Part shown: piece by piece, positions 1 to 64,000 of the stretch
Numbering within the stretch: position 1 is the first letter of the stretch
Layout: each line of letters begins with the position of its first letter
Assembly (NCBI GenBank): GCA_963781585.1
Contig: CAWAGQ010000010.1
Span: 64,001-128,000 of the forward strand
From: an uncultured Gemmatimonadaceae bacterium
GTDB lineage: Bacteria > Gemmatimonadota > Gemmatimonadetes > Gemmatimonadales > Gemmatimonadaceae
Length of the DNA: 64,000 nucleotides
Direction: 5' to 3'
Notes under the pieces: model-generated
The model's database searches: none
Told to the model about the DNA's origin: nothing
Seen by the model: the letters and a program-made list of their open reading frames with translations, nothing else
Made by a program: the position numbers and the translations under genes

Positions 1-63
1 ACTGGAGCGCAAGGCCGTGACGCGCACGCCGTACTCTCGATCCCCGGACTCCTGCGTCGGCTT

Positions 64-834
64 CTACTCGTACAGATCGCTGGGGTCCGCCGCCGCGAGC
101 TCCACCAGGAACCCCGCGATCTTCTCCGAGACGAGCCGCGCATACGCGGCGCCCTTGTCCGCGGTCGCCTCACGCGGATCGCCAACGCCCGTATCATCCG
201 TCACCTGACTCCACTCGCGAGGCGCCCACACCCACCTCTCCCGCAGTCCCTTCAGCTTGAATCCACGCGCCGCGCCCGGGCCGGCGTCGGTCAGCGGACG
301 CACCAGCGCCGGAGCGCAGTGCAACATCACGCTCGTCTCCATCTCGCCCGCGTGATCGCCGGGACGGAAGTGCTTGTTCGGATCGACCGCCTGGTACCAG
401 TTCACCGCGCAGAGGAACACGTCCGGATACTTCGGCTGCAGCTCTCGCACCATCTGCCGGAAGTCGTTCCCTCCGTGGCCGTTGAAGATCAGCAGCTTGG
501 GGATTCGCTGATGCGCCAGCGACGCCACCACATCCTCCAGCACCGCGGCCTGCGTGCCCGGATTCATGTTGATCGTGAGCGGGATGTCGAGCTGGCCGGT
601 GTTCACGCCAAACGGAATGCACGGCAGCACGATGACCCTGGCGCCGCTCTCCCACGCGATGCGCGCCGATTCGGTCGCGATGTAGTCGGTGAGCACCATA
701 TCCGTGGCGTACGGAAGGTGATAGTTGTGGGCCTCGACGGCGCCCCACGGCAATACCGCGACCTGGAAAGCGGTTTCCCTGACGGCTTTCCAGGCGGCTT
801 CGGCGAGAACGTAGGGGCGCGGCTGGTTGCTCAT
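64..834 (-). CDS. Creatininase/MftE/ArfB-family amidohydrolase
   Basis: Motifs LPWGAVEAHNYHLPYATD, NGHGGN and DHAGEMETS. ATG at 834 overlaps the upstream stop (ATGA). Confidence 0.9.
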   Translation of the reverse strand: MSNQPRPYVLAEAAWKAVRETAFQVAVLPWGAVEAHNYHLPYATDMVLTDYIATESARIAWESGARVIVLPCIPFGVNTGQLDIPLTINMNPGTQAAVLEDVVASLAHQRIPKLLIFNGHGGNDFRQMVRELQPKYPDVFLCAVNWYQAVDPNKHFRPGDHAGEMETSVMLHCAPALVRPLTDAGPGAARGFKLKGLRERWVWAPREWSQVTDDTGVGDPREATADKGAAYARLVSEKIAGFLVELAAADPSDLYE

Positions 835-1568
835 GGGCCGACCTGGGACTCTGTCGCGCGGCGGCGGTAGGCACGCCACTCGCGCCAGGTTGGAGTGGTG
901 AAGTAGCGGCCATCGTTCTGTGGCTGCCGCGGAATCGCGTCGAATCCCTGCTCTCGAACCCGGTCGATGAATTCACCCAGCACCGGCACCGCGTCGCGGA
1001 GCAGCCTGGCGCGCAACTCGCCGGCACTCCTGACCGTGACCGGGACCGCATGCCGCAGCACGATGTCGCCATCGTCCAGCCGCGGCGTCATGTAGTGGAG
1101 CGTCCACCCCGCCTTGGCGACGTCGTTGCCGGCAAGCGTCCAGAACTCCGACTTCACACCGCGATAGTCGGGGAGCCAGCCGGTGTGCAGGTTGAGGAAG
1201 CCATGCTTCATGTCGTTCAGCGTGCGGGCGGTGACGATCGACGTGCCGAATCCGATAACGAGATCCTGGCCGCCGAAGGCGAATCCATTGATGCTCGCTA
1301 CCGTCTCGTGCGGTGGGAAGGGCAGGGCCGGCAAATGCTGTCGTCCCTCGCGCCGGAACCAGCCGTTGAGCCACACCTGAAAGGCGGCGTTGACGGGTCC
1401 GAGGCGCCGGAGCTTGCGCCAGTAGAACCGCCACCCCGGTCTGCCGGTCTCGATGATCAGCCGATCGACCTTGCCCGCGGCGTGCAGACTCGCGGCAAGA
1501 TATCGGCCGAACACCGAATCATGCGTGACCAGGACGACGCGGATCGCGTGAGCCGGAGCGGCGTTCAT
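831..1568 (-). CDS. N10-formyl-THF-dependent formyltransferase family protein
   Basis: NLHTGWLPDYRG and GWTLHYMTPRLDDGDIV match the Formyl_trans_N motifs. Confidence 0.85.
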   Translation of the reverse strand: MNAAPAHAIRVVLVTHDSVFGRYLAASLHAAGKVDRLIIETGRPGWRFYWRKLRRLGPVNAAFQVWLNGWFRREGRQHLPALPFPPHETVASINGFAFGGQDLVIGFGTSIVTARTLNDMKHGFLNLHTGWLPDYRGVKSEFWTLAGNDVAKAGWTLHYMTPRLDDGDIVLRHAVPVTVRSAGELRARLLRDAVPVLGEFIDRVREQGFDAIPRQPQNDGRYFTTPTWREWRAYRRRATESQVGP

Positions 1569-2436
1569 CGAGAGGCGTCAGTGGATACCCGGCGAAGAGG
1601 ACGTCCGCCAGTTCCCGGATGTTCACGAAGGTGATGCGGTAGTCGTTCCGTTCCGCCATGGTCTGCAGGTGGCGGAGATTCGCGCGCAGATTCCGGAACC
1701 TGTACAGCCGGTCGCGCCAGTCGCCGAGCGCGGGGACGAGCTCGTCGGCGTGAAAATAGGAGACGAAGAAGTCCGAACCGCTGCGAAAGAAATCCGCCAG
1801 CAGCGAGCGGTAGAGGACCGGCGCGGTGGTGGTGGTGAGCATGACGCGCTCGGTTCGGAAGCGGCGCGCGAGGAGCCGGTGCCGAAACGTGTAGACCGGT
1901 ATCATGCGCACGTCGTGCCAGACCATTGGGCGATAGGCGAACTGCGACCAGTCATAGGCATCCACCTGGCCGTTGCCCGGGAAACGCATCCTCGGCGCCG
2001 GGCTGTAGTCGATTCGGACTCCGGCCTCGTGCAGGTGCGTGATCGAGAACTCGTTCTGGAAGGTCCATCCCATGTGGATCACCTCCGGGCGCCCGAGTGC
2101 TTCGGATCCGAGCCGGATGTTCTCCAGGATGTTGTCCTCGGAGATATCCTGCCGGCCCTGACGATCGAAGTAGTGGAGATGCCATGCGATGGCCGACCCG
2201 TGCTGGCGGGCGGCACTCCAGATCTCCCGATAGTGATCGTAGCAGTATCCGGCCGACCCGCAGTAGTCCCGAACCTGGGTGTCGGCCCGCACGTTGAGGG
2301 TCCACTTCACGTCGGGCAGGTCCAGCAGGCGGGGAAGGGCCTCGATCCCGCGCCAGGTCAGTCGTTGCGGATAGCTGTCCCGATCGGGGTCGCAGTCGAT
2401 GCCGATGGCGACGTAGAGGTCCTTCACCGGGCGCAA
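1519..2436 (-). CDS. Putative polysaccharide-deacetylase-like (CE4-type fold) protein
   Basis: N-terminal IDCD, central WHLH and C-terminal SYFHADE resemble deacetylase metal-binding motifs. Start is uncertain (2436 or 2427). Confidence 0.55.
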   Translation of the reverse strand: MRPVKDLYVAIGIDCDPDRDSYPQRLTWRGIEALPRLLDLPDVKWTLNVRADTQVRDYCGSAGYCYDHYREIWSAARQHGSAIAWHLHYFDRQGRQDISEDNILENIRLGSEALGRPEVIHMGWTFQNEFSITHLHEAGVRIDYSPAPRMRFPGNGQVDAYDWSQFAYRPMVWHDVRMIPVYTFRHRLLARRFRTERVMLTTTTAPVLYRSLLADFFRSGSDFFVSYFHADELVPALGDWRDRLYRFRNLRANLRHLQTMAERNDYRITFVNIRELADVLFAGYPLTPLDERRSGSRDPRRPGHA

Positions 2437-2624
2437 CTTAGAGGCCGGTGCCGGAATCGCAATTATTGGTGTGGGTAAACAGGGTTAGACTCGGATTTCA
2501 CGGAAACTCGCGTCCGGGCCCATTTCCCCGGCGATGTAACCGTTTGGTTCGCTTCGTCCCTCCCTCCTCATTTTCGCGCGGTTTCGGCGCTACTTTCGAG
2601 GCCCTCACGAGAGCGGAGAAACGT

Positions 2625-3941
2625 ATGGCTGAGACGTCACCTCGCGGTCGATTCGAGTGGCATGAGCTGCTCACCTCGGACACCGATGCCGCCGCGAAAT
2701 TCTATCCGGCTGTGACCGGATGGGGGATCATGCCGTTCGCGGACGATCCTTCCTACCGTATGTGGACGGCTGCCGGAGCGTCGATCGGCGGGCTGATGGC
2801 CCTGCCTGACGAGGCGAAGGCGATGGGCGAGCCGCCGAACTGGCTTCCCTACGTTGCCGTGCCCGACGTCGACATCACCGTTAGGCAGGCGATGGCCATG
2901 AGCGCCAGGACGTACGTGGAGCCCCGCGACATCCCGAATGTCGGCCGGTTCGCGGTGCTCGCCGATCCCCAGGGCGCCACCTTTGCTGTCTACAGCGCCG
3001 CGGGACGCTGGCCCGGGCACGAGGGACCGGCCAACATGGGGGAGTTCTCGTGGCACGAGCTGATGACCAGCGACTGGCGGAGCGCGCTGGTGTTCTACCA
3101 GGCACTCTTCGGCTGGGACGCCACGTCGTCCATGGACATGGGGCCTGGTGGGATCTATCAGATGTTCGGTCGCAACGGGATTCCGCTGGGCGGCATTTAC
3201 AACAAGCCGCCTAACGTCGAGGGAGGAGCGCGCTGGCTCGGCTACGTGCGCGTCCCCGACGCCGACAAACTGGTGCAGGTGGTGGTGAAGCGCGGCGGCG
3301 CGGTCGTGAGCGGCCCGATGGAAGTGCCTGGAGGTGATCGCATCGTGACCTGCCGCGATCCCCAGGGTGCCCAGTTCGCGGTCCATACCCTCGCCGCGGA
3401 CATCCAGTCCCGCGCCGGGGGCGCAGCGTCGGCCCCGTCGGCGAAGGCCCCGGCGGCGAAGGCCCCGGCGGCGTCGGCCCCGTCGGCGAAGGCTCCCGCT
3501 GCGAAGGCCCCGGCGGCGAAGGCCCCCGCTGCGAAGCGCGCGGCGGCCCGGGTGACGAAGAAGGCGCGTCGAGGGGCGAAGCCCCGTGCGACTGCACGAT
3601 CGCGGGCTCGGACCAAGAGCAAGGCAAAAGCCGCGTCAGCCAGAGGCACACGGAGGAAGAGTGCGGGACGCGGTGCCGCCGCCAGGAAGCGCGCGACAAG
3701 GGTCGCTGCACGTCGGACCGCCAAGGCAACGCGCCCGAAGAGAGGCACGCGCCGTGCGTCATCCCGTGGCCCGGCAGCACGCAAGCGCGGTTCGGCGTCG
3801 CGTGGCCCGGCAGCACGCAAGCGCGGTTCGGCGTCGCGTGGCCCGGCAGCACGCAAGCGCGGTTCGGCGTCGCGTGGCCCGGCAGGACGCAAGCGCCGCT
3901 CGGCGTCCCGTCGCACGACAGGACGCAAGCGACGTCGCTGA
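2625..3941 (+). CDS. VOC (glyoxalase/bleomycin-resistance) family protein with long basic histone-like C-terminal tail
   Basis: Two VOC halves (FEWHELLT...DPQGATF and FSWHELMT...DPQGAQF), a GGAG RBS, then ~170 aa rich in Ala/Lys/Arg. Confidence 0.88.
   Translation: MAETSPRGRFEWHELLTSDTDAAAKFYPAVTGWGIMPFADDPSYRMWTAAGASIGGLMALPDEAKAMGEPPNWLPYVAVPDVDITVRQAMAMSARTYVEPRDIPNVGRFAVLADPQGATFAVYSAAGRWPGHEGPANMGEFSWHELMTSDWRSALVFYQALFGWDATSSMDMGPGGIYQMFGRNGIPLGGIYNKPPNVEGGARWLGYVRVPDADKLVQVVVKRGGAVVSGPMEVPGGDRIVTCRDPQGAQFAVHTLAADIQSRAGGAASAPSAKAPAAKAPAASAPSAKAPAAKAPAAKAPAAKRAAARVTKKARRGAKPRATARSRARTKSKAKAASARGTRRKSAGRGAAARKRATRVAARRTAKATRPKRGTRRASSRGPAARKRGSASRGPAARKRGSASRGPAARKRGSASRGPAGRKRRSASRRTTGRKRRR
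3426..3536 (+). repeat. In-frame 45-bp/15-bp repeats encoding ASAPSAKAPAAKAPA / AKAPA
   Basis: Unit gcgtcggccccgtcggcgaaggc... at 3426 and 3471, plus extra AKAPA units. Confidence 0.85.
3765..3908 (+). repeat. 36-bp tandem repeat x4 encoding RGPAARKRGSAS
   Basis: cgtggcccggcagcacgcaagcgcggttcggcgtcg is identical at 3765, 3801 and 3837, and degenerate at 3873. Confidence 0.95.
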
Positions 3942-3981
3942 GCACGCGCCGGCCCGCGCTGCTCCGCGATCGATGACGCTC

Positions 3982-4015
3982 ATCGGGCGCGCCGCGAATT
4001 CGCGGCGCGCCCGAT
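3982..4015 (+). terminator. Perfect 34-bp palindrome, probable terminator or mRNA-stabilising hairpin
   Basis: atcgggcgcgccgcg-aatt-cgcggcgcgcccgat, 40 bp after the VOC stop; no U-tract. Confidence 0.6.
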
Positions 4016-4181
4016 CCGCACTCGATCTCGAGGCCTCGCCCGGAATCGAAGCGTCCTCGCACACGCAGATTGACTTCTCCCCACCCGGCCTGGGGGACGG
4101 CGCGCGGTTCACGCTGATGCGAAGCCGGTAGCCGAGTGGCGCGAGCGGGTCCAGATTGTCCCACGATCAAGGAGGATCCCC

Positions 4182-5258
4182 GTGACCCGCTGGACTCTGG
4201 CGTTACTCGCCGCCTGCGCGCCCGCCATCCTGTGCGCTCAGGCATCGGTTCCTGAAATCCCGTTCGACGGCGACGTCGATTTTCTCAAACTGCCCGCCGA
4301 CATGTACCTCGGCGAGGTCGCCGGCGTGGCGGTGAACTCGAAGGGGCACCTCTTCATCTTCAGCCGCACCGGTGAGCGGACCACGGTTCACGGGGCGACC
4401 GCCTCACAGCTCTTCGAGTTCGGGCCCGACGGCAAGTACATCCGCGAGATCGGCAGGAACCTCTACGGGTTCGCGTTCGCGCACACGGTCCGCATCGATT
4501 CGGACGACAACATCTGGGCGACGGACGAAGGCACGAACATGATCATCAAGTTCAATCCGGAGGGCCGCGTACTGATGGTACTCGGACGACGCGAGGAGGC
4601 CGCCGAGCCCGCGCCGCCTCGTCCCGCCGGATCGCCGCCGCCCCGCGCCGGCTGGGGCTCGTTCAACCGCCCCACCGACGTGGCGTGGGACACCCACGGC
4701 AACATCTTCATCGCCGACGGCTACGGCAACTCGCGGGTGGTGAAGGTCGATCGCAGCGGCCGATGGGTTAAGACATGGGGCGAACGCGGTACCGACGCAG
4801 GACAATTCAACACGCCCCACACGATCGCCAACGATGCGCGTGGAAACATCTACGTCGGCGACCGTGGCAACCGCCGCGTGCAGGTCTTCGATCCGGACGG
4901 CAACTTCGAACGACAGTTCACCATCGATGTCCCGTTTACGAAGGAACCGAACATCCTGCTCGGCGCCGCGCCGGGCGGAGGCGGCAACCCACTGTCGCAG
5001 TCGGGCGCGCCGTGGGCGATGTGCATTACGCCGGCGCCGAACGAGTTCCTGTACGTTGCCGATGCGGTGCCGGGCCGGATCTACAAGCTCACCCTGGACG
5101 GCAAGGTGGTGGGGGTGCTCGGCGAAGCGGGCAAGCAACCGAAGCAGTTCGGATGGATCCACGAGATCGCATGTCCATCAGAGAACACGTTGTACGTGGG
5201 CGAGCTCCTGAACTGGCGGATGCAGCGGCTCATGCTGCGGCCCAGAACGGTGCAGTAG
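4182..5258 (+). CDS. Secreted NHL-repeat beta-propeller (peptidyl-alpha-hydroxyglycine alpha-amidating lyase-like)
   Basis: AGGAGG RBS, signal peptide, NHL repeats (FNRPTDVAWD..GNIFIADGYGNSRV; FNTPHTIA..GNIYVGDRGNRRVQVFD). Confidence 0.85.
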   Translation: MTRWTLALLAACAPAILCAQASVPEIPFDGDVDFLKLPADMYLGEVAGVAVNSKGHLFIFSRTGERTTVHGATASQLFEFGPDGKYIREIGRNLYGFAFAHTVRIDSDDNIWATDEGTNMIIKFNPEGRVLMVLGRREEAAEPAPPRPAGSPPPRAGWGSFNRPTDVAWDTHGNIFIADGYGNSRVVKVDRSGRWVKTWGERGTDAGQFNTPHTIANDARGNIYVGDRGNRRVQVFDPDGNFERQFTIDVPFTKEPNILLGAAPGGGGNPLSQSGAPWAMCITPAPNEFLYVADAVPGRIYKLTLDGKVVGVLGEAGKQPKQFGWIHEIACPSENTLYVGELLNWRMQRLMLRPRTVQ

Positions 5259-5264
5259 GAGCGA

Positions 5265-6152
5265 TCAGGCGCGATCGGCCGGCGCATCGCTCCCGCGGGG
5301 ACGCGCCGCGGACGGGAGCGGTGCGCCGGCCTCCGCGCCCGATTCGGGGCCGCGGTCGAAGTGCACGTCGAGCTGCGGGAACGCGATCGTGATGCTCGCG
5401 CTCTTCAGTGCGTGCCAGATCGCGAAGTTGAGATCAGACCGCGCGACGCGCGCTCCCCACGGATCGCGGGTCCAGATGGAGACCTCGAAGTCCACCGAGG
5501 AGTTGCCGAACTCGGAGAGCAGTACGCGAGGTTCCATCGACGGAACCCGACCGGGAACGCCGCGCGCGGCGATGGTCAGAACACGGTAGGTGAGGTCGAG
5601 GTCGGAGGCGTAGGCCACGCCCACACTGGTCCGCACGCGGAAGATATTGTCCCGCAGCGTGATGCTCTTGACGGTGTTCTGCACCAGCGTGGCGTTCGGT
5701 ACGATCAGGTCCTCCTCATCGCGTGTACGCACGATGCTCGCACGCAGTCCCACCCGCGTTACGCGCACCACGGTCCCATCCACCTCGAGCACGTCCCCCG
5801 GCCTGATCGTGCGCTCGAACAGGAGGACGAGGCCGGCGACGAAGTTCGCCGTGACATTCTGCAGGGCGAAGCCGAGGGCGGCGGCGAAGAAGGCGCCGGC
5901 AGTGACCAGCGCCACGAGATTCACCCCGACCGACTGCAGGGTGATGACGAGTGCCAGCGTGACCAGGACGTACTGACCGAGCTGGGTCAGCACCGAGATC
6001 GATCCCGACTTGTCGACGCCGCGCCGGTCCAGGGCACGGTGGAGCGCGCCCCGCATGAGCCCGGTGACCACGATCGCGGCCACGGTCACCAGGAGCACCG
6101 TGATCAGGATCGAGACCGAGCTCGGGAGTCCGAGTAGCGTGAAGCGGGGCAC
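5265..6152 (-). CDS. Small-conductance mechanosensitive channel (MscS family)
   Basis: Three TM segments, GFALQNVTANFVAG, IVPNATL and IAFPQLDVH. Confidence 0.9.
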   Translation of the reverse strand: MPRFTLLGLPSSVSILITVLLVTVAAIVVTGLMRGALHRALDRRGVDKSGSISVLTQLGQYVLVTLALVITLQSVGVNLVALVTAGAFFAAALGFALQNVTANFVAGLVLLFERTIRPGDVLEVDGTVVRVTRVGLRASIVRTRDEEDLIVPNATLVQNTVKSITLRDNIFRVRTSVGVAYASDLDLTYRVLTIAARGVPGRVPSMEPRVLLSEFGNSSVDFEVSIWTRDPWGARVARSDLNFAIWHALKSASITIAFPQLDVHFDRGPESGAEAGAPLPSAARPRGSDAPADRA

Positions 6153-6249
6153 GGGGGCGAGGGTTGCGAAGGAGCGACCGGAACGGGAGGGAGAACCTGC
6201 ACCGAGTTCGGGCGCGGAGCAATCGACGCCAGGCCGGCAACCAATTCCC

Positions 6250-6283
6250 CACCCTAAGTGTCTACCCTAAGACACTTGGGGTG
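6250..6283. promoter_or_regulatory. Inverted repeat, probable PadR operator
   Basis: caccctaagtgtct-N6-agacacttggggtg (13 of 14 positions match), ending 13 bp upstream of the PadR ATG. Confidence 0.65.
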
Positions 6284-6296
6284 AGTACCATTCTGT

Positions 6297-6620
6297 ATGG
6301 CACTGCTCAAAGGGACGCTCGACGTGCTGGTGCTGAAGACCCTCTCCTGGGGTCCGATGCACGCCTTCGAGATCGCGACCTGGCTGGAAGACCGATCGAG
6401 CGGGCGGCTCCGGATCCAGGACGCGGCTCTCCTCCAGGCGCTGCACCGTCTGGAAGAGCGCAGGCTGCTGATCGCCGAATGGGGCACCACGAGGAACGAC
6501 CGGCGGGCGCGTTACTATCGACTCAGCGCGGCGGGCCGGGCCCACCTGCGCTCGGAGAGCGAGCGCCTCGTGGACCACGTGGGCGCGCTGACGACGATCC
6601 TTACCGCCCAGCGCAGCTGA
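6297..6620 (+). CDS. PadR-family transcriptional regulator (ADOP-associated type)
   Basis: LLKGTLDVLVLKTLSWGPMH...ALHRLE...EWG...RRARYYRLS. Confidence 0.92.
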   Translation: MALLKGTLDVLVLKTLSWGPMHAFEIATWLEDRSSGRLRIQDAALLQALHRLEERRLLIAEWGTTRNDRRARYYRLSAAGRAHLRSESERLVDHVGALTTILTAQRS

Positions 6621-6636
6621 TCATGGTGCGCGTCCC

Positions 6637-9378
6637 GTGACCTGGGGAGAGATCCGCGTCGGCGTGCGACGGCTCTTTCGCCTGCCGCTGCGCTCCGCGG
6701 AACGTATTCGCGCCGACGCGGAGGAGGAGCTCCGCGCGATGTTCGCGGCACGCGTAGAGCACCACATCGCGCGCGGCATGGCGCCCGAGGCCGCACGTGC
6801 CGAAGCCCTCCGCCGGCTTGGCGTCGACGAGCACGATGCGCCAGTGACCATCCACCACTCGGCCGAACTCCGGGAGCGACGAATGCGCATGCGAGGCTAT
6901 CTGGACGACATATGGCAGGACGTGCGCTATGCGGTCCGTGGTGTCCGACTGCACCCTGGCTTCGCGCTCGCCGTAGCAACCATTCTCGGTCTCGGCATCG
7001 GGGCGAACACGGCGATGTTCCAGATCGTCGACCAGCTCCTGCTGCGACCGCCGGCGTACCTCCGACATCCCTCGCTCACGCACCGCGTGTATCTGAACCG
7101 GATGGTGCAGGGCGAGAACTTTGCGCAACAGAACATTCAGTATCGTCGATTCCAGGATCTCGCGCGCACCACCTCGTCGTTCCGCCGGCTGGCCGGGGTG
7201 TTCTACCCGCGGGTGGCGATCGGTGTGGGCCAGGATGCGCGCGAGATGCGCGTCGGTGCGGTGAGCGCGAGTACGTTCGGGTTCTTCGACGCCAGGCCGG
7301 TAGTGGGGCGCTTCTTCTCGCCGACCGAGGATGCGACGCCGTCGGGATCGGAGGTGGCGGTCCTGAGCTACGCATACTGGAGCAGCCACTTCGGCGCCGA
7401 TCCGGCGGTGGTCGGGCAGTCGCTGCAGATCGGCCCTCGCGCGTTCACCATCATCGGCGTCGCTCCCGAGCGCTTCCGGGCAACGTCTACTTTGTCGCCG
7501 GTCGCGTTCATTCCGATCACCTCGTTCGCGTACCTGATGCTCGGTCGCCCCGGCTGGACCGGCTATTACGAGGGCTACACCAACTCGTGGATGGAGATGC
7601 TTGTCGAACGGAAGCCGGAGGTGACGGTGGCGGCGGCAACCGCCGATCTCACGCACGCGTTCCTCGACAGTTATCGATCACAGCTCGAGCTTCATCAGAC
7701 CTCGGTGCCGATCGCCGTCGCGCGGCCGCATGCGTCGCTGGGCCCGGTGCTGGCCGAGCGCGGGCCCAACCAGGGCAGCCTCTCGAAGGTGGCGATCTGG
7801 CTGGTTGGCGTTGCGGTGATCGTGCTGCTGATCGCCTGCGCCAATGTCGCAAACCTGTTGCTCGCCCGCACGCTCCGGCGCCGGCGCGAGATCGCGCTGC
7901 GTCTCGCGCTCGGGGTGCGGCGGGGCCGGCTCCTGCGCCAACTCGTCATCGAGAGCCTGGCACTCGCGATACTGGGCACCACGCTCGGACTGGTGCTGGC
8001 GCAGTGGGGAGGTGCCGTGCTGCGCGCACAATTCCTCGCCGGCGGCGAAGCGACGTCGCCGTTGCGGGACGCCCGAGTGCTGCTCTTCGCGTTAGGCGCA
8101 ACTGTCCTGGTGGGCATGCTGACGGGCCTCGCACCGGCCGCCTACAGCCTGCGCAGCGATGTCGCCAGCACCCTCAAGGCAGGCATGCATGAGGGGACGT
8201 ATCGGCGAAGCGTCGTGCGCACCGGACTGCTGGTGCTGCAGGGCGCCCTGTCGGTCGTGCTCCTGGTGGGCGCTGGGCTGTTTGTCCGCAGCGTGCGGCG
8301 GCTCGACGGCCTTCGGTTGGGTTACGACGTGAGCAACGTGGCGGAGGTGTGGCCCGAGATGCGCGGCGTGGCGCTCGACAGCGCGCGCGGGGCCGCGCTG
8401 CGCAACGCCCTCCTCGACCGGGCTCGCGCGTTGCCCCAAGTGGTCGCGGCCACGCGCGCCTCCACCATTCCCTTCTACCAGGAGTGGGACGAGGAGATTT
8501 TCGTGGCTGGTGTCGATACCGCGCGGCTCCATCAGCTGGGACCATTCACGATTCAGACGGCGTCACCGGACTACTTCAGGACCTTGGGCACGCGCCTGGT
8601 GCGCGGTCGTCCGTTCACACCCGGAGACGGCGCCGGCGCTCCACCGGTGATGATCGTCAGCGATGCCATGGCGGCGGCGCTCTGGCGGGGCGCGGACGCG
8701 CTCGGAAAGTGCATTCGCGTTGGCGCAGACACGTCGCCCTGTCGCGAGGTGGTCGGCATCGCGGAAACCGCGCGAACGCAGAATTTCCGCCACGATTCCG
8801 GATTCGCCTACTACCTTCCCATCGATCAGGCGGACGCGACCGGCGGCGGGCTCTTCGTGCGCGTGAAAGGGGAGGCGACTGACGAGGCCGACGGTATTCG
8901 GCGCGCCCTGCAGCCGTTGATGCCCGATGTCTCGTACCTGACCGTGACGCCGCTGGCGGAGCGACTCGCGCCGGCCATGCGATCCTGGCGGCTGGGCGCC
9001 ATGATGTTCAGTCTCTTTGGCGCGCTGGCGCTCCTGCTCGCCGCGTTCGGCCTGTACAGCGTGGTGGCCTACAGCGTAACGCAGCGACGTCACGAACTCG
9101 GTGTGCGAATGGCGCTCGGTGCCCGAAGGGAGGTCGTACTTCGGCTGGTTCTGCTTGATGCCGTTCGCGTCGGCGCGGCGGGAATCCTGCTGGGTGGCGC
9201 GGTCGCACTCTGGGCAACGCGATGGGTCGCGCCGCTGCTGTACCAGGTGTCGCCGCGCGATCCTGCCGTGTATGGCACGGTGGCCGCGGTCCTGCTGGTG
9301 GTGACGGTGGCGGCGGGTCTGGCGCCGGCCCTGCGTGCCACGCGGGTCGATCCGGCCTCGGCGTTGCGGGCGGAGTAG
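6637..9378 (+). CDS. Duplicated MacB/FtsX-type ABC permease (ADOP family)
   Basis: LGLGIGANTAMF, LLIACANVANLLLAR, RRHELGVRMALGA and RATRVDPASALRAE, with an N-terminal permease-prefix segment. Confidence 0.92.
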   Translation: MTWGEIRVGVRRLFRLPLRSAERIRADAEEELRAMFAARVEHHIARGMAPEAARAEALRRLGVDEHDAPVTIHHSAELRERRMRMRGYLDDIWQDVRYAVRGVRLHPGFALAVATILGLGIGANTAMFQIVDQLLLRPPAYLRHPSLTHRVYLNRMVQGENFAQQNIQYRRFQDLARTTSSFRRLAGVFYPRVAIGVGQDAREMRVGAVSASTFGFFDARPVVGRFFSPTEDATPSGSEVAVLSYAYWSSHFGADPAVVGQSLQIGPRAFTIIGVAPERFRATSTLSPVAFIPITSFAYLMLGRPGWTGYYEGYTNSWMEMLVERKPEVTVAAATADLTHAFLDSYRSQLELHQTSVPIAVARPHASLGPVLAERGPNQGSLSKVAIWLVGVAVIVLLIACANVANLLLARTLRRRREIALRLALGVRRGRLLRQLVIESLALAILGTTLGLVLAQWGGAVLRAQFLAGGEATSPLRDARVLLFALGATVLVGMLTGLAPAAYSLRSDVASTLKAGMHEGTYRRSVVRTGLLVLQGALSVVLLVGAGLFVRSVRRLDGLRLGYDVSNVAEVWPEMRGVALDSARGAALRNALLDRARALPQVVAATRASTIPFYQEWDEEIFVAGVDTARLHQLGPFTIQTASPDYFRTLGTRLVRGRPFTPGDGAGAPPVMIVSDAMAAALWRGADALGKCIRVGADTSPCREVVGIAETARTQNFRHDSGFAYYLPIDQADATGGGLFVRVKGEATDEADGIRRALQPLMPDVSYLTVTPLAERLAPAMRSWRLGAMMFSLFGALALLLAAFGLYSVVAYSVTQRRHELGVRMALGARREVVLRLVLLDAVRVGAAGILLGGAVALWATRWVAPLLYQVSPRDPAVYGTVAAVLLVVTVAAGLAPALRATRVDPASALRAE

Positions 9379-9463
9379 GCGGGGACCAACCTTTGGCGGA
9401 ACGCTCGGTGTCCAAACCCGTACCGCCGGGCCATCGTCCCGACCAAGCACCGAGAGGACCAGC

Positions 9464-11959
9464 ATGCCAGCCATTCTCCGCGGGTTTCGTCCCATCCTTC
9501 GATCGCTCGGACGCAGCCGGGCCTTCACAGCCGCCGCCATCCTGACACTCGGGTTGGGGATGGGGGCCAGCGCGGCGATCTACACGCTGCTGCAGCGCGT
9601 CGTGCTCGATCCACTCCCCTATCCCGATCCCGACCGGCTGGTGCGAGTGAGAAATCCCGTGCCGGGTGTGGGTGCGGACGAGGAGTGGAATATCTCTTCG
9701 GCGCAGTATTTCTACTACACGCAACACGTCCACCTGTTGGCGCAGATCGGCGTCTACTCGCAGGATGGGTCCAACTTCACGTCGACGCAGGCGCCGCAGC
9801 GCGTCCGCGTGGCAAGTGTGTCCGCGCCGGTGCTGGGCCTCATCGGGGCGCACCCCGCGCGGGGGCGACTCCTGGGTGCGGATGACGATCGCCCGGGCGC
9901 CGCGCCGGTGGTGATGCTGTCGTACAATTTCTGGCAGCGTCAGTTCGGCGGGGACGCCTCGGTCGTCGGGAGCACCATTCGCCTGGACGACCAGCCGTGC
10001 CAGGTGATCGGCGTGATGGCGCGTGGCGTGGAGCTCCCGCCCGATCGGGGAGAGACGATGCGCACGGCGAGCGATGTCTGGGTCACCAAGCAGCTCGATC
10101 CGGCGGGTCCGTTCTACAACAATCACGTGCTCCCGGCGATCGCGCGGCTGGCGCCCGGTGCGACACCGACGGCAGCGGAGCGGGAGCTGGCACAGTTGCG
10201 GTCGCAGTTGCCGGAGGCGTTTCCGCGTGCGTACTCGCAGGAGTTCTTTGACCGGTACGGCTTTCACGCTCGCCTCTACGACCTCAAGCAGTTCGTGGTG
10301 GGAGACGCGGCGCGCAACCTGTGGATCCTGTTTGCGGCGGTGGGTCTGGTGCTGCTCATTGCCTGTGCCAACGTGGCCAATCTGCTGCTCGTGCGACTGG
10401 AGGGACGGCGCCGCGACACCGCCATTCGTACGGCGTTAGGCGCGGGGTGGCGCGAACTATCTGGTGACGCCTTGCGCGAGGGCGCAGTGCTGGCCACCGC
10501 CGGAGGCGCGCTGGCGCTGCTGCTCGGGTACCTGAGCACGCGGTGGCTGGTGTCGCTGGCGCCGTCGGGGTTGCCGAGGCTGGAGGAGATCCGGCTCGAC
10601 CTGCACAGCCTCGCGTTCGCGCTCGGCATGGCGGTCGCCGTTGCCCTCGCACTGGCGCTGGTGCCCGCGCTGCAGTTCCGGTCTCCGGCACACGTCGGCT
10701 CGCTCAGCGAAGGTGGACGGGGCGGGACGGCCGGTGTGGACCGCCATCGCCTGCGGGGCGCCCTGGTGATTTCCCAGGTGGCGCTGGCGCTCATCCTGGT
10801 GGTGAGCGCGGGGTTGCTGCTGCGCAGCTTCACGCGGCTCCGGTCGGTGAACCCGGGAGTGAATCCCGGCGGCGTGCTCACTGTGCAGCTGTACCTCCCG
10901 TATCAGCGCTATGACAGCGTGTCGAAAGTGTGGCGCTTCTACTCGGCGATGGTCGAGCGGTTGCGCGCGACGCCCGGCGTGAGCGCTGCGGGCGTGTCCG
11001 AAGGACTGCCGTTCCAGGACAGTTACGGTTGCACGGTGCAGGGTTTCGAGGACAAGGCCGTGTATCAGCGCGTGAAGGACGCCAACATGACCACGTGCGC
11101 CGGCCAGGAAGCCACATCGCCGGGCTTCCTCGAGACTCTCGGCATTCCGTTGATTGCCGGCCGGATGTTCACGGCCGGCGACAACGAGGAGCCGAAGGCC
11201 GGCGCCGTGGTCGTGAGCAAGGCGTTCGCGGATCGCTTCTGGCCCGGTGAGAATCCGATCGGGAAGGGGGTGAATCCGAACGGTCGCGACGGTCCCACGT
11301 TCTACCATGTGGTTGGTGTCGTGGGCGACGTGCATGGGTCGTCGGTGGTCGATGCCCCGGCAATCGCGATCTACTATCCGGTGGTGCCGATGCCGACCGT
11401 GCGTTTCAACGCACCGCGCGGTGTGTATCTCGTGGTACGGACGTCGAAGAGTGATCCCCTGTCGTATCTGGCGGCCGTACGGAACGCCGTCGCGGCAATC
11501 GATCCCGCGATTCCGCTCGCGAACGCGGCGTCAATGGACACGATCGTCGCGCAATCGATGAGCCGGCTCACCTTCATGATGACGCTGCTCGCCATCGCCG
11601 GCGTGGTTGCGCTGCTGCTGGCGGCGATCGGCCTCTACGGTCTCATTTCCTATGTGGTGGGGCGTCGCACGAACGAAATCGGTGTGCGGCTGGCGCTCGG
11701 CGCACAGCCGGGGCAGGTGCAGGGCCTGATCGTGCGCGGCGCCGTCGGTCTCACCCTGGTGGGCCTGGTGTGTGGCATCGCGGGCGCGGCGGTGTTCACG
11801 CGCGTGCTCCGCGGCCTCCTGTACGGCGTTGCCGCATCGGATCCGTGGTCCTATCTGCTCGCGTGCGTAGTGTTGGCGACGGTGGCCGCGGTCGCGGCGT
11901 GGGTGCCGGCGCGGCGCGCCGCTCGCGTCGATCCCACGGTGGCGCTCCGGTTCGACTGA
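9464..11959 (+). CDS. Duplicated MacB/FtsX-type ABC permease (ADOP family), second copy
   Basis: LLIACANVANLLL, RTNEIGVRLALGA and RRAARVDPTVALRFD; GAGGA RBS before ATG 9464. Confidence 0.92.
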   Translation: MPAILRGFRPILRSLGRSRAFTAAAILTLGLGMGASAAIYTLLQRVVLDPLPYPDPDRLVRVRNPVPGVGADEEWNISSAQYFYYTQHVHLLAQIGVYSQDGSNFTSTQAPQRVRVASVSAPVLGLIGAHPARGRLLGADDDRPGAAPVVMLSYNFWQRQFGGDASVVGSTIRLDDQPCQVIGVMARGVELPPDRGETMRTASDVWVTKQLDPAGPFYNNHVLPAIARLAPGATPTAAERELAQLRSQLPEAFPRAYSQEFFDRYGFHARLYDLKQFVVGDAARNLWILFAAVGLVLLIACANVANLLLVRLEGRRRDTAIRTALGAGWRELSGDALREGAVLATAGGALALLLGYLSTRWLVSLAPSGLPRLEEIRLDLHSLAFALGMAVAVALALALVPALQFRSPAHVGSLSEGGRGGTAGVDRHRLRGALVISQVALALILVVSAGLLLRSFTRLRSVNPGVNPGGVLTVQLYLPYQRYDSVSKVWRFYSAMVERLRATPGVSAAGVSEGLPFQDSYGCTVQGFEDKAVYQRVKDANMTTCAGQEATSPGFLETLGIPLIAGRMFTAGDNEEPKAGAVVVSKAFADRFWPGENPIGKGVNPNGRDGPTFYHVVGVVGDVHGSSVVDAPAIAIYYPVVPMPTVRFNAPRGVYLVVRTSKSDPLSYLAAVRNAVAAIDPAIPLANAASMDTIVAQSMSRLTFMMTLLAIAGVVALLLAAIGLYGLISYVVGRRTNEIGVRLALGAQPGQVQGLIVRGAVGLTLVGLVCGIAGAAVFTRVLRGLLYGVAASDPWSYLLACVVLATVAAVAAWVPARRAARVDPTVALRFD

Positions 11960-12013
11960 CGCGCTTCGATCAGGCGAACAGCTGCCCGTGCGCTGGACCG
12001 GCCGAGGCCGGCG

Positions 12014-12793
12014 TCAGCCGCCCCCGGCGGCGGGCGGATGCAATCCGGCCTCCAGCACACCGGCCATCACGCCGTATCCGCCGGTGATGCGATGCCCGCC
12101 ATCGCGCTCGACGCGGCTGACGACGGTCGTGTCCACGTCGCGGCACAGCGAATCGCGATCATCCCGCCCGTACACGCAGAGGACGCGAAGTCCGCGCAGG
12201 CGCTCCACCTCCGGAGCCACGGGAACGTCGTCCGGCCGGGAAACGTCGCGCACGAGATCGCTCAGGTGGAACTGGAAGTTCGCCTGCCGGCCTGGACTCA
12301 CCAGCGCTACCATGTTAACCCGCTCGCGAAGGTCGGCCGGTAGCCGGGCGGCGATGAACGGAGCAACGTCGGCGCCGCGCGAATAACCGAGGAGCAGGAG
12401 GCGGTCGCGATTCCAGCGGGAGAGATAGCTGCGCGACAGGCATTCCACGTCCCAGGCGGCTTCGTCGGGATCCCGCTTCTGGCGCAGATACGCGCGCATA
12501 TTGAGGCCGACGATATCGGCGCCATGGACGAGCAGGCCCTGCGCGACCCGCTCGTCGGCGCGCGCCCAGCCGCCATCGCCGGTAAGCAGCACGACAAGGG
12601 TCGGGTTCGAGTCCGGCGACGCGCGTCGCTCGATGGCCGGAAGCCGCGCGGTGCGGAGGGAGTCACACGGCGCGCGCTGCACCCACGCGTGGGCGGTGGA
12701 GGGCGTGGCCAGGAACAGGGCCACCACCGGGAGGCACCGGTTCAGGGGAAACCGCGACCCCGACTTCGACTCCGATCCCATCTTCCTGTTCAC
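12014..12793 (-). CDS. AcvB/VirJ-family aminoacyl-phosphatidylglycerol hydrolase-like protein (single domain)
   Basis: TGDGGW, nucleophile motif GYSRGAD, CVYG...SLC and GGHR; signal peptide. Start is uncertain. Confidence 0.85.
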   Translation of the reverse strand: MNRKMGSESKSGSRFPLNRCLPVVALFLATPSTAHAWVQRAPCDSLRTARLPAIERRASPDSNPTLVVLLTGDGGWARADERVAQGLLVHGADIVGLNMRAYLRQKRDPDEAAWDVECLSRSYLSRWNRDRLLLLGYSRGADVAPFIAARLPADLRERVNMVALVSPGRQANFQFHLSDLVRDVSRPDDVPVAPEVERLRGLRVLCVYGRDDRDSLCRDVDTTVVSRVERDGGHRITGGYGVMAGVLEAGLHPPAAGGG

Positions 12794-13040
12794 CTCGCGT
12801 CAGGCGTCGGGCTCACGGCCAACGAGCCGCCGATCGAGCACCGAGTGTACACCGCAGCCGGTTCGCGGAAGCCACGGCAATCGAGCGCACCCGCGGTGCC
12901 GCCGGCTCTACCATCCCGGGACAGGGCGCCGTAATCTCTCGTTTAGAATCGGTTCGTTAAGAGTTAAGGTCCGCGCCAGACCTCCAGGACCAGCACCGCC
13001 GATTCGTTCGGACGAATCACTTCGGTCTCTCTCGAGCCGT

Positions 13041-13982
13041 ATGTCTCTGCTCTCGCTCGACAGCGTAACGAAGCGCTTCGACAGCATCGTGGCCGTGAAC
13101 GACGTGTCGTTCACCGTCAGCCGCGGCGAAGTAGTCGGCTTTCTCGGCCCCAATGGTGCCGGGAAGTCGACCACCATGCGCATGATCACGCAGGTGTTCG
13201 ACCCCGACGCCGGCGTGATTCGGCTGGACGGCGTCCCGCTGGACGACGCCGGGCGCGACGCGAAGCGGCGCATCGGCTTCCTGCCCGAGAACAATCCGCT
13301 GTACACCGAGATGCTCGTCTCCGAGTATCTCGACTTCGTGGCCAGCCTCCGCGAGCTCGAAGGCGACGTGAGGCGCAGGGCGGTCGACGAAGCCGTGTCT
13401 GCGACGGCGATCGGCGATGTGTACTACCGACCGATCGGCGAGCTGTCGAAGGGATTCAGGCAGCGGGTCGGACTGGCGGCCGCGATTCTCCATCGTCCCG
13501 ATCTGCTGGTTCTCGACGAGCCGACCGAAGGCCTCGACCCGAATCAGCGGGTGGAGATCCGGCGCCTCATCGCGGCGCTCGGACGCGAGCGCACCGTCAT
13601 GCTGTCGACCCATGTGCTTCCCGAGGTGCAGCACACCTGTTCGCGGGTGATCATCATCAATCGCGGAGCCATCGTGGCCGACGGTACGGTGGACGTTCTC
13701 GCCGCGCGCGCGGCGGAAGGAGCGCGGGTAAGCGTTGAGGCGACGGGAGACGACATCGAAGCGCAGGTGGCGCGCCTGGACGGTGTACAGGTGACCGAAC
13801 GCCGGGAGTCCGGCGACCGCCGGGTGCGACTCTCGCTGTCGATCACGGGGGAACGCGACGTGCGACCGGAAATCTTCGAGCTGGCAAAGTCGCGCGGATG
13901 GACGCTGTTCGAGCTCCATCAGGAAGCCGCCAGCCTCGAGGATCTCTTCCGCGAGTTGACCGCCGTGGAGGCCGCGCCATGA
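13041..13982 (+). CDS. ABC transporter ATP-binding protein (GldA-like)
   Basis: Walker A GPNGAGKST, signature LSKGFRQR, Walker B LLVLDEPT. Confidence 0.92.
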   Translation: MSLLSLDSVTKRFDSIVAVNDVSFTVSRGEVVGFLGPNGAGKSTTMRMITQVFDPDAGVIRLDGVPLDDAGRDAKRRIGFLPENNPLYTEMLVSEYLDFVASLRELEGDVRRRAVDEAVSATAIGDVYYRPIGELSKGFRQRVGLAAAILHRPDLLVLDEPTEGLDPNQRVEIRRLIAALGRERTVMLSTHVLPEVQHTCSRVIIINRGAIVADGTVDVLAARAAEGARVSVEATGDDIEAQVARLDGVQVTERRESGDRRVRLSLSITGERDVRPEIFELAKSRGWTLFELHQEAASLEDLFRELTAVEAAP

Positions 13983-16219
13983 CGCGCGTCTGGACGATTG
14001 CGCGGCGCGAGTGGCGGGCGCTGTTCGACCATCCCACGGGATACGTCCTGCTGGTGGTCTTCGCCGCCGTCAATTCCTTCCTGTTCTTTCGTCAGGCGTA
14101 TCTGTCCAACGTCGCCAGCCTGCGCCCGATGCTCGACCTGCTGCCGTGGGTCTTCCTGTTCTTCGTGCCCGCGGTTGCCATGCGGACGCTGGCCGAGGAC
14201 AATCGCAGCGGGATGCTCGAGGTGGTGCTGACGCAATCCCTGACTGAAGGCGAACTGGTGGCCGGGAAATACCTGGGGGCGGTGCTGTTCCTGTGGTGCG
14301 CGCTGTCGGTCACGTTTGCCATTCCGCTGGGGCTGTCGCTGGGCGCCCACCTGCATTGGGGGACGATCGTCGCGCAGTATGTTGGCGCGGCGCTCCTGGC
14401 GGCGGGGATGTGCGGTGTCGGCGTCTGGGCATCGACCCTTACCCGCAGCCAGATCATGGCGTTCATCCTGGCGGTATCGGTGATGTTCGTGCTGATCCTG
14501 CTTGGCCTGAATCCGCTCATCGTCGGGCTGCCGCCGTCGCTGGGCAGTGTGGCCGCGCGCATCGGTGTCCTTTCGCACTTCGAGAATATCGGGCGTGGCG
14601 TGATCGACCTGCGGGACGCCATCTACTTCCTGTCGCTGGCGGGCCTGTTTCTCGTCTTCTCCTACGGTGCGCTGTTGCGACGCAAGCTGGCGCCCGGCGG
14701 CGCCCCCGCGCGCCGCATGCGGATGGGCATGGTGCTCGTCACCGGCATCCTGGTAGTGGTGAACCTGCTGGGTGGGTACATCGGAGGGCGGCTGGACCTC
14801 ACTCCCGGCCATGCGTACACCCTCTCCGGCACCACCAGGCAGCTTGTCGGGAGTCTCGGCGACATCCTCACGGTCAAGGTCTTCGCTTCCGACGCGCTGC
14901 CGACCGAGATTTCGCTGATCAAACGCGACGTGGATGATCTTCTGGCCGACATTCGCTCGTCGGGGAAGGGGAAGGTGCGCGTGGTGACGCGCAATCCGAC
15001 GGACGACGAATCCGCGCGCCGCGATGCCGGCAGTCTGGGCATCAGGCCGGTGCAGTTCAACGTGGTGGGGCAGAGCGAGCTCCAGGTAAAGGAAGGGTAT
15101 CTCGGGCTCGCCCTCCAGTACGGCGGACAGACCGAGATCATCCCGTTCATCGATCACACCGACGACCTGGAGTACCGGATCGCGTCGGACGTGCGAGCGC
15201 TCACGCGCACCGGCAAGTCGGCGGTGGCGATCGCCAGCAGCGTCAGCACGCCTAACGGCGGTGTCGAGGACCTGCGGACGCAACTGGCCAAGTCGTACGA
15301 GGTGCGCGATCTGTCGCTGAGCGACGCGGCCCAGCCGGCGGCCGACGTGGCCGCGGTGGTGCTGGCCGGGGTCCCCGATTCCCTGCCGGCAGGCGCCGCC
15401 GACCGTCTGACGGCGTACCTCCGGCGTGGCGGCAGCGTGCTGGTACTGGCAAACGGCATGCAGCTCTCGCCCCAGATGCCGATCGCGATGCCCCGCCCGG
15501 TCACGTGGAACGACGTGCTGAAGCCCCTGGGCGTGTCGGTGCGCAGCGACATGGTGTATGACCTGCTCACGGCCGAATCGGTGCCGGGGCGATCGACGTT
15601 CATGGGCATGCGCGTGATGCAGCGGTATCCCTTCTTCTTTCACGCCAACAGCACGGGGAAGTCCGTCGTCAATCGACAGGTGAGCGATGTCCTGCTGACC
15701 TGGCCCAGCAGCATCGACACGACCGGCGCCAGGCCGGGGACTATCACGCCCCTCCTCGTGTCGAGCCGCGGTTCGGGGGTCGCCACCGGCGAGACGACGA
15801 TCGATCCCGGACGTGATTTTCCGCAGACTGACCTCGCTCCGCGCCTGCTGGCCGTCCAGGTGGCGGCGGGTGCCGCGAACGACACGACCGCGCCCCGCGG
15901 GCGCGCCATCGTGATTGGTGACGCGACCTTCGCCAGCGACCCATTCGCCGAACAGGCACCGGAGAACCTCGACTTCGTGCTCAACGCGGTGGACTGGCTC
16001 GCGCAGGACGAGGCCCTGATCGCCATCCGTTCGAAGGACCGGCGTCCGCCCAGCCTCGCCTTTGCCGGCACCGCGTCGCGCAACGTCGCCAAGTACGGCA
16101 ACATGATCGGCATCCCGGCACTGCTCGCCCTGGCCGGCGTGGTCCGCCTGACGCGTCGCCGTCGCCGCACCCACCGCAGGTACCGGCCCTTGACCTCTGA
16201 GCGGGCGGGTGCGTCATGA
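13979..16219 (+). CDS. Fused ABC-2 permease (GldF-like) and GldG-like auxiliary domain
   Basis: N-terminal ABC-2 permease (AMRTLAEDNRSGMLEVVLT; GRGVIDLRDAIYF), then RLDLT...YTLS and NLDFVLNAVDWLAQDEALIAIRSK. Confidence 0.85.
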   Translation: MTRVWTIARREWRALFDHPTGYVLLVVFAAVNSFLFFRQAYLSNVASLRPMLDLLPWVFLFFVPAVAMRTLAEDNRSGMLEVVLTQSLTEGELVAGKYLGAVLFLWCALSVTFAIPLGLSLGAHLHWGTIVAQYVGAALLAAGMCGVGVWASTLTRSQIMAFILAVSVMFVLILLGLNPLIVGLPPSLGSVAARIGVLSHFENIGRGVIDLRDAIYFLSLAGLFLVFSYGALLRRKLAPGGAPARRMRMGMVLVTGILVVVNLLGGYIGGRLDLTPGHAYTLSGTTRQLVGSLGDILTVKVFASDALPTEISLIKRDVDDLLADIRSSGKGKVRVVTRNPTDDESARRDAGSLGIRPVQFNVVGQSELQVKEGYLGLALQYGGQTEIIPFIDHTDDLEYRIASDVRALTRTGKSAVAIASSVSTPNGGVEDLRTQLAKSYEVRDLSLSDAAQPAADVAAVVLAGVPDSLPAGAADRLTAYLRRGGSVLVLANGMQLSPQMPIAMPRPVTWNDVLKPLGVSVRSDMVYDLLTAESVPGRSTFMGMRVMQRYPFFFHANSTGKSVVNRQVSDVLLTWPSSIDTTGARPGTITPLLVSSRGSGVATGETTIDPGRDFPQTDLAPRLLAVQVAAGAANDTTAPRGRAIVIGDATFASDPFAEQAPENLDFVLNAVDWLAQDEALIAIRSKDRRPPSLAFAGTASRNVAKYGNMIGIPALLALAGVVRLTRRRRRTHRRYRPLTSERAGAS

Positions 16220-17133
16220 GTCGCTCCCTGCTGCAACGCCTGCTCCTGGTTCTCGTCGGCGTGCTGGTGCTGTGGGGCGTCGCCGCGATCACCCGTCGCT
16301 CCCGGCAGGATCGCCCGATCGCATTCGCGATTCCTCATATCGATACCGCGGCGGTGGACACCGTGTCGATCTCGAGTCCTCGCGACACCATCCTGCTCGG
16401 TCGCGGACCAGGCGGAACGTGGCGCGTGAACGACCAGGCGGCCGCCGCGACCGAAATGAGCGACCTCCTTCGTGCTCTGGTGGATACCGACGCGTGGGGA
16501 GAATTGGTCGCGCAGAGCGCGGAGTCGCAGGCGCGACTCGGCGTGGCTGCCGACAGCGCGAAGCGTTTCCGGGTGGCGAGTCACGGCCGGACGGTGTTGA
16601 ACCTGCTGACCGGCAAGCAGACCAGCGACTACGGTGGCGTCTACGTCCGCCGTGACGGCGAGGACGCCGTGTATGCGTGGCACGGCGGTTTTGCGTCCGC
16701 GCTCGTTCGTGCGCCTGACGAGTGGCGCGACAAGCGGATCGCGAGCGTGGCGGCCGACAGTGTGGCGGCCATCGAGATTCAGCGCGGGCCGAGCCGGTAC
16801 TCGCTGCGGCGATCGGGGAAGTCATGGAAGGTGGGAGCGAACGCCGATGCCGATTCGGGGGTGGTGGCGCGCGTCCTGGAGGCGTACGGCGACCTGCGCG
16901 CGTCGGGTTTCGCGACACCGGCGCAGGCCGACTCGGCGGATTTCCGCCATCCCGATCGTCACACGCGACTCGTCTCGAGGGCCGGAGCGACTCTGGTGAG
17001 CCTGGTGTTCGATTCCACGGGCAGCGGCGTGTGGACGCGCGCCGACACCGGCGGCACGGTGTTCAAGCTCGACGCGTGGATGCTGGAGCAGTTGACGCCG
17101 GCGGAGAGCAGCGTCCGAAAGAAGAGGCCATAG
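16216..17133 (+). CDS. DUF4340-like protein (GldG-associated)
   Basis: N-terminal TM, internal duplication, WRDKRI motif; ATGA-coupled to the GldF/G gene. Confidence 0.75.
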   Translation: MSRSLLQRLLLVLVGVLVLWGVAAITRRSRQDRPIAFAIPHIDTAAVDTVSISSPRDTILLGRGPGGTWRVNDQAAAATEMSDLLRALVDTDAWGELVAQSAESQARLGVAADSAKRFRVASHGRTVLNLLTGKQTSDYGGVYVRRDGEDAVYAWHGGFASALVRAPDEWRDKRIASVAADSVAAIEIQRGPSRYSLRRSGKSWKVGANADADSGVVARVLEAYGDLRASGFATPAQADSADFRHPDRHTRLVSRAGATLVSLVFDSTGSGVWTRADTGGTVFKLDAWMLEQLTPAESSVRKKRP

Positions 17134-17282
17134 CCGCCGGAACGAAGGGCAGGGGGGAGGGGCCGCGGACCAGAGGTCATGGTCAAGAGCCGGGGCCATC
17201 GGGTCCGGACGAGGGCTGCGCTGGCTCCCGATAGCACCCGCGGGTAGGTTCAGCCGGCCTCCAATCTCCGAGTGTCGGGATC

Positions 17283-19034
17283 ATGCCGGTGTCGCTGCGG
17301 TCCGCCCTTCTCGTCCTGCCTTCGTGCGCCGTGGTGGCGGCAGGCTGTTCGTCGCACCCGGCGCCAGCCGATCTCGTCCTCATGCACGGCCGCGTCTACA
17401 CGCTGCGCTGGGCCGAGCCGTCCCTCGACGGCACGCCATCAGCGGCCGCTCCCCACGATACCAATGGCTGGCATCCCGACGCGCAGGCGATCGCGATCCG
17501 CGGCGGTACGATTCTGTACGTGGGCGATGATGCCGGTATCGAGCCGTATCGGGGGCCGGCGACGCAGGTGGTGGATCTGGCGGGCGCCACCGCCGTGCCG
17601 GGCCTGATCGACGCCCACGTCCACCTGGCCACGCTCGGTGAGAAGCTTTCGCTGCTCGATCTGACGGGGGTGCCTGACGAGAGCGAGGCGGTGGCGCGCG
17701 TGGTGGCACGGGCTCGTGACGCAGCGCCGGGAGAGTGGATCCTCGGGACCGGATGGGACGAAGGAGCCTGGGCCAACCGATATCCCACCATGGAGCGTCT
17801 GAGCCGCAGCGTGCCGGATCATCCCGTCTACCTGCGCGGGTTGCACGGTTTCGCGGCCTGGGGGAACCGACTGGCCTTCGAGCGCGCCGGCATCGGCCGC
17901 AACACACCCAACCCGCCGGGCGGGCAGATCCTGCGGGATCCGCGCGGCAATCCCACCGGCATCGTCCTCAACAGCGCCGTCGGCCTGCTGGCCAAGGCCG
18001 TTCCACCACGCACCGCCGAGCAGATGCAGCGCGACATCCGTGCCGCACTCATCGCGATGGCGCGGGCCGGCTACGTCTCGGTGCACGAGGCCGGTGCCGA
18101 CAGCGCCGAGCTGGCGGCGTTTCAGGCGCTGGCGCAGCGGAACGAGCTCACCATCCGGGTCTACGTGATGCTGCTCGCGACCGATACCGCCCTGTTGCGA
18201 CGGTGGCTGGAGCGGGGGCCGGATACCAGCTCCGGGCGACTGATCGTGCGAGCCGTCAAGGCGTTCGCCGACGGCGCGTTAGGCTCTCGGGGCGCGCGGT
18301 TGCTCGAGGACTATGCCGACGCGCCGGGCGCGCGCGGCATTACGGGCGGCGCCTACGGCTACGACTCCGCGCTGGTGGGCGCCATGATGCGGCGCGGCTT
18401 CCAGATCGCCGTCCATGCCATCGGCGATGCCGCGAATCGCGAGACGCTCGACTTCCTGTCCGCGGCCCACGCCGACGCCCCGCGCGCGGTCGGCACCCGC
18501 AACCGAATCGAGCACGCGCAGGTGCTGAGTCCCGCCGACCTCCCCCGGTTCGCGAGCACGGGCACCATTGCCTCGATGCAGCCCTCGCACGCGGTGGAAG
18601 ACATGGGCTGGGCGGAGGCGCGGCTGGGTTCGTGGCGGATCCGCAATGCCTATGCGTGGAGGTCCCTGCGCCGCAGCGGCGCCCGTCTGGTGTTCAGTTC
18701 CGACCTGCCGGCCACCGACTACAACATCTTCTACGGCCTTCACTCAGCCATCACGCGCCAGGGGAGAGACGGACTTCCGCCGGACGGGTGGTACGTTGAT
18801 CAGCGGATGACTCCCGAGGAAGCGTTGCGCGGGTTCACCACCTGGGCCGCATACGCCGAGTTTGCCGAGGATCGCACGGGCGTGCTGGCGCCAGGACGAA
18901 CCGCCGACCTGACGGTCATGAGTCTCGATCCGCTGGTGACCGGCACCTCCGATCCCCAGGCCCTGCTGCGAGGGAACATCGTGCTGACCGTGGCTGGCGG
19001 ACGGGTGGTGTACGCGGCAGGCGTCACGCAGTAG
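17283..19034 (+). CDS. Amidohydrolase 3 family (YtcJ-like) lipoprotein
   Basis: Lipobox AAGC; PGLIDAHVH, KAFADGALGSRGA, HAIGD, RIEHAQ and SMQPSH. Confidence 0.92.
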   Translation: MPVSLRSALLVLPSCAVVAAGCSSHPAPADLVLMHGRVYTLRWAEPSLDGTPSAAAPHDTNGWHPDAQAIAIRGGTILYVGDDAGIEPYRGPATQVVDLAGATAVPGLIDAHVHLATLGEKLSLLDLTGVPDESEAVARVVARARDAAPGEWILGTGWDEGAWANRYPTMERLSRSVPDHPVYLRGLHGFAAWGNRLAFERAGIGRNTPNPPGGQILRDPRGNPTGIVLNSAVGLLAKAVPPRTAEQMQRDIRAALIAMARAGYVSVHEAGADSAELAAFQALAQRNELTIRVYVMLLATDTALLRRWLERGPDTSSGRLIVRAVKAFADGALGSRGARLLEDYADAPGARGITGGAYGYDSALVGAMMRRGFQIAVHAIGDAANRETLDFLSAAHADAPRAVGTRNRIEHAQVLSPADLPRFASTGTIASMQPSHAVEDMGWAEARLGSWRIRNAYAWRSLRRSGARLVFSSDLPATDYNIFYGLHSAITRQGRDGLPPDGWYVDQRMTPEEALRGFTTWAAYAEFAEDRTGVLAPGRTADLTVMSLDPLVTGTSDPQALLRGNIVLTVAGGRVVYAAGVTQ

Positions 19035-19037
19035 TGC

Positions 19038-19077
19038 GCACCAGGCGGCCGGTCGCATGCGACCGGCCGCCTGGTGC
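19038..19077. terminator. Perfect 40-bp palindrome between convergent genes
   Basis: gcaccaggcggccggtcgcatgcgaccggccgcctggtgc is its own reverse complement. Confidence 0.7.
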
Positions 19078-19103
19078 CTCCTCCTCCTCCTCACCGATGC
19101 CGG

Positions 19104-21728
19104 CTATTCCTCTGCCGCGCCGGCCTTTCCCTTCAGGGCGTCCGCGATGCGATGGCGCAGGTCGGCGACGTGCGCCCGCGTCATCTTGTCGCCCTTGTTC
19201 TCCGCGGCCTTGAGGTCGGCGTCGAGCTCACGCAGCTCATTCCGCACCGCGGCGTTGATGTCGGTGAGTTTGACATCGAGCTGCGGCGGGCCGCCGGCGC
19301 GGCCACCCCCGCCTCCACGTCCACCCGCCGCGGCTGCGGGCGCCGCCGGCGGATTGAGCTTCGTGTTCAGATTCTCCACGTAGGCTCGCTGCAACGCCCG
19401 TCGATAGACGTCGATGTTCTGGCCCTTCCCCAGCTCGGTGAAAATGCCGTGGCGAACGTCGCTCAGCAATTCGGGGATGCTGTATCCTTCCCCCGGTTCC
19501 GCCAGCGCCTCGTACTCGCTCAGTCGAATCAGTCGGTTGTTCTGCAGCACCGAATTGAGCAGCGAGGACTGCGCGCTGACCACACGCGCCACTTCGCCGA
19601 AGGGCTCGATGCGCTTGGTGATGTTCTCGTCCAGGAAGAAGGTCGGCGTCTGGAACGCGTTTTCGTTGAGGAAGTGGACGGCGGCCTGCTGGCGTGCCTT
19701 GCTGAGGGGCACGAAGCGGACTCCGGTCTGGCTTCCGTACTTCTCCTGCGATTCCGCGCCTCCCACGACATTCGCGACGTGGCCCAGTTCGGTGCGCCAC
19801 TGTCCGATCATCCGGCCGTACAGGTCGCCCAGATCGTCGTACCCCTCGGTCGGCTTGACCGTCGCGGGAATGAGATACGCCATCTCTCGCTTGAGATTCC
19901 TGATGCCGAGGCCTGTGGCCTTCACCGGATCCTGGTCGCCCACCGCCTCGGTCTCATCTCCCGGGTCGCTTCCCGCCTGCCCCGACGTGGAGAAGCGCAA
20001 CCACGGCTTGGTGTCCTGCTCACGCGCCCAGGTGTCGAGCGTCACGCGCTCCTGATCGGCCGAGTGCGCCGTCGGAATCGGCTTGTAGCCCCACATGGTT
20101 GCCCAGATGTCGTACGGTCCAATGCCCGGCACGAGCAGGTCGACCGGCACGTGGTCTTCCGGCTGTATCAGGTAGTTGAACCGCGAGTAGTCCATGATGG
20201 TGGGCGTGTGCTGGTATTTCCGGAGGAACGACACACTGCGAAGCGAGTCGGTCGGATACTCGGAGCTGGCCTTCATGTTGTGCTGGAAGCCCAGCGTGTG
20301 CCCCACCTCGTGGGCGAGCACGAATTCCAGCAGCCGGCCCATCAGGGAATCCGGATACGGGAAGGTGCGAGCCCGGGGATCGTTGGCCGATGCCTGCGTG
20401 AAGTACCAGCCCAGCTGAAGCCGCTGCACGTTCTGGTAGAACTGGATGTGCGCGTTGAGAATCTCCCCCGAGCGCGGGTCGTGGACGTTGGGACCCGACG
20501 CGTTCTCGGTCGTCGACGGGAGCCAGCGCACCACCGAGTACCGCGCGTCTTCCGGCGACCAGTCCGGATCGTTAGGCGCGTCGCGAGCCACGATCGCGTG
20601 GCTGAATCCCGCCGCCTCGAACGCCGGCTGCCAGTCTTCGATCGCCTTCTTGAACCACGGCACCCACTTCCTGGGCGTGGCCGGATCGATGTAGTACACG
20701 ATCGGCTTCACCGGATCTGAGACGGCGGCCGTGGGATCCTTCTTCTCCAGGCGGTAGCGGGTGATGAAGCACTTCTCGTTCACGCGATCGTTCGTGTCGG
20801 TATAGTCGGTCGCCCGCACCGAGAAGTAGCCCACCCGATTGTCGCAATAGCGGGGCATCATCGGCACGTCGGGAAGCCGATGGAAGCTCCAGCTCATCAC
20901 GATCGTATTGGATGGGTTGGTGTTGGTGGCGCCGCCACGACCACCTGGCGGTGCGCCTCCCCCCGCGCCGCCCCGCCCACCGGCGTTCTGCTGGGCGAAG
21001 GTGAGCGTGGAATAGACGTTCACGTTGTCGGGAAATGGTGTCGCGCTTTCGATCCACGACCGCGCGGCATCGACGTTGCCGGGGATGCGGCTGCCGGGTC
21101 CCAGCTCGGTGGGCGGCTGGGTGAACAGCCGTGAGACGTCGATGACCATCGAGCTGTCGGGCCCGAACGCCTCCACGTTGAACGACGCGACGATCGGATG
21201 GACATTCGCATCCCGCACCGCCCGATACTCGGGAACCGCCGTGTCCACGAGGGCCTCGTACGACACGCTGCGAAGGTAGACCCGGTTGTCCCGCCGCTCC
21301 CACCGGTACACGCGGTTGCTTACCGCCTGCCCGCCGTAGCCGCTCCCCAGCACGGTCCGCGCGATCTCCGTGACCAGCAGCTCGTCCTTGTCGAGCTGCG
21401 ACGCGGGAATCTCGAACAACACGCGCGATCCGATGTGGTGCACGGTGAACATGCCGCTGCGTGACTTCGCTTCAGCCGTCACCACGCGACGATACGGCTG
21501 CGGATTCGGCTCGGCAGTCGCGCCCTGCGCGCCGCCCTGGGCGCCACGCCCGCCGCGCCCTCCGCCTCCCCCGCCAGCTGGCTCCGGCGCTCCGGTGTCG
21601 GTGCGAGGAGTGGGAACCGTGTTCCCGCGTCCGCTCGGTTGCGGGGCGGGCGCCGGAGCCGGTGCCGGCTTCGAGCAGGCGCCGAGAAGGAGCACGGCGA
21701 TGGCGTGACGCAGATGGAGTCGTCGCAT
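19104..21728 (-). CDS. Metzincin zinc metalloprotease lipoprotein (DUF5117/DUF5118/EcxA-like)
   Basis: Lipobox LGAC, HEVGHTLGFQH zinc motif, Met-turn TIMDY, DPRSGEIL. Confidence 0.9.
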   Translation of the reverse strand: MRRLHLRHAIAVLLLGACSKPAPAPAPAPQPSGRGNTVPTPRTDTGAPEPAGGGGGGRGGRGAQGGAQGATAEPNPQPYRRVVTAEAKSRSGMFTVHHIGSRVLFEIPASQLDKDELLVTEIARTVLGSGYGGQAVSNRVYRWERRDNRVYLRSVSYEALVDTAVPEYRAVRDANVHPIVASFNVEAFGPDSSMVIDVSRLFTQPPTELGPGSRIPGNVDAARSWIESATPFPDNVNVYSTLTFAQQNAGGRGGAGGGAPPGGRGGATNTNPSNTIVMSWSFHRLPDVPMMPRYCDNRVGYFSVRATDYTDTNDRVNEKCFITRYRLEKKDPTAAVSDPVKPIVYYIDPATPRKWVPWFKKAIEDWQPAFEAAGFSHAIVARDAPNDPDWSPEDARYSVVRWLPSTTENASGPNVHDPRSGEILNAHIQFYQNVQRLQLGWYFTQASANDPRARTFPYPDSLMGRLLEFVLAHEVGHTLGFQHNMKASSEYPTDSLRSVSFLRKYQHTPTIMDYSRFNYLIQPEDHVPVDLLVPGIGPYDIWATMWGYKPIPTAHSADQERVTLDTWAREQDTKPWLRFSTSGQAGSDPGDETEAVGDQDPVKATGLGIRNLKREMAYLIPATVKPTEGYDDLGDLYGRMIGQWRTELGHVANVVGGAESQEKYGSQTGVRFVPLSKARQQAAVHFLNENAFQTPTFFLDENITKRIEPFGEVARVVSAQSSLLNSVLQNNRLIRLSEYEALAEPGEGYSIPELLSDVRHGIFTELGKGQNIDVYRRALQRAYVENLNTKLNPPAAPAAAAGGRGGGGGRAGGPPQLDVKLTDINAAVRNELRELDADLKAAENKGDKMTRAHVADLRHRIADALKGKAGAAEE

Positions 21729-21862
21729 GGTCGGAAGCGAAAGGGTCGAGGGCAACGAACGCAGCCGTACAATCGTGTCGCCAGAATGCCGCTTCGTCAA
21801 TTCATCCCTGTCCCGCGCGGTGGGCCGCGCCGATGGTCCGGGGGGCTCATTAGATTCGCAAA

Positions 21863-22645
21863 ATGCCACCCCTGAACCGACTCGCCCGGGATAAGCTGGG
21901 CCTGCTGCTCAGCTCGGCGGTCCTCCTTGTGCCGGTCCTGGCGGCCCGGGCCCAGGACCGGGCGTGGCGCACCACCGTCGAGGCGGGCGCGAACCTGCTG
22001 TTCGGTTCGGCGCAGGGACGTGTTGTCTCCGGAACCGTCGGGACCTCGCATGCCGACAGCACGCTCGAGCTGCGCTGGGACGTGAGCCTCACCTATGCGG
22101 ACTCGCGCGACAACGATGGCCGCCGCCGCGTGACGGCGCGTTCGTGGCGTACGACGGCGGGAGCGGACTACCTCCCGCAAGGGCGGTGGAGCCCGTTCTG
22201 GTTCGGGAGTGCCGAAGCCAACTATCAACAGAGGATCGCCCGGCGCTACGGCAACGGCGTGGGCGGCAAGCTGACCCTTCGGCGCTGGGGCGAACATGAC
22301 GACCTCAGCGTGAGTCTCGCGACGTTGTGGGAGCACACGAACGTTCTGCATCCCGACCCTGCGACGGCGCCGGTTTCCACCCGGGTGCGCTGGTCGCTGC
22401 GGTTCCGGTTCCGGAAGCAGCTGGGCCCCAGCGTGCACGTTTCGCAGGTGACGTTCTACCAGCCGGCGGTGGATGCGTTAGGCACGTATACCGCCGACTT
22501 CAACACCGTGCTGGCGGTCAACGTCACGACGGCAGTGGCGCTGACGGTGACCCTCCGGGACCGGTACGACAGCGAGGCGCGCAGTCGAGGGGCGTCAAGC
22601 AACAACGACGGCCAGTTCCTGTTCGGGGTGAAGGCGGGGTTCTGA
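21863..22645 (+). CDS. DUF481-like outer-membrane beta-barrel protein
   Basis: Signal peptide, amphipathic strands, C-terminal FGVKAGF ending in Phe. Confidence 0.75.
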   Translation: MPPLNRLARDKLGLLLSSAVLLVPVLAARAQDRAWRTTVEAGANLLFGSAQGRVVSGTVGTSHADSTLELRWDVSLTYADSRDNDGRRRVTARSWRTTAGADYLPQGRWSPFWFGSAEANYQQRIARRYGNGVGGKLTLRRWGEHDDLSVSLATLWEHTNVLHPDPATAPVSTRVRWSLRFRFRKQLGPSVHVSQVTFYQPAVDALGTYTADFNTVLAVNVTTAVALTVTLRDRYDSEARSRGASSNNDGQFLFGVKAGF

Positions 22646-22750
22646 CGAACGGGGCAGCTGGCAGCACTCAGCCACCACCTTTCAGCGAACGGCTCCTCAG
22701 CCAACCGCCACCAGCTTCCCTGGTGGCTGATCGCCGAACGCTGTTCCTGA

Positions 22751-23509
22751 TCATTCGGGCGCCGGGGACCCCGGGGCCCGCTCGGCGTCGCGAAACCGCG
22801 GGTTACCGTGCCGGAAATCCTCCGGCCGCGCCACCTTGCGATTGATCCATTCGATCACGGCGGCGAACCCCAGGCTCTCGGGGTCGTGCCGCAGGTAGCC
22901 CGGCACCACGTCGAGCACGCGAAACCCGCGGTGGAGCTGAAAGGTCAGCGTGGGATCGGTCAGTTCTCCGCGGATTACGTGCTCGACATAGTCGGCGGCG
23001 CTCATCGCCGCGGCCTGGCGGTGATAGCCACGCAGACGCGATCCCGCACGGATCCGCAGCAGGCCGAGACGCTGGATCAGGCGACGTCGTGATTCGTAGA
23101 GCAGGCTGCCCACGCCGTGCCCCTGCATCGAGGGATCGACCATGACTTCGGCGCCGTACAGGGTGCGCCCCTGCACCGGATCATGATTGGTGAACATCCC
23201 ATGGTCGGTGAAGTCCCGCCAGCTGGTGGCGACCTCGTAGTCGTCCCAGAGCACGATCAGGCTGGCGGCCATCCCGGCCACGCGGCCCGACTTCGCCTCC
23301 ACGGCAACGAACTGCCCGTCCGGGAACACCGCCAGGTGGGAGGCGAGCTGCGCTTCACTCCAGGGCGGCGACGTCGGGTAGACGTGGGCGGTGACCGCCA
23401 CGATGCCGGCGAAATCGGCCGGAGTCGTTAGGCGCACGAAATACTCTCCGCGCCGGCCGGCCACCGGGGCACCGCTCACCGGCAGGCCACCGCGTCTGTC
23501 ACCAGGCAC
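22751..23509 (-). CDS. GNAT-family N-acetyltransferase
   Basis: FPDGQFVA, TLYGAEVMVDPSMQGHGVG (acetyl-CoA motif), DPTLTFQL. Start may be GTG at ~23479. Confidence 0.88.
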   Translation of the reverse strand: MPGDRRGGLPVSGAPVAGRRGEYFVRLTTPADFAGIVAVTAHVYPTSPPWSEAQLASHLAVFPDGQFVAVEAKSGRVAGMAASLIVLWDDYEVATSWRDFTDHGMFTNHDPVQGRTLYGAEVMVDPSMQGHGVGSLLYESRRRLIQRLGLLRIRAGSRLRGYHRQAAAMSAADYVEHVIRGELTDPTLTFQLHRGFRVLDVVPGYLRHDPESLGFAAVIEWINRKVARPEDFRHGNPRFRDAERAPGSPAPE

Positions 23510-23831
23510 TCATCGAACGGGAGATTCTCCATGCGCGCGCTCGCGAATCGTGGATGGTCGGTGAATTGCCCGGTCCCATTACCGTCCCGCACTTCGCGGC
23601 GTGACGCGGCCCGTCCCTCAGCGGCCGCCCGCCCCAGGACGCTGGTCCGTCCCCCGTACGGAGGCCCCTGGCATACGCCGTTTTCGAACCGAATTCATCC
23701 CGCCCGGTGGCGGCGGTGTCCTGCCGTGGAGCGCCGGGCGCCGACCCACCAGGCCGCGCACCGGTATCTTCCCCCGGGGAGAAGATCGTGGCGCGACGCA
23801 GACCCCCACCCCGGTTGAACGCCCGCGATGC

Positions 23832-24839
23832 CTAACGTTCGAGATCCAGCCGCCCGATGCGCTGAATCCCGCTCTCGGCGAGCCAGATCCGATGATTCTT
23901 CGGATCGGAATACACGTTGCGAACCACCGAACCCCGGGTGGGAATCTTGACCGTCACCATCTGCTCCGTCTTCGGATCGAATCCCACCATGTTACCGGGA
24001 CCGGACTCGTTGTACCAGATGCGCCCGTCGCTGCCGATCGCGATCCCGTACGGCGCCGACCGGGCCCCCGACGGAGAGGCCCACTCCCGTACCTGGCCGG
24101 TCTTCGGATCGAGTCGGCCGAGAAAGCCGCGCGCGTAATCGGAATACCAGACCATGCCGTCGCTCGTAACCTCAAGCCGGCGTGGTCGCGCGCTGCTCTC
24201 GGGCAACACGAACTCCCGGATTGCGCCGCTTACCGGATCAACCCGACCGAGCTTGTTGGTCCCGAACAACGCGATCCAGAGCATGCCGTCGGGCGCACGC
24301 CGAAGGCCGTACGGCAGCGAGCGTGGCGTGGGACAGTCGAACGTGCGCACATTCCCGGTGGCCGGATCGAGCTCGCCGTACGCATTGTTGGTCTGCGCCG
24401 TGAACCAGATCTTGTTCCCCACCGCCAGTGGCGTATGCGGAGCGTTGACCGCGGCGGGGAGCTTGAACTCGGTGATCTTCATCGTCCGCGGATCGAGCCG
24501 GCCGATGACGCCCGCACGCTGGCCGGTGTACCAGACCATTCCGTTCGCGTCTGGGACAATGCCGTGTGGTCCGGAGGCCGGCGTCGGTGTCGCGACATCC
24601 GTGAAAGCACCCGTCGCCGGATCCAACCGACCGATGAAGCTGTTGTTCTGGTCGGTATACCAAACCACCCCGTCCGGGGTCATCGCCGGATCGTGCGGGA
24701 ACGCCCCCGCGCGCGGGATCTCGAACTCGACAATCGAGGGCGCGACGCTCGGGACGGAGCGTGGCGCGTGCGCCGCGCCAGGCAACGACACGGTCGCGAT
24801 CGACGCCGCACACGTGGCGGCAAGGAGTCGACGAAACAT
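23832..24839 (-). CDS. Secreted virginiamycin-B-lyase (Vgb)-like beta-propeller
   Basis: GGAGG RBS, signal peptide, repeated P.G...DG.VWY...IGRLDP blades. Confidence 0.85.
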   Translation of the reverse strand: MFRRLLAATCAASIATVSLPGAAHAPRSVPSVAPSIVEFEIPRAGAFPHDPAMTPDGVVWYTDQNNSFIGRLDPATGAFTDVATPTPASGPHGIVPDANGMVWYTGQRAGVIGRLDPRTMKITEFKLPAAVNAPHTPLAVGNKIWFTAQTNNAYGELDPATGNVRTFDCPTPRSLPYGLRRAPDGMLWIALFGTNKLGRVDPVSGAIREFVLPESSARPRRLEVTSDGMVWYSDYARGFLGRLDPKTGQVREWASPSGARSAPYGIAIGSDGRIWYNESGPGNMVGFDPKTEQMVTVKIPTRGSVVRNVYSDPKNHRIWLAESGIQRIGRLDLER

Positions 24840-24940
24840 GGATCCACCTCCTGGAGAGCGACTGCCTCTGATGGTTCCTGTGGATGATACTAGACCGGCG
24901 CTCCCTCGTCTGCCCGTCTCCGCCGCCGCACTGATTGGGC

Positions 24941-25636
24941 TTAGTCCACTGCCGCCGACCGGTGAGTCGCCGGATCTGACGTCGCCAGCGCTGCCATGAA
25001 GCGCCGCGCGCGTTCGGCGCCGGGGCCCGGAGAACGCGGACCAGGCGCGTTGGGCACCGGAGCCACATCGAGCACGGCGAAGGTCGGACCGGGTGCGTCC
25101 AGGATCGCACGCACGTCGCGTTTCCAGGCCGCCAGGTCGTCAACGCGAAGCGTCGAGCGAAACCGGCAAGCCTGTGCGATCGCGACAAAATCGATGTCTC
25201 GTCCATCCTGTCTGCCGGACGCCGCCCCTGGGGTTGGCTGCGATCCCGTGATTTCGTAGACACCGTTGTCGAACACGAGTACCACAAGGTTGCCGGGTGC
25301 CGCGGCCGGAATGGACACCAGTGAGCCGAGGTTCATGAGCATCGACCCGTCGCCGTTGCAAACGATGACCTTGCGGTCCGGACGCGCGAGGGCCAGCCCC
25401 AGACCCAGTGAGGTCGCGTGCCCCATGCTCGAGGGCACGTAGACGAGATCCAGCGGACCCGCACCCAGCCCTATCCACTCCCGGGCGACCCCCATTGCCG
25501 TTACCACGATCTCGTCGTGGTATCGCGCAGTGTGCAGAAGGCGTACCACCTCGGACAGGGGCATGCGCGACCGTGTCCGGCGCGACTCGGGCGAGTTGCG
25601 TCCGGGTGTGGCTCGACTGCCGGCGGATCCGGTCAT
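24941..25636 (-). CDS. ThDP-binding subunit, sulfopyruvate/phosphonopyruvate decarboxylase beta-like (ComE-like)
   Basis: SSMGHATSLGLG and ThDP motif GDGSMLMNLG...VFDN; ATGA overlap with the alpha-subunit stop. Alternative start ~25565. Confidence 0.8.
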   Translation of the reverse strand: MTGSAGSRATPGRNSPESRRTRSRMPLSEVVRLLHTARYHDEIVVTAMGVAREWIGLGAGPLDLVYVPSSMGHATSLGLGLALARPDRKVIVCNGDGSMLMNLGSLVSIPAAAPGNLVVLVFDNGVYEITGSQPTPGAASGRQDGRDIDFVAIAQACRFRSTLRVDDLAAWKRDVRAILDAPGPTFAVLDVAPVPNAPGPRSPGPGAERARRFMAALATSDPATHRSAAVD

Positions 25637-26121
25637 GCCTTGCCCTCGGCGATGAGCGCTGCGCCGGGAATGACGGCGGCGCGGCAATGCCGAACGTGCT
25701 GCACGATCGCGGGGAGTTGATCGGGCGACGTGATGAGCCGATAGTCGATTTCCCAGGCCCGAAGGATCGGCTCGGTGAACACCAGGCACGTGTCGCCAGG
25801 CAGCGTTTCCTGATTGAGATAGCTCCGGTATCCGATGAGGCTGAACAGCGGCAGTTTCCAGTCGTGCAGAATGTTCCGGAGCGCGTCACCGGACTCGAAG
25901 AGCCCGGTGCACTGAATCATCACGAGCGGCATCGCGCCGCCCAGATACAGCCCTGCCGCCACGCCCCACGCCTCGCCTTCGCGGCAGACGCGGACCAGCC
26001 GGGTGGTCCCGGTCCCTTCGATCGCCTGTTCCCACCGTCCGATCGTGCTGTCCGGCACCGTCACCACGTGCGTGACGCCTAACGACGTTACCAGCGAAGC
26101 GATTTGGGGGCCGGAGAACAT
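25633..26121 (-). CDS. Sulfopyruvate/phosphonopyruvate decarboxylase alpha-like subunit (ComD-like)
   Basis: VVTVPDS, REGEAWGVAAGLYLGG and MIQCTGL (PYR domain with catalytic Glu). Confidence 0.8.
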   Translation of the reverse strand: MFSGPQIASLVTSLGVTHVVTVPDSTIGRWEQAIEGTGTTRLVRVCREGEAWGVAAGLYLGGAMPLVMIQCTGLFESGDALRNILHDWKLPLFSLIGYRSYLNQETLPGDTCLVFTEPILRAWEIDYRLITSPDQLPAIVQHVRHCRAAVIPGAALIAEGKA

Positions 26122-26390
26122 GGTGGTGGAAGGCCGGCGGTCGGTGACGGGCTGTCCTCGAGGATCCGGATATTAGGCAGGAGTGGTGTACGCGGCCAAA
26201 CCGGACGCGCTCGCGAGCGCCGAACCTGCAATTCCCTCGATGGCCACCTCAGGGAATGCCTGACACGACCATCAGAAATGTGAGATGTGGGCACGAGCGG
26301 AGAAGCCGGCGAGGCGTGACCGGGAGCCGACCTCTGCAGTCAATATGGGCCGGGACTCTAAATCCACCGCACGAGGGAAGATACCCGCAC

Positions 26391-28733
26391 ATGCGCAGCA
26401 TCCTACCGGCCTGGCAATCCGCATTTGACACAGCGACGGCGGCGGTGCTCGACGCGCAGTACGCCGCGGCGGAACGCATCATCAACGGCGTTCGTATCGC
26501 CGTCATCGGCCTGCTCGGCATCGTCGCGGGTCTGTGGGCGCCGTACCTGACCCACGACCTGAACTGGGTCAACATCGTGGTTTGCGCCCCGATGCTGCTC
26601 TGGGCGATCGGTCAGCACCTGATACTGCACAAGCCGGGGCGGCGCTGGACGCACTTGTCGGCCCTCAATACCTACCTCGACATCACCGCGGTCTCGCTGC
26701 TGCTGCTCGGGTACGGGCTGTTCGGCATGCCCGATCTGGCGGTCAAGTCGCCGATGTGGACCGCGTATCTGGTGATCCTGGCGGCGCGCCCCTTCACCGG
26801 GTCGCCGTCTCGCGCCGCCAAGGCCACGGCTACCGCGGCCCTGCAGTACGCGGCGATCGCTCTCTTCTTCCTCGTCACTACGCGGCTTCCGCTGCTCAGC
26901 AGCCCGCTCGATTCGGTGCGGGCCAGCGGCACCACCCCGCTCGACGAGGGCGCGAAGGTGCTGCTCATCGTGGTCGGAGGCATCGTCCTGACGTACGCCA
27001 CCGCCTGGAACGAGAGGACACTGCGTCGATCCGTCGACGGCATGCGCGCGTCTGAGGAACGATTCCGCGCGGTGTTCGAGCACTCGGCGGTGGGCATCAT
27101 CGTCCTCGACGGCGACGCGCGTGTCCTGCACGCCAATTCGGCATTCGAGCGGTTTCTCGACCTGTCGCTTCGCGACATGAGCGGACGCCACCTGTCGGAC
27201 TTCGCCCCGGCCGAGGACGCCGATGCGACGGCGATCCTGGCGCGCGAGGTGGCGGAGGGAATGCGGGAGAACGCCACCTCGGAGGTGCGATTCGTGGGAC
27301 GCCACGGGCACGTGGCGTGGGGTACACTGACCGTGTCGCGGGCGCAGGAGAAGGACGCTCTGCATCTGATTGCGATGGTGCAGGACATTTCGGAGCGCAA
27401 AGCGCTGGAGGCCCAGCTCCTGCACCAGGCGTTCCACGACCCCCTGACCGCACTCGCCAATCGTGCCCTGTTCCGCGACCGGCTCGAGCACGCGCTCGCG
27501 CGAACCGAGCGCGAATCGGGACGGATCGCGGTCATGCTGCTCGACCTCGACAACTTCAAGTCAGTGAATGACACGCAGGGCCACGCGGCCGGCGATCGGA
27601 TGCTCGAGGTGGTGGCCGCGCGTCTTCGGAGCGCGACCCGAGGGTGCGATACGGTGGCCCGACTGGGCGGCGACGAATTCGCGGTCCTGCTCGAGCAGAT
27701 GCACGCCTCGAAGGGTGCGGAGGTGGTGGCGTCGCGAATCGTCGAAGCTCTGCGCCTCCCGGTTGAGATTTCGCTCGGCCGCGTGATGACCGTGGGCGCC
27801 AGCGTGGGCATCGCGGTGCTCGGCGGCGAGGAAGGCGCCGAGGAGCTGCTGCGGAACGCCGACGTCGCGATGTACGAGGCGAAACACCGGGCACGCGGCC
27901 GCTGGGTGATCTACGACCCCGAGATGCACGCGGCGCTGGTGGATCGCGTGTCGCTGGAGGTCGACTTGCGACGTGCCATCGAGCGCGAGGAACTGACGGT
28001 GGCCTATCAGCCGATCGTCGACCTGCGATCCAGCGAGGTCACCGGCGTGGAGGCTCTGCTCCGATGGTCGCATCCCAAGCGCGGCGAAGTGGCGCCCAAG
28101 ACCTTCATCCCGGTGGCCGAGGAGAGCGGGCTGATTCTCTCGTTAGGAAGCTGGGTGCTGCACCAGGCGTGCAACCAGGCGGCGGACTGGAACCATCGAC
28201 GATCTGCGCTGCCGCTGACCGTCACGGTCAATCTGTCGGGCAAGCAGTTGCTTCACGATGCCCTGGTGGACGACGTGCGTTCGGCGCTGGTCGAGGCCGG
28301 CCTGTCGCCAACCAACCTGATCCTCGAGATCACCGAAACCGTGCTGATGCACGAAACCGAAACGACGCTCCGTCGCCTCCGCGAGCTGAAGGAGCTCGGG
28401 GTGCGGCTGGCGATCGACGACTTCGGCACCGGCTACTCGTCGCTGTCGTATCTCCAGCAGTTTCCGGTCGACGTGCTCAAGATCGATCAGTCGTTCGTCG
28501 ATGGTCTGCTGCGCGGAACGAACGACGCAGCGCTGGTGCGCACCATCGTCTCCCTGGCCGGCACCCTGACGCTGCGGACCATCGCCGAAGGAGTGGAGGA
28601 TGTGCGGCAGGAGGAGCAGTTGCGCGCGCTTGGATGCAACGCCGCACAGGGGTTCCTGTTCAGCCGCCCCATGGCGGCGGCCCAGATCGACGCCCTGCTG
28701 GGAGCAAAGGCGGCGTCCGGCGCCGCGGCATAG
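26391..28733 (+). CDS. Membrane PAS-GGDEF-EAL diguanylate cyclase/phosphodiesterase
   Basis: N-terminal TM helices, PAS/PAC, intact RLGGDEF, EALLRW and DDFGTGYSSL. Confidence 0.93.
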   Translation: MRSILPAWQSAFDTATAAVLDAQYAAAERIINGVRIAVIGLLGIVAGLWAPYLTHDLNWVNIVVCAPMLLWAIGQHLILHKPGRRWTHLSALNTYLDITAVSLLLLGYGLFGMPDLAVKSPMWTAYLVILAARPFTGSPSRAAKATATAALQYAAIALFFLVTTRLPLLSSPLDSVRASGTTPLDEGAKVLLIVVGGIVLTYATAWNERTLRRSVDGMRASEERFRAVFEHSAVGIIVLDGDARVLHANSAFERFLDLSLRDMSGRHLSDFAPAEDADATAILAREVAEGMRENATSEVRFVGRHGHVAWGTLTVSRAQEKDALHLIAMVQDISERKALEAQLLHQAFHDPLTALANRALFRDRLEHALARTERESGRIAVMLLDLDNFKSVNDTQGHAAGDRMLEVVAARLRSATRGCDTVARLGGDEFAVLLEQMHASKGAEVVASRIVEALRLPVEISLGRVMTVGASVGIAVLGGEEGAEELLRNADVAMYEAKHRARGRWVIYDPEMHAALVDRVSLEVDLRRAIEREELTVAYQPIVDLRSSEVTGVEALLRWSHPKRGEVAPKTFIPVAEESGLILSLGSWVLHQACNQAADWNHRRSALPLTVTVNLSGKQLLHDALVDDVRSALVEAGLSPTNLILEITETVLMHETETTLRRLRELKELGVRLAIDDFGTGYSSLSYLQQFPVDVLKIDQSFVDGLLRGTNDAALVRTIVSLAGTLTLRTIAEGVEDVRQEEQLRALGCNAAQGFLFSRPMAAAQIDALLGAKAASGAAA

Positions 28734-28779
28734 CACGCCGGGCGCGTATCGCCACCCTACGTCCTGGTGAACCGCGTCG

Positions 28780-29952
28780 TTACCGCGGCTTCACGGCGCC
28801 ACCATCGGTGGCGGACTTCTTCGACGGATCTTCGTAGGGCCGGAGCCACCACTCCAGAAAGACCCACGAGCGGTTCCATGAGTCGATCTGCTCCGGCGTG
28901 TCTTCCCGCTCCAGGGTAACCGGATTCACGCGACGGCTGAACGTGTGTCCGCCGCCGGCGGGCCCCACCGGCGGATCCACGTAGACCTTTGTCTCCGCGA
29001 GGTCCGGCTTCAGCGCGCGGAGCTTCCAGACGAGCTGCTGATCCTCGACGTAGTTCACGTCGGTGTCGTTGGTCGCGACGTGGACGAGGATCGGGATGTG
29101 CAGGTCCTCCACGTGGTAGAGCGGCGAACGCTTGATGTACTCGTCCGGCTTTTCGAACGGGAGCCCGCCGATGCCCGGCTCGGCCGCATAATCCCGCTGG
29201 TATCCCGGTCCCTTCATCGAGAGACGAAAGACCAGATTCGACACCGGAACGATCGCCGCCGCCGCTTTGAACGGCGTGTCCTTGCGCATCGCGAGATGCG
29301 CGGTGATGAAGCCACCATGGCTCCACCCCATGATTCCGATGCGCTCCGGATCCACGTACGACAGCGATTTCAGATAGTCGACGGCGGTGGCCACGTCATC
29401 GAGTTCCTTGCCGCCGTAGTCGATGGCCATGTAGTGCGCCTCGCCGTAGCCGGTGCTGCCCCGATACTCGGGACAGATGATTACGTAGCCCCGTTGCACG
29501 GCTTCCTTCACGAACGGGAACATGCTCGTCCCCCAGTCACCGTGCACGCCGCCGTGCACCCACACCATCGCTGCGTGTCCGTGCGTGCCGCGCCGCTCCA
29601 GAGGCTCGAACAGGTACGCGGGGATCACCATCCCGTCGGCGCTGCTCTTGTAGCTCACCTTCCGATAGCTCATGCCGCCGGCGCTGCGCGCCGCGTAGAT
29701 GCTGTCGGTACGCGTCTTGGCAACGATCTGCCGTTCGAAATCGGCCTTGGGCAGGTCCTCCGGCCGGTTGCTCACATAGAGACGCGCTGCGCGCGCACTG
29801 TCCATGGCCACCGGCGCGCGTCGGAACCGGCGTGCGGTGTCGGGGCGCGTTTGCTGCGCGACCACGGCACCCGGCACCACGACGAGCGTGAATGCGGCGG
29901 CGAACAGGATGCGACGTGAAGACCGGGGAAAACGGGCGGAAAGACCGGGCAT
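28780..29952 (-). CDS. Secreted S9 (prolyl oligopeptidase family) serine peptidase
   Basis: GAGGA RBS, signal peptide, HGGVH, YRGSTGYG, GWSHGG nucleophile, and Asp (TNDTDV) / His (GGHTF). Confidence 0.9.
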   Translation of the reverse strand: MPGLSARFPRSSRRILFAAAFTLVVVPGAVVAQQTRPDTARRFRRAPVAMDSARAARLYVSNRPEDLPKADFERQIVAKTRTDSIYAARSAGGMSYRKVSYKSSADGMVIPAYLFEPLERRGTHGHAAMVWVHGGVHGDWGTSMFPFVKEAVQRGYVIICPEYRGSTGYGEAHYMAIDYGGKELDDVATAVDYLKSLSYVDPERIGIMGWSHGGFITAHLAMRKDTPFKAAAAIVPVSNLVFRLSMKGPGYQRDYAAEPGIGGLPFEKPDEYIKRSPLYHVEDLHIPILVHVATNDTDVNYVEDQQLVWKLRALKPDLAETKVYVDPPVGPAGGGHTFSRRVNPVTLEREDTPEQIDSWNRSWVFLEWWLRPYEDPSKKSATDGGAVKPR

Positions 29953-30159
29953 GGAATCCTCGCGGGGGGGTCGATGGCTCCGACTCTGTATACGGAGGAG
30001 TCCACGGCGAGGTTGAACCAGGCATCGGTCCGACCCTTTCGACCACCCGGCCCACAAAGTGCGACCCCATGGGGCCGCTGATCGGACCAATGGGGTCACA
30101 CGCCGCCGTCCCGGAAGCACCTCCGGGTGCCGGACCGTCCGGCACCCGCACGCCGTGCC

Positions 30160-30516
30160 TCAGCGCGTCGCGACCAGGATGCCGATGCGGTCGCCGGGCG
30201 ATACGCGCACGTCGCCGGTGTTCGCGTCGAAGCCTGATTCCGGATGCACAAAGAAATCGATGTGAGGCCGGTCGAACACCAGCCATCGCGGAACCTCCAC
30301 GACCGCCGAACCGTGAGCCGCCACACGGCCGATCCGGACTTCCTGATTGTCCCGCTGTGCGTACAGCACAACAGACATCGCACGGTTGTTCTGGATCTCG
30401 ACAGTGACCGGGGCCTGCGGCGCAGGGGTTCGCGTACTGCGCGCCGCCGGCGTGGACGCAAACGCGCTCGACGCGGAAGCGGTCACGGCTGCAACGGTCA
30501 GGTACAGTGATCTCAT
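30160..30516 (-). CDS. Small secreted hypothetical beta-rich protein
   Basis: GGAGG RBS, signal peptide MRSLYLTVAAVTASASSAFA, then VTVEIQNN...RIGRV. Confidence 0.7.
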   Translation of the reverse strand: MRSLYLTVAAVTASASSAFASTPAARSTRTPAPQAPVTVEIQNNRAMSVVLYAQRDNQEVRIGRVAAHGSAVVEVPRWLVFDRPHIDFFVHPESGFDANTGDVRVSPGDRIGILVATR

Positions 30517-30699
30517 GAGACCTCCCGGAGCCCGGCTCCGGCTGATGACGGAAGAGTGAGAGCGGACGGCGCCACGCCGGCGGTCGGTGACTTGCTGTGC
30601 GCCGGAGGGGTGAGGCCGCGCGCGCCGTACTACGGTGGGGCGGGGGGATCTCCCGGCACGGTCGCTGCATGGAATCTGACGACCGCATCCTAACGACAG

Positions 30700-30795
30700 C
30701 GTTACGATCGTCTGTCGGGAGACGTGCAGTCGTTCCGCGAGGTGGGCTTGCGACCAGTCGCGCTCGGCCCGCAGCACCGTCATCCGCCTCTTCAT
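30700..30795 (-). pseudogene. Truncated/frameshifted XRE-family HTH regulator
   Basis: MKRRMTVLRAERDWSQAHLAERLHVSRQTI matches the XRE N-terminus; the expected NAV continues in a shifted frame, then similarity is lost. Confidence 0.75.
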
Positions 30796-31000
30796 CCGTA
30801 CCGTCTCCTGGCGAGTGCGAGGCCGGGGAAGCCGAGCGCGGGGAGCATCACCCATACCTGGTCGTAGCTCCAGTCCTCGAACTTGAAGGTGATGGCTCGC
30901 TGCAGCAGGCCGAGCGTCAACGGCACGTGAAGCCCGGGAACTGTTCAGGAACAGGATCGTGAGCAGGAACGCGGAGGCGAGGGCTTCGACCGGCGATTCC
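30792..31000 (-). pseudogene. Frameshifted remnant of a small membrane protein preceding the XRE regulator
   Basis: Pieces EALASAFLLTILF, LTLGLLQRAITFKFEDWSYDQVWVMLP and FPGLALARRRYG-stop are separated by frameshifts; the stop overlaps the HTH ATG (ATGA). Confidence 0.6.
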
Positions 31001-31316
31001 CCGCCGGAGCGGGTTCGAGGCCGCACGTTTCGTCCGTATGGCTGAGCTCACCGTCCCTCCAGTGAGGTGTTCGCGACAAGCCGTAAAGCTACCTCGGCCG
31101 GCCACTTGGCCGGCCGCGTGCAGCGATCCCTCGGTCACTGGCACACAGTCCGTGGGTCCGTCGGCATCGGACTCCGTTCAACGTGCCTCCTGTCCATGCG
31201 CTGGCGACCGCCGTGCTGTGAGCGCCGGCGCGCGGTTGCGCGTATCCCTTGAGCGCATCACACTGAGCACGCGCCGGAGAGCCCGGCGCCGCAATCCACA
31301 AGTCGGAGGAAACGAC

Positions 31317-34271
31317 ATGTCTCTTCGGTCGCGTTCGACGCGCCGATTCGCGTGGCTGCTACTGGTAGCCGCGTGGTCGCTGATCCGGGTTCCCGCGGCG
31401 GTGGCCCAGCAGAAAGTCGACGAGGAGTACACGAAGCAGATCAAGCAATTTCTGCGCGATCCGCGCATCTCGACCGAGCTGGTGGATCATCTGCCGGCGT
31501 CCAGCACGGTGCCGACGCCCCTGGCCCACTTTGGCCACATCATCGGCGCGTGGGGCATTCTCGACAACAGCGAGCAGATGAACGCGTACCTCGAGAAGGT
31601 CGCCAAAGCGGCCCCGGCGCGCGCGAAGTACTGGACGATCGGCAAGTCCGAGGAAGGACGGGACATGTCCGTGCTGGTGATCGCGAACGAGGAGACGATC
31701 CGCAATCTCGATCGGTACAAGGGATACCTGGCCGCGCTCACCGATCCGCGAAAGACCACGCAGGCGCAGGCCGAGCAGATGATCAAGGTCGCGAAACCGA
31801 TCTACTGGATCACCAGCGGCATGCATTCGCCGGAGACCGGCGGTCCGGAGATGCTGATGGAGCTGGCGTATCGCCTGGTGGTGGAAGAGACGCCGCTCAT
31901 CCAGAACATCCGGAACAACGTGATCACGATGATCACGCCGGTGGTGGAGACGGACGGTCGCGACAAGGTGGTGGACGCGTACAATTACGGCAAAGCGCAT
32001 GCTGGCGTGTCGCGGAACAACCTGATGATGTACTGGGGGAAGTACGTGCAGCACGACAACAACCGCGACGGGATGGGGCAGTTCCTCGCACTGACGCGGA
32101 ACATCGAGAAGTTCGGGCTCGAGTGGCACCCGACGATTCTGCACGATCTCCATGAGGCGCAGACCTTGCTGTACGCCTCGACCGGAACGGGCCCGTACAA
32201 TGAGCAGGTCGATGCGATCACGATTGACGAATGGTGGCTGCTCGCCGAGAACGACATCATCGAGATGACGAAGCGCGGCGTACCCGGCGTGTGGACGTAC
32301 GGATTCTACGACGGCTGGGTCCCGAACTACATGTTCTTCGTTGCCCATGCGCACAACGCGATCGGACGGTTCTACGAGGTCCAGGGTTACGGTCCGGATA
32401 CCAGCACCGTTCGGGTCAATCAGAGCCGGGAGTGGTTCCGTCCGAACCCCACGCCGTCCACGGTGCCATGGGGCCCGCGCAACAACACGAACATCCAGGA
32501 GTCCGCGATTCTCTTCGCGCTGAACCGGGTGGGGAAGGACCGCGAGCTGTTCCTCGACAACTACTGGGTCAAGAACAAGCGGGCCGTGGAGAAAGGGAAG
32601 GACGGCCCCACCTATGCGTGGGTCATCCCGGCCACCCAGCGGCGCAAGGCCGATGCCGCCGACGCCGTGAACGAGCTGATCGACCAGGGGGTCGAGTTCC
32701 ACACCGCGTCGTCCGCGTTCAAGGCGGGGAGCGTGGATGTGAAACCTGGCGACTACATCATTCGCGGCGACCAGCCGTATCGCACGGTGGCCGACATGTA
32801 CTTCTCGGTGCAGCGCTACGCCACGGGGAATCCGTCACCGTACGACGACACGGGATGGACCTTCCAGTACCTGCGCGACGTGGTGATCGACCCGGTCGAC
32901 GACAAGGCAGTTCTGCAGCAACCGATGAAGATGGTGTCCGGCCACGTCACGGCTCCGGGAGGCATCGCCGGCGCAGGCAACGTGATCGTGGTGGAGCACA
33001 GCGGTGACAACAACATCGTCACATTCCGCTACAAGCTCGCCAATGTGAAGATGGAGGCCGCCGAAGATGATTTCGATGCCAGCGGCCATCACTTCCGGGC
33101 CGGCGCCATCATCATCCCCAACGCCAACGCGGCGCAGGTGGGCCCGGTCCTCAAGAACCTGGGGCTCTCGGCGTGGGCGATGGCGTCGGCGCCTGCCGTG
33201 AAGACCCACGACCTCGACATCCCGCGCATTCTGTATCTGCACAGCTGGAGCCGGACGCAGGACGAGGGCTGGGTGCGCGCGGCGCTGGAGACCTACGGCA
33301 TTCCGTTCACGTACACGGGTGACAAGGAACTGGCGAACATGCCGGATCTGCGCTCGAAATACGACGTCGTCATCTACCCCCACACGGGTGGGAGCGCGCA
33401 GTCGGTGGTAGCCGGGGTGCCCATGGCGGGAAGCGCGCCGGTCCCGTATCGCAAGACGGCGGAGACACCGAGCTTCGGGACGCCCGATTCCACCGACGAT
33501 ATCCGCGGCGGCATGGGGATCGACGGCCTGATGAACCTCTACCGGTTCGTCGAAGCCGGCGGCACGCTCATCACCGAAGGGTCGACGTCCACGCTCTTCC
33601 CGGAATACAATCTCACGCCGGGTGTCTCGGTCGAAAGCCCGGACGGCCTTTTTGCGCGCGGCACGATCCTGCGCGGTATGGTGAGTGACGCGAAGAGCCC
33701 CCTCGCCTACGGCCTCGCCGACGCGCAGATCCCGGTCTACTTCAGCCAGGGCCCGGTGTTGAATGCAGGTGGCGGTGGAGGTGCGTTTGCCTTCGGCCGC
33801 GGAGGACGTGGAGGCAATGATTACAGTCAGAACACGCAGCCGATGGCCAACCCACCAGCGGTTTCGACGTTTCCCTCGTTAGGTGGTGCCGGAGAACCGG
33901 AGGCGGAGACCGGTGGCGGCCGCGGCGGCAGGGGAGGAGGGCGTGGATTCGGTGGTGGTGGCCGCGGATTCGGCGGGTTCGGCGGCGGCGGTGCCACCGA
34001 GGCCCCGCGCGTGGTGCTGCGCTTCCCGACCGACACCACCCAGATGCTGCTCTCCGGCGTGCTGGCGGGCGGCAGCGCGCTCTCGGGACGCGCCCAGCTG
34101 GTGGATGCGCCGGTGGGGAAGGGGCATGTGGTCAGCTTTGCCATTCGCCCCTACTGGCGTTGGCAGACGCAGGGAACCTACATCTTCGGCTTCAACGCCA
34201 TCCTGAACTGGAACGACCTCGACGCCGGGCGGCCGGCGCCGCGCCAGCCGGCCAGCGAAGGGCGGCGGTAG
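31317..34271 (+). CDS. Secreted M14-family zinc carboxypeptidase
   Basis: GGAGG RBS, signal peptide, HSPE (HxxE), DNNRD and HDLHE; C-terminal GATase-like region with a Gly-rich insert. Confidence 0.9.
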   Translation: MSLRSRSTRRFAWLLLVAAWSLIRVPAAVAQQKVDEEYTKQIKQFLRDPRISTELVDHLPASSTVPTPLAHFGHIIGAWGILDNSEQMNAYLEKVAKAAPARAKYWTIGKSEEGRDMSVLVIANEETIRNLDRYKGYLAALTDPRKTTQAQAEQMIKVAKPIYWITSGMHSPETGGPEMLMELAYRLVVEETPLIQNIRNNVITMITPVVETDGRDKVVDAYNYGKAHAGVSRNNLMMYWGKYVQHDNNRDGMGQFLALTRNIEKFGLEWHPTILHDLHEAQTLLYASTGTGPYNEQVDAITIDEWWLLAENDIIEMTKRGVPGVWTYGFYDGWVPNYMFFVAHAHNAIGRFYEVQGYGPDTSTVRVNQSREWFRPNPTPSTVPWGPRNNTNIQESAILFALNRVGKDRELFLDNYWVKNKRAVEKGKDGPTYAWVIPATQRRKADAADAVNELIDQGVEFHTASSAFKAGSVDVKPGDYIIRGDQPYRTVADMYFSVQRYATGNPSPYDDTGWTFQYLRDVVIDPVDDKAVLQQPMKMVSGHVTAPGGIAGAGNVIVVEHSGDNNIVTFRYKLANVKMEAAEDDFDASGHHFRAGAIIIPNANAAQVGPVLKNLGLSAWAMASAPAVKTHDLDIPRILYLHSWSRTQDEGWVRAALETYGIPFTYTGDKELANMPDLRSKYDVVIYPHTGGSAQSVVAGVPMAGSAPVPYRKTAETPSFGTPDSTDDIRGGMGIDGLMNLYRFVEAGGTLITEGSTSTLFPEYNLTPGVSVESPDGLFARGTILRGMVSDAKSPLAYGLADAQIPVYFSQGPVLNAGGGGGAFAFGRGGRGGNDYSQNTQPMANPPAVSTFPSLGGAGEPEAETGGGRGGRGGGRGFGGGGRGFGGFGGGGATEAPRVVLRFPTDTTQMLLSGVLAGGSALSGRAQLVDAPVGKGHVVSFAIRPYWRWQTQGTYIFGFNAILNWNDLDAGRPAPRQPASEGRR

Positions 34272-34294
34272 CAGTATCCGAGCGCGGAAGGACT

Positions 34295-34324
34295 CGAGCG
34301 GGCTCCGATTCCGGAGCCCGCTCG
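34295..34324. terminator. Hairpin between convergent genes
   Basis: cgagcgggctccg-attc-cggagcccgctcg, a perfect 13-bp stem. Confidence 0.65.
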
Positions 34325-37324
34325 TTAGGTGTTGCGGCCGTTGTGGGAGGTCGGCGCGTCGAGCGCTTCGCGTACCTTCTGCGCCAGCCCGGCAATCGTA
34401 AACGGCTTCTGCAGCAGCATGATGTCGTGCTCCAGCAGGCGGTGTTGGAGAATCACGTCATCGGTGTACCCTGACACGAACAGCACGCGCAGCTCGGGTC
34501 GCAGGTGCCGGACCCGCTCCGCGAGTTCGCGTCCTCCCATTCGTGGGAGCACCACGTCCGTCAGCAGCAGATGGATGGGGTCCCGGTGCTCCTGAAGCAA
34601 CCGGAGGGCGCTCTCACCGTCCGCGGCCTGAAGCACCGTGTGCCCGCGACTCGTGAGAGCACGCGACGCGATGGCGCGCAGAGGGGCCTCGTCTTCCACC
34701 AGGAGTATGGTCTCGGTGCCGTGCGCGTCGACCTGGGCGGCGCCGAAGGGCGCGCGTTCGCTCGTCTTCTCCATACGCGGCAAGTAGACCTTGATGGTGG
34801 TGCCGACGTCCACCTCGCTGTATACGCCGATATGACCGCCGAACTGCCTGACGATGGCGTAGCAGGTCGCGAGCCCAAGGCCCGTCCCCTTGCCGTGCTC
34901 CTTGGTGGTGAAGAATGGCTCGAACAAGTGTGACTGCACGTCGGCCGTCATGCCGCTGCCGGTGTCGCTCACCGAAAACATCAGGTATTCGCCCGGCGCG
35001 CAGTCGGCGTGGAGCCGCGTGTACTCCGCGTCGAGGGCGACGGCCGCCGTTTCGATTACCAGCAGTCCGCCGGTCGGCATGGCGTCGCGGGCATTCACCA
35101 CCAGGTTGACCACGACCTGCTCGATCTGCCCGCGATCCGCGCGGATTGCGCCGAGGGCATCGGCGAGCCGGGTCCGAAGCTCCACATCCTCGCCGATCAG
35201 ACGTCGCAACATCGTCGTCAGCCCTGCCACCACGTCGCTGAGGTCGAGATCTGCCGGGGCAACGAGCTGTCGGCGTGAGAACGACAGAAGCTGACGGGTC
35301 AGCAGCGTCGCGCGTTCCGCCGCCTTCTTGATCTCTTCCATGGATGTCCGCCAATCGTACTGCCCAGCCGGTCCGCTCATCGACATGTCGCACTCGGCGA
35401 GAATGACCGTGAGCAGGTTGTTGAAATCGTGGGCAACACCTCCGGCCAGGCGGCCAACGGCCTCGAGTTTCTGCGCCTGGCGGAACTGATCCTCGAGCTG
35501 ATGCTGCTCGGTGACGTCGAGCAGCGCGCCCACCACCTGCGCCGGCCTGCCCTGCGGGTCGGCCAGAACGCGTTGCTCATCACGAATCCAGTGCCAGGAC
35601 GCATCCTTGTGGCGGAACCGATATGCCTGAGTGGCGTCGCGCGCGAAGCGAGAAGGATCGTCGAGGAGCCGAGTCCGGTCTTCCGCGTGCAGATGCTCGG
35701 TCCACCATCCCGGCGCGAGCGCCTCGTCTGTCGAGTAGCCGAGGATCCGCGTAACGTTCTCGCTGATCCACTCGAGGCGGGCTTCTCCCGACTGCATGCG
35801 CATCTGATAGATCACGGCGCTGCTGGCGGCAATGACCTTCTGCAGGCGCTCCCGCGCGGCGCGCAGTTCGCGTTCCGCGCGTCGGCTCTCCGTCACGTCG
35901 GTGGCGAGGACCAGCCGCGCCCGGCGACCGTCGAACGTCAGTTCATGCGACGTGACCTCCACTTCGATGAGCGCGCCGTCCTTCTTCCGGTGCCGCCACA
36001 CTCCCGCATTCTCGAACTCGGGCGGCAACTGCGAGATGACGCGAAGCAGGGCCGCCACGTCCTCTTCCGGCCGGATGTCGCGGATAGACATCCCGAGCAG
36101 TTCGCCGCGGGAATATCCGTAGTGCTGGACCATCGCCTTGTTCACGTCCAGGAACGCGAGCGTGGCAACGTCAAAGACATACATCGGATTCGGGTTGTGC
36201 TCGAACAGATCCCGGTACCGCGCTTCCGAGGCCGCCAGCGCCACCACCTGATCCTGGAGCTGGCGCCGCGAGTCCGATACGCTAGTGGCCATGCCATTGA
36301 ACGCGGCGCCCAGGGCGCCCACCTCATCACGCCTGACGATGCGTACCCGGCGAGAGTAGTCCCCGGCGCTGACCGCCGCCGCAGCCTCGGCAACCTCCAG
36401 AAGCGGCCGCGCGAAGCGGCCACTGACTGTCCACGCGATGGCCGCCGCCGCGGCCAGCAAAGCCAGTCCCACGATGACCTGCCACAGAAGAATCTCGTGT
36501 GCTCGCTGCAGGACGAGCGCGCTCGGCAGCTCCGCAACCACCGACCATGGCGTGTTCGCGACCGGCGCCACCGATGCAAGCCATACGCTCCCATCGGGTC
36601 GCGCGATACGGAACACGCTGTCCGGTGTGGCGACAGTGAGCGGGGGCGCGTGAACCACACTCGCGAGGTCGGTCCAGACGTCGCCGGCGGAGTTGCCCAG
36701 CAGCAGGCGTGCCTCCGACCCCGCGAGTTCGTTCAGTTGGTCCTTCACCTGCGGGCTGAGTCCGAGGCGTCGGACTTCGATCACCCACCCGACAGGGCGC
36801 CCGGCAGGCCGCACGCGCGCCAGGACGGCGTAGAAGACGCCCGTGTCCACGGCGAACAGCGGACCCACCACCGCCGCATCATCAGCATCGCCGCGCGCGG
36901 CAATGAGTGCGCGCGCCACGCTGTCCCGCACCGCGCCTCCAGTCGACGTGGCGAGGACAACTTTACCTCCGGGGTCGCGCAACTCGATCGCGATGAGGTT
37001 CGGGCTTCGCCGCGCCACTGCCCGGAGCGTATCGAGCAGACGTCCCGATCCCGTGGTGTGGGCGGAGCCGAGTCGCGCCGCGACCGACGGGAGCGACACG
37101 ATCGCCCTGGCGTGCGCCAGGAGAGTCGCCCCGGAATTGCCCAGAACGTCGCTCATGCGCCGGGTGGCACTCTGCACGCTCTGCACCGCGCGCAACTGTT
37201 CGGCGCGCCGTTCCTCACGATACCCGGCACCGCCATAAATAACGACCACACCGAGCACGATACCGCAGATCAGCAGAGGGAGCCGGTATCGAATCGAGAG
37301 AGCGCGACTAGCTCCCATGTCCAT
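34325..37324 (-). CDS. Hybrid sensor histidine kinase (periplasmic sensor-HAMP-2xPAS-HisKA-HATPase-REC)
   Basis: [28 protein letters not shown] and GTGLGL; receiver LLVEDE...TDVVLP...KPF. Confidence 0.93.
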
Positions 37325-37635
37325 CGCTCCGTCCAGCGTCTGGCCGCCGAATGTGAATGGCTGAGCCGGTCTGCGAGCCGCCGGCCGATATCAGCATGGG
37401 TGTGCGAGCGAAAAACTGCAACATGAACGCAGGATTATCCGGACCCGCAAGAATAGTTAGAATCCCTCAATGTGTGCCAGGTCTCACTTGGAGCGTGCCC
37501 TTCGCAGCGGACGCGCGCGCGCGGGCATCCGTCACGCCTGACCCAATTTGTGGACGACGAACAGGAAGCGCGTGGCTTGTCCGGCGCGGGGCCGACTGTC
37601 GCCGAGATCCCGGCCTTGATGCGTGCCCCTGAGAA

Positions 37636-37662
37636 GAACGCCGGCCCAACGGGCCGGCGTTC
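37636..37662 (-). terminator. Probable intrinsic terminator of the DsrE-like gene
   Basis: gaacgccggccc-aac-gggccggcgttc 12-bp stem, followed on the minus strand by ttctc. Confidence 0.55.
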
Positions 37663-37691
37663 GGTCGAGCGGGTGACGAGTGAGGACGGGA

Positions 37692-38369
37692 TCAGCTGGC
37701 GCGCAAATAGATGCACCCCGCCTCCTGAGCGCGAATGGCGGCAAAGACGCCGGAAGGCTGGAGGACGACACCAGGTACCAGGTATGCCAGCGCGCGCTTC
37801 CGGGCTTCATCGTCGCTCACTCCGTCCTTCGACTTCACCGTCTGCACGCAGTCGTCGAAGGCGATGTTGCACGCCAGTGCCACGCCCCCCCGGGCGATGA
37901 ACTTGTCCAGCTGCACCGGATCGTAGTCAGCCGGTATTTCGCCGCGCGCCGATGACAGGAGCACCGGGTTGCGATCGGTCGGTTCCTGTGTGACCGGGTG
38001 CAGGACGTGCTTGGCCTTGCCGATGTCATACTTGTCCCAGTAGGACTGCTGCATGGCGAGGGCGATTCCCTCGTGGCGCATCACAACGACGGCCGAGAGG
38101 TCGCGCGCCGGGATCCCGAGAACCTGGTTGTACTGACTGGTCCACAGCGTCGCCCGCCACACACCGTACCCGCTCTCGATGCCCGGGACGTCGAACACCG
38201 CCTTGTGCGCCCCGGTCAGGCGGTCCACCCATGAGAGATCCCATTTCTCCTGGGAATGCGGCGATGCCGCGAGCGTTCGCGTGACGGCGTCGATGGACAG
38301 CGGGGCGGCGCTCAACAGCGCCGCTCCGGCGCCGATGCGCTCGATGAACTCACGTCGCGTGGTCTCCAC
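37692..38369 (-). CDS. Tat-exported DsrE-like protein
   Basis: GGAGG RBS and GTG; twin-arginine TRREFI; HKAVFD, VVVMRH, LACNIA and PSGVFAAIRAQEAGCIY. Confidence 0.75.
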   Translation of the reverse strand: METTRREFIERIGAGAALLSAAPLSIDAVTRTLAASPHSQEKWDLSWVDRLTGAHKAVFDVPGIESGYGVWRATLWTSQYNQVLGIPARDLSAVVVMRHEGIALAMQQSYWDKYDIGKAKHVLHPVTQEPTDRNPVLLSSARGEIPADYDPVQLDKFIARGGVALACNIAFDDCVQTVKSKDGVSDDEARKRALAYLVPGVVLQPSGVFAAIRAQEAGCIYLRAS

Positions 38370-38618
38370 GGCAGCCTCCTGAAAGGGGGTGTTTCCGCAA
38401 GCGGCAGTAGTATCGTTAGGCAGTCGGACCGGCATGGACCGAAACGCCGATGGTATTGTCTGCAACGCGATGCCCCGCTCGCCCGGCACGCGGGGAGGCG
38501 CGCCCTCGCCAGCCGCCTCCGATCCCGGCCGGGTGACCGCGGGACGGTACACGCCAACCGGTCAAATCTCGCCACGGAGAAACGGCTCCGTCCAGCCGGT
38601 GGTCCCGGCACAACTTCT

Positions 38619-38636
38619 TGGACAGCTCCTTGTCCA
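38619..38636. promoter_or_regulatory. Palindrome TGGACA-N6-TGTCCA, candidate operator
   Basis: Perfect 6-bp inverted repeat in the divergent intergenic region between the DsrE-like and soxC-like genes. Confidence 0.35.
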
Positions 38637-38736
38637 TTGCCAGCGCGCGGTCACAGCAGGAGGGAGAATACGCCGGTCCAAGGTCGTGCCGGCGCTCATT
38701 ACGCGGCCGCGCAGGTCAGACCGGGAGACGGCACCA

Positions 38737-38765
38737 TTGACACGTGGTGAAGCCGCAAACACTCT
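38737..38765 (+). promoter_or_regulatory. Candidate sigma70 promoter for the soxC-like gene
   Basis: TTGACA-N17-CACTCT about 50 bp upstream of the ATG; the -10 is weak. Confidence 0.35.
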
Positions 38766-38814
38766 GGTCGCTTCCATTCCGGGGTGATCAGGCAGCCAGC
38801 CAGGAGCATACGCC

Positions 38815-40101
38815 ATGCGCTATAGCAAGCCGACGGTGACGCGTCGAGGCCTCCTCGCCGGCGCGGCAGGCGCTCTGGGAAGCGCGGTTCTCGCAGGCCT
38901 TCCGGCGGCGGCACGGTCGTCAGGGGAGGGAGTCGCGGGAAACGGGCAGGTCGCCGCGGGCGCCGACCACGGCCCCGGCGTGGCGGATCCAACCTCTGCG
39001 CCCGGCGTGCCCACCAGCGCAATCGGGTCGCGCTCGCCGTTCGCCGAACCGACTCCTCGAGCGCCGATTGGTCAGATCGTCGGCAGCTCCTTCACGCCGC
39101 TCCAAAGTCTGAGCGGCACCATCACACCCTCCGATCTCCATTTCGAACGGCATCACGCCGGGGTACCACGGATCGATCCGCAACACCATCGTCTGCTCAT
39201 CCACGGACTGGTGCAGCGGCCGTTGATGCTGACCGTGGATGAGGTGAAGCGCTTCCCCTCGGTCACGCGCCTTCATTTCGTGGAGTGTTCGGGAAACGGG
39301 CGCAGCGCGTGGGTGGCTCCGAAACCGGAGATGTCGCCGCAGCAGGTGGACGGACTCACCAGCAACTCCGAATGGACGGGTGTGCCACTCGCGGTCCTCC
39401 TCGAGGAAGCCGGGGCGGCGCCGGACGCCACGTGGTTTCTCGCCGAGGGCGGCGACGCGTGCAAGCTCGCCCGGAGCATCCCGATCGAGAAGGCGCGCGA
39501 CGACGCGTTGGTGGTCTGGGGCCAGAACGGCGAGCCGCTTCGGCCGGAGCAGGGCTTCCCGTTGCGCCTCCTGCTGCCCGGCTACGAGGGAAACACCAAC
39601 GTCAAATGGCTGCGCCGGATCGAACTTGGAAGGCAACCGTGGATGACCCGGTGGGAGACGTCGACGTACACCGATCCGCTGCCTGACGGGACCGCCCGGC
39701 AGTTCAGTTTCGCGATGGACGCGAAGTCGGTCATCACATCGCCAGCGTACCCCGGCAGGCTGCCGGCGCCGGGATGGTATCCGGTCTCCGGGGTGGCGTG
39801 GTCGGGCCGCGGGCGCATCACGCGTGTGGAAGTTAGCACCGACGCCGGCCGTACCTGGTCGGATGCCGTGCTGGACGGTCCAGCGCCGGCGCGCGCGCAC
39901 ACGCGCTTCTCGCTCATGTGGGAATGGCGTGCGGAAGAAACGACTTTGCTGAGCCGGGCTACCGACGATACCGGCTACGTGCAGCCCACCCGGCAGGCGC
40001 TGCTGGCAGTGCGGGGCATCGGCACGAGCTACCATTTCAACTGCATCCGCGGGTGGCGGGTGCAGCGCGACGGCCGCGTGTTCTTTCACGGGGAGACCTG
40101 A
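38815..40101 (+). CDS. soxC: Sulfite oxidase-family molybdoenzyme (SoxC-like sulfite/sulfane dehydrogenase subunit)
   Basis: Tat TRRGLL; GTITPSDLHFERHHAG, Mo-ligand Cys in VECSGN, QNGEPLRPEQGFPLRL and VKWLRRI. Confidence 0.85.
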   Translation: MRYSKPTVTRRGLLAGAAGALGSAVLAGLPAAARSSGEGVAGNGQVAAGADHGPGVADPTSAPGVPTSAIGSRSPFAEPTPRAPIGQIVGSSFTPLQSLSGTITPSDLHFERHHAGVPRIDPQHHRLLIHGLVQRPLMLTVDEVKRFPSVTRLHFVECSGNGRSAWVAPKPEMSPQQVDGLTSNSEWTGVPLAVLLEEAGAAPDATWFLAEGGDACKLARSIPIEKARDDALVVWGQNGEPLRPEQGFPLRLLLPGYEGNTNVKWLRRIELGRQPWMTRWETSTYTDPLPDGTARQFSFAMDAKSVITSPAYPGRLPAPGWYPVSGVAWSGRGRITRVEVSTDAGRTWSDAVLDGPAPARAHTRFSLMWEWRAEETTLLSRATDDTGYVQPTRQALLAVRGIGTSYHFNCIRGWRVQRDGRVFFHGET

Positions 40102-40712
40102 TGCGGATCGGGCGCGTCGTCGCTGCCGTCGCGGCGTGGGGAGCCTTGTCGTCGTGTGGAGCGCGGGAGCAACACGCCGGAGGCGATTCCGGGCAGACGC
40201 AGGCACCGGCTCCGGCGGCGCCGCGCTACGGCCTGGGGACGGTCGCGACGCCCGCCGAAATCTCGGCGCTCGACATCGACGTGTCGCCGTCGGGCGAAGG
40301 CCTGCCACCGGGGCGTGGCGACGTGGCGTCCGGCGAGCGGCTCTATCGCGCCCAATGCGCGGTGTGTCACGGTGCCAGTGGCGAAGGGATCGCGCCCAAC
40401 CCGCCGCTCATCGGACGCGATCCGCGCTCCGGGTTTCCGTTCGCGACCAATGCCGCGCTGAAGCACACCATCGGTAACTACTGGCCGTACGCCACATCGC
40501 TTTTCGACTACGTCCGGCGGACCATGCCGCTGCTGACGCCGGGGACGCTGTCGAACGACGAGACTTACAGCCTCACCGCATTTCTGCTTGCGGCCAATGG
40601 CATCCTCGCTGCCGGCACCACGCTCGACTCGGCCTCCCTGGTCGCGGTGCGGATGCCGGCGCACGACCGCTTCGTCCCAGACAACCGGCGCGGCGGCCGC
40701 GAGATTCGTTAG
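40101..40712 (+). CDS. soxD: Monoheme cytochrome c (SoxD N-domain-like)
   Basis: CAVCH and TIGNYWPYATSLFDYVRRTMP; coupled to soxC (TGATG); possible lipobox LSSC. Confidence 0.8.
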   Translation: MRIGRVVAAVAAWGALSSCGAREQHAGGDSGQTQAPAPAAPRYGLGTVATPAEISALDIDVSPSGEGLPPGRGDVASGERLYRAQCAVCHGASGEGIAPNPPLIGRDPRSGFPFATNAALKHTIGNYWPYATSLFDYVRRTMPLLTPGTLSNDETYSLTAFLLAANGILAAGTTLDSASLVAVRMPAHDRFVPDNRRGGREIR

Positions 40713-40717
40713 GCGAG

Positions 40718-41725
40718 ATGCGGTTTCTCAACGTAGCACGCGACCGCGCCGGCTTCCTCATCCTGGTACTGGCGGCCGGCATCCTCTACCTCGTGGCGCC
40801 GTTCATCATGGGGCTGCTGGGTGCGGGCGTCCTGTACGCAGTGTGCGTCGGACCGTACCGCGTCATGCGCCGGCACCTGCATCCGGACCTGGCGGCTTCC
40901 CTCACGCTGATCGGCGCGGTCATCGGCATTGCGCTGCCGCTGGCCTGGCTGGTCAGCCTGGTCGTGGCCCAGGCGCCCGATATCCTGCGCGGCGCGCAGC
41001 AGAGCGATTTTCTGTCGCGGGTGTCGGCGCTGCGCGTCGGGGGACTGCACATCGGCGATCAGATCGCTCGTGCCAGCGGCACCGCGGCCGGATGGGTGTC
41101 ACGCCAGGCATTCAGCGTGTTGGGCAGTGCGACGCAGGCCGTCATCAATCTCTTCATCGCCTTTTTCGGGTTGTACTACCTCCTCCGCTCAGGCGATGAG
41201 CTGTGGACGTCGGTCCGTTCCTACATTCCTTTCTCCGCCGCGACGGCCGATGCGCTGCGGGTGCACTTCTTCAGCATCACCAGAGCCACTCTGCTCGGGA
41301 CGGCCGTCACGGCGCTGCTCCAGGGCAGCATCGTCGGCGCGGGATTCTGGATCGTCGGCCTGCCGCATCCCCTGTTCTGGGGAACGATGACCGGCTTCGC
41401 CTCGGTCCTGCCCGTGCTGGGCAGCGGACTCATCTGGCTCCCTGGAGTGCTGGTGCTTCTCGCAGACGCGCGCTTTGGCCGTGCCATCGTGCTGCTCGCC
41501 ATCGGGGGCGTGCTCGCCAGCAACATCGACAACTTCATCCGTCCGCTCGTCTACAAGCGCGTGTCAGGCATTCATCCGATGATCACGCTGCTCGGCGCGT
41601 TCGCCGGCGTGAAGTACTTCGGCCTGCCCGGTGTGTTGCTCGGGCCGCTGGCGATCACGTATCTGTTCGAGCTGATCGAGTTCTACCGCAAGGAGTACGG
41701 GGCCGCGACCGAAGCGGACGCTTGA
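40718..41725 (+). CDS. AI-2E family transporter
   Basis: Multiple TMs; LPVLGSGLIWLP, DNFIRP and GVLLGP. Confidence 0.9.
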   Translation: MRFLNVARDRAGFLILVLAAGILYLVAPFIMGLLGAGVLYAVCVGPYRVMRRHLHPDLAASLTLIGAVIGIALPLAWLVSLVVAQAPDILRGAQQSDFLSRVSALRVGGLHIGDQIARASGTAAGWVSRQAFSVLGSATQAVINLFIAFFGLYYLLRSGDELWTSVRSYIPFSAATADALRVHFFSITRATLLGTAVTALLQGSIVGAGFWIVGLPHPLFWGTMTGFASVLPVLGSGLIWLPGVLVLLADARFGRAIVLLAIGGVLASNIDNFIRPLVYKRVSGIHPMITLLGAFAGVKYFGLPGVLLGPLAITYLFELIEFYRKEYGAATEADA

Positions 41726-41757
41726 CGCACGACGGCCAGGCGGTGTGCCGGCAGTCG

Positions 41758-43761
41758 TCAGTCGCGACGCAGAAGCTGGAGAAAGTTCTCGGCCGAAACT
41801 GGCTCGGAGAACAGCGTGCCCTGTCCGTACTCGCACTTGAACCGGAGCAGCTCGGCAAGCTGATCCTCGCGTTCGATACCCTCAGCGACAGTGCGCAGCT
41901 GTTTCAGCCTGCCGAGCGCGATGATGGCGCGGGTCGCCGCGTGGTCCTCGGGCCGGCGCGTCACCTGGCTGATGAACGTGCGGTCGATCTTGAGGATGTC
42001 CACTGGAATGTCCGTCGGATCGCCGATGGTGGCGCTGCGCGAACCGTAGTCGTCGATCGCGAATCGGACGCCCATGGCGCGTACCTCGCGCAACCGTGCC
42101 AGCGCGTCGGTGACCGAGCGCGCCAGAGCGCTTTCGGTGATTTCCAGGACCAGACGATGCGCAGCGATCCCGGACTCGCGGACCGCGGTGGCCACGTCGG
42201 TGCTGAAGTCGGCGTGGAGCAGCTGGCGCGCCGTGATGTTGACGGTCACTGTGAGACTCCGCTCGGTCCCGATGACCTCCTGCCAGCTCCGCAGCTGCCG
42301 ACAGGCCTCGGTCAGGATCCACCGTCCCAGGGGGATGATCAGGCCCGTCTCTTCCGCCACCGGGATGAATGCCGCAGCCGGGATGAGACCGCGCTCGCGG
42401 TGATGCCAGCGTACCAGAGCCTCAACGCCGGCGATCCGTCGGCTGCGGAGCACGACGATCGGTTGATAGACCAGCGAGAAGTCACCCTGCTCGATGGCCC
42501 GTCGCAACTCATCCTCCAGGTGCCGGTGGCCAAGAGCCGCCGGGTGTACCTGCGGGTCGTAGAGTTCGCACGCGCCGCGTCCCCGGCGTTTGGCCGATCG
42601 CAGGGCGACATCGGCATTGCGCAGCAGGTCTTCGGGTCCCTCTTCAGGAATGGCGCTGGCAATGCCCATCGACGCGCTGGGCGTGAAGTCCTTTCCCCGC
42701 ACGGAGAGCGGTGCGGCAAAGAGCGACACGAGGCGCTGCGCGACCTGGACGAAGTTCCGTTCGTCCGACATGTCCTCGAGGAGAACCGCGAAGCGGGTGC
42801 CCTCGAGCCGCGCGGCGGAATCGGACGCTCGCAGGAATGTGCGCAACCGCGCGGCGGCGGCGGCGATCAGTTCCTCGAGTTCCTCATAGGTGGCGCGCAG
42901 GCCCCCCGATCGAAAGTCATCGAACTCCAGGAGTACCACCGCCAATGGCAGCTGATGCCGATGCGCGCGGGTGAGCGCGTGTTGCACCCGGTCGCTGAGC
43001 AGGGCGCGAGTACCGAGCCCGGTGAGCGCGTCGCGCAAGTCGGCCTCGTTCGGGATCTCGGCCAGGGACGGTCGCGTGAGCACCTCGCAGAGCGCGACGG
43101 CCATCCCCTGGATGCCCGGCTCATCGAGCAGGTTCGTGGCGTGGGCATCCACGGTCTTCCACCGGCCGTCGGCACAGCGCACGCGCCATCTCGGCCATGG
43201 GTGGGTCTCGCCACCGGCGGCGAGGTCAGTCAGGAACTCCTTCGCGCCCGCTATGTCGTCTTCGTGCAGAAGGGCCGTCAGGTATCTCCCCGTGAGCCGG
43301 GACGGCGCATGCCCCAGCACCCGCTCGGTCGAAGCGCTGGCCCGCGTGACCAGGCCGCCCTCATCCAGCAGCAGGACAGGATCCGAGAGCCGCTCGAACA
43401 GCGGCACTTCCATCGGCGGTGGGGTGGCCGGAGGTGGCGCAGGGGCCATTGGGACTGCGTCGAGCATCAGCGCTCGAGCGGAAATATCGGCCAGGGGCGG
43501 CACCGAGTGCGCCTCGGAAACAGTCTTGCGTGCCAGGATGACTGCGATCAGTGCTCCGGACAGCAGCAGTACGCCCGTGACAGCCAGCCGCGGGCGACCC
43601 AGGAACGCCGCCGACACAGCCAGGACGGCGCCGAGCATAAGGAGCACGGCGCCCGCGAGCGAGAACGGCCTGCGTTCGTTCGCTGGATTCAAGAGCGAGA
43701 GGAGGCTGGGCGCAGCACCTGGCGCCGCGCGGATGCGATCACGGGCGATCGAGACTATCAT
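41758..43761 (-). CDS. Membrane PAS-GGDEF-EAL protein with degenerate catalytic motifs
   Basis: GGDEF position reads RLEGTRF; EALVRW is present, but loop 6 reads DDYGSRSATI. Confidence 0.88.
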   Translation of the reverse strand: MIVSIARDRIRAAPGAAPSLLSLLNPANERRPFSLAGAVLLMLGAVLAVSAAFLGRPRLAVTGVLLLSGALIAVILARKTVSEAHSVPPLADISARALMLDAVPMAPAPPPATPPPMEVPLFERLSDPVLLLDEGGLVTRASASTERVLGHAPSRLTGRYLTALLHEDDIAGAKEFLTDLAAGGETHPWPRWRVRCADGRWKTVDAHATNLLDEPGIQGMAVALCEVLTRPSLAEIPNEADLRDALTGLGTRALLSDRVQHALTRAHRHQLPLAVVLLEFDDFRSGGLRATYEELEELIAAAAARLRTFLRASDSAARLEGTRFAVLLEDMSDERNFVQVAQRLVSLFAAPLSVRGKDFTPSASMGIASAIPEEGPEDLLRNADVALRSAKRRGRGACELYDPQVHPAALGHRHLEDELRRAIEQGDFSLVYQPIVVLRSRRIAGVEALVRWHHRERGLIPAAAFIPVAEETGLIIPLGRWILTEACRQLRSWQEVIGTERSLTVTVNITARQLLHADFSTDVATAVRESGIAAHRLVLEITESALARSVTDALARLREVRAMGVRFAIDDYGSRSATIGDPTDIPVDILKIDRTFISQVTRRPEDHAATRAIIALGRLKQLRTVAEGIEREDQLAELLRFKCEYGQGTLFSEPVSAENFLQLLRRD

Positions 43762-43989
43762 CTAGACGCGCCAAGTGCCTGAGGGTTGCGGATTTCCGCT
43801 TCTCCGACCGGCGAGGCAGCCGCTCTCTCCGCCGTGGTGAGGCGACTGGCCAGCGCCGGGCTCCTGGGGAGGCAAGTTGTGGTATAAGGCCCGGATCAAG
43901 CAGTACGGACGGAAGCGGCTCGCCAATGGCGTGCGCCAGGCTGGCCAGCTTGCCGAGCGTGGTCCTTGTGGCGACCAGCGTCATACGGC

Positions 43990-44985
43990 ATGAGCATTAT
44001 TCGTTTCGAATTTCAGAATCCGTGGGTGCTGTTCCTCCTGGCCGCCGTTCCCGCCTGGTGGTGGTGGCGTCGGCGAGGGCGAGGGGGGGCGCACGCGATC
44101 GTCTTTTCGCGCGTTCCGGTTCTTGCCCGTGGCCCGCGGGCCGGTCGCGCTCTGGCGCGCCTGCTGGTGGCACTGCGGACGGTAGTGGTTGCCGGCTTCG
44201 TGATCGCGCTGGCGCGGCCGCGGGCGGCGGGTCGCATGGAGCAGACCAACAGCGAAGGGATCAACATCGTCATCGCATTCGATATCTCGAGCTCGATGCT
44301 GGCGGAGGATTTTCAGCCGCAGAACAGGCTCGAGGTGGCGCGGGAACGCGTCAAGCAGTTCATCACGATGCGGAGCAGCGATCGTATCGGCGTTGTGGCA
44401 TTCTCCGGAGAAGCGCTCACCCAGGTTCCGCTGACCACCGACTATCCCGTGCTGCTCGCGGCGGTGGACAATCTGCAGCCCGGACAGCTTCAGGACGGTA
44501 CGGCGATCGGCACGGCGATCGCGACGGCGGCGAATCGTCTGCGGGACGCTCCCGGCCGTTCTCGGGTCATGGTCCTCCTGACCGACGGCGTGAACAATCG
44601 CGGGTCGATCGATCCGCGCACCGCTGCGCAGGCGGCGGCGGCATTCGGCATCAAGATCTACACGATTGGCGTGGGCACCGAGGGGATGGCGCCGGTCCCG
44701 GTTTCAAGCGGGCCGTTCGGGTTGCGCTACGAGAATCGCCCGGTGGAGATCGACGATGCGTTGCTGACTGAGATCGCGCAGAAGACAGGCGGGCGGTATT
44801 TCCGGGCGCGGGATGCAGAAGCGCTGACGCGGATAACCGAGGAGATCGACCGGCTGGAGCGGACGCCGGTTCGGACGCGCGTTTATACCCGCTACGCGGA
44901 GCTGTACCGGTGGCCGCTGGCGGTAGGGCTGCTGGCCCTGCTGGCCGAACTGGGATTGGCGGCGTGGCGCGGGCCGCTCCCGTGA
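43990..44985 (+). CDS. BatA-like VWA-domain membrane protein
   Basis: N-terminal FQNPWVLFLL, ALARP, MIDAS DISSSM, GTAIG, LLTDG and TGGRYFRA. Confidence 0.88.
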   Translation: MSIIRFEFQNPWVLFLLAAVPAWWWWRRRGRGGAHAIVFSRVPVLARGPRAGRALARLLVALRTVVVAGFVIALARPRAAGRMEQTNSEGINIVIAFDISSSMLAEDFQPQNRLEVARERVKQFITMRSSDRIGVVAFSGEALTQVPLTTDYPVLLAAVDNLQPGQLQDGTAIGTAIATAANRLRDAPGRSRVMVLLTDGVNNRGSIDPRTAAQAAAAFGIKIYTIGVGTEGMAPVPVSSGPFGLRYENRPVEIDDALLTEIAQKTGGRYFRARDAEALTRITEEIDRLERTPVRTRVYTRYAELYRWPLAVGLLALLAELGLAAWRGPLP

Positions 44986-45005
44986 CGATCCGCGATCCCC
45001 GCGCC

Positions 45006-46046
45006 CTACAGCATCCCCCCCCGTCGCAGAAACCAGAGCAGCCCGATGCCTAACGCGAGCTGCACCACCAGCATGATCTCGAATCCGATCGGGTTCTGGG
45101 ACAGCGGAATGCGGGTGAAGTTCATCCCCCACATGCCGCTCACGACCACGAACGGGACCGACAGCGTTGCCACCACGGTCAGTCCCTTGGTCACCAGCCC
45201 CAGCCGGTTCGACACCTGGGACAGATAGCTCTCGAGCGTGCTGCTGAGGAGTTCGCGAAAGGTGTCGAGCGAGTCGTTGATCCTCAGCACATGATCGTAG
45301 ATGTCGCGAAAATAGAGCTGGACGTCCTGGGTGAGGTACTGTGACGGCCGATTGGCGAGCACGTTGAAAATCTCTCGCTCCGGCGCAAGGTACCGGCGCA
45401 ACGACAACACCATGCGCTTCACCGAGAAGATATCGCGGAGCGCCGCCTCGTCGAAGCTCCGGAACACGCGATCCTCCAGGCTGTCGGTGAACTCATCGAG
45501 CCGGTCCAGAATCGGGAAGTACGCGTCCACCGCGTCGTCCATGACCTGATGGGCGAGCCGGGCGTGGCCGCGCGCCAGCACGTCCGGATTGCGCGTTGCC
45601 AGGTCCACCACCGTCTCGACATGGGGGCTGCGGCCGCTGTGCACGGTGACCAGGTAGTTGGCACCAAGGAAGAAGTAGAGGTTGCGCGTCTCGAGGTCGT
45701 AGGGATCGTCGGTCGTCGTGTCGAGACTCAATACGCGCAGGATGATGAACAGGTAGCCATCGTACTCCTCCACCTTGGCGCGGCTGTTCGGGTGCAGCAC
45801 GTCCTCGATGGCCAGCGGATGGAACCCGAACACCTTTTCGAGCAACGCGCCCTGTTGTCGTACCGAACTGTCGATGTCCACCCAGAGCTTGCCCGCGCCG
45901 CCTCGCACGCACTCCATCAGGTCCTTGAGCGAGAGATCGCGGGCCAGCGTGCCCTCGCCGCCGGCGGGGATGAAGAACGAGCGCGGCAGCTTAATCGCTG
46001 CCGCGGGCGGCGAGGCGCCCGGTTCCGGAGGAGTCGGCGTGGTCAC
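45006..46046 (-). CDS. corA: CorA-family Mg2+/Co2+ transporter
   Basis: HPLAIED, YFRDIYDH, GMN signature (WGMNF) and two C-terminal TMs. Confidence 0.9.
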   Translation of the reverse strand: MTTPTPPEPGASPPAAAIKLPRSFFIPAGGEGTLARDLSLKDLMECVRGGAGKLWVDIDSSVRQQGALLEKVFGFHPLAIEDVLHPNSRAKVEEYDGYLFIILRVLSLDTTTDDPYDLETRNLYFFLGANYLVTVHSGRSPHVETVVDLATRNPDVLARGHARLAHQVMDDAVDAYFPILDRLDEFTDSLEDRVFRSFDEAALRDIFSVKRMVLSLRRYLAPEREIFNVLANRPSQYLTQDVQLYFRDIYDHVLRINDSLDTFRELLSSTLESYLSQVSNRLGLVTKGLTVVATLSVPFVVVSGMWGMNFTRIPLSQNPIGFEIMLVVQLALGIGLLWFLRRGGML

Positions 46047-46162
46047 GAATCAGCGCATTGGAGTGCGTCCGCCATCTGCCCATTCTCCTCCTGTCGGATG
46101 CTTGACGTCGACGTCGCGGCTCGCGGACCCGCCGCCGCCGAGTGCGACGAACCCGATCCAGA

Positions 46163-47378
46163 CTAGAATCGAAACGCCACCTTCACGCTCCGCTCCGACC
46201 CCTTGGCGCGCGCCGTCTTCGAGCGCGCGCCGGTGGTCGGCGAGCGGGAAGGTGTGCGTGACCAGCGACCCGACCGGGGCACGGCCACTCGCGATGAGAT
46301 CCGCCGCTTCGACGAAGGCATGTCCGGCCGCACCACCGTGTCCCTGTACACCATAGGCGAGCGTACCGCGAATCGTCAGTTCCTTCAACCACAACGGCGT
46401 CCAGTCGAGCCCCCGGAGCGTGCTGGCGTTTCCGATCAGTACGATCGTGCCGCCGGCGCGCGTGCAGCGCAATGCATCCTCCATCGCGCGCACGCTGCTG
46501 ACGCACACATACGTGGCATCGAATCCGCCCACCCCGGCGGGCCGTCCGATGATTGCCGGGAGGAGGCGCGTACCGGCCAGCTCGGCCAGCGCGCCCAGGT
46601 AGTCCCCGCGTGCGACGAACGTACGATGCGCGCCGAGGCGCGAGGCCAGTTCGGCCTGGAAGGGATGGCGAGCCACCACCGTCACCTCGGCGCGAGCGAG
46701 CTGCGCCAGAGCGTACGTGAGCAGGAGGCCCATCGAGCCAGCCCCGATCACCGCTACGCGGGACGGGTCGTCGGTGCCGGCGGCCCGCATCGCGTGGATA
46801 CAGCAGGCCAGCGGTTCGACCAGGACCGCTTCTTCATCGCTGATGCTGTCGGGCACCGGTACCAGCTGCGACACGTGCGCCACGAACTCCTCGCCCCAGC
46901 TTCCGCCAAGCGACCGCGTCGTACCGATGAACAGTCCCGGCGGCAGCACACCGTCCGTGAAGTGGATGCACCGCGAGTGCATTCCGGCAGCGCAGGCATC
47001 GCAGACGGGGCGGATGGCGCGCGGCTCGCAGCAGAGCAGGGGGTTTACGACGACCCGTTGGCCCTCGGCGGTCCCGCGGACGGCGCGACCGGTTTCCACG
47101 ATCGTTCCGACGTTCTCGTGCCCCAGTACGAAGGGGAACGACGAGAACGGTGACGACGACGGGCTGGCCTCGAGCGCGACGATGCCCAGGTCGCTCCCGC
47201 AGATGCCGCCAAGCCGGGTTCGAATTCGCACCCAGTCGTCCCCGGGCAGTGCCGGCGATTCCATCTCGGCATATCGGGTGCAGGCGTGCGGCCCGACCGT
47301 CAGGGCTGGCGAGAGACGCCCGGCAGCCAGGGTAACCAGGTAGGTGGGAATCGGCGCTGCAAAGCGGATCGCCTTCAC
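46163..47378 (-). CDS. Zinc-dependent MDR-family dehydrogenase/reductase (probable +1 frameshift near 46217; as read, the ORF runs to 46050)
   Basis: GICGSD, GHE, structural-Zn Cys cluster (CC..CDAC..C) and GAGSMG. GTG start overlaps the kinase stop (GTGA). The typical ending SVKVAFRF lies in another frame. Confidence 0.85.
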
Positions 47379-48313
47379 GGCCCGGCAACCGGCGACTTGC
47401 CCTGCACCGGGCCGGCGCCGTTCCCTTCGGGCACTACCACCCGGAGCGCCTGACGGAGACACCCCAGCAGCAACTCGGCTGATTGGGCGCGCCGATACTC
47501 GCCGTCGGTCTCGTAGGCCGGCGGCGCGGCGAACCGGAGCGAGAAGGTGCGGGATCGTTCGATGGAGACCTCGGGGTATCCGGCGTGCGTGCCGCGTGTC
47601 GCGGCCACGAATAACCTCAGGCGCTGCAGCGGGCGCGCGTCGAGAAACGAGACGGCGTCGAGCGCGCCGTCGGTGATCGACGCGTCCGGGGCGATCCGGA
47701 ATGAACCGCCGAAGTTGCGTGCGTTGGCCACCACCAGCATCAGGTGGGGCTTCGGACCGCGCCACGCCGGTGATCCGATATCGATGTCGGTGGCGCGATA
47801 GCGCGCGATCTGGCGGAGCGCGGAGTAGATGTAGAGCGCGTCCCCGCGCAGCCAGCCGATGCGGGTGACGTCTTCCAGGACCGCGACGTCGAGGCCGAAG
47901 CCAGCGATGTTGAGAAAGTAGCGATCCTCGATGGTGCCGACGTCCACCCGCCGGTCGGGGCCCTCGACGGCGAGGCGGGCGCTGCGGGCGACGTCGTGGG
48001 CCGGCGCCCCAGCGGTCTTCGCGAAGTCGTTCCCGGTCCCGCTGGCGATGAGCGCCAGTCGGCAGTCGGCGCCAGCGCGGAGCACCGCGTTGGCGACATT
48101 GCTCCAAGTGCCGTCGCCGCCGACCGCCACCAGCGTCGTGCAGCCCTCGCCGATCGCCCGGCGCGCCACGGCTTCTTCCCGGAGCGCCGGCGTGGTGACC
48201 CGCAGATCATCGACGCCTAAAGCGGCGAAAGCCTCGCGCACCCGTGGCAACGCCCGCGCCCCGCTGCCCCGGCCCGACGCCGGGTTCACGATGACGCAGA
48301 TCCGCTCCGGCAT
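47375..48313 (-). CDS. Diacylglycerol/sphingosine kinase-family lipid kinase
   Basis: IVNPASG, GGDGT, GTGNDFA, FGGSFRIAP and DGE motifs. Confidence 0.92.
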   Translation of the reverse strand: MPERICVIVNPASGRGSGARALPRVREAFAALGVDDLRVTTPALREEAVARRAIGEGCTTLVAVGGDGTWSNVANAVLRAGADCRLALIASGTGNDFAKTAGAPAHDVARSARLAVEGPDRRVDVGTIEDRYFLNIAGFGLDVAVLEDVTRIGWLRGDALYIYSALRQIARYRATDIDIGSPAWRGPKPHLMLVVANARNFGGSFRIAPDASITDGALDAVSFLDARPLQRLRLFVAATRGTHAGYPEVSIERSRTFSLRFAAPPAYETDGEYRRAQSAELLLGCLRQALRVVVPEGNGAGPVQGKSPVAGP

Positions 48314-49008
48314 CAGGCCGAGGCCGGGACCAGCGTCTCGAGGGGGTAAAACGTCTGCAGCCCGTCGCGCATCCAGAGTTCACGAAACGGTGTGGTGTTG
48401 AGGCCGTCGGGTTCGATGGCCGCGGTGAACCGGTGCCCGTGCAGCTCGATCGCGCCCCGCTCCTCCTCATTCTCGCTGAACGGCGCCGCCATGATGATGG
48501 TCGCCATGTACGCGCCGGAATCATCCCGCATGAACGACTGGTATCGGTGCTCGACGTTCTCCCAGCTGTAGTCGGTGATCCGCATGTCGAGGATCGGCGA
48601 CCCCTCGTGCGATGCCGAGATGCCGATCTGATGGTCGCCGCGGTCGAGGGCGAGATCGATGTCGTTCATGAAATGCGGGAGGTGCCACCGTTCGATCGCG
48701 TGTTCCCGCGAGGCGCTGGTAGTGGTGCCCAGGAGAAACGGGTAGAACGCCGCGCGGGGGAGGGGCGAGCCGCGCCCGACGCGGGGCGCCACGTGCACCG
48801 AGAGAATCAACTCGCCGTATTCTCCCACCGGCGAGTCGTGAAAGTCGAACGCCATCACCGAGAGCACGCTCTGTCCATGATGTGGTTCCACCGGATACAG
48901 AAACCGGGGGAGAATCTGCACGGCATTGGCGGTGGGGAACTCGAAAAAGCCGCCGATGGCGTGGCGGAAGTGGTACTGCACCACGCCGTTGTCCGTCCTG
49001 GTGCTCAC
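48313..49008 (-). CDS. Acetoacetate-decarboxylase-like fold protein (catalytic Lys apparently replaced)
   Basis: ILP..LYP and DSPVGEYGELILSV; the W-x-x-P-K motif reads ERWHLPH. Translationally coupled on both sides. Confidence 0.65.
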   Translation of the reverse strand: MSTRTDNGVVQYHFRHAIGGFFEFPTANAVQILPRFLYPVEPHHGQSVLSVMAFDFHDSPVGEYGELILSVHVAPRVGRGSPLPRAAFYPFLLGTTTSASREHAIERWHLPHFMNDIDLALDRGDHQIGISASHEGSPILDMRITDYSWENVEHRYQSFMRDDSGAYMATIIMAAPFSENEEERGAIELHGHRFTAAIEPDGLNTTPFRELWMRDGLQTFYPLETLVPASA

Positions 49009-50318
49009 AGGACGCCCTCGGCGCGCAGGACCTCGACCAGGATGGCGGCCCCTTCCTCGAGATCAGCCTCCGAGTGAGTGGCGGAGATCGAGATACGGAA
49101 GCGCGACTTGTGCTTCGCCACTGCCGGGTAGATGATCGGCTGCAGGTACAGGCCGGCGCGCTGCAGCGCCTGCGCGATGCAGAAGATCTTCCGGTCGTTG
49201 CGAATCATCACCGGGATAATCTGGGACGTGGACTCGCCCACGTCGACGCCGGCACTGGCGAGCAGGCGCCGCATGTACGACACGTTCGACCACAGCCGCT
49301 CGCGCAACGCGGGCTCGCGCTGCGCAATCCGCAGGGCCTCGAGTACACCGGCCGTGACCGCCGGCGACAGGGCGCACGAAAAGACGCGCGAGCGCGCGAA
49401 ACCCATCAGGTAGTTGTACAGACTGCGGGATCCGGCGATGCATCCCCCCATGCCGCCGAGCGCCTTGGAGAACGTGCCGATGTGGATGTCGATCTCATCC
49501 TCGAGGCCGAAGTGCTCCACGACCCCGCGCCCGTTGGCGCCGTAGACAAACGCCGAGTGCGCCTCGTCGATCATGACCCGTGCGCCGTGACGCCGGGCCA
49601 CTTCGACGATCTCGGGCAGGCGCGCCACATCGCCGTCCATGGAGTAGACCCCCTCCACGATGACCAGCCGCTTACCGCTGGTTCCCTTGAGCTTCCGGTT
49701 GAGCTCCTCGGGCTGGTTGTGCCGGAAGAACCGCGCATTCGCCTTGGACAGAATCGCGCCATCCACGATGCTGGCGTGTACGTTCTGATCCATGATGATG
49801 TGGTCTCCGGGACGCATCAGCGCCGCGATCAGCCCGACGTTGGTGCTGTAGCCGGTGGGGAAGATCATCACCGCTTCCTTGCGCTTGAACCGGGCGAGTT
49901 CCTGCTCGAGCGCCAGGTGAATGTCCATGGTCCCGCTCAGGATCGGCGACCCGGCCGCTCCCAGGCCATACTGGTCCAGGGCACCCTTCGCGGCCGCAAT
50001 CACTTCCGGACGGTAGGACAGGCCGAGGTAGTTGTAGGACGCGAGATTCAGCAGGCGGAGGCGCTGGTGGCGCAGTTGCTCCTCCAGCTGGATGCTCGGC
50101 GCCGGCGGCGTTGACATCGGCTGGGAGAACAGATAGTAGCCGTTGCCTCGCGCGTGACCGTACCACCACTCATCGTATGGATCGAAGATCGCGAAAAGAT
50201 CTTCGCTGGATGAGTAGTAGAAATTGCTGTAGTCGTAGTCGGCAAGGGCGCCGTTCGACTTCGTGGTCGCATATCGTTCCGCCTCGTCTGTTTTCAGCGG
50301 CCCGACTCGTGTGGCCAT
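49005..50318 (-). CDS. PLP-dependent alpha-oxoamine synthase, serine palmitoyltransferase-like
   Basis: ASYNYLGL, TGYSTN, HASIVDG, EGVYSMDGD, DEAHS and PLP-Lys GTFSKALG; GGGAGA RBS; lipid-gene context. Confidence 0.8.
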   Translation of the reverse strand: MATRVGPLKTDEAERYATTKSNGALADYDYSNFYYSSSEDLFAIFDPYDEWWYGHARGNGYYLFSQPMSTPPAPSIQLEEQLRHQRLRLLNLASYNYLGLSYRPEVIAAAKGALDQYGLGAAGSPILSGTMDIHLALEQELARFKRKEAVMIFPTGYSTNVGLIAALMRPGDHIIMDQNVHASIVDGAILSKANARFFRHNQPEELNRKLKGTSGKRLVIVEGVYSMDGDVARLPEIVEVARRHGARVMIDEAHSAFVYGANGRGVVEHFGLEDEIDIHIGTFSKALGGMGGCIAGSRSLYNYLMGFARSRVFSCALSPAVTAGVLEALRIAQREPALRERLWSNVSYMRRLLASAGVDVGESTSQIIPVMIRNDRKIFCIAQALQRAGLYLQPIIYPAVAKHKSRFRISISATHSEADLEEGAAILVEVLRAEGVL

Positions 50319-50331
50319 GAGGAGTCTCCCT

Positions 50332-51213
50332 GTGAATTCTCGCTACTCGACTGGCATCGGCTCGACCGCAGCCCCCCCGACTCCGGGGTGGCTCAGTGCG
50401 TTCCGTGCCGTTCGCGGCGCGGTATTCCTGCTCGTCTTCTTCCTGTATCTGCTGGTCGGACTTGGACTGCCGCAGCGTGTGATCGTGTTCCCATTCCTCT
50501 GGATTTTTCCGAAACGCCGGGACCGGGTACTGGGACCCTGGATTCGGGCCCATGCGCGCATTACCCGCGCCCTGGCGCGATTCCCGGGCGGCGTACGTCT
50601 GGACATCCGGGGTACGTTGCCGCCCGAGTGCGGGATCGCGGTCATGAACCACCAGTCGGTGCTGGACGCCATGATCGCGCTGTGCGTGGCACGCGGTCCG
50701 CTTCCGTTGATCCCGGTGCGGACGCGATATCGGTGGGGAATGCCCGGCATTTCGCCTTTCCTGCGGGCGGCGCGATTCCCGTTCATCAGGCAGCAGCGCG
50801 CCACCGCCGACGCGGACCTGGCGGCCATCGAGGCCGAAGCCGAACGCGCCGCGCGTGGAGAGGCGATGATCTTCATTTTTCCGGAGGGCCACCGCACCCG
50901 GACCGGCGACATCGGGCCGTTCATGCCACGCGGGCTCCGGAGCTCGCTGAGGCGCGTCCACCGCCCCGTGTACTGCGTGGTCGGCGACGGAATGTGGCGC
51001 GTGCGGACGCTGGCCGATGTGTTCACGAAGCTCGCCGGAACGCGCGTCACGGTCCGGATCATCGGACCGTTCACCGCGCCGCAGGATGAGCAGGACATTC
51101 CCGGTTTCATCGCGTCGCTCCGGGACCGGATGGTGGCGACGCTGCGGGAATCGCGCGACAGGCCCACTTCGTCGACGCAAACAGATGCGGACTGGCAGCA
51201 GGCCGCCGGCTGA
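50332..51213 (+). CDS. PlsC/LPLAT-family acyltransferase
   Basis: NHQSVLD (HX4D) and FPEGHRT motifs; GAGGAG RBS before GTG 50332. Start is uncertain. Confidence 0.85.
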   Translation: MNSRYSTGIGSTAAPPTPGWLSAFRAVRGAVFLLVFFLYLLVGLGLPQRVIVFPFLWIFPKRRDRVLGPWIRAHARITRALARFPGGVRLDIRGTLPPECGIAVMNHQSVLDAMIALCVARGPLPLIPVRTRYRWGMPGISPFLRAARFPFIRQQRATADADLAAIEAEAERAARGEAMIFIFPEGHRTRTGDIGPFMPRGLRSSLRRVHRPVYCVVGDGMWRVRTLADVFTKLAGTRVTVRIIGPFTAPQDEQDIPGFIASLRDRMVATLRESRDRPTSSTQTDADWQQAAG

Positions 51214-52183
51214 CGGGGCTGTGCGTGCGGCGCTGGCGCTGGGCCTCGATCGCCCCCCGGGAGCCGAGGCATGCGCGCTGGCTGCGCAGCTGGCGTCGGC
51301 CTTCGGAGACGCGACCATGGCAGTGGTACACTACGGGTCGCGGGCCCAAGGGCGGCCCACGCGCACCGAGAGTGCCTATGACTTCTTCGTCATCGTGCGC
51401 GAGTACGATTCGGCCTACCGGACGCTCCACCGCACCGCCGGCACCCACTACCGTCCTGGAGTCGCCGCTGCCCTGGCACGCGTGCTCCCGCCAAACGTGA
51501 TCTCGGTCGCCGACCGAAGCGGCGCCGGGCGGCGCGCCAAGTGCGCCGTGTTGTCCGAGCAGGACTTCCGCCGAGCCAGCTCCGAGCGTGCACGTGACCA
51601 TTTCGTGCGCGGCCGTCTCATGCAATACCTGACGCTGGCCTGGAGCCGCGATCCCGGAACCGCGCGCCTGGTGGCCGACGCCGTCGTCGCGGCGCGCGCC
51701 GGCACGTACGAATGGGTGCGTGCCTTTCTCCCCGAGCGCTTCGACGTCGATGAGTACTGTCGCACGCTCCTCGACGTTTCGTTCGCGCGCGAAATCCGCC
51801 CCGAGCCCCGGTCTCACGTCGTCGCGCTGTACGAGGCGCAGCGTGAGCTGATGCTCGCCATCTACGGACCGTGGCTCGAGCACCTCGCCCAGGGCGATCT
51901 CCTCGTCCGTGAAGGCGAGACGTATCGACACCGTGCGCCGCCTGACGCGCTCGACAGGGCGCGCATCCGTTTCTACTTTCGAAGCAGCAAAGCGCGCGCG
52001 ACGCTTCGCCTCCTCAAGCATGTGGTGTTGTACGAGGGATGGCTCGACTACATCCTCCATAAGGTTTCGCGCAGCACCGGGGAGCGAATCGAAGTGACCG
52101 AACGCGAGCGCCGCTGGCCGCTGATCTTCATGTGGCCGAAAATCCTTCGCTATCTGCGCTCCCGGCCGCAACGCCGCGACTGA
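51185..52183 (+). CDS. Tam41/Mmp37-like nucleotidyltransferase (putative CDP-lipid synthase)
   Basis: YGS...AYDFFVIV nucleotidyltransferase signature, LPPNV and VSFAREIRPE; lies between the acyltransferase and the CDP-alcohol transferase. Alternative start 51221. Confidence 0.65.
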   Translation: MRTGSRPPADGAVRAALALGLDRPPGAEACALAAQLASAFGDATMAVVHYGSRAQGRPTRTESAYDFFVIVREYDSAYRTLHRTAGTHYRPGVAAALARVLPPNVISVADRSGAGRRAKCAVLSEQDFRRASSERARDHFVRGRLMQYLTLAWSRDPGTARLVADAVVAARAGTYEWVRAFLPERFDVDEYCRTLLDVSFAREIRPEPRSHVVALYEAQRELMLAIYGPWLEHLAQGDLLVREGETYRHRAPPDALDRARIRFYFRSSKARATLRLLKHVVLYEGWLDYILHKVSRSTGERIEVTERERRWPLIFMWPKILRYLRSRPQRRD

Positions 52184-52184
52184 G

Positions 52185-52940
52185 ATGAGTCCCGTCGAAA
52201 TCGCCGCCCTCGCGCTGGGCATCGCCGCGCTGGCCACAATGCCCGTCTTCGCGCTGCGCTCACGCGTGCGCTCGGTGGACGCCGACGTCGCGCGACGACC
52301 GACGACCATCTTCCTGGGCTTGTGGATACGCGACTGGTTCATGTGGATCCTGTCACCGATTGAGCGTCGTCTGGTGCACGCGCGCGTGTCGCCAGACGTC
52401 TTCAACTACCTCGGAGTCCTCTTCGGCGCCGCCGCCGGAATCGCCTTCGCGGTCCGGGAGCCATCTCTGGCCGCATGGATGATAGTGCTTGGCGGCGTTT
52501 CCGACATCCTCGACGGCAGAATTGCCAGAGCCCTCGGCGTGGCCTCCGAGTACGGCGCCTTCGTGGACTCGACGTTCGACAGATTCGCCGAGACCTTCAC
52601 GTTTCTCGGCGTGGCCTGGTTCCTGGCCCGCGTGCCATGGGGCGCGGTGGCCACCGCCTTCGCCCTCGGCGGCTCGCTGCTGGTCAGTTTTGCGCGCGCC
52701 CGCGGCGAAGCGCACGGAGTGAAGTTCACAGGCGGAATCATGCAGCGCGCCGAACGACTCGTCCTGCTCGCTCTTGCCGCATTCCTCGATCCCATGGTTA
52801 CCTCCCGCGCCGGGTGGCGGAGCGGCAGCGTGCTCGCCGCCACCGTAGGCCTGATCGGCCTCGGGGCGCTGGCAACCGCCGTGTACCGAACAGCGCGTAC
52901 TGCCCGCGAACTCTACCGTCAAGACTCACGGGTTCGGTAG
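52185..52940 (+). CDS. CDP-alcohol phosphatidyltransferase family protein
   Basis: Complete signature DILDGRIAR..G..S.YGAFVDSTFD; SFARARGE and QRAER. Confidence 0.93.
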   Translation: MSPVEIAALALGIAALATMPVFALRSRVRSVDADVARRPTTIFLGLWIRDWFMWILSPIERRLVHARVSPDVFNYLGVLFGAAAGIAFAVREPSLAAWMIVLGGVSDILDGRIARALGVASEYGAFVDSTFDRFAETFTFLGVAWFLARVPWGAVATAFALGGSLLVSFARARGEAHGVKFTGGIMQRAERLVLLALAAFLDPMVTSRAGWRSGSVLAATVGLIGLGALATAVYRTARTARELYRQDSRVR

Positions 52941-53152
52941 GTTCGGAGCCGCGCCAACGCACGCTGGCACGCCCCGTCCGCAGGGCAGCCGGCAGAATCG
53001 TCGCCTCATCCCGTCCCGCACGCAAGACCGGGAGCCTTCCGACCGCCACGTTCCCTCAGGTAATCTCTGACAGCCTTGGGGGCGTCATCCCGACTTTACG
53101 AGTCGGCATTCGTCCCGATAGGTTCGCGCCCAACGCCCCACCAGACCGCGAG

Positions 53153-53872
53153 TTGACCCCGCCCTCCGCATCGGAAGTCCAGGAAGCCGTTCGCCTCCAC
53201 CGCATCGCCCGCCGGTTCGGCACACGATGGGCGCTGCGAGGCATTTCGATGAGCGTGGCTCCCGGCGAGGTGGTGGGGGTGATGGGGCACAACGGCAGTG
53301 GCAAGAGCACCCTGCTACGGGTGGTCTCAACGGTGCTGAAACCGAACGCAGGCGAGGGGTGGATCTACGGCCATCACCTGGTGCGGGAAGCCATGCAGGT
53401 CCGCCACCTCATCGGCTTTCTGGCGCACTCGCCGGGCCTCTACGACGATCTCAGCGCGCGGGAGAACCTGAGCTTCGCTGCCGCGATGCTGGATGTGGAC
53501 GCGGGACCGATCGACGCGACGCTGGAGCGGGTCGGCCTGTCGCGTGAGCGCGACGAGCGTGTGCGCGGGTATTCGGCCGGAATGCAGCGGCGGCTCGCGC
53601 TGGCGCGAGTCCTGCTCGGTCAGCCACGCCTGCTGCTGCTCGATGAACCATACAACAACTTCGACGCGCAGGGCATCGCGCTGGTGAACGAGGTGATACT
53701 CGAGACGCGTGATCGTGGGGGCGCGGCGCTGGTGGTGCTGCACGACCGTCGCCAGGGCGAAGTGGTGCTGGATCGGGTGATCGAGCTGACCAGGGGTGTG
53801 GTGTCCGGAGGCGAGGACCGGGAGGCGCCCGCTGTGCCGCGTCCCGCCGTCGTCGCGCAGGGAGCTCGTTAG
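53153..53872 (+). CDS. ccmA: Heme ABC exporter ATP-binding protein CcmA
   Basis: GHNGSGKST, YSAGMQRR and LLLLDEP; first gene of the ccm run. TTG start is uncertain. Confidence 0.85.
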   Translation: MTPPSASEVQEAVRLHRIARRFGTRWALRGISMSVAPGEVVGVMGHNGSGKSTLLRVVSTVLKPNAGEGWIYGHHLVREAMQVRHLIGFLAHSPGLYDDLSARENLSFAAAMLDVDAGPIDATLERVGLSRERDERVRGYSAGMQRRLALARVLLGQPRLLLLDEPYNNFDAQGIALVNEVILETRDRGGAALVVLHDRRQGEVVLDRVIELTRGVVSGGEDREAPAVPRPAVVAQGAR

Positions 53873-54559
53873 GTGGCGGTCCCGGCTGATCTGCGCCGCG
53901 TGCGCGCAATCATCTGGAAGGACCTCACCTCCGAGCGCCGGTCGAAGGCCGGCTTCAACGCCGTCACGTTTCTCGGGGTCCTGATCCTGCTCCTGTTCGG
54001 CTTCGCGCTGGGTCCCGACGCCGAGGCGCTGCGGGAGGCGGCGGCCGGCGCGCTCTGGCTCGCCATCCTGTTCGCCGGCGTCCTGGCGTTCAATCGCTCC
54101 TATCAGCTCGAGCTGGATGGAGGCGCACTGGAGCCGTTGCTCCTCTACCCGGCGCCACGATGGACCATCTTCGTCGGCAAGGTCGTCGCCAATCTCCTGT
54201 TCGTGCTACTCGTGGAGCTCATCGTGGTGCCCGTGGCCGCGATTCTCTTTCACGTCAGCGTATCGGGAGCGTGGCTCGCCCAAGCCGGGGTGTTGCTGCT
54301 CGGAAGCGTCGGGTTCGTGTCGCTCGGAACGTTCTACGCCGCAATGGCCAGCCGAAGCCGCGCCCGCGAAGTGCTCCTGCCGTTGCTGTTGTTCCCGATG
54401 CTGGTGCCCGTATTGCTGGCGGCGGCGGAGGCCTCGAAGGCCATGCTCTCGGGCGATCCCATGAACGAGGCCGGGGCCTGGATACGACTTCTGGCGGCAT
54501 TTGACGTAATCTTCGTGGTGGCATCGGTCTTTGCCTTCGATTCCGTGATCGAGGTCTGA
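53873..54559 (+). CDS. ccmB: Heme exporter permease CcmB
   Basis: KDLTSERR, ELDGGALEPLLL and REVLLPLLLFP. Confidence 0.9.
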   Translation: MAVPADLRRVRAIIWKDLTSERRSKAGFNAVTFLGVLILLLFGFALGPDAEALREAAAGALWLAILFAGVLAFNRSYQLELDGGALEPLLLYPAPRWTIFVGKVVANLLFVLLVELIVVPVAAILFHVSVSGAWLAQAGVLLLGSVGFVSLGTFYAAMASRSRAREVLLPLLLFPMLVPVLLAAAEASKAMLSGDPMNEAGAWIRLLAAFDVIFVVASVFAFDSVIEV

Positions 54560-54560
54560 C

Positions 54561-55298
54561 ATGCGTGATGCGGTTCTTCTCCAGCCCGTGATTCCGGCGA
54601 CCACCTCGTCGCCGCGGCGCGGGACCTACGAGTGGCTCGGCGCCCTCGCGCTGGTGTCGTTGGTCGGCGCCCAACTCCTCGGCATCCTGACCAGTCCGCC
54701 GGACCGGGACATGGGCGACCTGCAGAAGATCATGTACGTCCACGTCCCGGCGGCGTGGAACGCCTTCATCGCCTACTTCGTCGTGGCGATCTCCAGCCTC
54801 CTCTATTTATGGAAGGGGCAAGAGCGACACGACCTGCTCGCTGCGTCAGCCGCCGAGGTCGGAGCGGTCCTGACGGGGCTCACGCTCGTGCTCGGTTCCA
54901 TCTGGGGCCGCCCCACCTGGGGCATCTGGTGGACCTGGGACGCGCGCCTGACGTCGACCGCCGTGCTGCTCCTGATCTTCGTGGGGTATCTGGCGCTGCG
55001 ATCGTTCGTGGATGACGCCGATCGCCGCGCTCAATGGAGCGCGGCGGTGGGCCTGCTTGGTGCGCTCAACGTCCCCATTGTGTACATGTCGGTACGCTGG
55101 TGGCGGACCATTCACCAGATTCAGTCGTCGCCGAACACGGTCGATCCCCGGTACGTGCGGGGTCTGCGGGCGAACGCGATCGCGTTCCTGCTGGTGCTCG
55201 TTTACTTCATATTGAAGCGGTATCGCGCCGCACAGCTCGAGCGGGCGGCGGAGCATCTGGCCGAGCGCGCGGCGCTTGGCCCGGAGGGGGCAGCATGA
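54561..55298 (+). CDS. ccmC: Heme exporter CcmC
   Basis: YVHVPAAW, WWD motif GSIWGRPTWGIWWTWDARLT and WWRTIHQ. Confidence 0.93.
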   Translation: MRDAVLLQPVIPATTSSPRRGTYEWLGALALVSLVGAQLLGILTSPPDRDMGDLQKIMYVHVPAAWNAFIAYFVVAISSLLYLWKGQERHDLLAASAAEVGAVLTGLTLVLGSIWGRPTWGIWWTWDARLTSTAVLLLIFVGYLALRSFVDDADRRAQWSAAVGLLGALNVPIVYMSVRWWRTIHQIQSSPNTVDPRYVRGLRANAIAFLLVLVYFILKRYRAAQLERAAEHLAERAALGPEGAA

Positions 55299-55450
55299 TT
55301 GACAACAGTCGGTTCATCATCGCCGCGTACACCGTGACCTGGGTCTGCTTCGTCGCGTACGCGGTGCGGCTCCACGTGGTCGCTCGCCGGGCTCGCGCGC
55401 AGTACGATGAAGCGGCGCGCGCGAGCGGTGAAACCGGGAGGGGAGAATGA
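55295..55450 (+). CDS. ccmD: CcmD-like small membrane protein
   Basis: 51 aa with FIIAAYTVTW TM and a charged tail; ATGA overlaps at both ends between ccmC and ccmE. Confidence 0.8.
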   Translation: MIDNSRFIIAAYTVTWVCFVAYAVRLHVVARRARAQYDEAARASGETGRGE

Positions 55451-55905
55451 GCAACACGCGCGGACGACGCCGTGCCGCCATCGCGGTGGCGGTGGTGCTG
55501 GTGCTGGGGACGTTCGGCTTTCTGATCTGGGGCGGCATCGACCAGAACGTGGTGTTCTTCCTCACGCCGAAGGAGTTGGTGGCGCGCGGCAACGCAGCCT
55601 ATGATGTGCCGGTGCGTCTGGGGGGCCAGGTCGAACCCGGGTCGGTGAAGTGGGACGCGCAGCGGCTCGATCTCCGGTTCGTGCTCACCGACGGCACGGA
55701 TACGGTAGGCGTGCATTCCACCGGCGCGCCGCCGCAGATGTTCCGCGACGGCATGGGGGTCGTGGTGGAAGGCAAATACCGCCGTGACGGCGTGTTCGAG
55801 TCGACCAACCTGATGGTGAAGCACTCGAACGAATACCACCCTCCCAAGCCGGGTCAGATGCCAGAGGAGATGTACAAGTCTCTCATCCGGGAGAACAAGT
55901 CGTGA
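55447..55905 (+). CDS. ccmE: Heme chaperone CcmE
   Basis: FFLTPKE, VRLGG, PQMFRDGMGVVVEG and heme-binding KHSNEY (HxxxY). Confidence 0.93.
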   Translation: MSNTRGRRRAAIAVAVVLVLGTFGFLIWGGIDQNVVFFLTPKELVARGNAAYDVPVRLGGQVEPGSVKWDAQRLDLRFVLTDGTDTVGVHSTGAPPQMFRDGMGVVVEGKYRRDGVFESTNLMVKHSNEYHPPKPGQMPEEMYKSLIRENKS

Positions 55906-57926
55906 CGCGCCTGCTCGGATACGACGCGCTGGTGGTGGCGCTGGGGACCGTGGTCGTGGGCGCCATCGCCCTGCTGCTGGGCGCCTGGCGCCGCCGCGAC
56001 CAGTGGATGCAGGTGGGATACACCGCCGTCTTCGTCGCCTTCGGGCTGATCACCGTGTCAGTCCTCGCGATGGTTTACGCGCTGGTCTCGCACGACTTCA
56101 GCGTGAGCTACGTGGCGCAGGTCGGCAGTCGTGAGACGCCCCTCTTCTACACGGTCATTTCGTTGTGGGGAGCTCTCGAGGGATCGATCCTGCTCTGGGT
56201 GTGGGTGCTGTCGATGTACGCGGCGCTGGTGATCTATCAGCTGCGGGGCCGGCCAGGCCGGCTGGTGCCGTTTGCCGGCGGGACGCTGATGGTGATCGCG
56301 ACCTTCTTCCTGGTGCTGCTGGTCGGTCCGGCCAATCCCTTCGGTCTGGTGACGCCGGTGCTGGCGAACGGTCCGGGGCCGAATCCGCTGCTGCAGAATC
56401 ACATCCTGATGGCGGTGCACCCTCCGCTGCTGTACCTCGGCTACGTCGGGATGTCGGTGCCGTTTTCATTCGCCATGGGGGCGATGCTGTCCGGCGAGGT
56501 CGCGGACGACGGTTGGATTCGCCTGACGCGACGGTGGACGCTGGTGGCGTGGAGCTTTCTCTCGGCAGCGATCATCGCCGGGATGTGGTGGTCGTACGAG
56601 GTTCTGGGCTGGGGTGGGTACTGGGCGTGGGATCCGGTGGAAAACGCCTCGTTCATCCCCTGGCTGACGGCCACCGCCTACCTGCACTCGGTGATGGTGC
56701 AGGAGCGCCGGGGACTGCTCAAGTTATGGAACCTGAACCTGATCGTTGCCACGTTCGTGCTCACAATCCTCGGCACGTTCCTCACGCGCAGTGGCATTCT
56801 CTCATCGGTCCACGCGTTCACCCAGGGCACGATCGGTTACTACTTCCTCGGCTTCATCGCGCTGGCGCTGCTGACCTCGTTCGCGCTGGTGGCTGGCAAC
56901 TCCGACCGGCTGCAGGGCACTGGTTCACTCGACGCGGCGGTATCGCGCGAATCGGTGTTCCTGCTGAACAACCTGTTCCTCACCGCGTTCACCGTGACGG
57001 TGCTGGTGGGAACGCTCTACCCGCTGGTGGCGGAGGCGGCGCGAGGCGTGAAGGTCAGTGTCGGGGAGCCGTTCTTCAACAAGATGACACTGCCGATCTG
57101 CGCCGCGCTTCTCTTTCTGATGGGAGTGGGTCCGGCGCTGCCTTGGCGCCGTGCCTCGCGCGATGTGATCCGGCGGCAGCTCACGCCTCCCGCGATCGCG
57201 GCCGTCGCCGGGGCCCTGGTCGCCTTCGCGGTCGGTGCCCGGTCGGCGTACGCGCTCGCCGCCTACGGCTTCGCGGCGTTCGCGCTGACCGCCAACGTGC
57301 GCGAGTTCGTCTCGGGGACCATGGCGCGGCGCCGGGCGCATGGCGAGGCGCCATGGACGGCGCTGTTGCGTCTGGTCGGCGGGAATCGGCGGCGCCACGG
57401 CGGATACATCGCCCATCTTGGCATCATCTGTGTCACGTTAGGCATCGCGACATCGGCGACGTTCCGCAGCGATCGGGAAGCGACGCTCACGAAGGGACAG
57501 TCACTGACGCTGCGCGGCTACACGATCCGGCTCAACGACGTCTACGGGCGGGAGGAGCCCCAGCGCCAGGTGATCGCGGCCGGAGTGTCCGTGCTGCGCG
57601 GCAGCCAGGAGGTCGGACGCCTCGAACCGCGCATGAACTTCTATCCCACCTCGGAGCAACCGGTGCCCTCGCCGGCGGTGCGCAGCCGACCGTCGGGCGA
57701 CGTCTACGTGAACCTCATGGCGTTTGCGCAGGACGGCAGCAACGCCACGCTGCGCGTGATCGTGGAGCCTCTGGTTCCGTGGATCTGGTCGGGAGGGCTG
57801 ATCATCGTGCTCGGCGCACTGGTGTCGATGGGCGGGGCGAAGGAGCGCGTGCCCGCGCCGGTCGGAAGGCTGGCGTGGCGCCAGGTCCCGCCGGCCGTCG
57901 CCGAGCCGTTCGGGGGCGCGCCGTGA
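55902..57926 (+). CDS. ccmF: Cytochrome c heme lyase CcmF
   Basis: WGALEGS, HPPLLYLGY, WSYEVLGWGGYWAWDPVENAS and TRSGILSSVHAF. Confidence 0.95.
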   Translation: MTRLLGYDALVVALGTVVVGAIALLLGAWRRRDQWMQVGYTAVFVAFGLITVSVLAMVYALVSHDFSVSYVAQVGSRETPLFYTVISLWGALEGSILLWVWVLSMYAALVIYQLRGRPGRLVPFAGGTLMVIATFFLVLLVGPANPFGLVTPVLANGPGPNPLLQNHILMAVHPPLLYLGYVGMSVPFSFAMGAMLSGEVADDGWIRLTRRWTLVAWSFLSAAIIAGMWWSYEVLGWGGYWAWDPVENASFIPWLTATAYLHSVMVQERRGLLKLWNLNLIVATFVLTILGTFLTRSGILSSVHAFTQGTIGYYFLGFIALALLTSFALVAGNSDRLQGTGSLDAAVSRESVFLLNNLFLTAFTVTVLVGTLYPLVAEAARGVKVSVGEPFFNKMTLPICAALLFLMGVGPALPWRRASRDVIRRQLTPPAIAAVAGALVAFAVGARSAYALAAYGFAAFALTANVREFVSGTMARRRAHGEAPWTALLRLVGGNRRRHGGYIAHLGIICVTLGIATSATFRSDREATLTKGQSLTLRGYTIRLNDVYGREEPQRQVIAAGVSVLRGSQEVGRLEPRMNFYPTSEQPVPSPAVRSRPSGDVYVNLMAFAQDGSNATLRVIVEPLVPWIWSGGLIIVLGALVSMGGAKERVPAPVGRLAWRQVPPAVAEPFGGAP

Positions 57927-58492
57927 ACTGGCGGCGCGCCTTCGCCGCGGTGGCCGTCGCGCTTCCCCTGGTCGCGCTGCTCGGGTACGGGCTGACGCAG
58001 GATCCGCACGAGATCCCGTCGCCGCTGCCGGGCAAGCCTGCACCGACGTTCGCGCTGTCGGTCTTCTCGCCGGGACAGGGAGCGACCGCCATGCCCGTGG
58101 GCGACACCGTGCGTCTTTCGGCATACCGGGGACAGGTCGTGGTGCTGAACTTCTTTGCTTCGTGGTGTCTGGAATGCCGCGTCGAACATCAACTCCTCTC
58201 GGCAGTGGCGTCGTCGTATGCGGGTCGAGGCGCCCACTTCTTCGGCGTGCTGTACGACGACGTGCCCACCAACGGACTGCAGTGGATCGCCGACATGGGC
58301 GGCCAGCAGTATCCGGCGCTGGTCGACCCACACGAACGAACCGCGATCGACTACGGTCTGTATGGCGTGCCGGAAACGTTCTTCATCACGCGCGACGGTC
58401 GGGTCGCGTACAAGCAGATCGGACCGATTCCCGAGAGCGTGCTGTTGCAGAAGCTCGACTCGCTGCTCCAGGCGCCGGCACTGCCGGAATGA
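57923..58492 (+). CDS. ccmG: Thioredoxin-like CcmG/DsbE
   Basis: NFFASWCLEC and YGVPETFFI; GTGA overlap with ccmF. Confidence 0.9.
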   Translation: MNWRRAFAAVAVALPLVALLGYGLTQDPHEIPSPLPGKPAPTFALSVFSPGQGATAMPVGDTVRLSAYRGQVVVLNFFASWCLECRVEHQLLSAVASSYAGRGAHFFGVLYDDVPTNGLQWIADMGGQQYPALVDPHERTAIDYGLYGVPETFFITRDGRVAYKQIGPIPESVLLQKLDSLLQAPALPE

Positions 58493-58938
58493 CGAAGGGC
58501 CTCGCGACTCGAGTCCTGGCGACGGCGGTGTTCGTTCTGGTGGCCGCTCCGGTCTGGGCACAGGGAGCGCCCTCCGACTCCGCCGTCGACGCGATGACGC
58601 GGACGCTGGCGAGCGAACTGCGGTGCCCCGTGTGTCAGGGGCTGTCGATTCAGGACTCGCCTTCGGAGCTCGCGCAGGGCATGCGCGGAGTGATTCGCGA
58701 CCAGCTCAAGAGCGGTCGCACGCCCGACGAAGTGCGACAGTACTTCGTGGCGAAGTACGGCGAGTGGATTCTGCTCGAACCGAAACCGGTGGGGGTGAAT
58801 CTGCTGGTGTACCTGCTTCCCATCCTGGCGGTCCTTGGAGGGTTCGCGATCATCTGGCGCTCGGTGAAGCGCTGGGTGGCTGTGGGCCCCGGCCCCGACG
58901 GAGTCGACGCACCGCAGCGCGACGTGAGGCGCCCTTAG
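58489..58938 (+). CDS. ccmH: Cytochrome c biogenesis protein CcmH
   Basis: LRCPVCQGLSIQDS and YFVAKYGEWILLEP. Confidence 0.92.
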   Translation: MTKGLATRVLATAVFVLVAAPVWAQGAPSDSAVDAMTRTLASELRCPVCQGLSIQDSPSELAQGMRGVIRDQLKSGRTPDEVRQYFVAKYGEWILLEPKPVGVNLLVYLLPILAVLGGFAIIWRSVKRWVAVGPGPDGVDAPQRDVRRP

Positions 58939-59290
58939 TCCCGGCGCCGGGGGGCGGCATGACTCCAGGCGGGTCGCGTGCCCAAACGGATATTGGGATG
59001 CCGCTCTCTGTCGAGACCGCGTACGGCCCAACTCAGCGTATTGCAGCGAGTTCCGCGTTCGTCACAGGTCGACTGTGATGAGTCCAGGGGGACTGCAAAC
59101 AGAGGACATTCCGCGTTGCTGATCCCGTCCAATACGTAGGGGATTGCCTGATGGATGCGCATAGTACGGAGGCCGAGCTTCATCTCCAAGGATCATGCGG
59201 GGTTGGGGCGGGTCGCAGACGGCGTTTTTCCGGCCGTCGCGTCGTTCGCCCGCCCCGAGTCACCTGCGAGGACGAGGGAGGGATTGATCT

Positions 59291-60748
59291 ATGAGACGCC
59301 AACAGCTGCGGTGGATGGTGTACGCCGGATCGTCCATCGCGTTGGTGTTCACGTTAGGCTCCTGTGTCGACGAGAAGATCGTCTACCGCAACGGTCCGAA
59401 CTTTGTCGCACCACCCGCGGCCGCTGCCAGCTTCCTCGGCTACGCGGACCAGCCGACGAAGCAGACGGTGTGCGGAAGCTGCCACTCGACGCAGCAGGGC
59501 AGGTGGGTCAGCACCAAGCACGCCGACGCGTTCGCAACGCTCGAGAACAGCGGCCATATGTCGGGCACCTGTCAGGCATGCCACACCGTCAACGACCAGG
59601 GGAACGCGGTCACCGACACGTCGGCCGGGTGGAAGACGACGCACGACACCCGGTACCACGATGTACAGTGCGAGAGCTGCCATGGACCGGGACAGCAGCA
59701 CGTCAGCTCGCCGACACGCGGTCAGATGCTTGCATCGATCCTCGCCGACACGGGGAGCGCAGTCACCAACGGGTGCGCGGAGTGCCACACTGGAACGCAC
59801 CATCCGTTCGTGGAAGAGTGGAGAAAGTCGGGACATGGAGCGCAGGCCAGTCCGACCATCCCGTCGCCGACCAACGCCCGCGCCGAATGTCAATCCTGTC
59901 ACAATACGCTGGGCGTTCTGTCCGCCTGGGGCGTCAACACCAATTACATCGAGAAGAACTCCTCGACCTACGTGCAGGCCGGCGTGACCTGCGTGGTCTG
60001 TCACGATCCGCACGGCTCATCGAACGAGCACCAGCTCCGTTTCCCGATCGATGCACGGAGCCCCGACGAAAACCTCTGCATGAAGTGCCATCAGCGGCGC
60101 GCGGTGCCCGATCCGGCGTCGAATTCCGGGCCGCACTCCGAGCAGGGGCCGTTGCTGCTGGGCGATGCCGGCTGGTGGCCGCCCAATCTCGACCTCGGGA
60201 CGGGGATCCAGGCCACCCACGGCAGCGAGAGCAATCCGCGACTCTGCGCGACCTGCCACGTGCTGGGCTACACGGTCAACGACAAGGCGACGGGTGCCTT
60301 CTCGTTCCAGGTCACCGGGCACCGCTTCCTGGCGATTCCCTGCGTGGATGCCAACGGGGCGCCGACCGACGATCAGAACTGCCAGATCACCTCGCGGTCG
60401 TTCAAGGCGTGCACGGATGCTCCGTGTCACGTTCACGGGTCGGAGACGGCCGCGCGATCGGCCTACACGACGGCCCAGGGGCGCATCGCCTCGATCAACG
60501 TCGAGCTTCGCCGGTTGCTGGCGCTCGTACCGGCCAGCGCGTTCACGATCGGGCCCATCTACACCACGGCGCGCGGGGCGAAATTCAACGCCGACCTCGC
60601 CGATCAACCCGGATCGTTCGTGCACAACCCGTTCCTGGTTGAGCAACTGCTCCGGGCCAGCATCTCCCAGGTGGCGAAGGACTACAATCTGACGCCGTCG
60701 CCGGGCTATTCCCTCTCGCCGCGGTACACCAGGAAGGCGGCGAACTAG
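59291..60748 (+). CDS. Multiheme c-type cytochrome lipoprotein (8 CxxCH plus one CX4CH)
   Basis: Lipobox LGSC; CGSCH, CQACH, CESCH, CAECH, CQSCH, CVVCH, CMKCH, CATCH and CTDAPCH; GGAGG RBS. Confidence 0.93.
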   Translation: MRRQQLRWMVYAGSSIALVFTLGSCVDEKIVYRNGPNFVAPPAAAASFLGYADQPTKQTVCGSCHSTQQGRWVSTKHADAFATLENSGHMSGTCQACHTVNDQGNAVTDTSAGWKTTHDTRYHDVQCESCHGPGQQHVSSPTRGQMLASILADTGSAVTNGCAECHTGTHHPFVEEWRKSGHGAQASPTIPSPTNARAECQSCHNTLGVLSAWGVNTNYIEKNSSTYVQAGVTCVVCHDPHGSSNEHQLRFPIDARSPDENLCMKCHQRRAVPDPASNSGPHSEQGPLLLGDAGWWPPNLDLGTGIQATHGSESNPRLCATCHVLGYTVNDKATGAFSFQVTGHRFLAIPCVDANGAPTDDQNCQITSRSFKACTDAPCHVHGSETAARSAYTTAQGRIASINVELRRLLALVPASAFTIGPIYTTARGAKFNADLADQPGSFVHNPFLVEQLLRASISQVAKDYNLTPSPGYSLSPRYTRKAAN

Positions 60749-60774
60749 GACGCTGCGTCGTGTGATGGCACCGC

Positions 60775-60815
60775 ACGGAGCGGGTGAGACCGGAAGGTCT
60801 CGCTCGCTCCGTTTT
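60775..60815 (+). terminator. Intrinsic terminator-like hairpin after the lipoprotein cytochrome gene
   Basis: acggagcgggtgagacc-ggaa-ggtctcgctcgctccgt (17-bp stem including G-U pairs), followed by a short T run. Confidence 0.7.
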
Positions 60816-61120
60816 GGTTCTCCCCGGCGTTATCTTCGGCCGGTCAATTGATTCGCCGGACCCGCGCGGATGATGCCTCTCCCCGGACCAGATGTGTTGA
60901 TCGCGCTCCAGGACCCCGAGCAGACGAGCCACCACAGATTGGCTCCAGCTTTCTCAGCGAGGAGCGAGGGACGCACCGGACGCGAGTGCGCGACCTGCCA
61001 TCTGACCACCTGGCAACCGGTCAACGCGGGCGGAGCGCCGTGAACGCGGGCGCCTTCTTTCGCGCCGGCCGCGACGTGTTGGACGGATCCGCTCGTGACG
61101 CGCCTCGACCGTTGCAGCAG

Positions 61121-62638
61121 GTGAGCGGGGCTGGCGGGTTTCGGCGTCGACGCCTTGTGCCGCTGCTGGCGCTTCTTGTGGCTGGTGGTGGCCGCGTGGC
61201 GACGGCGCAGTCGGTGCGGGTGACCGGTACGACTTCGGTGCAGACGGTGGACCTGCGGCCGCTTGTGGACGACAGCGTGCTTGCCACCGAAGCCGAGGGG
61301 ACAGGTCCGTATCGGCAGCTCGCCGACGGCCGGCTGGTGCGATGCGTCGATCCTGAGCCCTATTGCCGGTTCCGTCGCTCGGGTGACCGGGTGACCGCAA
61401 TGCCGCTCGTGCAGGACCTGCAGGGGACGGCGTGGGGATTCGGTGAGGGCATCAGCCTGCATGCGCACGTCCGCGCGCGCGCATCGCTTTCCGGCAACGA
61501 GTTCCTGTGGCCGCGTGCGGACGATCACTTCGATGCGCTGGAGGCGTATCTGCAGGTCGACCGGGAGCACTGGCGAGCGAAACTGGGGCGGCAGTGGGCA
61601 GCCAACGGGCTCGGTCTCTATAACTTCGACGGCGGCGCGGTCCAGGTGCGTCGTGGGCGTGCGTCGCTGGAGGCATTCGGTGGGCTGAGTCTGGTGCAGG
61701 GACTCAACGAAGCACCCACGGGGGGCACGCTCGGCGACATCAACGATCTTCCGCCGGACCAGCGCGGCTACCTCCTTGGCGTCCGTGGCGCTGCGAAGCT
61801 GGGCTATGGCTCCCTCGCCGGCGTGTACCAGCGGGTGATTCGCGCCGATCGCGGAGGATTGTACTCGGAGCGATTCTCGCTCGACGGGTCACTGCGGGCC
61901 CTGGGCACCGCGTTCGATGGGTCGTTTGTGTACGACATGGTCGCCGCCCGCGTCAACGAGGCGCGAGTGCGGGCCACGCGGCAGCTGCCCCAGGCGATAT
62001 CGGCGTCCGTCGACGTCTGGCGGCATCGGCCGTTCTTCGAGACCTGGACGATCTGGGGTGCGTTCTCACCGGTTGGGTTCGACGAGGCTCGGGCCACCCT
62101 CGGCTGGCACAGCGCGACCGGCCGCCTGCTGGTTGACGCCAGCGGCGCGTGGCGGCGATACGAGGATCCCTCCACCGGACTCGAGTCCGTGCCGTTGAAG
62201 AACGACGGCTGGCGCACCGGGGTGGCCGGGCAGTGGACGCCGAGGCGGACCTGGACGGTGCATGCCGACTACGACATCGACATCGGATTCGGCGCCTCCA
62301 TCAGCGATGCCTCGGCCGGCGTGCGCTGGACGCCTAACGAGCGCGTATTCGTCGGCGGCGTGCTCAGCGCCCTCCAGAACATCTACGAGTTCCGCGTGGG
62401 TACCGGGCGCATCCTGGGAATCGGCGCCGAGGCCGGTGCGACGGTGGGGCGCGACACGCGGATTCTCGCCGATGCGGCCTTCTACGGGCAGCGCGGCACC
62501 AACGGCGCGCCCTTCACCGACTGGGGCCAGCGACGGGTGTCGGTCCGCCTTGAGTGGACGCTTGGCCGGGATGCCGGCGAGGATGCGTTGCCTCCATCCA
62601 GCGCGCCGAACGGCGCGCGGAAGGGAACAGCACCATGA
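61121..62638 (+). CDS. Putative outer-membrane beta-barrel (porin component of a cytochrome conduit)
   Basis: Signal peptide ending VATA-Q, many alternating amphipathic strands, near-terminal RVSVRLEWTLG; no CxxCH. Start uncertain (61040 or 61121). Confidence 0.7.
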   Translation: MSGAGGFRRRRLVPLLALLVAGGGRVATAQSVRVTGTTSVQTVDLRPLVDDSVLATEAEGTGPYRQLADGRLVRCVDPEPYCRFRRSGDRVTAMPLVQDLQGTAWGFGEGISLHAHVRARASLSGNEFLWPRADDHFDALEAYLQVDREHWRAKLGRQWAANGLGLYNFDGGAVQVRRGRASLEAFGGLSLVQGLNEAPTGGTLGDINDLPPDQRGYLLGVRGAAKLGYGSLAGVYQRVIRADRGGLYSERFSLDGSLRALGTAFDGSFVYDMVAARVNEARVRATRQLPQAISASVDVWRHRPFFETWTIWGAFSPVGFDEARATLGWHSATGRLLVDASGAWRRYEDPSTGLESVPLKNDGWRTGVAGQWTPRRTWTVHADYDIDIGFGASISDASAGVRWTPNERVFVGGVLSALQNIYEFRVGTGRILGIGAEAGATVGRDTRILADAAFYGQRGTNGAPFTDWGQRRVSVRLEWTLGRDAGEDALPPSSAPNGARKGTAP

Positions 62639-64000
62639 CCCGCTGGCGCCTGCCGACGCTGGTACTGGTCGCATGGACGGTGCTGGTTCCCGCCGCTCTG
62701 GGGGCCCAGCGTGGCGCGGCGTTTCCGCACCGGCAGCATAGAAGTCTCTTTCCGACCTGCACCGGATGCCATGCCGGGATTGCGACCGGCAATACCGCGA
62801 CGTCGTTCCCCACGCCGGATCAGTGTCGCCAATGCCACAACGGCACCGATGTGCGCGCCGTGACCTGGTCCCCGCCAACGCCGTCCGCCGGGATGCTCAA
62901 GTTCTCGCATCCGGTGCACGCGCGCAGCGCCGATTCGGCTGCGCGCGCGTGCGCAACCTGCCATTCTCCAGGCGACACGGCGTGGATGAACGTCTCGAGG
63001 CCGGTCCCCGCGACCTGTCTCTCCTGTCACACGCACGCCGCGAGCGGACATCTCGCCGACGACAACGCCTGCGCCACCTGTCACATCCCCCTGACCCAGG
63101 CGCGCGCGCTGACCCGGGAACGAATCGCTGCCTTCCCCCAACCCCCGTCGCACGAGCAACCGGACTTCGTGAGTCATCACGCCCCCGCCGCGGGCGACGT
63201 GTCGCACTGCGCCATCTGCCACGCCCGCGAGTCGTGCGCGCGCTGCCATGTGAACGCCTCCACACTGCCGGCCATCGCCGCACTGGATCGGGATGCGCGT
63301 GTCGCGGCGCTGGTTGCCGGGAAGGCGCCGGTCTACCCCACGCCGGTCGACCACCGGAGCAGCGAGTTCGCCTGGAGCCACGGGACCGTCGCGCGCACCG
63401 CGCGCGATCGCTGCGCGACCTGTCATGCGCGGGCGAGCTGCGAGGCGTGCCACACGCGTGAGACCGCCAATCCGGTCGTGCGCGGGATGCCCCGTGCCGC
63501 GGGCGGTGCGGCGGGCGTACAACTCGTGCATCCACCGATGCCCATCCGTGCCCCGGCTGCCGCCAGCATGCCATCGCTGGTCGCCGTCGCCGAGACCATT
63601 CCCTCCGGCAGCGCGCCCGCGCCGCGGATGGTTCGCGTGCACGATCCCGGATTCCGCACTGCGCACGGAGGTGAGGCAGCGTCGGGCGCGCTGACCTGCA
63701 CCGGCTGTCACGCGCAGCGATTCTGCGCCGACTGCCATGGCGGCGAGGGGAAGCGGCGCTTTCACCCCGCCGACTACGTGTCGCGACACGCGGCCAATGC
63801 CTGGGGCAGGGAGACCGAATGCAGCTCCTGCCACAACGCCGAGGCGTTCTGCAAGGGGTGTCACCAACAGGCGGGACTCGCCTCGAAAGGCCGGCTCGAC
63901 GTGGCCTATCACTCGGCGCAGCCGCAGTGGCTGCTCCAGCACGGTCGCGCGGCCCGCCAGGGCCTGGCCAACTGCACGACCTGTCACACGCAGCGCGACT
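62635..64000 (+). CDS. Periplasmic multiheme cytochrome c, at least 14 hemes (truncated by the window; absent from the ORF track)
   Basis: Hand translation MTRWRLPTLVLVAWTVLVPAALGAQ... gives CTGCH, CRQCH, CATCH, CLSCH, CATCH, CAICH, CARCH, CATCH, CEACH, CTGCH, CADCH, CSSCH, CKGCH and CTTCH with no stop; ATGA overlap with the barrel gene. Confidence 0.92.
   Translation, partial: MTRWRLPTLVLVAWTVLVPAALGAQRGAAFPHRQHRSLFPTCTGCHAGIATGNTATSFPTPDQCRQCHNGTDVRAVTWSPPTPSAGMLKFSHPVHARSADSAARACATCHSPGDTAWMNVSRPVPATCLSCHTHAASGHLADDNACATCHIPLTQARALTRERIAAFPQPPSHEQPDFVSHHAPAAGDVSHCAICHARESCARCHVNASTLPAIAALDRDARVAALVAGKAPVYPTPVDHRSSEFAWSHGTVARTARDRCATCHARASCEACHTRETANPVVRGMPRAAGGAAGVQLVHPPMPIRAPAAASMPSLVAVAETIPSGSAPAPRMVRVHDPGFRTAHGGEAASGALTCTGCHAQRFCADCHGGEGKRRFHPADYVSRHAANAWGRETECSSCHNAEAFCKGCHQQAGLASKGRLDVAYHSAQPQWLLQHGRAARQGLANCTTCHTQRD

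Follow-up and report, generated by a model that had tools for sequence, protein, structure and literature searches.

Caulobacter-type sphingolipid clusters comprise Spt, an ACP, an acyl-ACP synthetase, CerR, bCerS, the ceramide kinase CC_1160/CpgB and proteins of the CDP-alcohol-transferase family. In Bacteroides, the inositol-lipid cluster BT_1522-BT_1526 encodes inositol-1-phosphate synthase (MIPS), PIP synthase, a phosphatase and inositol-phosphoceramide synthase, and inositol phosphate reaches ceramide via phosphatidylinositol. The Kennedy-type route to phosphatidylinositol (PI) relies on PlsC, a CDP-DAG synthase (Tam41 in mitochondria and some Firmicutes) and a PIP synthase of the mycobacterial PgsA1 type. 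CC_1160 is reported to be a ceramide kinase (PMC11324152).

We examined a gene cluster from an uncultured Gemmatimonadaceae bacterium, located in a 64,000-nucleotide stretch of DNA (the window). The cluster groups the gene of a Spt-family alpha-oxoamine synthase (AOS) with genes for a DAGK_cat kinase and a CDP-alcohol transferase, a layout also seen in the proteobacterial loci L056 and L058. The parallel to the known bacterial route drawn in the preliminary description is therefore real, since proteobacterial Spt clusters do carry such kinases and transferases. However, BLAST does not link the kinase and the transferase found here to their proteobacterial counterparts, and the AOS falls outside the clade of known Spt. 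A dedicated ACP and fatty acyl-AMP ligase are missing, as are homologues of CerR and bCerS. ADC-fold, PlsC and Tam41-type proteins are encoded instead (one proteobacterial locus has a MobA-like NTP transferase), and the probable head group is inositol phosphate, not phosphoglycerate. The failure to recognise bCerS and CerR in the cluster was matched by genome searches: bCerS was found neither in this genome nor in five other cluster-bearing genomes, while the same search recovered it in 5/5 Spt-bearing proteobacteria, and CerR queries gave one weak generic epimerase match elsewhere in the genome, with no convincing CerR.

Gene content and conservation

All seven genes first noted in this region are present in the Gemmatimonadota genome (Table 1), as established by Pfam and ORF checks and, for genes whose queries had no Pfam match, by structure models. 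Every junction of the left operon overlaps as described (GTGA, TGATG and GTGA), and no bio or tdh genes lie next to the cluster.

Table 1. Genes of the cluster and their positions in the window
Feature	Position	Strand	Basis
Alpha-oxoamine synthase (AOS), 437 aa, Spt-like, separate clade	49005..50318	-	PF00155
ADC-fold protein, 231 aa, zero lysines, invariable AOS neighbour	48313..49008	-	AF2 + Foldseek
DgkB/YegS-family lipid kinase, 312 aa	47375..48313	-	DAGK_cat + YegS_C
Zn-dependent MDR oxidoreductase, accessory, frameshifted	46163..47378	-	ADH_N + ADH_zinc_N
PlsC-type acyltransferase ORF	50263..51213	+	PF01553
Tam41/Mmp37-type nucleotidyltransferase	51185..52183	+	Family profile, AF2, Foldseek
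CDP-alcohol phosphotransferase, inositol-phosphate-transferring (PIP-synthase-like) kind	52185..52940	+	PF01066

We compared 35 close loci, with 70-80% AOS identity, in MAGs of Gemmatimonadota and Acidobacteriota. The AOS gene was followed by the ADC-fold gene in all of them and then by the kinase gene in 34, the single miss being a contig edge; recurring in 34/35 loci, this arrangement is far beyond chance. In a sample of 251 Gemmatimonadota genomes, orthologues of AOS and the ADC-fold gene were confined to the same 25 and were neighbours in every one. The adjacent pair was also present in G619, a second Acidobacteriota genome; strict linkage of AOS to both the ADC-fold gene and the kinase gene spans two phyla. 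The locus is a genuine, conserved gene cluster of soil bacteria.

The synteny survey showed that the gene set is conserved as a group, with a core of six: AOS, ADC-fold and DgkB/YegS-type kinase genes, divergent from those for PlsC, the Tam41-type enzyme and the CDP-alcohol transferase. The MDR is an accessory member missing from many orthologous loci. It adjoins the operon in 20 of the 35 close loci, is absent from L071 (the single examined locus of a second Gemmatimonadota family), and no orthologue was found at E<=1e-20 in four cluster-bearing MAGs. Its best PDB matches are polyol dehydrogenases (ketose reductase and sorbitol/xylitol dehydrogenases). The gene has a GTG start at 47378 and is frameshifted near 46,200-46,240 in the assembly, where the C-terminus of its homologues (...SVKVAFRF) continues in another frame to a stop at 46163; the reach of the assembled ORF to 46050 results from this frameshift, an artefact or a mutation. 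The proposal that the MDR stands in place of CerR finds no support on these grounds, and comparison of loci and cluster-bearing genomes revealed no reductase conserved alongside the cluster.

The synthase, its invariable neighbour and the kinase

AOS matched PF00155 with an E-value of 2.6e-55 and carries SYNYLGL at residue 94, the TFSK lysine, HAS and DEAHS; its N-terminus is extended by ~85 residues that are conserved and rich in aromatics. In a tree with Spt, Kbl, BioF and HemA, its clade (support 100/100) fell within a 99/92 clade that also holds every Spt type, with Kbl (97/92), BioF and HemA outside it, so that the expected separation from BioF and Kbl stands. Its description as SPT-like holds insofar as SPTs are its best solved relatives (S. 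multivorum SPT, 297.9 bits; CapB at 194 bits and CqsA at 115 bits score far lower), but the clade adjoins the 99/95 clade of known Spt and is not nested in it. An AU test rejected grouping with Kbl (p 0.0115) and did not reject grouping with known Spt (p 0.148). SYNYLGL, originally read as Spt-like, matches alpha-type Spt in its YNY, although this is no general Spt signature: YNY is common to AOS and alpha-type Spt only, beta-type and CFB-type Spt having NNY or NCY as in Kbl. GTFSK is shared with the Spt types.

Could these be housekeeping enzymes, with AOS being the cell's BioF or Kbl, the MDR its Tdh, and both mere chance neighbours of phospholipid genes? The highest NCBIfam score of AOS is indeed for bioF, and the MDR is weakly Tdh-like. 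However, this explanation is extremely improbable and already contradicted: AOS stays below every equivalog cut-off (bioF 368.8/426, Spt-CFB 361/640, Kbl 338/460), union with Kbl is rejected, AOS occurs in only 25/251 sampled Gemmatimonadota genomes, and its linkage to the ADC-fold gene and the kinase is strict in two phyla. In addition, a search of the genome for BioB found none, and contig C3 has a tdh-kbl pair of its own, in which a Kbl above the NF005394 cut-off adjoins a Tdh orthologue; both results make a housekeeping role unlikely. The likeness to E. coli kbl-tdh consists in the pairing of an AOS with a Zn-MDR and in a potential alpha-amino-beta-keto or beta-hydroxy substrate; unlike there, the AOS is not Kbl, the MDR is nearer to polyol dehydrogenases and not conserved with AOS, and the true tdh-kbl pair lies elsewhere.

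The ADC-fold protein, to which the preliminary description gave no role, is the only universal partner of AOS. The query itself had no Pfam match, PF06314 being detected in many of its 120 listed homologues. Its AF2 model (pLDDT 94.1) matched only ADC-superfamily structures in Foldseek (ADC, MppR, Sbi00515 and Swit_4259; TM 0.58-0.67, E ~1e-10). Unlike these, the family has no conserved lysine column in the 120 listed homologues and this copy contains no lysine at all, which makes the Schiff-base mechanism of ADC enzymes impossible. Complex prediction for AOS and the ADC-fold protein scored 0.33 against 0.00 for the best control, with runs sharing at least 75% of contacts and partner pLDDT of at least 87. 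The mark applied is reached by 116/157 solved complexes and 2/215 mismatched pairs, but at scores of 0.60 or below by only 18/157 solved complexes and by both of those mismatches, so the prediction weakly suggests a complex. To our knowledge, no ADC-superfamily member is an established AOS partner, and a literature search on the names acetoacetate decarboxylase and serine palmitoyltransferase found no association of the two.

The kinase exceeds the cut-off of TIGR00147 (128.9 vs 118.65), contains the GGDGT motif and has the diacylglycerol kinase DgkB as its best PDB match (93.5 bits).

A proline replaces the arginine of Spt, Kbl and HemA (GSP vs GSR/VR) and the C-terminal loop is Kbl-like (YPAVAKH), so that serine use and decarboxylation are not assured. 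AOS might not make a canonical sphingoid base, but either use an amino acid other than serine (such as glycine, alanine or cysteate) or free a 2-amino-3-keto acid. The ADC-fold protein would then decarboxylate or rearrange the product, giving either another kind of amino-lipid or an alpha-amino or alpha-hydroxy ketone with a signalling function, subsequently modified by the kinase. In line with this, besides the proline and the loop, the clade stands apart from every Spt type, and an uncharacterised, long-branched AOS of Bacteroidota is the closest outgroup to it; moreover, keto acids are substrates of ADC-superfamily members (according to PDB titles), and the MDR shares a superfamily with threonine dehydrogenase, the partner of Kbl. 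Nevertheless we consider it unlikely, given that the ADC-fold protein has no Schiff-base lysine, that SPTs outscore CapB and CqsA as relatives, that GTFSK and YNY are shared with Spt types as detailed above, and that the kinase family requires a free hydroxyl, which serine would supply.

The divergent acyltransferase, Tam41-like and CDP-alcohol transferase genes

The PlsC-type protein (E 1.3e-12) has HQSVLD as its HX4D motif. Where its translation begins is uncertain: alignments with homologues start at about residue 33-67 of the ORF, and an ATG at 50317, which overlaps the start codon of AOS, is a candidate. For the next gene, the query had no Pfam match, and the 92-sequence profile of its family (A3) retrieved Tam41 structures 6ig2 (E 2.1e-11) and 7ecd (E 5e-8). 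All top five Foldseek matches of its AF2 model (pLDDT 94.3) were Tam41, and family members P0297, P0350 and P0252 exceed the Pfam Tam41 cut-off. The protein is presumed to be a CTP:lipid-phosphate cytidylyltransferase. PlsC is fused to a Tam41-like domain in P0243, P0248, P0252 and P0266 and partly in P0251, and fusions of Tam41-like with CDP-alcohol transferase domains also exist. The CDP-alcohol transferase has the complete D..DG..AR..G...D...D motif. Its best PDB matches are PIP synthases (6h53, 5d92 and 6wm5), and its NCBIfam scores for archaetidylinositol-phosphate synthase (127/180) and PIP synthase (99/170) are both under the cut-off.

The trio thus comprises the same three families as the Kennedy-type PI route in the same logical order, with nucleotidyltransferase and CDP-alcohol motifs intact and MIPS in the genome (MIPS is found in 25/25 cluster genomes, against a background of 235/251 sampled Gemmatimonadota). 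It differs from that route in that the Tam41-like protein has an extra conserved, family-specific C-terminal region of ~100 residues, in the presence of a second PIPS-like gene beside MIPS, and in being wired to a Spt-like operon. Furthermore, intact CdsA was found in 5/5 other cluster genomes, indicating that the Tam41-like protein is an extra enzyme beside CdsA. With the Bacteroides cluster the locus would share a link between bacterial inositol phosphate chemistry and sphingolipids, the match of its transferase to the NCBIfam model PIPSynBT1523 being weak (94 vs cut-off 350); its layout, however, suggests direct CDP activation of a sphingoid lipid.

The view of the locus as two tightly coupled divergent operons applies to 23/35 close loci, where the trio lies opposite AOS, and to 19 of the 23 AOS genomes (25 in total) with a Tam41-like gene, in which the distance is <=3 kb. 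Yet the two modules are separable: the left one occurs without a Tam41-like gene in G360 and G390, and a Tam41-like gene without AOS in G403, G462, G519 and weakly in G502, while L074 has the Tam41-like and CDP-alcohol transferase genes alone. Two separate pathways might thus share a promoter region. In such a case the trio would form a self-contained glycerophospholipid route (lyso-PA to PA, CDP-DAG and phosphatidylinositol phosphate, with a Tam41-type synthase), and the left operon would yield its own end product, for example a phosphorylated long-chain base or ceramide phosphate, not feeding the trio. This is a possibility of some weight, albeit a minor one. The known activities of the Tam41, PIP synthase and DgkB families are all on glycerolipids, and the assembly splits cdsA between three frames; if the split is real, the Tam41-like protein could serve here as the housekeeping CDP-DAG synthase. 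Apart from the frequent adjacency of the modules and the intact CdsA of other genomes, two observations speak against it: i) G529, G418 and G422, where the modules lie apart, carry a second ADC-fold gene copy beside the Tam41 module, which ties this protein to both modules, and ii) the other PIPS-like gene beside MIPS would make a second plain PI route redundant.

A putative two-module pathway

We give about an even chance to the reading that the locus encodes one two-module pathway for a sphingolipid-like phospholipid, with substrates, step order and head group all inferred. In the first module, AOS would condense a long-chain acyl thioester with an amino acid (probably serine) into an alpha-amino-ketone long-chain base. 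The ADC-fold protein might handle the unstable AOS product, either as a subunit partnering AOS or by catalysing the next step, and the kinase would then phosphorylate. The second module would mirror the conversion of lyso-PA into PA, CDP-DAG and PIP: PlsC would attach a second chain (assuming N-acylation by its family), the Tam41-type enzyme would form a CDP-activated lipid, and the CDP-alcohol transferase would transfer the phosphate of the lipid to inositol phosphate. Where present, the Zn-MDR may serve to reduce the 3-keto group, or else to modify the head group. If this reading is true, these bacteria would use an unusual enzyme set for building a sphingolipid-like membrane phospholipid.

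Genes of the cluster and their annotation

The genome to which the window belongs measures 5.7 Mb, with 67% G+C, a completeness of 93.5% and a contamination of 7.2%; close homologues bear names of Gemmatimonadaceae. All seven genes named in the preliminary description were recovered from the ORF listing and translation of the window, and five of them, namely the alpha-oxoamine synthase (AOS), the lipid kinase, the Zn-MDR, PlsC and the CDP-alcohol transferase, were directly confirmed by Pfam and NCBIfam. The junction overlaps and the SYNYLGL motif were likewise seen in the sequence, and the catalytic motifs are complete: the AOS carries its PLP lysine in TFSK at 282, the stacking histidine in HAS at 181 and DEAHS at 251. 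The kinase is a member of the YegS/Rv2252/BmrU family (TIGR00147 score 128.9 against a cut-off of 118.65), with GGDGT at residue 65.

Positions of features in the window and, where a contig (C) of its genome (G000) or another locus (L) is named, outside it
Feature	Position	Strand	Basis
Zn-MDR	homologue-like end 46163; assembled ORF end 46050	-	Pfam/NCBIfam
Frame break in Zn-MDR	46163-46240	-	comparison with homologues
Lipid kinase	47375-48313	-	DAGK_cat + YegS_C; TIGR00147, above subfamily cut-off
ADC-fold gene	48313-49008	-	
AOS	49005-50318	-	Pfam PF00155
CATG, overlapping AOS and PlsC starts	50316-50319		
PlsC	50263-51213	+	Pfam PF01553
Tam41-like	51185-52183	+	
CDP-alcohol transferase	52185-52940	+	Pfam PF01066
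CorA magnesium transporter	45006-46046	-	TIGR00383, 198.1 (cut-off 200.75)
ABC ATPase-like ORF and two membrane-protein ORFs	52475-55298	+	by eye
Partial CerR match	C3:279926-280558		epimerase family
cdsA as assembled	G000:C4:778841-779701		
MIPS and second PIPS-like gene	G000:C4:949259-951447 (L047:6259-8448)		
bCerS query	L055:14407-15555		weak GNAT match, Spt linkage

Comparison with homologues placed a frame break in the MDR within a GC-repeat. The last ~18 residues of the homologues (...SVKVAFRF) are found here in another frame, ending at the stop at the homologue-like position, and the tail of the assembled ORF is unconserved. As the conserved C-terminus lies in another frame, the longer ORF reflects an indel in the GC repeat, either a true lesion or an assembly error. 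On the other side of the left operon, the AOS start codon overlaps, on the opposite strand, the earliest ATG in frame with PlsC. Unless PlsC starts farther downstream, no room is left for a promoter region between the two operons.

The cluster is followed, in the same orientation, by a CorA transporter gene, which adjoins it in none of the 44 related loci. Three ORFs located downstream of the CDP-alcohol transferase look by eye like the heme exporter CcmABC.

Affiliation of the synthase and search for known ceramide genes

The AOS reached no cut-off among the NCBIfam equivalogs (score/cut-off: bioF 368.8/426.45, BioF-Kbl subfamily 361/535, Kbl 337.7/460). The same was true for the alpha-, beta- and CFB-type Spt models NF047603, NF047599 and NF047600 (275.5/670, 334.2/500 and 361.1/640, respectively); its orthologues also scored under the Spt cut-offs, the reference Spt sequences above them. 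The closest solved relative is the SPT of S. multivorum (298 bits), followed by Sphingomonas SPTs and Thermus AONS/KBL at ~243 bits, and later by ALAS, KBL, CapB (194) and BioF (188). The YNY of SYNYLGL, previously taken as a mark of Spt, is indeed common to alpha-type Spt, but beta-type and CFB-type Spt have NNY or NCY, like Kbl.

A tree was computed with IQ-TREE from 36 rows and 394 columns, including 11 target sequences, i.e. the AOS and its orthologues. References, labelled from curated models or record annotation, comprised five alpha-type and three beta-type proteobacterial Spt, a Prevotella CFB-type Spt above its cut-off, E. coli BioF and Kbl, Alicyclobacillus BioF, Bacillus Kbl, five Kbl from MAGs, the genome's own Kbl, Roseobacter HemA and four unassigned plasmid AOS. 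The target clade (support 100/100) fell outside Kbl (97/92), BioF and HemA. Target and all Spt types lay together inside a 99/92 clade, within which the Spt types alone formed a 99/95 clade, and the nearest row to the target was an unassigned Persicobacter AOS (88/92), a join flagged as long-branch. Forcing the target together with Kbl cost 27.8 lnL and was rejected (AU p 0.0115); forcing it together with Spt cost 5.1 lnL and was not (AU p 0.148). From the tree position and the rejected Kbl constraint it follows that the synthase stands apart from BioF and Kbl, as had been proposed, and a Kbl or BioF identity, for which the scores also lie under both cut-offs, was discarded. We regard the AOS as Spt-like, a candidate rather than an established member of Spt.

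The remainder of the genome bears on a reading of these genes as housekeeping enzymes, to which we give hardly any credence. The sole other AOS of the genome is a Kbl above its cut-off on contig C3, adjoining a 43%-identical Tdh orthologue, and the E. coli BioB query matched nothing in this genome. As for the substrate, the AOS columns show GTFSK as in Spt, a Pro in place of the Arg of Spt, Kbl and HemA, and a Kbl-like C-terminal loop; serine contacts follow PMC10196870. As an Spt, the enzyme would condense L-serine and a long-chain acyl thioester to 3-ketosphinganine; a product of another kind, an amino-lipid or signal not derived from serine, seems improbable to us.

The Caulobacter ceramide route is the one reportedly described by Stankeviciute et al. 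in 2022. Genes flanking the reference Spt genes encode a fatty acyl-AMP ligase, an epimerase-family protein (CerR by position), ACP, DAGK_cat kinases, CDP-alcohol transferases, LptFG and an NTP transferase. No NCBIfam model for bCerS or CerR was found among these neighbours, and a bCerS candidate defined by synteny (382 aa), whose identity rests only on a weak GNAT match and linkage to Spt, was hence used as query. It matched in 5/5 Spt-bearing proteobacteria, near Spt in three of them, and gave no match in the window's genome (93.5% complete) or in five other cluster genomes, which are Acidobacteriota-type. For CerR, a single partial match of 32-36% identity, an epimerase-family ORF far from the cluster, was detected; its similarity is generic, and it may be a functional reductase. 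Kinases, transferases, ACP and NTP transferase of the proteobacterial clusters had no match in the window's genome at E<=1e-4. PMC11334938 describes Spt-like proteins from many phyla that have neither bCerS nor CerR in their vicinity.

Conservation of the two modules

When one genome per species was scanned, 44 loci were obtained, 35 of them with an AOS 70-80% identical to that of the window. These close loci come from MAGs of Gemmatimonadota and Acidobacteriota (Vicinamibacterales-type), with three labelled Acidimicrobiia and one Lysobacteraceae. In the MAGs so labelled, the contigs of loci L007, L027, L033 and L034 carry a 76-77% identical cluster, likely owing to binning error or recent transfer.

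The order AOS, ADC-fold gene, kinase recurs across the close loci: the ADC-fold gene follows the AOS in 35/35, and the kinase comes next in 34/35, the sole miss being a contig edge. The divergent trio of PlsC, Tam41-like and CDP-alcohol transferase genes is present in 23 of the 35, missing within 4-10 kb of flank in eight and not judgeable in four. An MDR follows the kinase at 20 loci; at the others its place is taken by unrelated genes, most of them convergent. Four genomes whose clusters miss the MDR yielded no orthologue of it at E<=1e-20, and its proposed role as a conserved 3-keto reductase was for both reasons rejected as a general feature.

In an evenly drawn sample of 251 Gemmatimonadota genomes, the window's own included, the ADC-fold gene was present in 25, and AOS orthologues occurred in exactly these genomes, adjacent to it in 25/25. 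By family, the pair was found in 8/52 genomes of f1 plus the window's genome, in 16/37 of f7 and in 0/113 of the largest family. In a sample of Acidobacteriota the ADC-fold gene was detected in 2/251 genomes, in one of which (G619) the AOS lies directly upstream.

A Tam41-like gene was present in 27 of the 251 Gemmatimonadota genomes, i.e. 23 of the 25 with the AOS plus G403, G462 (flagged unpublished), G519 and, by a weak match, G502. In G360 and G390 only the left module is present, without a Tam41-like gene. Where both modules occur, they lie at most 3 kb apart in 19 genomes, on different contigs in one, and apart in three (G529, G418 and G422). That they serve two independent pathways is a reading which we consider rather unlikely, and both the prevailing linkage and these separations bear on it. 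In all three genomes with separated modules, a second, diverged ADC-fold copy adjoins the Tam41 module (at locus L072 in G529 and, by coordinates, at G418:C23 and G422:C7), and the AOS operon lies elsewhere. In G529 (L072, L073) the PlsC-Tam41-CDP-alcohol transferase trio diverges from this second copy. Such copies beside the Tam41 module argue for a role of the ADC-fold protein beyond serving the AOS. An f7 locus, L071, has the other six genes of the cluster and lacks the MDR.

Predicted functions of the encoded proteins and of the pathway

The ADC-fold protein (231 aa) has no Pfam match of its own, and PF06314 is found on many of the 120 homologues listed. Its AF2 model (pLDDT 94.1) matched only ADC-superfamily structures in Foldseek, and a protein atlas search returned ADC clusters only; we thus assign it the ADC double-barrel fold. 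The window's copy contains no lysine, and no column of the 120 homologues listed is at least 50% Lys, so that Schiff-base catalysis is excluded; among the residues that never vary in these homologues are His, Glu, Asp and Arg. Complex prediction for AOS and ADC-fold protein scored 0.33 (best control 0.00), a mark reached by 116/157 solved complexes and 2/215 mismatched pairs; 18/157 solved complexes and both mismatches that passed reached it at <=0.60. At least 75% of contacts are shared between runs, the pLDDT of the partner is at least 87, and the model lends weak support to an AOS-ADC-fold complex. Candidate roles are i) a partner subunit, ii) a handler of an unstable amino ketone, or iii) a new acyltransferase.

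Seven longer public proteins match the ADC-fold gene, six of which were compared. Proteins P0392-P0396 and P0398 join fragments of AOS, ADC-fold gene and kinase with pieces missing, P0398 the last two only. With pieces missing and parts successive as in chimeric gene calls, true fusions were rejected for these six.

The window's Tam41-like protein itself has no Pfam PF09139 match; a shallow alignment of 14 sequences found no PDB match, and three of the 14 weakly touch Pfam Tam41. A profile of 92 sequences matched PDB entries 6ig2 (E 2.1e-11) and 7ecd (E 5e-8), the five top Foldseek matches of the AF2 model (pLDDT 94.3) are all Tam41 (TMt 0.58-0.69), and G51, S52 and D66 of the NTase motif are invariant in the 92 sequences. 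By profile, fold and motif we assign the protein to the Tam41/Mmp37 type; with CTP, it may use phosphatidate or a substrate of the ceramide-1-phosphate type. At E<=0.001 the family has 1090 representatives, of which P0297, P0350 and P0252 pass the Pfam Tam41 cut-off. Fusions to PlsC were found in P0243, P0248, P0252 and P0266 (partially in P0251), and one to a CDP-alcohol transferase in P0278. Other members are fused to a MobA-like NTP transferase (P0313) or a cytochrome P450 (P0255, P0262), which may point to other lipid-tailoring versions of the module.

The CDP-alcohol transferase carries its motif at residue 107, and its five best PDB matches are PI or PIP synthases; against NCBIfam equivalogs it scored under every cut-off (127.1/180, 99.4/170, 94.4/350). 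Elsewhere in the genome, a MIPS gene adjoins a second PIPS-like CDP-alcohol transferase, which scores 143 against NF045883, above the window's copy. Co-occurrence with MIPS was set aside as not discriminating, since MIPS is present in 25/25 cluster genomes but in 235/251 overall (a tally that takes in the unpublished G362, G487 and G462). As assembled, cdsA lies in three successive frames (1, 0, 1). If these breaks are true, the Tam41-like protein would be the sole CDP-DAG synthase in the window's genome. CdsA is intact in 5/5 other cluster genomes, and the Tam41-type enzyme is therefore extra there.

As to the locus as a whole, we hold it about an even chance that it encodes a sphingolipid-like phospholipid pathway, parallel to the series lyso-PA, PA, CDP-DAG and PIP. 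We put forward more tentatively, as a doubtful extension, that ceramide-type phospholipids arise here by a third, independently evolved route which copies the glycerolipid Kennedy pathway stepwise. In such a route, the AOS and the lysine-less ADC-fold protein would form a two-component synthase yielding a long-chain base, which a DgkB-type kinase would phosphorylate ahead of acylation. The PlsC-type enzyme would N-acylate the phosphorylated base as an analogue of lyso-PA, the Tam41-type enzyme would convert the product to CDP-ceramide, and the PIPS-type enzyme would form inositol-phosphoceramide phosphate. It is also conceivable that the place of bCerS is taken by the ADC-fold protein, acting as a ceramide synthase of a new type. 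Our literature search, which left most subscription journals outside, brought up no paper dealing with the module, with CDP-ceramide or with Gemmatimonas or Vicinamibacter sphingolipids.

Bacterial sphingolipids were long believed to be rare, and the known bacterial route through Spt, bCerS and CerR arose separately from the eukaryotic one. Gemmatimonadota and Vicinamibacterales-type Acidobacteriota are common soil groups. If they indeed possess a further enzyme set, surveys based on Spt, bCerS and CerR would arrive at too few sphingolipid producers, and environmental lipid biomarkers could be traced to new sources. The pathway, if true, could also uncover a new function of the ADC fold and show a bacterial Tam41-type enzyme beside CdsA, whose substrate may be a lipid other than a glycerolipid. 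AOS and ADC-fold protein are strictly paired, which gives a two-protein question open to direct test.
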